Below, in pieces: positions 1 through 64,000 of a stretch of DNA of 64,000 nucleotides. The notes under the pieces are model-generated. The model did not search any database. It saw only the letters and a list, made by a program, of their open reading frames with translations, and was not told the DNA's origin. This DNA is from Sminthopsis crassicaudata (taxonomy: Eukaryota): positions 443,267,261 to 443,331,260 of the forward strand of contig NC_133620.1 in assembly GCF_048593235.1 (NCBI RefSeq), written 5' to 3'. Within the stretch, counting starts at the first letter, position 1. Each line of letters opens with the position of its first letter. Both the position numbers and the translations under genes were made by a program.

Positions 1-1699
1 AGAGCTTAAAAGACTGTTGGCAGAAATAGTTGGTACTTCATTTCGTTGAAGTTTAGTGGAGGTGAAGAGAGCAAGGAGAGTCAATGTGTTAGGAAAAGCA
101 AGGCATATTTGACCTAGTGAGGTAGGAGCAACTGAAGGCACAAAAAGTGAGTGAAAAGGAGACAGCTTTAGTGATTATTAAACCTTGTAAATTGTGCTTT
201 TCCCGCTCAACTTCAGACTTTTGCCATCTCCTGTGCCTCCTTGGCAGAGAAGGGCTTGAGGGCTTTTGTCTGTCCCATACAAAAGCTCCTGGTTCATTCC
301 CTCTCATCTGGAGATGCAATTCTTCACGGTACCAAGAATAAGGAGAGGCAGAAGCTCTCAGTTCCTTTGCTAACAAGATTATTTTCTGGTGCAAACAGTC
401 TAGTGGCACCAATTCAGTTTTGCTGTTAGGACTGGGTGCATGATTTTTAGTCCAAGGGATTTCTGAAATAACTTTGACCTTTTTGGAGGAATGGGGCAAA
501 CTTCACATTGCTGGCATAGCTAAACCTGTTCCTGTTTCACAGGGTCATAGGACATTAAGAAATCTGCTCTGTCATCATGGGTTCGTAAGTTGCCCTGGTC
601 TTTGCCCCTTGTGTTATAAAACTTTGCATTAAAATAGACCCTTCCCTGCTTTATTTCATTGTAGTCCTGAGTCCCTGCTCTGTTCCTATTACTGACAAGA
701 TGGTTAGCAAAGTACTGTCACTGTAGAACTCAAACGACTCCTCCATTCTTGGGACCTGTGTTCCTTCTGCAAATTCAGTCTAGTGTAGATCCCATAATAT
801 GCTGGATGTTGGTTTTGGTGCGAGAATTAAGTGGGGATTCCTCATAGTGATATGGAACACAAGTCTACATCAGTACTAGCTGCTTTTTATTCTTTACTAT
901 TACCTGACATGGAACACGGGGGTGACAATCAGCTTGCAACATTGGCCTATTGTCTTTTTTGGAGTAAAAAAAAAAAAAAAACCCTCATCATTCTCATTCG
1001 TTGTTTCTAGATCTGCCCTGGAACCAACTCTGAAACCAGGGTCATTTCCCTTCTACATAGGTTTTCCAATTCCTAAAACTAGTGTGCTGCAGCATCTCAG
1101 ATGTAGAGATGGGGAGGCCCTCAGAGGTCATTGGGTCAAACCCCTTGTTTTACAGAGGAGTAAAGTGAAGCTGTCTTAGCTCTGTCTCTTTCTAAGAGCA
1201 GGGTCTTTGTCATGTCTATTTCCTAAAGTTTTGTAACTTCCTAGTACCTCCAAGAGCTGCCTAATATGCTGTGCTAAGGAAGAGCTTTTTAACTGCACTA
1301 GACCAATACAAAATTCCTATTTTTCACCTTTCATTTATTTAGCATGTCCTGTACCAACATTTTTATGAAGCACTTAAGATAACATGTAAAAACACAAAAG
1401 GAGTTTTACATTCTGTTGGGAGGAAATAACATGTATAGTGGTGGTTCCAATATAAAAGAGAGGAAGGCACTAATAACTCAGGGAAAACCTCCATTTCATT
1501 TCTATCACCAGAAAATGCAACTCCTTTCATCATACTAGCCAAGAATAACCTGTCCATGATTATTTTATGTGGGAATCTCATTTGTTTTTTCTTAAAGTAT
1601 CTAGGGTCAAAGCTTAGCACCTCAAGAATCTGGCTCAACTATTTCTCATTCTCATAACTGGAGTCCCCAAGTAATCACACTTCTAAAGAGCACAATCTC

Positions 1700-1705
1700 T
1701 TTATT
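1700..1705 (-). terminator. Candidate MRPL9 polyadenylation signal AATAAA
   Basis: TTTATT on the + strand about 410 nt past the MRPL9 stop. Confidence 0.55.
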
Positions 1706-2116
1706 GATGATCATGATGTAGATGGTGGGTTTTGTGCAGTATCCTCCCCAAAATGGAGAGATCCTGGGGAGGTTACCTAGGACCTCCATGTCTCTTCCTC
1801 TAGCTCAGTCTGATTGTTTGGAAGATGCCTCAGGGTCAATTCACATCCTTATCACATCTACTGACTCCTGTGTTTCCCAACCAGGTCTGGAGTGAGGGCA
1901 GTAGCTGGACAGTGAAAGATACTGGAAACATCCGTGACATAGTTGGCAAATAAAGGGAATGATGTCGTGGTCTCTTGATTGTCCTTATACACTCAGATCT
2001 CCAAACTAAGTCACAGGGAGGGAAGCAAGATTTGCTCCAATGATTCCAGAGCAGGGCCTGGAGGATATCTGGTTGCCACAATTAGAAAGAGAAGTTCTTT
2101 ACTGGTGGGGGATCAT

Positions 2117-7646
<5,530 letters not shown>

Positions 7647-8399
7647 GGCTTCGGAGAGAAGAGCGCCGGCGACGGCAGGAAAGAAGGACCCCGGCCAGAA
7701 GGGCTCGCCCGAGACGCGCCTGATTCAGAGCGTACTGCGTCTGCGCATGAGGAGACAGACAGGCAGGCGAGCCTCCTTTAGAGTTTCTGTCAGGAAGGGT
7801 CCTCGGGAAGCTGGGAAACTGAGACCCTTTGGAGAAACGGTGGGCGTGTCGGACGTCCCCCCATGCAGATCTGAAGCAATTAGTCGCGTGATGTCAACCC
7901 TCCCCCCAGCTTGTCCTTAGCAGTTTGGGTACCACAATTCTAGCAAAATTAAGCAGTCCGACAGCAAAACGCAAACAAAACCGGGACAAAGCTGAGCTCC
8001 TCAGGCTGACAGCGGCATTCTTATTGTCAGGCCTCTGAGGTCAGAGCTTCCTCCCCCTCTGCCCTCCCCAAGGAAGGGTCCCTAGTACATCCGTTAAAAT
8101 AACCGGGCGTCTTCGGAGACCAACAGCAGCAGGCGGTTACACCAGCCTCGGCTTATGAGGATGGGGGAAGAACAGAGTTTTTCATGTGTTAAGATACAAA
8201 CAGGTTCCGAATGGAAAAGAGGTGACTTCCAACGGTCGAATTCCAGTCCTGGATTCTAGCCGTTGGAAGTTTTTCAAATAAAACCCACAAAAATTATGAC
8301 AACCATTCTTATAAAAAAAAAAAAAATCAGTATTTTCCAGACTCATCTATTCTGCATATAGTGGACACTTCCTGTGTTATAGTCAGTGAACATTTTAAT

Positions 8400-9630
8400 C
8401 CAACCTGGAGAAACAGTCGTTACTGCGTCTGTAAACCAAGGAGAATTTAAAAGACTGAGAAGGACTTACATGTACAAGAATGTTTATAGCAGCCCCTGTT
8501 GTGGTGGCAAGGAATTGGAAACTGAGAGGTTGCCCATCAATTGGAAAATGGCTGAATGTAATATGGCATACGAATGTAATTGTTTCATAAGAAATGATGA
8601 GCAGCAAAAAGCTATCAAACTGTGCATGCTCTTTGACCCCGCAGTGTTTCTACTGAGCTTGTATCCCAAAGAGATCTTAAAGAAGGGAAAGGTACCCAAA
8701 TGTGCATGTTTGTGGCAGCTCTTTTTGTAGTGACAAGAAACTGGAAATTGAATGGATGCCCATCAGTTGGAGAATGGCTGAATAAATTGTGGTATATGAA
8801 TGTTATTGTTCTGTAAGAAACGACCAACAGGATGATTTCAGAAAAGCCTGGAGAGACTGACATGAGCTGATGCTGAGTGAAATGAGCAGAACCAGCAGAT
8901 CATTATACATGCAACAATGAGGCTATTCGATGATCAATTTTGATGGACGTGGCTCTCTTCAACAATGAGATGATTCAAACCAATTCAAATTATTCAGTGA
9001 TGAAGTGAGCCATCTACACCCAGAGAGAGGCCCATGGGAACTGAGTGTGAACCACAACATAGCATTCTCACTCTTTTCTATTGTTTGCTTGCATTTTGTT
9101 TTCTTTCCTTCTTGATCTGATTTTTTTTCTTTTGTGCGTCAAGATAACTGTTTAAATATTACCCATGCATATGTTTTGTAAATAAAAAGCTTTTATAAAA
9201 AAAATGAGCAGGCTGATTTCAGAAAAACTTGGACTTTCATGAACTGATGCTGAATGAAGTGAGCAGAGCCAGATCATTGTACACAGTAATAAGAAGATTA
9301 TGTGATGATCAACTACAACAGACTCTCCTCAGCAAGTGATTCAAAACAATTCCAATAGGTGTCACCCACATCTGGAGAAAGAACTATGGAGACTAAATGC
9401 AGCTCAAAGTATACTATTATCACTTTTTTTTCTTGTGATTTTTTTCCTTCTGATTTTTCTTTCACAACATGTGTGATTGTATATGCATAACATATCAGAT
9501 TGCTTGCTCTCTTGGGGAGTAGAGAGGGGAGGGAGAAAAAATTTGGAATTCAAAATCTTACAAAAGTAAATGTTGAAAATTATCTTTACAAATAATTGGA
9601 AAAAATAAAATATTAAGTAAAAAAAATTGA
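8400..9630 (+). mobile_element. LINE-1 3' fragments, a younger copy (about 8605-9203) nested in an older one
   Basis: ORF2 C-terminal remnant KAIKLCMLFDPAVFLLSLYPKEI; duplicated CCCATCA.TTGG..AATGGCTGAAT motif; A-tails. Confidence 0.75.
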
Positions 9631-10041
9631 AGGAACATTGACCTTGGGGAAAACACAAGTTATGTGGCCTCTGAAAAGAGGTTCCAGAACACTTCTTCCC
9701 TTGGATTATGACTTTGCAGTGAGGACATTTCTATCTTTCTCCCCTCAAAACAACTACCTGGGATGGGGAGAGGGGATTACTCTTTGAGGAAACATGAAAT
9801 GGCTTTCAGAGAGTAACATTGGAAAGCCTGTGTGTTGTCTCTGAAATATCTTTGAGTCTTTGGGTAAGGTAGATATGCAGAGCAATAATGAAGTCCTGAG
9901 ATGAGTTAGGGCCAGGGTTTCTGTCTGTGTCACAATGGGACTGTCTCTGGCCTAGCGGGTCACAATGATAGTAGGTAACAGAAGTCTCCAGATCCTCTCT
10001 CCCCATCTCATTTTGCCAAAGGGTGGCACTGAATTAAGAAA

Positions 10042-10214
10042 CTGCCTTGTTATAGGCTGTGCCCTCCTATATATTCCCTTTCTTTTATCAAGAAAGGGAA
10101 TAAACTAAACTCTTTGTTCCCATTCTGCTCTCCCTTTGCCTAACTGAATTACTGTTACAAGTACCGGCTCACCGTTCGGGAGAAGATGATGCCTTGTAAC
10201 CCTTGTCTCAGAAG
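10042..10214 (+). CDS. OAZ3: OAZ3 first coding exon: CUG-extension region plus AUG-initiated MMPCNPCLR
   Basis: aagaaaCTGcct at 10042; the frame reads LPCYRLCPPIYSLSFIKKG...FA*LNYCYKYRLTVREKMMP; in-frame TAA at 10141; ATG at 10186; donor GTAATA at 10215. Confidence 0.75.
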
Positions 10215-12454
10215 GTAATATTTTTAAGCTCTTCCCAAGCTACAGTTGCTTCTTTAAACTCTCTTCTTCCATCTGCATTTCAAATTTCAAAATAACTTAC
10301 CAACTGGCAAGGGGTGGGAAAATACTGAAATAGGTTGGGGTGGAGAATTCTTAGTAATAAAGATGTTGGTTTAGAAAACAACAGAAGAGGATTTAATGAT
10401 TTGGGGAAAGGAGATGGCATGAGGGGGTCCAGTGTTTCCCACCATGCACAGATAAGCACCTAATTTAGGCCCCTGCTTCTTAACCAGCTACATCGTAACT
10501 GAGAGGGATAACCTGACACTCCGACCTCGGTGCTGCCTCCAGTGCTCCTGAGTCCCTAGCAGGCCTCCAGGTGGGCAGAAGCACTGATCAGGGAGACCAC
10601 GAGCAGCTCAAAGAGCTGTACTCGGTAAGTGAACTCTGAAGAGGACCCCCATCCCATCTCAGTACTTGCTCTCCATAGCAATATTCTAGAGGAATAACCA
10701 GTTGAAGGAGATAGTCATAATTTGTAAGGGAATTTAGAGATTTAGTTGAAGCTCATTTTACAGTTGAAAAACAGGTTCATGGAGGAGCATAATTATCCAG
10801 GGTGACAAAGTGAAAATTAGAAACCAAGTATTTTGATGTCCAATGTTTTTTCCACTTTAGTATGTCCTTCAGATGACATGTCCAGTTTTCATTTCCTTAT
10901 TCATAAGAGGGAAGAGATAGAACAAATCTAAATGATAAAGAATTAGAAGAGCAAGCAGTGGGCAGGAAAGAATTTGATATAATTGCCTTGAAAACAGGAC
11001 AATATTGCTATTTTGGGAAAGATTTTTTTCTGTTGGAATGATAAAATAAGAGAAGGAATAAAGTCTTCAACTTTCTAAACTCTACCAGGGAAGAATTCAA
11101 CCATCTCTTAACTGTAATGCCTCTAGGGATAATTGCTAAATTGAGGTTAGACAATATGCTATCTAGATAATCTGATTTTTGAGTGTTAAATTCTGGAATT
11201 AAGGGATACTATGAAAGCTCCAGTGAAGTAATCTCACCTCACTTTTTTTTTTTTTTTTTTTGAGGGGGGCAAGTTTGGATGGCAGCATTCAGTTAAAGAA
11301 AACCCTTTTCTAACTTTAGACTTTTTTTTTCCCTTTACAGGCTGGGAACCTGACGGTGCTAGCTAATGATTCCCTGCTCCACCAGGACCCAGTACAATTA
11401 GATTTCCACTTCCGCCTCACCCCTCAGGCTTCTGCCCACTGGCACGGCCTCCTCTGTGACCATAGGCTCTTCCTGGACATCCCCTACAGGGCACTGGACC
11501 AAGGCAATCGGGAGAGGTGAGAGTAGAACTGTTCATTATTCCAAGTTGGATTACTCTCATGGGACAGCCAGGCAGTCAGCTATCCCTGAAATGTGATCTC
11601 TAGATGTGAAAGACCAAGACACATAGGGATTAAATGAAAACGAAGATATATGTAAGATGAGATGGCATACAAATGGAGCCCTGTTCCATAGATAAATGGA
11701 GATGGGCTTAAGGCACAAAAAGACATGGAGCCCTTAGGCTTCTAGAAACCGATATGGAAGAATATTTTTCCTATGGTAGGAAAGAGTCCTTGGCTTTTTA
11801 CTTTACTTTGGATAAGTCTAATAAGCTGCAGAATTTGGAGTATTTACGACACCAACTTAGGAAACGTGCTCTTTGGGTTTAGGTCAAGGAAGGATCAGGC
11901 AGCAGATGAATTTGATCATAGGCTTGTCCCCTATTATTGTGTGGTTACACTCAGTAGCTTCTCTTTCTCTGGCTCCCAGTTTGACAGCGACACTGGAGTA
12001 TGTGGAGGAGAAAACAGATGTGGACTCAGTGTTTGTGAACTTCCACAATGCTAGGAATGACCGAGGTATTGGGGTTGGGAAACTGCCCTGTCCACTTTCT
12101 GTCCTAACCTTGTGTTGGAGACCCTCCTATAGTTCCTTTTCCTCTGAATTGTTGAGACTGTGGGCTTGGGAAGTAATCCTTACTGGGAGTTTTCTATCTG
12201 TACTTGAGGGAAGTTGGGAGACAAAAGAAGGGTATGGAGAGGTGGAGGGATAAGAAAGTGGGTAAATTCAAAAAGGGCTCGTCTAGTGACTTGCTTTCTC
12301 CTCCCTCGTAGGTGCCTTGCTTCGGGCCTTCAGCTACATGGGCTTTGAGGTGGTTAGACCCGACCACCCTGCCCTCCCACCCTGGGACAATGTCATCTTC
12401 ATGGTATACCCTCTTGAGAGGGATTGTGGCCACTTATCTAGTAAGCCTTCCTAA
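10186..12454 (+). CDS. OAZ3: Ornithine decarboxylase antizyme 3 (testis antizyme); needs a +1 ribosomal frameshift; 189 aa from the AUG
   Basis: ORF1 join(10186-10214,10488-10548) = 30 codons, then TGA. ORF2 in the +1 frame join(10550-10624,11341-11516,11980-12065,12312-12454) = 159 aa. Motifs LKELYSAGNLTVL, DFHFRLT, LEYVEEKTDVDSVFVNF and RAFSYMGFEVVRPDHP match OAZ3. Confidence 0.93.
10488..10624 (+). CDS. OAZ3: OAZ3 exon containing the frameshift site
   Basis: cag acceptor; (S)YIVTERDNLTLRPRCCLQCS-TGA; +1 frame ESLAGLQVGRSTDQGDHEQLKELYS; donor GTAAGT. Confidence 0.95.
10546..10552 (+). other. Antizyme +1 programmed ribosomal frameshift site UCC-UGA-G
   Basis: TGC TCC TGA G ends ORF1 and the antizyme domain continues only in the +1 frame; established antizyme mechanism. 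Confidence 0.92.
11341..11516 (+). CDS. OAZ3: OAZ3 exon
   Basis: AGNLTVLANDSLLHQDPVQLDFHFRLTPQASAHWHGLLCDHRLFLDIPYRALDQGNRE; tttacag acceptor, GTGAG donor. Confidence 0.95.
11980..12065 (+). CDS. OAZ3: OAZ3 exon
   Basis: SLTATLEYVEEKTDVDSVFVNFHNARNDR; cag acceptor, GTATT donor. Confidence 0.95.
12312..12454 (+). CDS. OAZ3: OAZ3 last coding exon
   Basis: GALLRAFSYMGFEVVRPDHPALPPWDNVIFMVYPLERDCGHLSSKPS then TAA. Confidence 0.95.
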
Positions 12455-12582
12455 ATACAGCCATGCTCCCACTCAAGTGGGAGAACTGGAGGTTAAATAA
12501 TATGGCTCAGGCCCCAGGCATAGTGGGATCCAGAGTCCTAGGTTTTTAGGATGTGATTCAGGATACCTCCTCCCAACCCAGG

Positions 12583-12588
12583 AATAAA
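12583..12588 (+). terminator. Candidate OAZ3 polyadenylation signal AATAAA
   Basis: AATAAA about 130 nt after the stop. Confidence 0.6.
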
Positions 12589-13795
12589 GGGTAGTAGAAT
12601 CATCGATTCTTGGTTTTTGTCTTTGAAAGTAACAAAATAATAGCACTGAGAAGTGGACATATTTAATCCTGAGGCAAAAGATGGTCTAGGGCAGTGTTGC
12701 CAAACTCAGGTAGAAACTGGGCTGCACTAATTGTACAGAAAGAGCCCTGCTGACTACATATTGACTTTGAATATGTAACTTTGCTTTTTATTTTTTATCA
12801 ATTTGATAAAATATTTCCCAATTATACTTGGATCTAATTCAAGCCTCACTTGGGAGTGGGGGTCACATGTGTGATGCCTCCAGTCAAGTGGGCATAGATA
12901 TTGGAGTCAGGGAGGATCTTAAGCACCCATGTGACCAACCGGAGTCTGTTCCTTATCCATGCCGTGGTGACCCCCCCACCAATCTTCCAGGGTAGAGCAA
13001 AGAACTCAAAATGTGTTGCAATTTTTAAAGCACTATATACATGTGAGCTGTTATAATAAATTAACATTGTCCCCTTTGTCCATTCACTGTTTATCCTGGG
13101 AGTCATATTGCACTAAGGAAGTCGACTTGACATCAAAACCCATGTATTCTCTCCTCCTATCACTAAGAGTCTGAACAAATGGAGGGTTTTAGTCCATGGC
13201 AATAGTTCTACTGGTTCTGTCCCTTACTTTAACCCCTTAAGACAGGAAGCAAAAGCTATCTGGAGACTGATGACAAATGGACTACAATCATTTTTGCAGA
13301 AAAAAGGAAAAGCAGCATTTCTATAGCACTAATTATGCCAGGGACTCTAAACACTTTGTAAATATCTCACTAGATCCTAACAACAATTCTTTGAGGGTGC
13401 CATTATCTAATTTTCCAGTAGAGGAAACTGAGGCAAACAACTAACTTGTTTACCAGAGGGGAAATAAGTGCTTCACTGACCACACCTGATTCCCCTGGGT
13501 CAGATGCCATTTCTTCTGACAAGGCAGTATTGGAATTATCTGAGGCAGTAAAAACTTAAATTGTGGACATGGAAAAAGATGATCCACTAGCAACTTTCTA
13601 CATCGAGGATACTACTCAAAGTATTCTAATGAGCTAAAAATGTTAATTTATTCTTATCTTAGTTTTCCCCTCAAATAGGGGCTGTTTTTGACTAGGATTT
13701 ATGAATTTCAAAAAGTATTTTGAAAATAGTTATTTCCGTAATAATTGGCTTCCTCTGTCACCCAATGTTATTTTATGCGTTAAAAATATTCTGGT

Positions 13796-13967
13796 GGGGC
13801 AGCTAGTTGGTGTAATGGATAGAAAACAGCTCTGAAATCAGGAGGACCTGAATTCAAATCTGACCTCAAATACTTAATTTCTGGCTGTATGACCCTGGGC
13901 AAGTCAGTCACTTAACCTCAATTGCCTCAGCAGCAGGAGCAGCAGCAAAAAAAGAAAAAAAAAAAAA
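13796..13967 (+). mobile_element. Marsupial tRNA-derived SINE (WSINE1/SINE1-like)
   Basis: GGGGCAGCTAG head, GACCCTGGGCAAGTCA core, A-tail, TSD ATTCTGGT. Confidence 0.85.
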
Positions 13968-15034
13968 TTCTGGTTGGGGTAGTCTATGACTTGACACTGA
14001 CACACACACACACACACACACATAAAGAACTTATGTTTTACAATATAAAAATAAATCAAATTACTGTTCATTTCTATTAAAAACCCTTCTCCTGCCCCCG
14101 CACTCATATACTTATATTCTTTCAAACAACTTTTCTGTACCTCATCAGCTGAAAGATCTTCCTAATGTATCTCTTACTGGACAAAGAAATGGAGGCCTAG
14201 AGAGCAAATATCAGTTTGACATTGAAGCCCTGAGTTCAATGTGTCAACTATTATGATTTGAGGTCACACTGAGCAGATAGAAACCCAGAGCCCTTGTTCT
14301 CCAGGTTTCCAGTTGGGGCTTTTTCTACCACTTTAAAAACTTACTGTTCCAAAACTGGCAATTATATTGAGCCTTTTCAATACTAAGGAATGAAAAACTA
14401 AGGGGAATAATCTCTCTTTACTGGATGGGACCTCTCAAATACATATGAAATTAAAGCACCAAGGGAGAACTTGGTTCCTCATATCTACAGGCCGTCTACT
14501 GCTAATTCAATCGGCATCTTTGTGGGTCATTTTAAAACCAGAACTTTATTTTAATGATTCTTTTAAGTGGCTTACAGAATTCTCTATTTTTACATACATA
14601 TGGATATGCATACATATAGTAGGCATTACACCTACCTAAGGCATTGCATCTTATAACACGTTCCTGAGATCTTGTTTTTCTACTTGCAAAACAGCCTATG
14701 TTCAAAAAGGAAAATAATTCTCAAAAATCTTGCCCTCCATAATTGGCGTGATATCACCTGAAGCTGGCAAGGGAGCATTACCTGCTTATTTCCTTGGACT
14801 ATTTGATTTCAACCCTGTTGCCTTTATACTCTGCCTCTTCATCCACAGTTGGAAAAAACCCTGAGAGCTCGTGGGGGCTCAGAACTTTCTCAATTCACAA
14901 CTTAAAAATTTTTCTAGTAAGTCATCTCATAAAATGTAGACTTCTGAATGATCCTTATTCTCAACTAACAGAATCCTAACCAATATTTCCCATCTCAAGT
15001 TTCAACCAAATATCCTGAATAGTGGGATGGTACT

Positions 15035-15040
15035 TTTATT
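15035..15040 (-). terminator. Candidate TDRKH proximal polyA signal AATAAA
   Basis: TTTATT on +; further copies at 14545-14550 and 12787-12792. Confidence 0.5.
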
Positions 15041-15480
15041 GCTAGTAGTTGTGGGCAGTGCTAAGGGAAGCCAGGCAGCTTCTGATAGACACATACACAC
15101 GCACACACATGTATAGTCTTTTTCTGAAAAGTTCTTCACTCTGCTAGTAGAAGCTGTTTTTGGTTCACAGCAGGCCAATCAGGAGGCAGCCCACAAAGGA
15201 GGAAATGTAGGTATCTTCTGTGGAATTCGATTTTCTGTTCAGCCACAGGCTCCCATGTCATACCTTGCCACTTCCTAAGCATGGACACAAATATGAGAAA
15301 GGGTCAAGATATGAGAGCAAGTCAAGCTTGGAGAATGACAGCCACAGAAAAGGATCAGGGAGAAGAGAGAATGCAGCAGCTCCCCATCCTCACCCCTCAC
15401 CGTTTTCCTGCTCCATAAGACACAAATCAGAGCCCCACTCACACAGCAGGCAGATGGCTGAGCCAGCCAGAACACAGACA

Positions 15481-15536
15481 TCAGAGCAAGTCGTCTTCTG
15501 CAAGAACACCATCATCACCAGAAACTGAAGCAGCTT
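15481..15536 (-). CDS. TDRKH: TDRKH last coding exon
   Basis: EAASVSGDDGVLAEDDLL then TGA. Confidence 0.92.
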
Positions 15537-18500
15537 CTAAGCAAAGACAGGAAGGAGAAATTAGGTAACACCCAAATCAAGTAAGCCATTCCCAAATTAC
15601 TGGGTTGGGCAGAGCCAGGACTTCATCCAACTTTTCCAATTCTGGATCAAAGAGAAAGAGAAGGCAGCAACCAAGGAGTTTCAGGAGCCTAGAGTAGAAA
15701 ACACTGTCAGTTACCTGATAAACTGAGGCATGAGAGAGTATGTGGTGTCTCTCCAGGGCTCTTTTTGGCCTCAGACAACAGGCTGTCTAGAGAGGCATCT
15801 GTCTCTGTGGCCTGAAGGAGTAAAAAGACACACAAGTGTTAGTAAATGAAGTGAGGGAGAAACACATCATTGCCCCAATGCTGTCAACTGTGGAAGCAGG
15901 GAAGTTTGGCTCCGGAAGAGCAAAACTAAAGCGTCTTTTGTTGGCTGGTGAAGTCGCCTCAGTTCTAAGGAGAGCCTGAGGCAGAACTCTAGGCTGTGAA
16001 TTGAGTCCCCCAAAAGGTACCACCCTTTACAACCACTGGAGCTCACCCACCAATATATCCTGCAGCATCTCAGGGACAGCAGCATCTCCTTCTCCCACAT
16101 CTTGGGGAAGTTCAACTGCATAACCTTGGCGCACTAGTTCTAGCCCAATGTCAAGATTCTGGAAGAGAGAAAAGCAAAAGGATTAAGAAAGATAACTTAT
16201 TTTCCTAGGCTAGTCATAAAAATGGGAAAAAGGCTAGTATGGGGAATTTGGGGAAATTAACAATAATCCCCAAAGTCAAAAGACCAAGGGAATATAAGGT
16301 ACTGAGTTCTTTATGCCTTACTTGTCCATTGCTTGTGTCATAAAGGTGTATTTCTGGCCAAGTAGAAATTCCTGTTTGCACATAGCTAGAAATCTTGGCC
16401 ACCAGAGGCTTCCACTCTGCACAATGAGTGAGACGGTCAAATTCATCTAGTGCTTCCTCTTCCCACTGTTCACCTGGTAAAATAGGCAGAGGACTCAGTG
16501 CTGAGAATGGGAATAAAATCAGGAGACTGCCTATCTTTTTTGCAGAAGTGGTCTGAGCTCTTGGGAGTTCTATCAAGTAGCCAGACAAAATAGAATTTCC
16601 CAGTGTGCTATGTGGAACTCATTCTATCATGAGACCAAATCCCATGACTAACTTACCTGAGGGAACAATCCTTGCTAGACTACATTCTATTGCTTGGAAT
16701 GGGAGGCTTAGAAAGTCACTCCTGAAATAATAATTAAAAAAAAGGTAATTAAGACTCTTATGACAAGTTCTTCTAAAAGTCATATTGTGTCTCTGCTTTA
16801 CGACTATTAACATATGAGCAAATCTCATCTATCCCTCCTTACAACTGGTTCCACTTCAAACCTCCTGAGATCTTCACAATGTCTCCAATTGAAAGGGATG
16901 AGTTATAATTAGAATTAAGATATGATCTGACTTCTTTCTCTATAGCCATATATATGACTGAAACTACTGACCTGATAGCTCTCAAATCCTTGAGTGGGCT
17001 CTCCCCATTATCTCCAAAGTCAACAAAGTAGAGATCCAGGTTTCCATTCTCGAGGGTACCCAGGACACGGGCCCGATACCAGGGTCCATCTGTAGGTAAA
17101 GGTGCTGCTACAATGTCACCCACGTGTACGGTAAGATCTTCAGGCTACTTGTCCAAGTTGGAGGGAAGAGGGGAGAGTGGCAATAGATGGATCAGACAAA
17201 AGGTGAGAGAAAAGAACAAATGTCCATGACTCATAAAAAACTGGTTCCCAAAGGGAAAGAAAGAAAAGAATGGAAAAGATAGGAGACATTTATTTCCCTC
17301 AAACCCTATTATCTCCCCAACCCTTTGGTCCACATGGCAACTCACTGATTGACTGTTCTCATAGTACTGGGTCATCTCATTGACCAGCTTGTCCAGTTGT
17401 AAACTGCGGGAGCCAATAATCTGGATCCAGAAATGGTTAGGGTTTTCGGAGGCAGATACATAGACTTCTAGATACTCATCAGCGTGAAAACTGAAGTCAG
17501 GGCTGGGGACTGAACACATTATGCAGTTGTTGGTGGCTATGACAAAACCATGCCTGGCTAATAGAAGAGGGAATTGGGCTAAAGGAGTGATTGCTTTCAG
17601 TTTTAAAAATATTCAAAATCAGAGAAATAAGGAATGATACTTTTCTTGTTCTTTTCCAATTACAACACCAAGGTCATGACATAATTCAGATCTCTAATCA
17701 CGTTTTATATCCCTTCAGATGTTGGTCTCCTTTCAGGATTGTTATAGCTCCCACAGGATGCACATATAAGACTGAGCAAATAAAGCATTAGGGTAGCAAG
17801 AGATTTGTACCCTAGTATCTATTAGGATAACCGGTTTACCATTTACTATTCTATCCCACAACTTTCACTTGGGGAAGAAAAACTTCCAGACCCTGGGACT
17901 TTCCTTTGTACAGATGTCAAGAAATGACTACAAAGTAACAAATCTGATTCCACAAACCACACAAGAAAAAGTTTCTTTGTAATCACACCTCATATTGGAA
18001 TGAGAAATGTTTTGAGGAATACTATATATAAATCCAAGGTAAAACAGATCTTTAAATAGTTGCAGGTTTATCTGAAGAAAAATTTTAATCCTGGACTGCT
18101 AGACTTCCAGCACAGGATTTTAAATGCTTTTTGTCACCACTTTGTACTTTGGAAATGAACTGCTATAATAATTATGAACAACTATTAGCTCAGCAATTTG
18201 CTATTTTCAAAGAATCATGATTCATTTCCAAGACAAATATAAAGTACTTTCGGTTATCTGGATATTTGAGTTATCAAAGTGAGTCTTCACCCATTTATTA
18301 GCATGGATAATCAAGCTGTCATTGGAGATAACATACTTTCAAATTTTGGCATCTCTGGACTGGCTTGGGCTCCCATGTCCTCCTGGTGGCTGTTGTCACT
18401 GAGTTTTTTTTCATGGGAATGTTCTACCCGTTCTGGTCTCAGCCCAGCTGTATCTCCTCCTCCACGGCTAGGAGTAGCAGCCAGTGATGGGGCCAGTTTC

Positions 18501-21500
18501 TTGCCAGTGCTCATGTCCTTAGGAAAGGCTGGCTCTCCAGCTCCTCCAGGCCCTGCCACTTCTTCTCTCTTGACACTGATGGGCTGTTTGCGCTGTACTC
18601 TGGATTCTGCTGAATGAGCAATCCTCTTCCGAAGCTCTTCATCTTCGGACACTTTTTCTAGAATAAGATGCTTGACAGAAAAAATAATCAGCTCAGATCC
18701 TCAAGTCATGAAAGAAGGGGATCTTCTCATTCAGATTTTACACACGCACACATGCATAATCAGCTTTACTCAATATTCACCTTGGCTGCTGCCACTTCCT
18801 TCTGTGTTCCTGAAATCTTTATGAGTCGCGTTAGTAGCAATGTCCCTTCTGATTCCTTGTCACAGGTAATTTTGGCCCCAGAGCTCTTGCAGATGGCACG
18901 AATGGTTTCCCCACCTCTCCCTGCAGAAAGATACATAGACAAATTCCTCTGCTTGCCACCTACTTTGCAGCAACTAGAAAAATCATTGGAAGTAAGAATA
19001 AATTTTCATTTCCAAACTGAGCCAGGTTCTTAATAAATGCCTGAACAAAATAGTTCCTGAAATCTTTCCTGCCAATATAGCCTCTAAGATAATTTTTTTC
19101 TTTTAATTTAAAAATTTCAGGTAGTTTCAATTCCTTCATTCTAAATATATCTATTTTCTTAAACCATTCAAGGAGGCTACACTTTTCAGTCCTAAAATAA
19201 GCTCTACTAGAGAGAGAAAAAGGGCATTAACCAAGTTAACAAGAAGAAGTGTATTCTAATCCTGGCTTTGGGAAAAGAGGGAATGCTAACTTTATGACTT
19301 AGAAACGTCAGTGTTGAGTCTGTTTGCTCATCTGTAAGCCAGGGATAGTATTTGCCCTGCTTACTTACACAGAAGAGTTATAAGGTACATGGAAAATCAG
19401 CTTATCAAAAACATTCTAAGTACTATTAAATGCTATAGAATTTTAAAATCTTACAGTAAAGGGCTAATACTTTCTGAGAAAGTATGTATTCTATCTTCTT
19501 TTTTTCCCCCCCCCTGAGGCTGGGGTTAAGTGACTTGCCCAGGGTCACACAGCTAGGAAGTATTAAGTGTCTGAGATCACATTTGAACTCCAGTCCTCCT
19601 GAATTCAAGGCTGGTTCTCTATCCATTGCGCCACCTAGCTGCCCCTTGTATCTTCAAAAGGTTAAAGAGAGCAGGAGCAGCCCACTTTAATCCTTTTTGA
19701 ATCTACTACCCATAGTTTTCTCTAAATCTTTTTTGAATATAATTGATATTTTGGGATTGTATTTGAGACAAATTGGGGTAAAAACTCTGGTTAACATCTT
19801 TTGGATATGTCACCTAATGGAGATTACAGTGACCAAGAAAAATACCTAAGAAGAAAAAATGAAGAAATAAGCATTAGAAGGAGATAACAGTACCTATAAT
19901 TCTGCCCACAGATCTCTGAGGTACTGAAAGCTGTTCATACACTGGGGTGTTCTCTGTTAGGATCTGGTGGATTGCTGCTTTGGCTTTGCAAACCTGGACA
20001 GGAAAGCCACTGATGAGCAGCACTCGTTCTTCACCTACATCTTCTGTGTCCACATCAATTCGAGCTCCAGTCTGCTTCCTTAGCTTCAGAGAGGAAAGGA
20101 GGAAAAAAAGGGAAAGTGTGTACATCTATGAATATGGCATGGCTTAGGGAGAGAATAGGTAGAGACATATATCGTTGGACATAGCCAAAATGGGAATTAG
20201 TTTTCCTTGACATATTTGTTATGAGGACTTTAGTTTTTCTTTTCTCTCTCTCTCTCTTTCTTTCTTAAAATAGGGCATGGAAAGAAGAAAAAAAAATCTT
20301 TTAATTGAAAAAAAAATTCTTTTAACTAAGAGACTTTGAGAATTGATTCTGTGGGTGCTCTAGGGAGATGGAAGGAAAGAAAATGGCTATCTAGCCAATT
20401 CCCTGATCCAGCTCCTAATTGGAAATGCAATCAATCCTTATCTTGCCTGCATTAACAGGCAATGAATAGATAATGGAAAACAATTAAATAATCAATTTAA
20501 AAATATTCAGATTTGTGATACTTTTTTTTAACCTTCAAAAAGATTTTTTAAAAAATCAGTTTTATTTTCAGCTGTCTATAATTCTCTCCACTTCCCTTGA
20601 CCCCCACAAAACTGTCACAAACATGTAGAGCTGAACAAACCATCCTTTGGTCATGTCAAAAACCAAAAAGTTTCAATCTGTACTTGAGTCCTTCACAAAC
20701 TATCAGGAGGTAGGCAGCATGTCTCATCACTAAATCTCTGGAATATTGGTTGGTCATCATTCTGACTGGAGTTCTTAAGTTTTTTCAAAGTTATTTGTCT
20801 TTACAATATTGTTATTAAATAAATTGTTCTTTTTAACTCTCTTTACATTTATCTTATCAGTTCATACAAGTCTTCCCAGGTTTCTCTGAACCATTCCCTT
20901 TAGCATTTCTTGAAGCACAACATGGTATTCCATTACAATAATATATCATAATTTGTTCAGCCATTCTAATTGATAGGCACCTCCATCAATTTCCAATTCC
21001 ACCAGTTTCCAATTCTTTGCCACCAGCAAAAATTGCTGTTATATTTTTGAACATATGAGTCCTTTTCCTTTCTTCATTCTCTGGGTCAAAGGATATGCAC
21101 AGTTTAAAATATTTTGGGGCAGAATTCTGAATTGCTTTTCAGCATGGTTGAATCAGTTTACAATTCTACCAACAGTACATTAATGTATTGTTTGTTTACC
21201 CCAGAATCATCCTAGCATCTGCTGCTTTCTTTTTTTTTTTTTTTTTTTTGTGTCATTTGCCAACCTGATAGGTATGAAGTTAAAAACCTTGGAGTTGTTT
21301 TAAGTCATATTTCTCTAATCATTAGAATTTTAGAGTATTTCTTCATGTGGTTAATTTTAGCTTGGATGCAAGCTAAACTTCATATCCTGACCATTTTCAT
21401 TATTTTTAATCACAAATCAATTCCCTAAATATTTTAGGAAATGAAAACTTTCTAAAGTGACTTGCGTTATCAGCATTTTCTATAATGGAGATAAGCTAGA

Positions 21501-24500
21501 AGCGTTCCCAATAAGGTCAGGAGTGATGAAAGGATGCTCATTATTACTACTATTTAATATTATACTAGAAATGATACTTATAGCAAGTAGAAAAGAAAAA
21601 TGCAAAGAATTGGAATTGCCAATGAAGAAACATAACTATCCTTCTTTGCAGATGATATTATGGTACACTTGGAAAATTCCAGAAAACCAACAAAAAACTA
21701 GTTAAAATAATAACAATAATATCAGCAAAGTTGAAGAATATATATTACCAACAAAGTATAGCACCAAGAGATAGGGAAAAAAAATCCTTCTAAAATAACT
21801 GTAGGCAATAACAAATACATGGAAGTCTACCTGACAAGTTAGATGGGTGACACAATCACAAAACACTTTTCACAAAAAACAAACAAAAAAAACATCTTAA
21901 ATGGAAATATATTTAACTGCATATGGATAGGTTGAACCAACATAATAAAAAATGACAATTCTATCTAAATTAATTCAGTGTCATGCCCATATAGTCAGAA
22001 AAAAATAATACACACTCATCTGGGAGAATAAAAGGTCAAATATCAAGGGAATCAATGGAAAAAACGTAAAAGAAGTTAGCTATATCAATTCTAAAAGTAT
22101 ACAAGATAGCAATAATCATCAAAACAATCTTGTAGTGACTAAGAAATATAGGTAGATTAGTGGAACAGATTTTACATAATAGTAAATGACTATAGTAATT
22201 TAGATCCGAGCTTTTAGGAAAGAACTTACAATCTGACAAAAATTTCTGGGAAAAGTAGAAAGCACTTTGGCAGAAATTAAATGTAGACCAACACCTCACA
22301 CTACATACTAAGATAAAGTTAAAATGAGTCCATGATTTAAATACAAGGGTGTGAGCATAAGCAAATTAAGGGGGAGCATGGAATAGTTTGTCAGATCTGT
22401 ATATAAGGGAAGAATTTATAACCAGACAAGATAGAAAACAAGATAAAAAATTTTGATTACATTAAATTACATTACAAAATTACATTAATTTTGATTTCAT
22501 CAAATTAAAAAGATTTTGCACAAAAGCAAAAAGCCAAGACTAGAAGGTAAGCAGAAAACTGGGGGAAAAATTTATAGCCAGTTTCTTTGACAAAAAACCT
22601 CATTTCTCAAATTACAAAAACTGAATCAAATTTTTAAGAATCACAAATCATTCCCAAACTGACAAATGGTCACAGAATATGAACAGGTAGTGTTCAGATG
22701 AAGAAATCAAAGCTATCTATAGTCATATGAAAAAAATACTTCAAATCAATATCAACTAGAGAAATGCAAATTTAAAAATCTCTGAGGTACCAATTCCTAC
22801 CTATCAGATTGGCTAATGTAACAAAAAAAATAAATGTAAAATGATAACTATTGGAGGGGATGTAGGGAAATTGGGACACTAAAGCACTGTTGATGGACTT
22901 GTGAACCGATCCAACTATTTATGGAGAGCAATTTGGAACTATACCCAAAAGACTATGCTATGCATACTCTTTGACTAAGCAATACTACTACTAGGATTGT
23001 ATCCCAGAGGTTGTTTTTTTTTTTTTTTAATAACTTATATGTACAAAAATATTTATAGTAGCTTCTTCTGTGGTATCAAGGAACTAGCTGAATAAGTCAA
23101 AGTATAAGATTGTAATGGAATACTATTATGCAATAAGAAATGATGAGAATGATTTCAGAAAAACCTAAGACTTATATGAATTGACACAAAGTGAAGTGAA
23201 CAGAAGAACCAGGAGAAGCACATCTAGTATTGTAGGATAATCAACTGTGAATGACTTAGCTATTCTCAGTAAGACAGTTCTGAAGGACTCATGACAAAAA
23301 AATGCTATCCACTTCGACAAAGAACTGAGAAAGGATTCTGAATGCAAATCAAAGCATATATTTTCCCAAAGTTTTATTTTTCTTCTTTTTAAATTTTTTT
23401 TGGAGGTGGGAGGTCTGTATTTTATTTGACAAGATTAATATAAAATGTTTTGTATGATTATTGTATAATGTATTTCAAATTGATTGCTTTTCTTATTTTT
23501 TCAATTTGACAAATGAGGAAGGTAACTATTAGATATATACTGAATAGCAAGGAAAATCATCCAATCTAAAACTTAATGTTTACGATAATCTATAAAGTAA
23601 ATTTCTAGTAATTTAATCCATTTCTTGAATATAAGAGCCTTACATTATAAAATAATGGCTAGGGGCAACTAGGTGGCACAGTGGATAGACCACCAGCCTT
23701 GAATTCAGTAGGACCAGAGTTCAAATCTGGTCTCAGACACTTAATACTTCTTACCTGTGTGACCCTGGGCAAGTCACTTAACCCAAATTATCTCGGGAAA
23801 AAAAAAAAGTCTTTGTTAATAAAATAATGGCTAGAATGAAAGCCATCAGTCATCAAAGGGGAGCAATTTAGCTTTCCAAAAGTGCTTTTCTCTAAAGGCA
23901 ACTTATTTTCTGTATGTACATATGATATTGGGAGGGGAGGGGAAAAAAAAAATCAATGAACACATAATATCCACAAAAGCCAACATACTTACTTGTTTAA
24001 TATTGGCTCCTTGTCGGCCAATAATCAGCTTCACAGCCTCCTGGGGGACCCGCATCTCTACCTCAATATCATCTTCCCCAACAAAAGTCAGACGTTCTTC
24101 TATAAAATGACCATCAGGTAAGTCCCAATGCTGAAAGCTCATATAATACCCTTGTGCTCCCTGACTTCTATGGCAAACATCTGTCAAAAATTATAAGATC
24201 CCAGAAAGAAAAGACAAGGAAACCCAATAATAGCAACAAATGGGGGGCAGCTAGGTGGCGCAGTGGATAGAACACCAGCCCTGAGTTCAGGAGGACCCGA
24301 ATTCAAATCTGGTCTCAGACACTTAACACTTCCTAGCTGTGTGACCCTGGGCAAGTCACTTAACCCCAGCCTCAGGAAAAAAAAAAATAGCAACAAATGA
24401 AGGTGCTATCTGAATGGGAACTTAAAGATTACAGAAGATGTGACTAGCAGACAGGATAGCTTTGCAGACTGTTGCTTCACAGACATCAAAACAGGAAAGG

Positions 24501-26250
24501 ATCCCTGGCCTGTCTTACAAGGAAGGTGTATTGAGTTTCAGAGAGTTTTCTGATTCTAAACTATCTCCAAAAGGAGAAGGAATCCAGAATTACCTGGATA
24601 TTCTGTTCAGATTCAAGACTTTTTATTCCACCAATTTTTTGCAAAACATTTAAACCCTGAAACACAGACCATTAGTGGGGAGGGTATGAATGAGAAGAAA
24701 TTGATCTCTCCTCAGAGTTGAATAGGAAGGTACATATAAAAAGAATGGGGTATTTATATATATAAATATATAGTAACAGATGTAAGACCAAAAGCCATTC
24801 CTCAAAAGTAGTCAAAGGATATAAACAAAACATTTCTCAAAAGACAGACTGAAAATTAACAATAATATAGAAAAATGCTCCAAATCTCTAATAATAAGAG
24901 ATGCAAATCAAAATAACCCTGAGATTTTATCTTCTATCCAACATATTGGAAAAATTGAAAAAAGATGAGGCTATCTAATCTGGGATGTGGAAAGATAGGA
25001 CCCTGGTGCATTATTAGTGGAGCTATGAACCAGTACAACTGTTTTAGAAAACAATGTAGGAATATGCAAATAAAGAGTTCATACCCTTTGACCCAGCGAC
25101 TCTAGTATTAGGCTTATATCCCAAGGAGGTCACTGGTAATAAGAAAAAAAAAAAAATTCTCACATACACCAAAATATTTATAGTGAGCATTTTTTGCATT
25201 GTAGTAGAGAATTCAAAATAAAATATGTACTCATCAACTGGGGAATGGATAAATAAATGACAACATATGAATGTAAAGGAATATTGCTATGCTTTTAAAA
25301 AATTATGTGATGAATACAGAGAAGCATGGAAAGATCTACATGAATTATTTCAGAGTGAAATAAGCAGAGCCAAGGAAATAACATACTCAAAGATCGGAAC
25401 AATATAAATGGAAAAACCAAACACAAAAAAATTCAAAAGAGAATGTTGCAAAATTACAAAGAAGAGCTGGCAGGCACAGGATAATACAATGCACATATTT
25501 TCAGACTTTTTTTTTTTTTTTTTTTTAAATGTACTGAGCAGTTATGCTGGTTTCCCTCCCCTCTTTTTCTTCAAAATATCATTTGTTGTATGGGCTAGCT
25601 CTCTGGGAGGGGAGGCATAAGGGGGAAATTATGTTGATGTTTTTAAAAAAAAAGTCAATAAAATTTAAAAAAAAAAAAAAAAAAAAAAGAATCCACTAAG
25701 GGCAGGTAGGTGGCACAGTAGATAGAGCACCAACCCTAAAGTCAGTTAGATCTGAGTTTAAATGTGGTCTCCACACTTAACACTTCCTAGCTATGTGATC
25801 TTGGGCAAGTCACTTAACCCCAGCTGACTCAGGAAAAAAAAAAAAAAAAAGAATCCACTAGTTCCCTCTTTAGATCAATAGAGTTCTTAGAAAAGGACAG
25901 ATGAATTGGTATCTCAGTCTACAGACTTGCTGCTAATGGCAAAGTTGCAGTAACAAAAAGGAACATATTTCTTTGCTAGTGGAAATGCAGTTAGTTGGCA
26001 AAGACTCATGCTAGTTGAAATATGATAAGTCTAAAAGGTTTAATTTTTTTTTTTACTTCAGGTTAATGAAATATGTCAGTTTCTAAAACTTTGCATCTGT
26101 ATGTGCGTATACACAAAAATACATACCTCTGCTTTCTCTATACCTTCGATAGAGGATATAAGCAACAGTCAGGCTGGCTGGAATTCCAAGGCCCAGTGCT
26201 ATTTTCTGAATGGTTGAGAGGTTTGTCCAAGAAGACCATTCAGTAGACAT
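15481..26250 (-). CDS. TDRKH: Tudor and KH domain-containing protein (TDRD2), whole spliced CDS (12 coding exons, 569 aa)
   Basis: join(26250-26127,24099-23993,20083-19894,18920-18781,18670-18337,17509-17346,17144-16972,16721-16657,16473-16322,16158-16051,15811-15715,15536-15481) = 1710 nt. N-terminal TM anchor, two KH GxxG loops (GRQG, GRGG) and extended Tudor WYRARV...YFVDFGDN. Confidence 0.95.
15715..15811 (-). CDS. TDRKH: TDRKH penultimate exon
   Basis: ATETDASLDSLLSEAKKSPGETPHTLSCLSLS; 97 nt. Confidence 0.93.
16051..16158 (-). CDS. TDRKH: TDRKH exon
   Basis: NLDIGLELVRQGYAVELPQDVGEGDAAVPEMLQDIL; in-frame donor GTGGGT, with an alternative GTGAGC 4 nt further on. Confidence 0.85.
16322..16473 (-). 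CDS. TDRKH: TDRKH exon
   Basis: GEQWEEEALDEFDRLTHCAEWKPLVAKISSYVQTGISTWPEIHLYDTSNGQ; 152 nt. Confidence 0.95.
16657..16721 (-). CDS. TDRKH: TDRKH exon
   Basis: RSDFLSLPFQAIECSLARIVPS; 65 nt. Confidence 0.95.
16972..17144 (-). CDS. TDRKH: TDRKH exon (Tudor core)
   Basis: PEDLTVHVGDIVAAPLPTDGPWYRARVLGTLENGNLDLYFVDFGDNGESPLKDLRAI; 173 nt. Confidence 0.95.
17346..17509 (-). CDS. TDRKH: TDRKH exon (extended Tudor N-part)
   Basis: IPSPDFSFHADEYLEVYVSASENPNHFWIQIIGSRSLQLDKLVNEMTQYYENSQS; 164 nt. Confidence 0.95.
18337..18670 (-). CDS. TDRKH: TDRKH exon (linker)
   Basis: HLILEKVSEDEELRKRIAHSAESR...SPEMPKFE; 334 nt. Confidence 0.93.
18781..18920 (-). CDS. TDRKH: TDRKH exon (KH2)
   Basis: GRGGETIRAICKSSGAKITCDKESEGTLLLTRLIKISGTQKEVAAAK; 140 nt. 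Confidence 0.95.
19499..19645 (-). mobile_element. WSINE1-like SINE
   Basis: Full-length reverse copy. Confidence 0.88.
19894..20083 (-). CDS. TDRKH: TDRKH exon (KH1 to KH2)
   Basis: LRKQTGARIDVDTEDVGEERVLLISGFPVQVCKAKAAIHQILTENTPVYEQLSVPQRSVGRII; 190 nt. Confidence 0.95.
20520..21330 (-). mobile_element. Degenerate LINE-1 3' fragment
   Basis: Reverse copy of the L1 ORF2 end/3'UTR motif (TTGTTCAGCCATTC). Confidence 0.65.
21420..23470 (+). mobile_element. Degenerate LINE-1 ORF2 and 3'UTR
   Basis: RT remnant LEAFPIRSGVMKGCSLLLLFNIILE...SLQMILWY; A-rich strand bias. Confidence 0.75.
23663..23808 (+). mobile_element. WSINE1-like SINE
   Basis: Full length; 15-bp TSD TAAAATAATGGCTAG (23648-23662 / 23820-23834). 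Confidence 0.9.
23993..24099 (-). CDS. TDRKH: TDRKH exon (KH1 start)
   Basis: EERLTFVGEDDIEVEMRVPQEAVKLIIGRQGANIKQ; 107 nt. Confidence 0.95.
24243..24387 (+). mobile_element. WSINE1-like SINE
   Basis: Full length; TSD AATAGCAACAAATG. Confidence 0.9.
24780..25690 (+). mobile_element. Degenerate LINE-1 3' end with polyA tail
   Basis: GAGATGCAAATCAAAATAACCCTGAG and CCCTTTGACCCAG motifs; long A-tail. Confidence 0.7.
25700..25850 (+). mobile_element. WSINE1-like SINE inserted at the end of an L1 A-tail
   Basis: TSD AAGAATCCACTA. Confidence 0.88.
26127..26250 (-). CDS. TDRKH: TDRKH first coding exon (mitochondrial TM anchor)
   Basis: MSTEWSSWTNLSTIQKIALGLGIPASLTVAYILYRRYRESR; acceptor before 26268; donor GTATGT. 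Confidence 0.95.
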
Positions 26251-29167
26251 TTTCTCTGGAGTTCTAACCTGCATTCTGAAGCATGGGTGGGGAAACAAGG
26301 AAAGCTTTCAACTAAAACTTATTTGTTGCTAGCAATACTTTTGCCCAAATTCTAAGTACCAATTCCAAGGTGAGAAACTCAACTTACTGCACAAGCAACT
26401 GAAGGCCATACGTAAAAAGAAACTTACTTTGTCACTTTGCTGCCCAGCCCTAGAAAAATACACAAACTCATGAAATTTAAAAACAATGAACAAACCAATT
26501 TGGCTGGGGAGCTTAGGTGATAAAAATAAAGGTTAACACAAACTAAAGCTGGAAAGTAGAATGATTTCAGATTATGGAGGACTTTGAAAGTCATGCTAAG
26601 ATGTTAAATTTGTAGCAGTAGTGAACTAATAAAAGATTTTGAACAAGACTAAAACATATGAAGTTTTCAAAGTGCTTTACATCTCCAGATGATTTTTTCT
26701 TATTTGATCTTCACAACTCTGAGTCAAGTGCCATATATATATCTTCATTTTATAGAAGAAGAAACTGAGACTAAGAAAGATTAAGTGACTTGCCCAGGGT
26801 CACACAATTGGTTAAGTGTCTGAGATGGGAGTCAAACTCCAGTTGTGGCTCCAAGTCTAGGGCTTTTCCGATTGTGCCAGGCAGATATCTAGCCTAAGAT
26901 TTAGGAAAATTGCTCTGCATCAGTGTATAGAATGAAATAGAAAGTAAAGTTTGGTACAGAACTTCTAACCTCACAACCTCTCTAGTCATCGAACCCCACA
27001 CTCTTTTCTTGGCCCTTGTCCTTCCTGAAGCTTTGTAGTGTTTGGAATGACTTCCAGCTCTTGATTTATCTCTCTGGCCTAATGCACTATCAGTTCCATG
27101 GCAAGATTATCTATGCTCTAAGCCCAATGTGTGGGCTCTTGTCTCTTCTCTTTTTTCCCTTACACCATCACTTGATGATTCATCAACTTCCACTATTTCA
27201 ACTATCACCTGTCTGCAGATAACTCCCAAACCAATATGTTTCTAACTGCCTGCTAGACATCACTACTTGGAAGTCATTCTTCTTTCAAAAATCTTTGCCT
27301 TCCAACTTCCCTATTCCTATCAAGAACATTATTCTTCCAATCACTCAGCTTCGCAATCTCATAATCACATTGAAGTATTTCCTGTTCTTGGTGGCAACTG
27401 ATGGTACAATGGGGTAGAGGGCTGGGCCCAGAGTCAGGAAGATCTGAGTTCAAATCTTGGCTCAGGCACTCATTAGTTGTGTGGCACAAATCACGTGACT
27501 TCTGTCAGCCTGTTTCCATAAGTATAAAAGAGGACTAACAACAGCATCTACCTGGAAGACTTGTTGTGAGCATCAAAAGGGATAATATCTGTAAAATGCT
27601 TAGAATGGTTCATGATACATAGTAAGTACTACATAAAAATGCCAGTTCCCCTCCCTTTTTCAAGCCCTACCCATCAAGTTACTGTAGTCTAGTTGCATCT
27701 AAAGCCAGAGCACCTCTCATATCTGTACTCTTCTCTTTACTCTTCAATTCTTTTAGTTCAGGCCCTCAACAACACTTCTCACTTGGAGAACAGGTGCAAC
27801 AGCACCCAATGGATATCTCCCCTATGCATCTTCTGTATGGCTACCACAGTGAAAGTCCTAAAGCACACATCTGACCAAGTTCCTCAGATCAAGAAGCTTT
27901 AGTGATTCTTTATTGCCTTTGGGTTAAAATACAAACTCTTTTCTTTCACATGTAAAGTCTTTCACAATAAATTTTAATTTATCTCCCTATGATGATTTTA
28001 TTTTTCTCTTCTGTTCATCATGCATTCACAAAAATTTAAGAGTCCCTTTTAAAAAAAATTAGCTACTTTTTTGTTGTTTTTTTGAAGAGGTAGTAAAAGG
28101 GAAAGAAGGAAGAGCTCTATGTGTGATGTGGTTTCACGTTTATATGTTAGGAAGATGATATTCAAAATTGTTCCATTAACTTGAATAGTCAAGACAATAC
28201 AAATCAATTAGTCAATTGAAAAACCTTTTACCAATTCAAGCTGCAGTTGTGTCTTACTGTTACCAAAAAATTAAAAGCTATTTTCCCATTGGATTTGTTC
28301 AGGGACGGGGGGAAAACCCTTTAGTTTATGACTACTGCACAAAAATGCAACTTCAAAGATGATTGTCAAAAAATCTGGTTTAATTCTAGTGATGTTAGAA
28401 ATATAGATAAAACCAAAATCTACTCTGAAATAAAATATCAGTTTTAAATGGGATCTTCTCTGAAAGAGAATATAGAATTCCTATTTCAGATGCAAGAGCA
28501 GCAGTTCTACCACTGCAACAACCAAGGTAGAATTAAATCTGGAAGAACAGACAAAGCACTAGACTTGGGAACTGCAGAATCTGGATTCAAATCCTTAATC
28601 CCATTCTAAGTGACCCTAAGCCAGTATGGATCTTAGTTTCCTGATCTAAAAAATGAGGGTGCTAGACTACCTGACTTCTGATTTTCCTTTCAGTTCCAGA
28701 TATATGATTCTAAGACCAGATGTTTCTCCCCCGCCCATTGGAATAAGCATCTCTCCCTTCCTCCTTAGTTAAAAATTATATGCAGACTTTCAAGTTTTTT
28801 AGTAATTCACTGAAGAATTTGCAAAACTGTAGTGTTTATGAAGCCTATAACAACATTATTGCCCAACCTGGCTCCTACTGCTCTTTCCCTAAAAAAAAGA
28901 CCTCAAACCTTTACTGCTGTTTCCTGAGCTTGCAGCCTAATAGAGGATTCTATGCTCTTATTTTTACAATAGTAAATTAGCAAGCTCACTCTGACCTAAT
29001 GGGATAAATTGTCTTTGGCAAGGGGACTTTCCCTGGATTGAAGTTTGTGTGCATATAGTTTTATGATTACAAAATTTCTGTCTCAAATTGTGTATTAAAG
29101 TCAATTTTTCTTTGAAGATAGAAAATTTTTGAGAACCTTCCCAGTGACATTGGGTAGGCTTTTCTTT

Positions 29168-29294
29168 CTTTTGGGATTAAGTGACTTGCCCAGGGTCACA
29201 CAGCTTGGAAGTGTTAAGTGTCTGAGATCAGATTTTTGAACTCCAGTCCTCCTGGCTTCAGGGCTGGTGCTTTACTTCAACACCTAGCTGCCCC
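29168..29294 (-). mobile_element. WSINE1-like SINE
   Basis: 13-bp TSD TAGGCTTTTCTTT (29155-29167 / 29295-29307). Confidence 0.88.
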
Positions 29295-30940
29295 TAGGCT
29301 TTTCTTTAAAACACTAATTAAATGTTACACCTGAGTTTAATTTTAAGGTCTTATTTAAATAACAGTAACTGGCTTTAGAGAAACAAAAAAAAAAAAAAAA
29401 AATCTCCTAAAAGACAAAAGGTTTTCTTTGAACAAGTCTCATAACACATCTATATCATAAAGTTATTTATATAGTGTAAATATTATTTATATTGGGCTCA
29501 TAATGTTACTTTTCTTAACCTCTGAGGATTTTCTAAGTTTTTCCATAGACTCTATAAAATTCAAAATTCTTCTACTGATATATTTAATACTGATTTAAAA
29601 TGGCTTTTTCCATATACTCTAAATGCTTAGTCAAAGCAGTAGCTTGGAACAACAGCATATGCTAAGATTTCTTTCTTCATTTTATACTATAAAATACATG
29701 ACTTTAAATAACAAATGCTATATTTTCTACTTGAACTCTTTCCTCCCTCCCTTTCTCTTCTCTGCTTCCAACTCTAAATTTTTTTTTAAGGCAAGCAATC
29801 AACCATATGTACAAACATTAGCTCAACTAGTACCTTAGCAACAGTTTGATCCAAATGTCAATCCTCTTCTAAAAATTCATAGTTGTGGATTTTTACATAA
29901 ATGAAGAACATGCTTAATATATCTTTTTTGTATAGTTGTTTAAATCTGTATATTTTCTCTCTTATTAGACTGTCAACTCCTTGGCAAGGACCATTTTATA
30001 CCAGTGTTTAATACAATGCCTAAGTACCTAGGAGGTGCTTAACAAATGCTGAGGAAAAACTTGTCAGTGACAGCTATCTATCTCAGGCAATCTGGATCAA
30101 AGCCAAAAGTTCTGTATACAGCCATATTCTTATCTAATACTTTGGCACTACGTACAAACTATGAAGGTAAAGCTAAGGCTCTAAGGGTTTGGCATTTCTG
30201 TAATAATATCTACTGTCAATGTCTATGTGACGGACATGTAGTTGAGTACCTAATAAGTATTTTTAAAATTGAATTGAGAGCACTGGAAAGTATTTTCAGA
30301 AAAGCATCCAAATTTCTAAATACCCCTTTCTGGTGGTCAGTATTTTCATTTCCTATTCACATCAAAGCGTATGAAAAAAAGGAAAGTAGAAAATAAATTT
30401 GACTTTAGCAATCAATTAAGTATCTGTTACATACATGTAGCTCTATCAGGCACCAGATTTATAAAATCCTTGGTCTTAGGAATCTTATAATCTACTAAGA
30501 GGATAAGACAAAAGTAAATCTATGATAAGCATGTTAGAGAGATCAGAATGCAATGAAAGAAGGATCTTAGAAGCCTTCATGGAAAAAGTGGTTTCTAAGA
30601 ATCCAAATGCTCCCCTTCCAGAGAGAGGGGAAGGCAGAAAAGATACTAACTGATCCCACTGTTTCCAATAAGATCATGATGGCAGCAATGCAAATAGCTT
30701 TATTTCCATTGGTCTTTAGTCCTATCTGGGAAAAAATGCATTTCAAACTTGAAGTATTCAAAGCAATTTGAGCAGTAGCAAAAGAGATAATCCAAGGGAA
30801 AGGTACCATTAAATCTTGTTCAGATCATAGGACACTGAGATTTATCAACATTTTGCTGATATGGATATATATGATAAGCCCACCTGTACCAAAGACTAAA
30901 TTTAAATAATCTCAATAATTACCAAATCAAAAGGATAGTT

Positions 30941-31093
30941 NNNNNNNNNNNNNNNNNNNNNNNNNNNNNNNNNNNNNNNNNNNNNNNNNNNNNNNNNNNN
31001 NNNNNNNNNNNNNNNNNNNNNNNNNNNNNNNNNNNNNNNNNNNNNNNNNNNNNNNNNNNNNNNNNNNNNNNNNNNNNNNNNNNNNNNNNNNNN
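30941..31093. other. Assembly gap (N run)
   Basis: Direct reading. Confidence 1.
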
Positions 31094-33559
31094 TATTACT
31101 AAACTGAAGGCTAAATTTATTTAGATATATATACTGTCATGAACACCACTGAATAAAACATTTAAAAATTACTAGATGCTTGCTTGTTTGATTTTATTAC
31201 TTAAATGGAATAGGAGAGCAATACAAGGAAAAGACAGAATGCCAGAATCTGACATTCTACAATACAAGAATTCAGGATAAGCATACAGTTCAAGTCAGAC
31301 TAGTGAATTCTGCTCAAAGATGAGCATAACCTCCTTTGAAAATGCAACATTTCAGATCTCTGTACCTAACTCTGACAATGATAAGTGATACAGCACATAA
31401 AAAAGTGCAGGCACAAAAGAATCCATACTATAGCTAAAATAAGTTAGAGCTGAGGATTCAAACTACTCCAGATATGAAAATTAGCAAAATTATTATCAGT
31501 CCTCTGACACCTTTCCCCTCACAATTACATATGTTGTATTACTCTACTCAACTTTCCGGCACAGTGTGAAAAAATAAAATTAAAGGGAAAAAAAAGCACT
31601 AACCTTGAAGTCAGATGGAAACTGACTCTGACACTAGTGGGTGACTTGGGCAAATGACTTACCTCTTTGGAGTCTCTGTTTCCTCATCTGTACAAAGGGA
31701 ATAGAAAGGCATTGTGGTCTAGAGTATGGAAGCTAAAAGAGGTCTGCTTCCATAAATACTAGCTGGGTAACCCTAGGCAAGTCCATTAACCTCTCATTGA
31801 CTAGGCAACTTTCTTAAGACTGAAGTTGCAAACCGAGGTTGGTGGAGGATGTTACTTTACCAAGAACTCCTTTCACAGATGAAATCTCTGATCCAGACAG
31901 AAAACTATGAGAATACTTGCTTACTTGACAGAGATGAAGTGAAGAAAATGTTTTTAAACCTTAACCTTATGAGTACAAGTGTTTCCATTATAAACAAGTT
32001 GATAATAACCAATATAAATTTTTGTACCAAATTTCCTTTTAAAAATCAATGAAATAGTCAAATATTACATCTAAAAGGAGCTTTGACAAACCAAGAATCA
32101 GTGTTTTTCATGACTGTTAAGAGCATTTCAGAAACATCTGAGGATAATAAATCCACTTCTTTATGTGTAAAAACTTATGGGATAAAGAAACCGCAAATCT
32201 TTCCCTTAAGAAAGGGGCAAAGATTTTGTTTTTATTCCCAGGTTATTTTTACCTTCTTTCTAAATCCAAATTTTCTTGTGCAACAAGATAACTGTATAAA
32301 TATGTATACATATATTGTATTTAACATATACTTTAACATGTTTAACATGTATGAGACTTCCTGCCATCTAGGGGAGGGGGTGGAGGGAGGAAAGGGAAAA
32401 GTTGGAACAGAAGTGTTTGCAAGGGTCAATGTTGAAAAACTACCCATGCATATGATCTGTCAATAAAAAGCTATAATAATAATAATTTTTAAAAAGGGGG
32501 GGCAAGGACTAAAATCAGGCTTTGAAAGCTTTGAATTCTGTCAATTCCAAATTATGGTAACTGCACTAGAAGGGTGGCAGAGAGAGGGAACAAATAATTG
32601 AGTTTAGTAATAAAGGCAAAAACTAGGTAGGGAGCAAGTGATAATTTTATTAAAAGGAAAATTAAAGAAAAAACAACAACCCTGAAGAAAGGCAAAGTGA
32701 CAACTCTACTTCTCCTGAGGCTTTTTTTTTTTTTTTTCCCCAGACAGTTCAGGATTGATATGATATCATATGAAGAAATGTATGGGGGCTTTGCAGTTAA
32801 AAGACCTGGGTTCAAATTTTAACTTCTTACCTGTATGATCTTGGGCAAATCACTTAACCTCTCTGGGGATCAGTTTCCTCATCTGTAGAATTAGGGATTT
32901 GAACTAGATAAACTCTGTGGTCCCTTCCAGCTCTAAATCTATGATCCTAAGATTGGAACCTTGGTAAGCCTAAATAGGCTCTCCAACTTATGCTAGCATC
33001 ACTTAAATATTAGGGTTAGAGTCTTTTCTTTGCAGTCATGATTCCTGTGGTTAAAGCGACTATAAAACTTACTTTTGCACTGACACTCCCACAAGACTCA
33101 GAACCTCTTACCTACTTCTTGTCCCCTCCCCCAGACCCTTCCTACTTCCAACCTCTCCTACCCACACCCCCCTTTTCCTGCCCCTCCCCCCACCTGCTGG
33201 CGCTCCCCTCTCCCAGCTTCTTCTTGGCTTCTCTTTCATTCTCAGGCCTCCCTGGACCATCCCCCCCCCCCACGACCCACCCAAATTTAGGACCGCAGGG
33301 CTCATCTCCTCGGTTCCCTCCTCACACCCTTACTCCACCACATCCCCTGTCCCTCCCTTTGCCTCCCCGCCCTCGCTCAACTTCCTCCGCTTTTCTTTTT
33401 CTCAAAGAACGCACTTAAGAAATGTTCTCGCCTCCTCAACTCCCTTCCCACAGGGCCCGAGGCCTCCATCTTTCCCAAATCCCCTCTCCTCATCCTCTCC
33501 CCCAAATCCCCTCTCCTCATCCTCTCCCCCCCCCCCCCAGACTCTTGGCTTTTTTCCAA

Positions 33560-35100
33560 CCGCTTCGCTTTTTCTAACTCCATTTCATCTTCTCACACGC
33601 CCTCGGACCCAGCGCTAAACTCCCTCTCCGATCCCGGCCCCGGCTTATACCGCTCCTCTGGGAATAGCCGTCGTCCCCTCGGCTCCCCAGTCGCCGTCTC
33701 CTCACACCCCGACTAGGGGAACTGCGGGCCTCGCTTCAACCAATCAGCGCCCACCCACGTGATCCACCACATCCAATCCTCCGCCAGCGTCCTCTTCGGC
33801 CGATCGGCTTCCATCGCTCCCTCCCTCCCACCGCCCCCACTTTCTTCCCAAGCCAATCATACCGCGAGCTTCCCGATGAACGACGTACCTGCCTCGTGCG
33901 GGGGCCCAATAACGAGAGTGAGTTTCAAAGTCGGACCTTCACGACTGCCAATAAGAGCCACAAGCTAGGGAGAGACCGCCTTTTCTTCCATTGGGCCGGC
34001 ACCTGCCTGAGAATTAACCAGCCAATCGGAGGTCTCCAGGAGCTCGCTCTGCGTAGCGCTTGGCCAATCACTGAACGGAACGTCTGCGGCTGCTTGGATT
34101 TTGGCAGAAAACCTGGTGTCCCGCTAGCCTGGACCACTCGTAGCAGGTTGGCCGGAGTGAAAATTTCGGTTCCCCAGATGTGTTGCGATGTGCTGTCCTC
34201 TGCATATTGCCCATGTTGTGCCTTGTCACCTAGCCGGGGGACCGCTGTGATGTGTCGTGGGGCAGACTCGTCGTGGTCAGAGCCCCGTTTCTAGGGACAC
34301 AGGGTCCCCACGTAGTGACAAGTCCCGGAGTCTGGGCACGCTAGGGCCGCGCGTCCGAACACGTGGAGAGGCGGGAATAAAGATAAGATGGGGGGGAGGG
34401 GAGAGGCTCCTCCTCGGCCCAGGAAGAAACCGGGCGGGAAGGTTGGAGATCAGACCTCAGAAAGGATCCCGGATGAGGGAGGCGTGGTAAGGGGAAGGGG
34501 GGGGGTCCGGGACTTGAGGGTGGGGGAGGGCGATCCGAAGGCGTGCTTTCCTTCTCTCAGGGACAACCTCTGTGCACAATAACCCTCCTGACGGCTGAGA
34601 CTCACTTAGTGACTTGAGCTCTGCACAGCACTCCGTTTTATTCCATCCTCGCCCCTTTTTACAGATGAGGAAACTGAGACCCAGATCTAGCGGCCCGCGC
34701 ACGCTGACACAGCCAGGCAGTGCCTGGAGCAGGATCTCACCCTTCCTGACCAGCCGCAGCTGGCGTGGAGGCATGAGGTGGAAGCTCAGCTGGAACGGAC
34801 ACGTGAGCCGCGCTCGTGGGGAGAGGCCGGAGGTGCTCTGCATTCCTTTGGTTCCCCCCCAGGAAGAAGGAACTTTCTGAGCACTTACCCACTTTCTCCT
34901 CTATCTCCGGCTGTAGCTCTGCGTCTCCCGGGAAACCCTGCCCAGCCTCCCGCCTCCACACCTCCACGCCTTGGTCTTTCAGTCACCTCAGGGCCACACT
35001 GTCCTCCGCACCGTGCGTTTTCTCTGACTGCCCCCCCCCCCAAGTCTGGAGGCCCCAGTTCTTATCTGCAAACTCCGGCTTCCCTGATTTTTCCCTTCAT
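33560..35100. promoter_or_regulatory. CpG island / TDRKH promoter with non-coding first exon
   Basis: CpG-rich, about 7.3 kb upstream of the first coding exon; 8 CCAAT boxes between 33740 and 34068; E-box CACGTG at 33756-33761; possible exon-1 donor GTATAA at 33650 (uncertain). Confidence 0.7.
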
Positions 35101-35964
35101 TCCCCACCTGAAATCCACAACTTTCCGTAGAAAACCTTTCCCAGCCCCGCCTGATGCCAGAATCTACTATTTATTTACCCTCGTCTGTATCGTGGGGACA
35201 ATTATTCCGTTAGAGCACGGACTGTTCTCCCTTTTCTTTAAACCTTCAGTGCTTAGTACAGAGTCTGGCGTGTAACAGAGGCTTAATAAACTCTTGTTGA
35301 GTTGATCTTTGGACATCTAGTACTGGATAGAAAGTGGGTTATTGTCAGAAAGAAGTGAGTTTAAATTCTCTCATTTTCTAGCTGTGTGACCCTGAATAAG
35401 TCGCTGAACTTCACTTCTTCTCAGGTTCCTCATCTGTAAAATGGGTTTGCCACTAGAGGTCCTTGTGAAGCTCCAGTGAGGTAGCTAGCATCCGTAAAGT
35501 GAGTGGCAAACAAATGCCAACCACAATTATTATTTTTTCAAACTTAACATATTTTAAACAGAATTCATGATCATTCTCCCAAATCCTCCCCCTGCTGAAC
35601 ATTCCTATTCTCGCCAAAAGGACCACCTTATTCCCAATCACCTAGGCTCAAAAGTTCAGTGATTCTCCGCTCCTTCCCTCACATCCTTACCTCACTCTGT
35701 GCTTAATCTTCTCATTTCTATCTTCATGCCGTCCTTCACGTGCTCTTTTTCTTTCCCCCATCCGGGCCCTTATCCCCTCTCCTGCTCTGTTATGATAACC
35801 TTCTCCTGTCTCCCTGGCTAACCCTTCCCTCGGTTGCTAAATGGGATTTTTGTAAACCAGAGGTATTCTCCTTTATCCCCTATCCAATACAATCCAGCGG
35901 CTCACTAATTCCTCTACAATCAACCGGAAAGGCCTCTGTTTGGAATTTATTTGGCCCTTTACAC

Positions 35965-36151
35965 CAGAAGTTCTCAAACTAGGGCCAGGGGCCAGATGCG
36001 GCCACTGAGGACGTTTATTCCCCCCCCCCCCCCATGGCAAACGGGCTGAGGGGCGGAGACAGAGCGGGAGCTTTTGTTGTTACTCTAGTCCGGCCTCCCA
36101 CAGTCTGAGGGACAGGGAACTGGCCCCGACTTAAAAGTTTGAGGACCGCTG
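35965..36151. mobile_element. Non-autonomous hAT DNA transposon (MITE), OC1/OposCharlie1-like
   Basis: 16-bp TIRs CAGAAGTTCTCAAACT / AGTTTGAGGACCGCTG (13/16 match); 8-bp TSD CTTTACAC / CTTTACAG; subterminal GTCTGAGGGACAG.GAACTGGCCCC as recalled for OC1-type MITEs. Confidence 0.8.
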
Positions 36152-36928
36152 CTTTACAGTCTTCTTACACTTTAGTCTCTATTACGCCCCCTCTGATTTA
36201 GCTCCTTAAACCGTCCTGTTTGCTGTTCCTCAAAACCATCTCCCATCCCCATGCCTTTGAGCTGACCTGGAACTGCCGGGTCTAGAGCTTCTTCTCTCAG
36301 CTTCCTTAAAGACTCAACTCAAACCCTGACTTTTGCAAGAAGACTTTCTTGGTCTCACTAGCTGTCTGTGCCTTCCCTCTTGAGGTAACTTCATCTCTTC
36401 TGTATTTTATCTTGCATGTACCTAGTTATCTATTCCCCCATTAGAATGTGAGCTTCTTCAGAACAAGGACTTTTTTTTTTTTTTGCTTTTTTTTATTTTT
36501 CCGATGACTAACACAGTGCTTGGCATGGAATTAGCACTTAATACTTATGGACTGACTGACTGCTAACTCCAACTCATAAACAGCTTAGTCAGTCCCTATA
36601 GACAGAATAAGGGAGAGAGAGGTGAGTCACAGAACACTATTGTAATTCTAAGGGCCCCTTTATTTTAGGGTCCTGATGTATGGGGGATCTTTTTAAACTA
36701 AATTTGTTTTCCCAATGAACAAAAATCTATTTTCTCCCTCTTCTTCCCCCTCCCTTCCACCCCAGCCAATTGGAAAAAAGAAAAGAAAAAAGCCCTTGTA
36801 ATCAATATGCATGGTCAAACAAAACAAATCCCTGCATTAGCCATGTCAAAAAAGAAAAAAATGCCTTCTTCTATAGAGGATGATGAGCTTTTGAGAGCTT
36901 TGCAATTACAGTTGAAAATATCTGAGTC

Positions 36929-37042
36929 TTGAATAGAGCACCAGCCTTGAATTCAGGAGGACCCGAGTTCAAATCTGGTCTCAGACACTTAACACTTCCT
37001 GGCTGTGTGACCCGGGGCAAGTCACTTAACCCCAGCCTCTGC

Positions 37043-37095
<53 letters not shown>

Positions 37096-37130
37096 TATAT
37101 ATATATATGTATATATTTATATCTATATCT
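36929..37130 (+). mobile_element. 5'-truncated WSINE1-like SINE with (CT)n/(AT)n tail
   Basis: SINE body to about 37037, followed by microsatellites. Confidence 0.8.
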
Positions 37131-37559
37131 GAGTCTTTCTGCTTCCCCTTCCCTGCTTACCAGAAAATCCTGGGCACTTGGGACTTTCAGAAAGTGGCTC
37201 TTACATTAGAGATCCAACTATATGCTCCTAATTTCCAGCTCTATCCTTTGATTCTAGATTTTGGAGGCAAAAAGGGACAGAGGGAGGCCTTAGGATCTAC
37301 AGGGGGCATCAGAACTAGGAGATCCGTGGGGAGTGAGGAATTAGGAACAGATATTTTTCTGCTCCCTGAACTTTCCCCAACTACAATTGACTTAGCCCAA
37401 CATGGCACTTTTGATACAAGTATATGGAAAGAGAAGACATGGTATAGGAAAGAAATAGGGTTTTGGGCTATTTCCATCAAAAAAAGTTAATGTGATCTTT
37501 GGTTTTATTAAGAGAGAGAGAGTGTCCAAGCCTGGGGAAGCAAGAGTTCTGCTGTGATA

Positions 37560-37990
37560 TCTGTGGCTGGACTCTAGTCAGATCACATCGGGAGTGTCAT
37601 ATTTTAGTTCTGGGTACTAAACTTTGGGAGGGACATTGAGGAAAGGAGAGTAACCAGAGGAAACTGATCTGGGACGGTGAAGGGCTCAGTCAGGATCAAG
37701 TGTAGTAACAGAAAATGTTTATCCTGGAAAAGAGAAGACTTAGAGGAGATATGATCCCAGTCCCCTAGTATTTCAAGGGACTGGCAAGTGGAAAGAGGAT
37801 TTCAACTCTTTTTTTCCCTTTGATCTCAGGATCCAGGAATCATGGATGAGTAGAAGTTATAGAACATTTGGCCTGATATAAGGAAAACAATTCCCAGTGG
37901 TGATGTGGACTGCCTGGAGGTAGAGGCTCCCCCTCACTTGAGCTTTTCATTTGGTTTCTTGTTCAGGTTGGACTGGGTGACCTATATGAT
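37560..37990 (+). mobile_element. Ancient L3/CR1 fragment
   Basis: CTGGAAAAGAGAAGACTTAGAGGAGATATGAT CR1 RT-end motif; similar piece at about 6770-6960. Confidence 0.5.
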
Positions 37991-38823
37991 CTCTCGATTT
38001 GGTGATTTGATGACCAGACAGAAAAAAAAAAGGACCATGAGGTTAGGAATATTGAGGTCAGGCCTAATAATAGTTTTCAGCCCAAACTTGGAACAACTAA
38101 ATTGTTGAACTTCTCATTATTGATTATTGCCTCAATCCCTTTGGAGCTAGCTAAAGGGAGAAACTTCTTCATTTGCTTTGGGTCATAAATCCTTTCAACA
38201 CTCTGGTGAAACTTAGGGGCTCCTCAGAATCATGTTTTTAATGCATAAAATGCTTAGGATTACAAAGAAAACCAATTATATTGAAATAGTTATTGACATC
38301 TTATTTTAAAAAATGAGTTCATAAACTTAAGAAAGCAATCTGTTCTACACGAACAGATTTCCTCTCCTTACTTCCTCTCCTCTACTGCTATTGCCCTTTC
38401 TCTTAACAACCTTGTATTTAATTACATTGTATTTATTTTCTTTACATTTAGTCTACACATACATATTTGTATTTGTCTTCTGTATTGGAATCAAAGTTCC
38501 TTGCATCTGTATTCCAGTACCTAACACAGTGCCTGGTGTCGGGACTCAATAAATGCTTATTTTTTGATTCTTTGATTTACTTCTGATGTGTCCAGTTTGT
38601 GATGGACACCTCCTGGTGGGAGGGACTAATCTTTGCTTACTGTGTAGATAATAAATTCCACATATGACATTTAAAAAAGATTTTAAAAAAAATCTGCTTG
38701 TTTGTATTTCTGTTCTCTTTTGTACCTTTTAAAACATGTTCTAATGTCCCTCTTTGTGTGAGGTAAGAAGGAATGCAGAAAGAGCCCATAGTGGATTGAC
38801 TGTGATAGGCATGGGTTTGGGGA

Positions 38824-38840
38824 TGTGTGTGTGTGTGTGT

Positions 38841-38879
<39 letters not shown>
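38824..38879. repeat. (TG)n microsatellite
   Basis: Direct reading; one A interruption. Confidence 0.95.
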
Positions 38880-38880
<1 letters not shown>

Positions 38881-38889
38881 CTACTGATA

Positions 38890-41150
38890 CTCACTCCCCT
38901 CCCAACTCCCCTATTCCTGGCAAATAAAAATTAGAAAAAACAAAAGAGAAAGAAAAAGGGAGAAAAAAACCAGCCTTAGAACAAATAAGCTACACAGTGG
39001 CCATGTCTAAGTAAAGTATGTCTATTTTTGTATCTTGAATCCTACTCTTCTATGAGGAGGTGCCATTATAGAGCCTAGAGATTATTGCATTGAGTAAAGT
39101 TCTTAAATCTTTCAGAATTATTTTTCTTTATATTGCTTTCCTCATATAAATTGTTCTCCTGGTTCTGCTTGCTTTATTTTGTATCAGTTCATACTACTCA
39201 GAATTCTTTGAAATTGTCTCTTGTATCATTTCTTATAGTGCAATATTTCATTATACTCATATACCACATTTTGTTTAGCCATTCCCAATTGTTGGATACC
39301 TCTTTATATTCTAATTCTTCTATTTTTAAAAACTTTCAATTCAGGATCAAGAAGTTTGTTTCATTCTTACCTTCCCCCCCCCCCCATATTATTTTCCTTC
39401 TTGATATATCCATACCCTCTTGTTTCCCTGCTAAGCTTGTTATATTTTGACACCAAACTATCAGTGCTCCTTTTTTCCTCTTAAAATCCTCAGACCAGGA
39501 CCAGTGTTCCCCTACCCAAATCCTCTCATTTTTTTCTTTTAACAGAAAATTTTAGCAATACTTTTTGAAGCCATTCAGTGTCTGAAGGGACACTTTTTTC
39601 TTTTTCCTTTTTTGAAATAATATATCAGCATATAGTCCTCTCCAATTGCTCCAATAAATGTATATTTCTAAGTTTCTCTTGTGTTTTCATTTCATAGTAT
39701 CCATAGAACTCTGGTCTTGTAATTTGAATGAAAGACTTTATTCCTTTTTTTTTTCCCCCCCTCCTATAGGATTGTACTCCATTTTGGAGGCTAATTATTT
39801 TTTGTTTTAAACCTAGGCCTTTGGAAATATTGCATTTTAAGATCTCTAATTATAGTTGAAGCTGCCAGACCTTAGGTCCTTAACACTTACCAGTTGAGGT
39901 TTTTTTTTTTTCCTTTTCTTTTCTTTTTTTTTTTTTTTTTCTGATGCTTGAAGTAAAATTTTCTTTGATGTGTGAGCTACGGCTATCACATTCTTGTGAC
40001 TTTGCTTTTGGGGGTTCCTTTCAGAAAGTGACTGATATATTCTATCTTTATCTTGTCCTTTCATTGTGCTATAGGCAATTTTCATTTATGATTTCTTAAA
40101 ATGTAGTATCTAGGTTTTTAAAATGATCATTTCTACAAAGTCCAATTATCTCTCCCTAAACTGTTTTTAATATCAGTTTTTCTGATATCATATGTCTTTG
40201 ATTTTCTTCTTTTCCCCTCAGATCTTCCTGTCTTCCAGATTACTGATTTCTATTTGAGGTATTTTATTTTAAAAAGTCTGTTAACTTGAGTAAAGTTTAC
40301 CACTTTCTTTTCTAAACTTTTTATTTATTCTCCTCTAATTCTTTCTTCCAGAGATTTTCTTTACACTTTTATTTCTTGTTAATTTTTAATAGATATTTAT
40401 ATAGTTCTTCTGGAAAGTTCCTTTTTCCCTCCTCTAAAAAAGGATTCGCTTTTGCAGTTATAATGGAGTTACTTGATCCTTTTTTCGGAGGATCTCTAAT
40501 CATTTTTGTTGGGTCAATGTGTTATTTTGTTTACTGAATTGAGTTCCTGAACGAGGCTTTAATATCGAAGAGGGGAAGGAATAAGCATTTATTATGGCCA
40601 AGCTTTGCCCCCACCTAAGCTTTGGGTTGGAGTGGTTTGTCTTGCCTGGTTTCACCCTGTTATCTGAGTTCCTTTGAACTTGGGTTCCCCTCAAGGAACT
40701 TTGGGGTTCAGAATATTGGATCTTTAGGGCTTTCTAGGATCTCTCAGGACAAAGCTTAGGGACTCTAGCCCTTAGGTTCCCTGAGCTGCTGTTTGTTCCC
40801 TGGGAGTTTTTATCCTGGGGATAGAGGACAAGGAGTTGGAAAGAACAGTTGTTGCTGTTTCAGGGCTCAGCAAGCTCTACATGTTGTTTGTCCCACTGGG
40901 AGGCTGCTGGCTTGATTGTTTATTCTGGCACCAGCCTCCTTAGAAGCTCCCTCTCTTCTTACAGGCTTTTGGCTTACTTTTTCTGCATTTCTAAGGTGCA
41001 AGAAGATACTTATTGTAGCATTTCATTAATATTTCTTGATTATTATTTGGTCTCATGCACATTTTATGTTTTTAATGGGATAGGTATGGTGGTCCATCTT
41101 CATGTTGGCCATCTTGATTGGAAGTTTATACTCATTTCCTAGACCAAAGG
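38890..41150 (-). mobile_element. Degenerate LINE-1 pieces (3' end next to an ORF1-like remnant)
   Basis: ORF1p-like DRIYQSLSERNPQKQSHKNVIA...KILLQASEKK at 39846-40085; L1 3' motif at about 38900-39310. Confidence 0.6.
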
Positions 41151-41779
41151 TCCTGCATTAAGTTTTCCACCTTCATCTTGGTAATGAGTTTTGCTTCCCT
41201 GTCCTCCCAAGACTATATTTTCTTTTAGAGAGACAGATTTTATTTTCAGGGGACAGAACTGAGGGTGCCTATCTCCACAGATCATTTATCTTCAGATATC
41301 TCTGTGCTTCTTCCCTGTGGCTAGGAGCTATGATAAACTACTGGGACTTAATTCACTTTCCTATAATAAGAGCTGGCATTTCTATGGTGCTTTACAAAAT
41401 ATTTTACAAACATTTTAGCTTTTGATCCTCACAACAGCTCTATGTGGTAGGTATTATAGACATTTACTATCCCCATTTTACAAATGAGATGGGTTTTTTA
41501 AGATTAAATTAAGGCAAATGTTTTGCTGATCAGGTCCCTCCCTGTATGTATTGTCCCCCTCCTTTTCTGGGGAGTTAGAAATATAGAAAACTATATAGGT
41601 GGAAGGAAGCCGGACTTTTTTTTGGCAAAGCCTATTTGGCATAGCTTTCACCCTTCTTGGTAAATACTTGCCTCTTTGATAAGTCCTAATATCAATTTAG
41701 AGAAAAAAAGTCACATTTACAATTGAGGAAACTGAGATTCAGGCAAATTAACTTATTTGTCCAAGTTCCTAAACAATAA

Positions 41780-43800
41780 ATGAATCAACAAGCATTTATT
41801 AAGCATTTAGTATGTACCAGGCACCATGCTGGGTACTGGGGATGCAAAGACAAAGCAAACCAGTCTCTGCCCTCAAGATACTGACATTCTAATAATGGGA
41901 AGACATCTTGTCTCTTAAGTGGGTACATATATGATACATGCAGAATAGATGGAAGGGAAGGAACAAGCAATTGGAAAGACTTCCTGCACAAAGTGGGATT
42001 TGAGCTGAACCCTGAAAGGGAGTCAGGTATTCTAAGAGGCAGAGATGAAGAGCAAGAGTATTTTAGGCAGAGGAGGCAGCTAATGCTGAGGCAGAGAGAA
42101 GAGGGGATGAAGGATTGTACGTGAGGAAAAGCAAGGGCCATGAAGGGCTTTAAATGCTAAGGAAGAATTTATATTTGGTCTTGGAGCAGGAAGCTACTGG
42201 GCTTATAAAGCAGAAGAACAACATGGCCACCTTTGCTTTAGGAAGATCATGTTGGCAGGTGGGTGGGAGTGGGGAGAGTTGAGGCTCCCTTTGAGTGGTC
42301 CAACTGAGAAAGGAAAAGAGTCTTATCTAGGGGGGGTTGTGTGAATGGAGAGAAGGTGTCAGATGTGAGACGGTTTTGTAGGGGTAGAAATGACAATATT
42401 GGGAAACTGAGTAGATAGATGAGGTGAGGGTGTGGAAGATACCCTGCAGATTGCACGACTAAAAGTACTACATGGCAGAGCTGAATCTGGATCAATTCTC
42501 CTGGACTCTAAATCCAGTGAGGGTCTGTAGTACATCATGTTGCCTCCCCATTCCCAAATTAATCTAGAAGAGCTCTTTAAATCTCCAGCCTTCATCTGAC
42601 TTGGGTGTTGGGGATTCAAAGAAAAAGCAGAACCAGTTTCTGTCCTGCCCTCAGCTCCCATCTGTGAAAAGGTTGTCAAAGAAAAGGGCATCAACATCAA
42701 CATAACAGGGATGAATGTCAGAACTCAGGCTCAAATATGGAGGTGATTCTGGAATGGTCAAGGAGAGGGTGAACATCATTGTTCTCAGAGATATCTGAGT
42801 TTAGAAGAGAATCCCATCTCTTTAGTCTGGAGAGGAGACAGGGGGAGCAGGTTCTGTTTAAGTGAACGTGGCTGATAGAAATCTCTAACCAAAAGGTAGT
42901 ATGTATAATGGAAAAGATGCTGGGCCAAGAATCAGGAGCTTTGAATTCTAGTAATAACAATCAAACCACAAGCTTTTTATTAAGTACCTAATATGAGACA
43001 AGCTCTGTTGAGATGCCTAGGTCAAAAATACAAAGAATAAGATAGTCTTTTACAAAGAGTTTTCATTCTAATAAGAAAGACTGCAAGCACATTTATACAG
43101 AATAAATATTAAGAGAATAAATTCAAAGTTGTCGTATGCAAGGTAGTTTGGGAGGAAGGGCTTCGTTTGGAAGGTAATCTTGAATTGAGTAAGGAAGATA
43201 TCAATTAAGTGAGCTGAACGTTTGGAATTACATTCTGGTAATAGTGAGTAAAAGGCAGGAAATGGAATGGCATGTATGAGAAATAAAGAAAAATCAAATT
43301 TATCAGGATCACAGAGTAGAGCAGAGGGAATAATGTTCAATGGAGATGGAAAGATAAATTGGGACCAGATTGTGAGTTTTAAAAGTTAAAGAAGTTTCTA
43401 TCCTAGAGGTAATAGAAGTTGATTGAATTGACAATGAGGTTTGACATGGTCACATCTGTCTTTAAGGAAAATCATTTTGGCAACAGGATGTAGGCTAGGA
43501 ACCTTAAACCAAGGAGAGATCCACCAAGAAGCTGCGGTGATGACCAGGTAAGAGAAGAGGAGGCCTGAGCCAAGATAGCATGTAACTCTGGGAGAAATCT
43601 ACCTTTTGGAGGAAGAAATGACAAGACTCAACAGCTGGAAGATGATGCTGAGATGACAAAGCCGGGATCCTGGGGCCTTGACAAAAATCATGAAGCTTGA
43701 GCAAGAGAAGGGTTTGGGGGGAAAGATGAGTCCAATTCAGGACACGTTGAGTCTGATGTGTGTCCAGAACATGCAGTTTGAAATATCCATATAGCGAATG
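41780..43800. mobile_element. Ancient L2 fragments
   Basis: L2 3' terminus CAACAAGCATTTATTAAGCA...TGTACCAGGCAC; similar pieces at about 5700-6700 and 34980-36560; boundaries approximate. Confidence 0.55.
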
Positions 43801-45040
43801 GTGATGTGGGAGACTGGATTGTGAGTCCCCTGAATAGAGATGATAGACTCTTGGGAGACAATGTGTGATCTTCTGTAAGTTTCAGCCTTTTAATGCCTTG
43901 ACCTCCTCCTCTTTAAAATAAACTAGATTAAATGACTTCTTCAATACATTCTGTTTTTAGAACCGAAGAGACATGTTGCAGTGAAAGGACCACTGAGTTG
44001 AGTCAAAGGCTTTAGGTTCAAATCTCCCCTGTGAACTGAAACAAATAATTTAATCTCCCTGAGCCCAGCTTCTCATCTGAAAAATAAGGGGATTGAAATA
44101 GATGGTTATCTGTCTCTAGATCTGTAACATTTCACTTGCTAGTGCCATTTTGGGAAATCCTTGCCTACCCTTCAATCTCCAAAGATCAGTTGTAGTTAGT
44201 CTGTGGGGTGAACTGGCTTTCCAGTTTTGGCATATAGATCCCTGAGATCTTTTACTTTTCTTTCTATATCTGCTCTTCCTTCCAATGGCTCCTGAAGAAG
44301 GAGAAGGTGGCAGTTACAATTGGAGACGGTGTATGTGAAGGGGTCAAGAATGAAGGAAGAAAAAGAAAAGGGGACCTAGGGGACTCGGGGAACATTCTCT
44401 TCAATATGGAAGGATTTAGATGTTTTGAAGCTAAGAAATCGGTCAGTGGTTCTGGCCTCCAACAATGGAAGTGGTGTCATTTTCATGCCTTTTGGCTGTT
44501 CTTAACAGGTCAGCCTGGTGAGTTTGGAAGGAGAAAAGCCAACATACTCAGCCATTTTGAGGGGCACCAAGGGAAAGAGCCAGAGCTGGCCCAGAGGACC
44601 AGTGATAATGCCCTTTTATCCCGCTGTCCCAACTGGGGAGCATGAGGTGAGACCTAGGTTTTCAATGCTTCCTTATTCTTTGGAGATGCTGCTTTTGGGG
44701 TGGGATCCCAACACACTGCTCTGTAACACAGATAGACACAACATACATGCACATGTTTTGTATGTGTTCTCCCTGTATATACAAACTCACTGCTATTTGC
44801 AGCTGGATCCACACACAATGCATATGCTGTGACAGCTTGGATGAGAGACAAGGTGGAAAGAGCATGGCATTTGGAGTCAGTGAACCTGGATTTGAACCTT
44901 GGCTCCTTCTTGGTATTGGTTGGATTACTTCACCACTCTTAAGACTCAAGTTTCTTTATTTTCACAATTAAAGTGTTGGATTACCTAATTTATGTCCTAG
45001 AATCCTGCACATCATACAGCCTCAAACAAGCATGTCTGTG

Positions 45041-45560
45041 GCATGAAGCCTGCCAGTGTGGGCACACCGGGAGTGTATCTCCATGCATGAAGCCTGCCAG
45101 TGTGGGCACACCGGGAGTGTATCTCCATGCATGAAGCCTGCCAGTGTGGGCACACCGGGAGTGTATCTCCATGCATGAAGCCTGCCAGTGTGGGTACACC
45201 GGGAGTGCATCTCCATGCATGAAGCCTGCCAGTGTGGGCACACCGGGAGTGCATCTCCATGCATGAAGCCTGCCAGTGTGGGCACACCGGGAGTGCATCT
45301 CCATGCATGAAGCCTGCCAGTGTGGGCACACCGGGAGTGCATCTCCATGCATGAAGCCTGCCAGTGTGGGCACACCGGGAGTGCATCTCCATGCATGAAG
45401 CCTGCCAGTGTGGGCACACCGGGAGTGCATCTCCATGCATGAAGCCTGCCAGTGTGGGCACACCGGGAGTGCATCTCCATGCATGAAGCCTGCCAGTGTG
45501 GGCACACCGGGAGTGTATCTCCATGCATGAAGCCTGCCAGTGTGGGTACACTGGGAGTGC
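45041..45560. repeat. 44-bp minisatellite, about 11.8 copies
   Basis: Unit GCATGAAGCCTGCCAGTGTGGG(C/T)ACACCGGGAGTG(C/T)ATCTCCAT starts at 45041, 45085, 45129 ... 45525. Confidence 0.98.
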
Positions 45561-48072
45561 TGCTCCTCTTTTTGCTTTTAGTGTCCTTGCCATTCTGTAG
45601 GCTTCACTTGAATTGGGAGTTTGCAGCTTTTTAGTCCTGCTCGCCTTCTTCTGCTCCCATGAACTCACCCTAAGTTGGAGCACTGAGCCACTACCCATGA
45701 TTCTATTTGAAAGGGCCCAGGCAGCTTCTTCCCGCCCCCCTCCCCCCTGCTGAATTTAATTTGGTGGAGCTATTGACTTTGCATTTGTGCCTCTTATGAC
45801 ATTTCATACAATGCAGGGCCCCGAGGCCTTTCCAGCCTCCCTGGCCTGTGCTTCCACCTTTGTGTGGCCATCCTGCCACCTACAGGCACTGCCTGAAATA
45901 GCACTCTCCTGGAGCAGCTGGTGCTCGGGCCCTTCTCTGCATTGCAGCTGGGGTGACCTGGGCCTAAGAGTTCCAGGCTTCTGGGCTGCCCACAGAGAAA
46001 GGAGAGGTGAGGGGCTTGGCAAGTCTGGGAGAGCCAGGGCAGCCTGCCTCAGGCCTTGTGAATGGAAAAGGAGGAAGAGTATAGCATGGCATTTCGGAAA
46101 GGAAAGAGAGTCACCGGCTGGTGGCCCAGTCTCTGAAGACCTCCCCTACTGCTCCAGAGACTCCCTGGCTTCCTACTTCGTTCCCGGACTCCTGGATTCC
46201 CAGTCTCCCAATCAGCAGAAACAGCTCTGGGACTCTTTCTTCTGGCATCCTCTATTATAGATTCAGCAATAACAGTGAATCCTGAACACCCGAAAGAACT
46301 TCTGGCTTCTCAGTCATCTGGGAGTGTGTGTGTGTGTGTGTGACCAATTGTGTCCTCAGTAAGTAAGAATATGGACTGTGTGTGTGTGGACTGGGGGAAA
46401 TTTGTTTTCCTCTTGGAATAAGACGAGGCTTCTGTTGATGGAAAAGGGTAGAAACTGCTGATAGTAGGTACAGAACAAGAACCCATTATGCATTTCAGTC
46501 CTTCTGGCTTGTTTCTTCTCTTTTATTTTTTCCCTTTCTCACTTTTCAGATGTTTGCACCCCTTCTATTCTTTGCCTCTTCCTGACTTTCTGTCTGACAA
46601 TCTCTTTCATTGTCCCTCTGTGTCTCCCCCTTTTCTCTTCTCTTTTTCCCATCTCCATATATCTATCTGTCCATTTCCCCATTTCCCTTCTGTAGGGATA
46701 TTTCAGCTGAACAAGCTGTCTCTCTTGCCAGCTTTTCCATCTGGGTTTCTGACGGATGGGTGACTTCCCAGGCACGGCTTCAGAACAAGAAAAAACTGCA
46801 ATAGGAAGGCAGCCATTGGGAGTTAGCCAGCCCTCTTGTCCTCCTTTCCAGCAGCTTCCAGATCCCTTGTCCCTCCCTGACCCCCCAATTTGACTGCCTC
46901 CTTTCCTTGTGCCCCAAGATTTGTCTCTTTTCCTCTATCCCCACTGGTAGCTGATGGGCCTGGGGATTTGGAGTATAGTCATTCTCTGAAATATTCTTTT
47001 CCCCCCCAGGATTTGTGGAAGATAAAAGGAGCTATGTTATCCAGCTAAAGAAGGCTAAGGAGGAGAGTGGCTGACATGTTTCCAGAGGTGGAAAACTTCT
47101 TATTCCCTAGTCCCTTGGAGAATAGGGTGAGAGGCAGAAAGGGTCTGACTCTAATGGGAGGAACTTGGATTAATTTCCAGGAAAGATTTCCTGGCCTGTT
47201 CAGGGAGGAAGCTCTTGACAGAGAAGTGATTCTTTTTGGCTCAGACTGGATATGTCGGTCGCAGAAAGGTGGAGGAATAAGTGTTAGGATTCATGAATTT
47301 ATAGATGAGAGGGAAGGTGAAGGAGGAAAGTGACAGCTTTGACAGAATTGAAGGGAATGGATTGGTGGAAGAAAGACTCAAAATCACTCTTGGTTTTCAC
47401 CGATTCCAGCCTTTTGGCAGCGGGTTTAATGGTGCCCCTCTGTCAGGCAGACATGGTGCCTGTGCACACCATTTTCTCCTTTCCCTCGATCCCAGGGACC
47501 ACGAAGAGCATCCTCTTTCTAGCTCTGGGCCCTGGGGTGGGGGTGGGGGCAATAGAAGGGTGTCTGCCTCTGTAGAATCTGTACCTGGGGGAAAGAGGCA
47601 GAGAAGCAAGTGGTGACCTCACAGGCCCATCTCTGGGATGGCCCCGCCACTGGCTCTGGTGATTGGTTTTGACAATTAAATGAAGTGAGGAGCAAAGATA
47701 TGTTGCTAGTGATCAAAGAAGGGAATGGGTCTAAGACCCTTGGGTCCTATTGCCCGCTTGTGTGCTGGTGGGAGGTAATAGCCTTGCACTGTTCAGAGGA
47801 TGATGTCTCATAAATCTCCAGCACTCCAGAACCCTCAGGGAACGGGGAGAATCAGTGGAAGTTGGCTGTCATTTCTCGGTGGGAAATGTCCATGGAGCGA
47901 GGCAGAGGCGCTCAGGAGCTGCTGCTAGCCGGCACAATGAGGGCGGGGGCATGCTGGGGACACTTGGGTCCTGATTCTCCAGAACATCCTTTGGGGTAAG
48001 GCACTGGCCCAACTAGCCTTCTCTCCACTAAACCTGGCTTGTCTGGGCTCTCAGGGAGGATGGAAAGGGAGA

Positions 48073-49854
48073 TCAGAAGAGTTTGGCAGTGACTCGGTTG
48101 CCCCCAGCATCCCGCTCCCCTGAAGTGCGAGGAAGCACAAAGTCAAAGGTGGTGTGATGTTTGACTCGTCCCTTGCTTTTGCTCCACAGGGCAATGAGAC
48201 CAAAACAGAGGGTTACCGAGGTGAGGAAGGGGAGGAAGCCCACAGCCAAGACTACCACCAGGCCCCTGCTGTCCAGGAAGAAGGGTCCCGGGGCGCCCAG
48301 AGAGGTGACGTTGGTATCAGAAAGGGTCCCGTTAGGGGACGTGATCCGGACCACCTCCAGCCAGGTGCTCAGCGAGTCATTCCCGGCCACGTTGCTGAGC
48401 ACACAAACGTAAGCCCCGCCGTCTCGTAGCTGTACTGAGCGGATCTCCAAGGTCCCGTCCTCAAGGACTCTCACTCGCCCAGTTCTTCCCAGCCAGGTCC
48501 CCTGGGGCCCTCGCCAGGAAACGGTAGGAGCCGGCTCTCCGTCCCCAGAGCAAGAGAAGACCGCCTGCTGCCCCTCCTCTGCACTGACCCTTCGTGGCCC
48601 AGACCTCTGAATCAGGGCTGCCCGGCAGGTGAAGTGCCCTGGGGGCAGGATGTCCGAGAAGTCCCGGAGGTTCTTTCCCTTGACATGGAGTGGACTGGCA
48701 CAGGCTGGGGGGGATTTGCCAAAGTCCAGGTGGTGACGAAGCCGGAGTAGCCACAAGAGACGGCAGTCGCAGATCAGGGGGTTACCAGCCAGCCGCAGGG
48801 TGACCAGACTGCTTGGGGAGGGGAAGGCAGCTTCTTCCAGGGTCTGAAGAGCATTGTTGGCCACATCCAGGAGGCAGAAGGCAGCCAAACCATGGAAAGC
48901 GTGAGCAGCAATAGAGGCGAGATGGGCCCCTGAGAGGTGGAGTTCCTGGAGCCGTACTAAAAAACTAAGTTTCCGGGCTGGGATATTTGAGATGGGGTTC
49001 TGGGACAGGTCCAGGACCCTGAGGAAGTTCAGATGGCTCAGGGCTTGGAAGGGCACGGAGCTCAGGTTGCAGTAAGTGATGGCAAGGTGGCTGAGGTTGA
49101 GCCCGGCCAGGCTCCCGGGTTCCAGGGCCCTCAGAGCTGGCCATTGGTGGATCTCCAACTCCCGTAACTGTCCCAGTCCTCTCAGAGCCCCAGTGGGTAG
49201 CCGACTGATGTCCAGCTCACGCAGCCTCAGCCCCGTCAGCCCTGGGAGCCGTGCCAGAGCAGGTCCAGGCACGGTGCTGAGATTACATCGTTCTAGGGTA
49301 AGGGTGCCTAGCTTTGCCAAACCCACAAAGGCCCCTGGGGCCACAAACACCAGGTGATTGTCCCCCACTTCCAACTGCTGAAGGCTGCCCAGCTCTCCAA
49401 AGGCACCATCCAGGAAGAGGACGATCTGGTTCAGACTGAGATCCAATAGGGTGAGGGAGGAAAGGCCAGAAAAAACGCCGGGGGCCACGATTCGGAGCCT
49501 GTTACCCCGAAGCCGCAGAGTGAGGAGGTTTCGGAGACCCTGGAAGGCCCCAGGTTCTAGGGTGGAAAGCTGGTTGTGACTGAGATCCAACTCAAGGAGA
49601 GGTCCCAGGCGGGAGAGCATTCCCCTTTGGAGACCCCACAGGCGGTTCCTACTCAAGTCCAGGAGCTCAGTGTCTGGGGGGATCCCCCCGGGAACTGCCT
49701 CCAGCTGCCGGCTGGCACAGAGCACCGCCTGGGGTTGGGAGGCGCAGTCACATGCTGCCGGGCAGCCTCGGCCACTCCTCCCAGCCAGAAGGAGCAGAAA
49801 GAAGAGGGGTGGCCAAGGGGCGGAGACCCAACGGGAAACCACGTCTGTGTCCAT
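48073..49854 (-). CDS. LINGO4: Leucine-rich repeat and Ig domain-containing Nogo receptor-interacting protein 4 (593 aa)
   Basis: Intronless ORF: signal peptide [22 protein letters not shown], LRRs, [16 protein letters not shown], Ig-I domain, TM segment and C-terminus [10 protein letters not shown]. The start MDTD at 49854 aligns with the recalled human start; the ORF-track ATG at 49908 lies upstream of a CAGCAG acceptor (49865-49870). Confidence 0.96.
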
Positions 49855-50315
49855 GCCCTCGTTACTGCTGGGAGAGGCGCTGATGGGCGAGTCCAGGCCT
49901 CCCTTCATTCTGGGTACAGACCCAGGGTTTCCTTGGGAATCTTGGAGAGCTGGGAGGGAGGAGAGCCCGGTGTGCTCAGGGTGGGCATTGCCAGCGTGGA
50001 GGGCACAGGACCATATAGAATCCAGATTGATTACCCCCCAGAGTCCTCTTTGCCCTCTTCAGGGCTCCGGCCTCCTCTCCCCACCCCTCTGCAGCCTAGC
50101 CTTTATCTAGAGTGGTCGGGACTTGAGGTAGCCATTGTCTCTGGGCCCGTGGCTTCTGGTGGGTGCTTACGATTAGTTAAAGCCAACTAAGTCTGGTCTT
50201 GGTGAGGAGTGTTGGGGAGGTTTGGAGAAGTGGTGTTATAGTCTGTTCTCTTTATTCTGTGGGGTCTCTAGCCATCTGCCTTCCCCAGTTACCTCATCTC
50301 CATGTCTCGACTTAC

Positions 50316-50453
50316 CTGGAGCCATGCCCGGTGTGCAGCATGGACGGCTTGAAGTTCCGTCTAGAGTTTCCCTGAGTCTCAGGGCTGTGTGTCCGTGGCC
50401 CCGAGCTCCCCGTCTTGCGAGGGGAGAGGCCCTTGGGTCCTGACTTTATCAGC
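50316..50453 (-). other. Candidate LINGO4 upstream cassette exon (138 nt)
   Basis: Acceptor TTTTTCTCCATCCTAG and donor CAG|GTAAGT; open in the LINGO4 frame; no transcript evidence. Confidence 0.45.
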
Positions 50454-52730
50454 CTAGGATGGAGAAAAATGCTGCTTTGAGCTCCAGAGGGTGCACTTGC
50501 TCTGCTCTGTAGCCTCGGAGACCTAAGAGTCACAAGGGCTGGCTTCTTGTTCCTGCTAGTTACTAGCCTTGTGACTTGTAGTCAGTCACTTTACATCCCC
50601 TCTAAATGCCCTATAATAATGCCTCCCTTCACAAGCTGCTTGTGAAAGTCAGACAGAATAGCAGCTGTGGAAGAGCTTCAGAAGTTGTAAAAACAATAAG
50701 CGTCATGGAAGGTGGTAGGATGGGGGCCGCTGGAATTCATTTCCCATTACTGCCACACTGCTCCCTGTGGCCTGGCTCAGGGTCTGGGGCCGTCTCTCTG
50801 GACTACGGAGATCCAATTTCCCCCGAGTAGTTGTGTGGATGGCGGCCAAACTGCACATTAACCGTGGCACTGAGTGGAGGAGGCAAGTATTGAGGGGTGG
50901 GGTAAAGAGCTTCCCTCCCCTTCTGCCCCCCCCCCCCATACACACAGAGAACCATTTGGAAGCTACATGCACCCTACAGGAGCTTTAGAAAGACATCCTC
51001 AACAGCATCTCCCCTTTTTTCTTATGGGGGAAATCATGTCACTATACATGGGAAGAAGGAATGTTGGTGCTTTCAGGCCCTTGAAATGCCTTAGGGGCAT
51101 CCTGCTCTCCTGCTTTAGCTTCCCAAGGGAGAAAAGTACCTGGACAGAGATAAAAGGATGCACAGAGAGATAGGGATGTGAGAGACCTCAGGAGCTGGGT
51201 CACTCGGCTGGCACAGCGGCTATTGAGCCAGCCTCGAATTGGCACTCTCCTACCCGCAAGCAGTCTGCAGAGCTGGCTCGCAGCAGGGCCTCGGGGACAC
51301 TCAGACAACTGTCACTACGAATGACACAGAGAAGGGTCAGGGATAGCAGGTGGAGAAATGAGGGTGGGATGAAGGAGGGGAAAAGGAACGATCCTTCCTC
51401 CCAGCTCTCTACCTTGAGTAAGAACCCTGGATCAGGAGCAAAAAAAGTGGCTAAAGTGACAAAGCCCCCAGGAGCTAGTAGAGGTGGGCTTCAAGTCATG
51501 GGCTACCCCAGCCCTGGCCCCTATTTTTGGTGCAAGTGCTATAAGGTATAGCTTCCCCAAACACCAACAAGGTCAGCTCTGTTGTGCCTTTTCTGTCATT
51601 TGGGAAGGGAGCTGAAGAGACAGCAACCCTCTCCGGCTTTTTCCTGCAGAAGGTAGCGGCTACACTAGACACTAAAACTCAGGTGCAATGAGATTTAAGA
51701 CATAGTGAGAGGGACGCAGGGAAACAATGGAAGCTGAAGCATCTTCGATACCCAGAGCTGGCTGGGCAGTAGCGAGATTAGCCTGACAGCTGAAGTGCTC
51801 CCAGGTTTGTTCATGGAGACCCAGGGAATCTGCTGAGTGAGCCTCCCCTACTCCAGCTATGCTTTCCACCCGGGAAATTCACCCTGAGGGGTAACAGCAA
51901 TCCCGATGCTGCAGTTCCTGCCCATCCTGATGCTGTACCCAGCAGAGCGCTTGCTCCTCCTAAATTTTTTCCTCATTCTCAGGTTGGGGAAGGGGGCAGA
52001 TTGGTGGGCAAAGAACAGAAATATTGAAGGATCTAGAGTGGACCTCTTGGTTTATTTATAAGGTATAAGAGCAAACTTTTCTCATGATCTCTCCATGGCT
52101 GCTGAACTGGCTTCTTGCCAGTTGGCAAAAGAGGAGGGAAAGGTACCAGTCCCACTCCTTTTTCCTCCTTAAATTGCAATAGAAGAAATGGGGGGTGGGT
52201 GGGAAATAGAGACACAGGAGGCAGTCAAAGCATTTGGAGAAAAGATAGGAAAAAATGATCTCTTCCTCTCGTTTAAAGAGATTCCTCCTTCCTAACCTCT
52301 ACGCTGCAGTCTTGAGGCAACATTTGATGCCAGCCCAAAGTATAATGTCCCCTCCTTCTAAAAGGACCCTAAAGCATCTATATTAGGGTATATGGGTAGG
52401 AAGGGTAAAAGGACAGAGATTTCAGGTACAAACAGGTCAGAATCACCCTTGCTTAGCTAAGTATTCCCCCTTTTCCCCCCAAAAAAAGAAACGGTCGGCC
52501 ACCCCCCCCTTCCCAGATTTCTTTTCCATAGGTATGAGGCACCAAGCGCCCTTTGAATCCTCCTGACAAATTCCTGCTAGTCATAATCCATCCTCTGCCA
52601 GCAACCAAAGAAGGGGTTGGGAAAGCTATCAGATACCTTTGGTCTATCATACTCTGAAAATGCCTGGAAGTGAGGAAAGCTACCTAAAGAGAATGAGGAG
52701 CAGGGCTGGGGCTGATTGGGAGGCACTTAC

Positions 52731-52950
52731 CAGGGAGATCCTGGGAGCTTCATCAGGTTGGGCACTGCATCCTGTCTGGGGTTGAGGAATGCTCCCATTC
52801 AGTCTGTGCCTTTGGACCCCTGGCACCTCTCTAGCAAACCTATTTTCCCTAAGGCTTGCCTGCCAGTCTCTGCTGCTGCCACCAAGGTAGAACTGGAAAG
52901 GGTTTCTCTCTTTTTCCCTTCTCTCTCTTTTTAAACCAAGTGAGAATGAG
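52731..52950 (-). other. Candidate LINGO4 first exon (5' boundary approximate)
   Basis: Consensus donor CTG|GTAAGT at 52730, about 2.9 kb upstream of the coding exon; AT-rich TATTTAT-like box near 52975-52989. Confidence 0.4.
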
Positions 52951-55076
52951 TCTGCAGCAAACCCGTTGGTGCAAAATAAATAAATAAAGTCTTAGGGGAG
53001 GGCTGCAGCAGGAGCCACTGATACAGGGCAGAGAGAACCAGGGAGCAAGAGAGCCTATAGGAGAGCACCAGGTCCAGGGGAGGACAGCTTTATGATTCAG
53101 GACTCTGGCACTTGGGAATAGCCATTAGATTGTAAGAGACAAAGGGTATTACAACTGAAAAGGACTTTAAAAATCATGCAGTCCAATCTTACGGATGAGG
53201 AAACAGCATCTCAATCTGAGTCACTTATGAATATTAAATAGAGCTGGAATCCAGAAATTATCTAGTCCAGCCATTGAATTTTATAAATGAAGAAACTGAG
53301 ACCCTTTCATTTTGCTTCTCAGTGAAGTGTTTCAATCCCAATAGCTAGGGGAGGATTGTATAATAAGGCCATTCCATTGATTTAGAGCAGGGACCTACTT
53401 TTAAAAGGGTGAGCACAGCTCCTTTGTTTTAGAGCTATGGAAGCTGAAGCCCAGACCCAGTAATTCATACTATAAAGTGCCTAAGGCAGGATTTGAACTA
53501 GCTTCCTCACTCTAAGACCAGTGCCCAAATCACTATGGTCCACTATGGTGAGTACCGGTTATGGTGCTGATAGTTTTGTCTGGAGCAGGAACGAAATCAA
53601 TCAGGTCATCTAGGTAACCTTGGCCAAGAGTAGCTCAAATATTCTTGATTTTCTTCGTGACACTGTTGTGTTTCCTGCTCTCTCTGCCCGCCCTCCCCAT
53701 CGCCTTTAAAATCACCTAATAAAGAATGACACAAATCTAGAATTGAGTTTTCCCTTGTTACCCTTCCCCAGAGAATGAAAGTAATGAGACTTTCAGCTTT
53801 CATCACACCAACCCCCTTCAACTGCCCTACATCACCAAGGGGAGGACAATAGCCATTTGTAAGGTTGGAAAAGGTCCGGGGGAAGGATAGGATTTTGGGG
53901 GGTATTTGAGGGCTGCCCCCCCATCTCTACTCCCCTCCACCGTTTCCCATTCTGTGATCCTGGAACGGACATTTCACAGAATGTATGATACTGTTCTTCT
54001 CCCCAGGACAAGGAGCAAGTCTGCTGGGTGGGGCGGGGGGGGGATCCTTTGAGGACATGGAGATGGTGTCATCTGCTTCAGCTGTCTCCTTGGTCTGTGC
54101 CCGACCGTTACTCATGTCGATGCCATGAGGTATGATGGCTAAGTGCTACTGACACCCTGCTGAGAGGTGGCAGCGTCCCAGCCCTACAGCAGGAGTGCCC
54201 AAGGACAGTAGAATCCAAAAGCCCCACATCATTCCTCCAGGATCCCTCAGGACAAGGGACTTCTTGAAGTACCACAGGGGCATACTGTGTATTTAGATAG
54301 GACCTTGTTTATACATCTTTAAGTGTTTTTCCTTTGTATGAACACTTTATAGTTTGTACTAATTCCTTTATCCCGTGTCTAAAGTGCATATGACTTTTGT
54401 TCTCACCCTCCCTTCATATTTATCAATCCAGTCTTGTTTCCCATCACCCCTACACATTGAACTCTTGCAGTTATTATCTCTAACCTCCTTTCTCCACCCC
54501 TACCCACATCATTAGCACTCCCAAGTCCCCTGAAAAGGCAGTGAAGAAATGTGGCCATTCATAAAATGAACAGTTCCTTTTGGGTTTGAACTCTGTTTTT
54601 GAGCTTGATCTAGCTTCCCCTGACCACAGCCCTCTGGGAAATGAAATGAGGTATTTCAAAAATTCCCCTCTTGGGTTCAGAGCTTAGAATCAGAGTTTGT
54701 TGAGTGTGGCCCCCCAGTTTCTCTGTTGCCGTCATTCCCCTCTCTCCCATATCCACTGCTTTGCTTCTCAGGTCTCAGGAGTTGAGAGGGATGGGGAAAA
54801 TTAAGCATCATAAAGTTGTGGCTGGAGAAATCCCAGCATTTCTTCCCTTTAGCCATCTCTACTACTGCCAGACTGGTCAGTAAGAATGAACCTGCTCCAG
54901 GGAATGAATTCAGTCAACTGGCCTGAATGGTAACTTACTCTGGGCCATTTCTGGAGGCCATGGAAAGGGGGATAGAGGAGAAGAAAGTGGATGATGGTTG
55001 GGCAATGGGGAGATGGTGGTGGAGGGCTTGAGCTTAGGACAGCAGGCTGTGGTAGGGAGGGAATTGGCCATTCAAC

Positions 55077-63703
<8,627 letters not shown>

Positions 63704-64000
63704 TCACTGGCTTATTCAATCTGGGTTCTGAGTATTCAGTTTCACCCTCAAAATTTGGAGGGAAGCTGGGATCCCTGAAGGAAGAGAAATACTTTTTTGG
63801 GGGGGCTGGGGAGAAGGCAGGGAAGTCAGGGAAATGGCATCAGCTCTGTGGGGTGGCAAAGGCAGCAGATGCACAGAGAGACCACCTGTTCTCCCACCCC
63901 CTCCCTTCCCCTTTCGTCACAGAGACTCTTTATACTTCCCTCCCGCCTCGGGACCCCCGAGTCCCTGCTGCCTCGAAGCACCTGCTTCCCGCCTAAGGAA

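Follow-up and report, generated by a model that had tools for sequence, protein, structure and literature searches.

Antizyme 3 has been proposed to carry a 48-amino-acid extension that starts from an "absolutely conserved CUG" (Ivanov & Atkins 2007, PMC1874602), a substantial share of antizyme 3 initiation takes place at this CUG (Atkins et al. 2016, PMC5009743), and OAZ3 is one of 24 genes with GENCODE non-AUG extensions in a published list (Fedorova et al. 2022, bioRxiv 10.1101/2022.05.02.490320). The product of ORF1, p12, has an activity of its own via MYPT3, and a separate function has been proposed for mouse p12 (PMC5009743). In the dunnart DNA analysed here (the window, 64,000 nucleotides long), the extension lies upstream of the OAZ3 AUG and is divided by an in-frame TAA. 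This arrangement raises the question of whether the stop is real, when the extension ceased to be selected as a peptide and what the remaining CUG frame might do.

The OAZ3 gene and the interrupted CUG frame

The gene was identified as OAZ3 because, in a splice-combination search, one splice set with one +1 shift gave a product equal, residue for residue, to RefSeq NP_001277230 (P0019) of Sarcophilus harrisii. That protein has the ODC antizyme domain PF02100, which ORF2 of the window also encodes, and ORF1 and ORF2 give the annotated antizyme 3 only via the +1 shift at TCC TGA (10546-10551). The gene lies between MRPL9 and TDRKH, and the window aligns over 4.9-15.5 kb to the orthologous loci, where bL9m precedes OAZ3 on the minus strand and a KH+Tudor gene follows it. 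From the AUG onwards (the AUG-started ORF1, the UCC-UGA +1 frameshift site and ORF2), OAZ3 is intact in the window, with the following parts.

10186-10214, plus strand: start of the AUG-initiated ORF1 (ATG ATG at 10186-10191) to the exon-1 donor
10214/10215, plus strand: exon-1 donor, AG/GTAATA
10488-10624, plus strand: exon 2, with the remaining ORF1, the +1 frameshift site TCC TGA (10546-10551) and the start of ORF2; exact match to P0019
11341-11516, plus strand: exon 3 (ORF2)
11980-12065, plus strand: exon 4 (ORF2)
12312-12454, plus strand: exon 5, coding part of ORF2 including the stop codon
10186-10214 joined to 10488-10548, plus strand: ORF1, 30 codons, ending at TCC TGA
10550-10624 joined to 11341-11516, 11980-12065 and 12312-12451, plus strand: ORF2 after the +1 shift

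Runs of N, which are assembly gaps or masked stretches, occur in the window at 30941-31093 and 56833-56852.

Upstream of the AUG, rereading and translating 9700-10600 confirmed the layout given in a preliminary description of this DNA: from the CTG at 10042-10044 (context aagaaaCTGc), 33 sense codons run to the TAA at 10141-10143 and 14 further sense codons lead to the ATG at 10186, which makes 48 codons without an indel. A gapless alignment of 17 species places these 48 codons in frame with the AUG; in the window, the frame between the CUG and the AUG is closed by the TAA. The CUG has a stop and no AUG in frame upstream of it, and no ATG was read in the window sequence from the CTG at 10042 to 10186. 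The same in-frame TGA arrangement upstream of the CTG is found in hedgehog. The geometry fits that predicted for an upstream open reading frame (uORF), with 33 codons and then a 42-nt spacer, so placed that it would end before the main AUG. The features of this region are as follows.

10030-10032, plus strand: in-frame TGA, four codons 5' of the CTG, which closes the frame upstream; invariant in five of five aligned marsupials
10042-10044, plus strand: CTG (CUG) at which the OAZ3 extension begins; conserved, position -3 being A and +4 being C
10042-10140, plus strand: 33 sense codons that used to belong to the extension; a CUG-initiated uORF provided that the CUG still serves as a start
10072-10102, plus strand: predicted RNA hairpin (minimum free energy and centroid folds) of 12-13 bp, codons 11-21, with the SLS(Y/F)..KKG motif
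10141-10143, plus strand: in-frame TAA, codon 34; the most parsimonious change is TAT>TAA at 10143
10144-10185, plus strand: last 14 extension codons, from the stop to the AUG; a 42-nt spacer that opens with a poorly placed CTG

The reality of the TAA was checked by means of sampled 31-letter words (31-mers) in Logan contigs, about one word in ten being sampled. For 9800-10700, six DNA runs from two samples contained 87 of the 87 words sampled. For 9990-10214, all 18 words were present in at least six more runs (X7, X8, X10, X13, X14 and X9, from four other studies, P3, P4, P6 and P7), so that every sampled word occurs in at least 8 samples from at least 6 studies. We estimate a chance of about 95% that at least one sampled word spans the TAA codon itself. 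The label of run X9 names a different organism (B), although its share of the exon-1 words is 1.00. In X34 and X35, two runs from the same organism as the window, the share of sampled exon-1 words drops to 0.83 and 0.78, as against 1.00 in the others; this shortfall could reflect low coverage or a variant in exon 1. None of the listed runs that match the exon-1 words is on record as RNA. A 66-aa spurious ORF beside exon 1, used as a query for contigs of other individuals, gave no match, and the stop-to-stop exon-1 ORF of Antechinus, used as a homologous-protein query, returned no candidates and no further dasyurid sequences. The TAA allele is at least common among the sequenced animals. An assembly or sequencing error, which the preliminary description had listed among its options, is most improbable, because all of the sampled words are present in many runs.

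Age of the extension and history of the two stops

The 48 extension codons of the window align without gaps to 16 other amniotes, namely Sarcophilus, Antechinus, koala, Dromiciops, wombat, opossum, six eutherians, three turtles and the alligator. Extension DNA was compared for Sarcophilus, Antechinus, koala, Dromiciops, hedgehog and painted turtle; wombat and opossum entered as proteins only. Each of the 14 non-dasyurid species examined has Tyr at codon 34, and 14 positions are invariant across these species (SLSY, G, RN, P, AY, Y, Y, Y, M), with the window stop taking the place of the invariant Tyr of the AY pair. The 14 codons 3' of the stop (NYCYKYR.., the best-conserved block) are unchanged in the window. 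Because of the gapless alignment and the Tyr34 shared by 14 of 14 non-dasyurids, the frame, length and position of the extension are far beyond chance. The eutherian extension of the same 48-codon length, with Tyr at the position of the stop, had been given as background in the preliminary description, and it holds against both the alignment and the published accounts (PMC1874602, PMC5009743).

An OAZ3 extension with the same core motif is present in turtles and the alligator (L007:1001-1160 of Chrysemys picta; proteins P0057, P0059 and P0067). The turtle RefSeq model also begins at a CTG, four codons further upstream, and the extension is thus amniote-wide and reaches beyond eutherians. From turtle to marsupials, the bases immediately ahead of the start (CACTTTGCC...GGCACTG) are conserved as well, and the CTG, its context and 25 nt upstream are invariant in all five marsupials. 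The 50 nt 5' of the CTG (window 9990-10041) are almost invariant in the five marsupials; they hold a pyrimidine tract, CACTGAA and a TTAAG/ boundary before AAACTG, and could be taken for a 3' splice site no less than for a promoter or leader.

Around exon 1, the identity of the window is 97.5% with Antechinus flavipes and 96.7% with Sarcophilus. In a maximum likelihood tree of 3.4 kb, the window falls within the dasyurids (support for the clade, 100/100) and outside the pair formed by Sarcophilus and Antechinus (80/78), a position that we take to be the one expected for Sminthopsinae. At codon 34, the window has TAA, Sarcophilus and Antechinus both have TGT (Cys), koala has TAC and Dromiciops has TAT. 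The most parsimonious history would give the dasyurid ancestor TAT, with T>A at 10143 in the window lineage and a Tyr>Cys change (A>G) on the Sarcophilus and Antechinus branch.

Sarcophilus harrisii has a stop of its own, an in-frame TAA at extension codon 21 (AAA>TAA; L002:2917-2919, also L001:2917-2919), which is present in both devil assemblies, GCA_902635505.1 and GCA_048593225.1, identical over 8245 nt. Codon 21 is AAA in the window and in Antechinus. Since the window keeps AAA at codon 21 and Sarcophilus has TGT at codon 34, the dunnart and devil stops are independent. The extension frame of Antechinus flavipes is open, and the NCBI model P0025 (272 aa) reads through it from an upstream exon. 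We found no report in the literature of loss of the OAZ3 extension in marsupials.

Selection on the extension and on ORF2

Ancestral states were assigned by parsimony on the five-marsupial alignment. On the dasyurid stem, the extension has 14 nucleotide changes, with 10 replacements in 48 codons and a dN/dS of 1.08, versus 8 nucleotide changes, with 1 replacement in 159 codons and a dN/dS of 0.04, in ORF2. Inside the dasyurids, all six changes in the extension are replacement or nonsense (Y34 to stop, K21 to stop, F32L, Y34C, F15L and R46Q), and all three changes in ORF2 are silent. The stem replacements Y15F, K20N, R22L, Y24S and Y26F fall at residues that vary little or not at all elsewhere; of the 14 invariant positions, 3 have changed in the dasyurids, as against 0-1 in most other species and 3 in the alligator. 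Outside the family, the extension gives a dN/dS of 0.42 for koala versus Dromiciops, and of 0.16-0.25 when hedgehog is compared with either of these two.

Amino-acid changes are divided between the extension and ORF2 as 16:1 in dasyurids versus 7:10 between koala and Dromiciops (Fisher p=0.0024), and the stem alone, with 10:1, differs from the same pair with p=0.016. A branch codon model (GY94/F3x4, seven taxa, stop codons treated as missing) gave an omega of 1.49 for the dasyurid clade versus 0.31 for the background (2dlnL=5.85, p=0.016); the error on omega is wide, because the data comprise 48 codons and the DNA of three dasyurids and four outgroups only. The direct contrast of replacement to silent changes, 17:3 in dasyurids versus 8:5 between koala and Dromiciops, is not significant (p=0.21). 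On this small sample, neither the stem dN/dS nor omega gives a sign of purifying selection on the dasyurid extension peptide. An omega near or above 1 could also mean a changed function instead of loss. All signals nonetheless agree, within a small data set, in pointing to an extension that has probably been unconstrained as coding sequence since before the dasyurid radiation, in a gene that is otherwise tightly constrained.

The preliminary description had taken the conservation on both sides of the stop to imply selection until recently. The three dasyurids differ by only 3.6-5.5%, and in the dasyurid subtree the extension has 6 changes versus about 9 expected at the intron 1 rate and about 13 at the mean intron rate; given this low divergence and the 6 versus about 9 changes, the sameness of the extension among dasyurids carries little weight. 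Among the marsupials compared, the extension has changed most in the dasyurids. In the window lineage, the other 141 nt of the extension have 0 changes besides the stop, versus 6.5 expected at the mean intron rate (0.046 per site; P=0.0013). The adjoining intron 1, however, changes slowly (0.018 per site in the window lineage, which gives about 2.6 expected changes and a P(0) of about 0.07), and for this reason the test with P=0.0013 is not relied on. Some nucleotide-level constraint may act on the dasyurid extension, but it would be modest. As far as these comparisons reach, the likeness of the extension to that of eutherians is a legacy of a long constrained past and no sign of recent selection. 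With close relatives as the comparison, a stem dN/dS of 1.08, an omega of 1.49 and a second stop in Sarcophilus, the idea of selection until recently is left unsupported. Because of the low divergence, the stem dN/dS and the devil's own stop, we read the dunnart stop as part of a decay that runs through the family rather than as a single recent event.

Fate of the CUG frame in dasyurids

The arms of the predicted hairpin, AUUCCCUUUCUU and AAGAAAGGGAAU, would pair with about -16 kcal/mol, 30 nt 3' of the CUG. The hairpin can be folded in all seven species with DNA (the window, Sarcophilus, Antechinus, koala, Dromiciops, hedgehog and turtle); its 5' arm is invariant, and its 3' arm differs only by A>G changes that preserve pairing. 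Its arms code for SLS and KKG, which are invariant, so that constraint on the peptide suffices to account for the hairpin outside the dasyurids. The hairpin may have arisen simply from the coding of the invariant SLSY..KG peptide, or it may be an element of initiation or translation.

The second of these possibilities bears on a reading in which the decayed extension is kept as a regulatory CUG uORF that, together with the hairpin, tunes the flow of ribosomes to the AUG. This reading is compatible with decay, and it would account for the invariance of the CTG, its context and the upstream 25 nt in five marsupials, for a hairpin kept from turtle to dunnart, for an extension that lies below the average intron rate within the dasyurids and for a CUG frame that closes before the AUG in both of the stop-bearing species. 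However, the peptide motifs encoded by the arms explain the conservation outside the dasyurids, and the rate deficit is gone when measured against intron 1; we regard the regulatory reading as tentative and rather doubtful. It is unlikely that the TAA is a recent or still segregating nonsense allele in an otherwise functional extension, possibly enriched in a captive colony. The absence of any other lineage-specific change in 141 nt would suit such an allele at the mean intron rate, and the incomplete words of X34 and X35 could hide a variant, but the former signal fades at the intron 1 rate, and the full set of sampled words recurs in at least 8 samples from at least 6 studies. Peptide constraint was, moreover, already absent on the dasyurid stem, and Sarcophilus lost the frame independently.

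Continued production of the extension, whether through programmed readthrough at UAA-C or through a start at the CTG of 10144 that would give a 14-residue extension, had been put forward as two further options, and we consider either very unlikely. A C at +4 makes for what is generally the leakiest stop context; such a C follows the UAA here, the 14 codons past the stop are unchanged, and a CTG stands directly after it. UAA is, however, the tightest stop codon, the site is without a UGA-CUAG-type motif, the centroid fold of 10030-10214 has no stable 3' structure, and the stop is not conserved, the relatives having TGT or TAY at codon 34. The CTG at 10144 has a poor context (-3 is T, +4 is A). 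All three dasyurids have it, with TTT in the other marsupials, and, being common to the three, it is older than the stop and no compensation for it. Neither route would serve Sarcophilus, where the codon-21 stop would require a separate rescue.

Rescue by an upstream AUG exon, after the Antechinus model, was also considered and rejected. P0025 starts at an ATG beside the MRPL9 promoter (L003:3001-3101) and joins exon 1 at a point 3 nt 5' of the CTG. The homologous upstream exon of the window, at about 7645-7745, has an ATG at 7645 and AT in place of the donor (7746-7747), which is GT in Sarcophilus and Antechinus; the Sarcophilus exon, with its GT donor kept, has a 1-nt gap inside it. A product from this exon in the window would still meet the TAA. 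No second OAZ3 exon 1 was found in the 64-kb window.

We have established the facts of the sequence, the independence of the two stops, the relaxed dN/dS of the extension and the intact, strongly constrained AUG-started form. The explanation that we consider probable is a decay throughout the family, in which the CUG-extended OAZ3 and p12 of dasyurids lost their coding constraint, the CUG frame of the dunnart became a 33-codon uORF and OAZ3 is started from the AUG. A counterpoint is that the Antechinus frame is still open and is modelled as coding by NCBI (P0025). A CUG uORF with an AUG start was among the options of the preliminary description and fits best; the recent selection presumed to have preceded it does not stand, in view of the stem dN/dS and the devil stop.

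Under decay throughout the family, constraint on the extension would have been lost from the dasyurid stem on, and two independent truncations would then have followed. If the mRNA includes the CUG and translation still begins there, the ribosomes concerned would terminate 42 nt short of the AUG, after a peptide of 33 residues; most of them would be lost, because a spacer of 42 nt is presumably short for efficient re-initiation. Ribosomes that scan past the CUG would reach the ATG at 10186 (A at -3), translate the 30-codon ORF1, shift by +1 at UCC-UGA and produce antizyme 3. Provided that the AUG is the working start and the stop is fixed, neither an extended ORF1 product (p12 in mouse, the partner of MYPT3) nor an extended antizyme 3 would any longer be possible in the dunnart or the devil.

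The dunnart locus has the same gene, CUG, 48-codon length and register, upstream stop and lack of an upstream in-frame AUG as the CUG extension of mammalian antizyme 3. Unlike in the latter, the frame is closed at codon 34 in the dunnart and at codon 21 in the devil, and the dasyurid peptide gives no sign of purifying selection. The AUG product is identical to that of Sarcophilus OAZ3 (NP_001277230, 189 aa, annotated from the AUG); the extension is interrupted in both species, at codon 34 in one and codon 21 in the other, by different substitutions. In common with the general class of non-AUG extended proteoforms that have become, or alternate with, uORFs, there is an in-frame near-cognate start upstream of an AUG, and the stop makes a uORF of the extension; most members of this class lack deep conservation, whereas the OAZ3 extension spans turtles and the alligator to eutherians and is lost in dasyurids. 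The case is one of recurrent, lineage-specific loss within a known and deeply conserved non-AUG system, and no new mechanism is demonstrated by it.

The OAZ3 CUG extension is among the best-conserved vertebrate non-AUG starts. OAZ3 itself is a sperm gene, typically expressed in male germ cells after meiosis. For annotation, dasyurid OAZ3 should start at the AUG, as the curated RefSeq record of the devil already does. For research on recoding and translation, the dunnart, the devil, Antechinus and the opossum offer a comparative handle on the role of the extension and of p12. Two independent cuts beside a tightly selected antizyme amount to a natural experiment, and suggest that the extended forms are dispensable for male fertility in some lineages. 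p12 is implicated in sperm head-tail attachment via MYPT3/PP1. It can be imagined, as a speculative possibility, that dasyurids have dispensed with an extension more than 300 million years old, together with the extended p12, and have re-used the remnant as a CUG uORF and hairpin that gate the AUG. If this were true, dasyurids would be a natural knockout that separates p12 from antizyme 3 proper in spermiogenesis.
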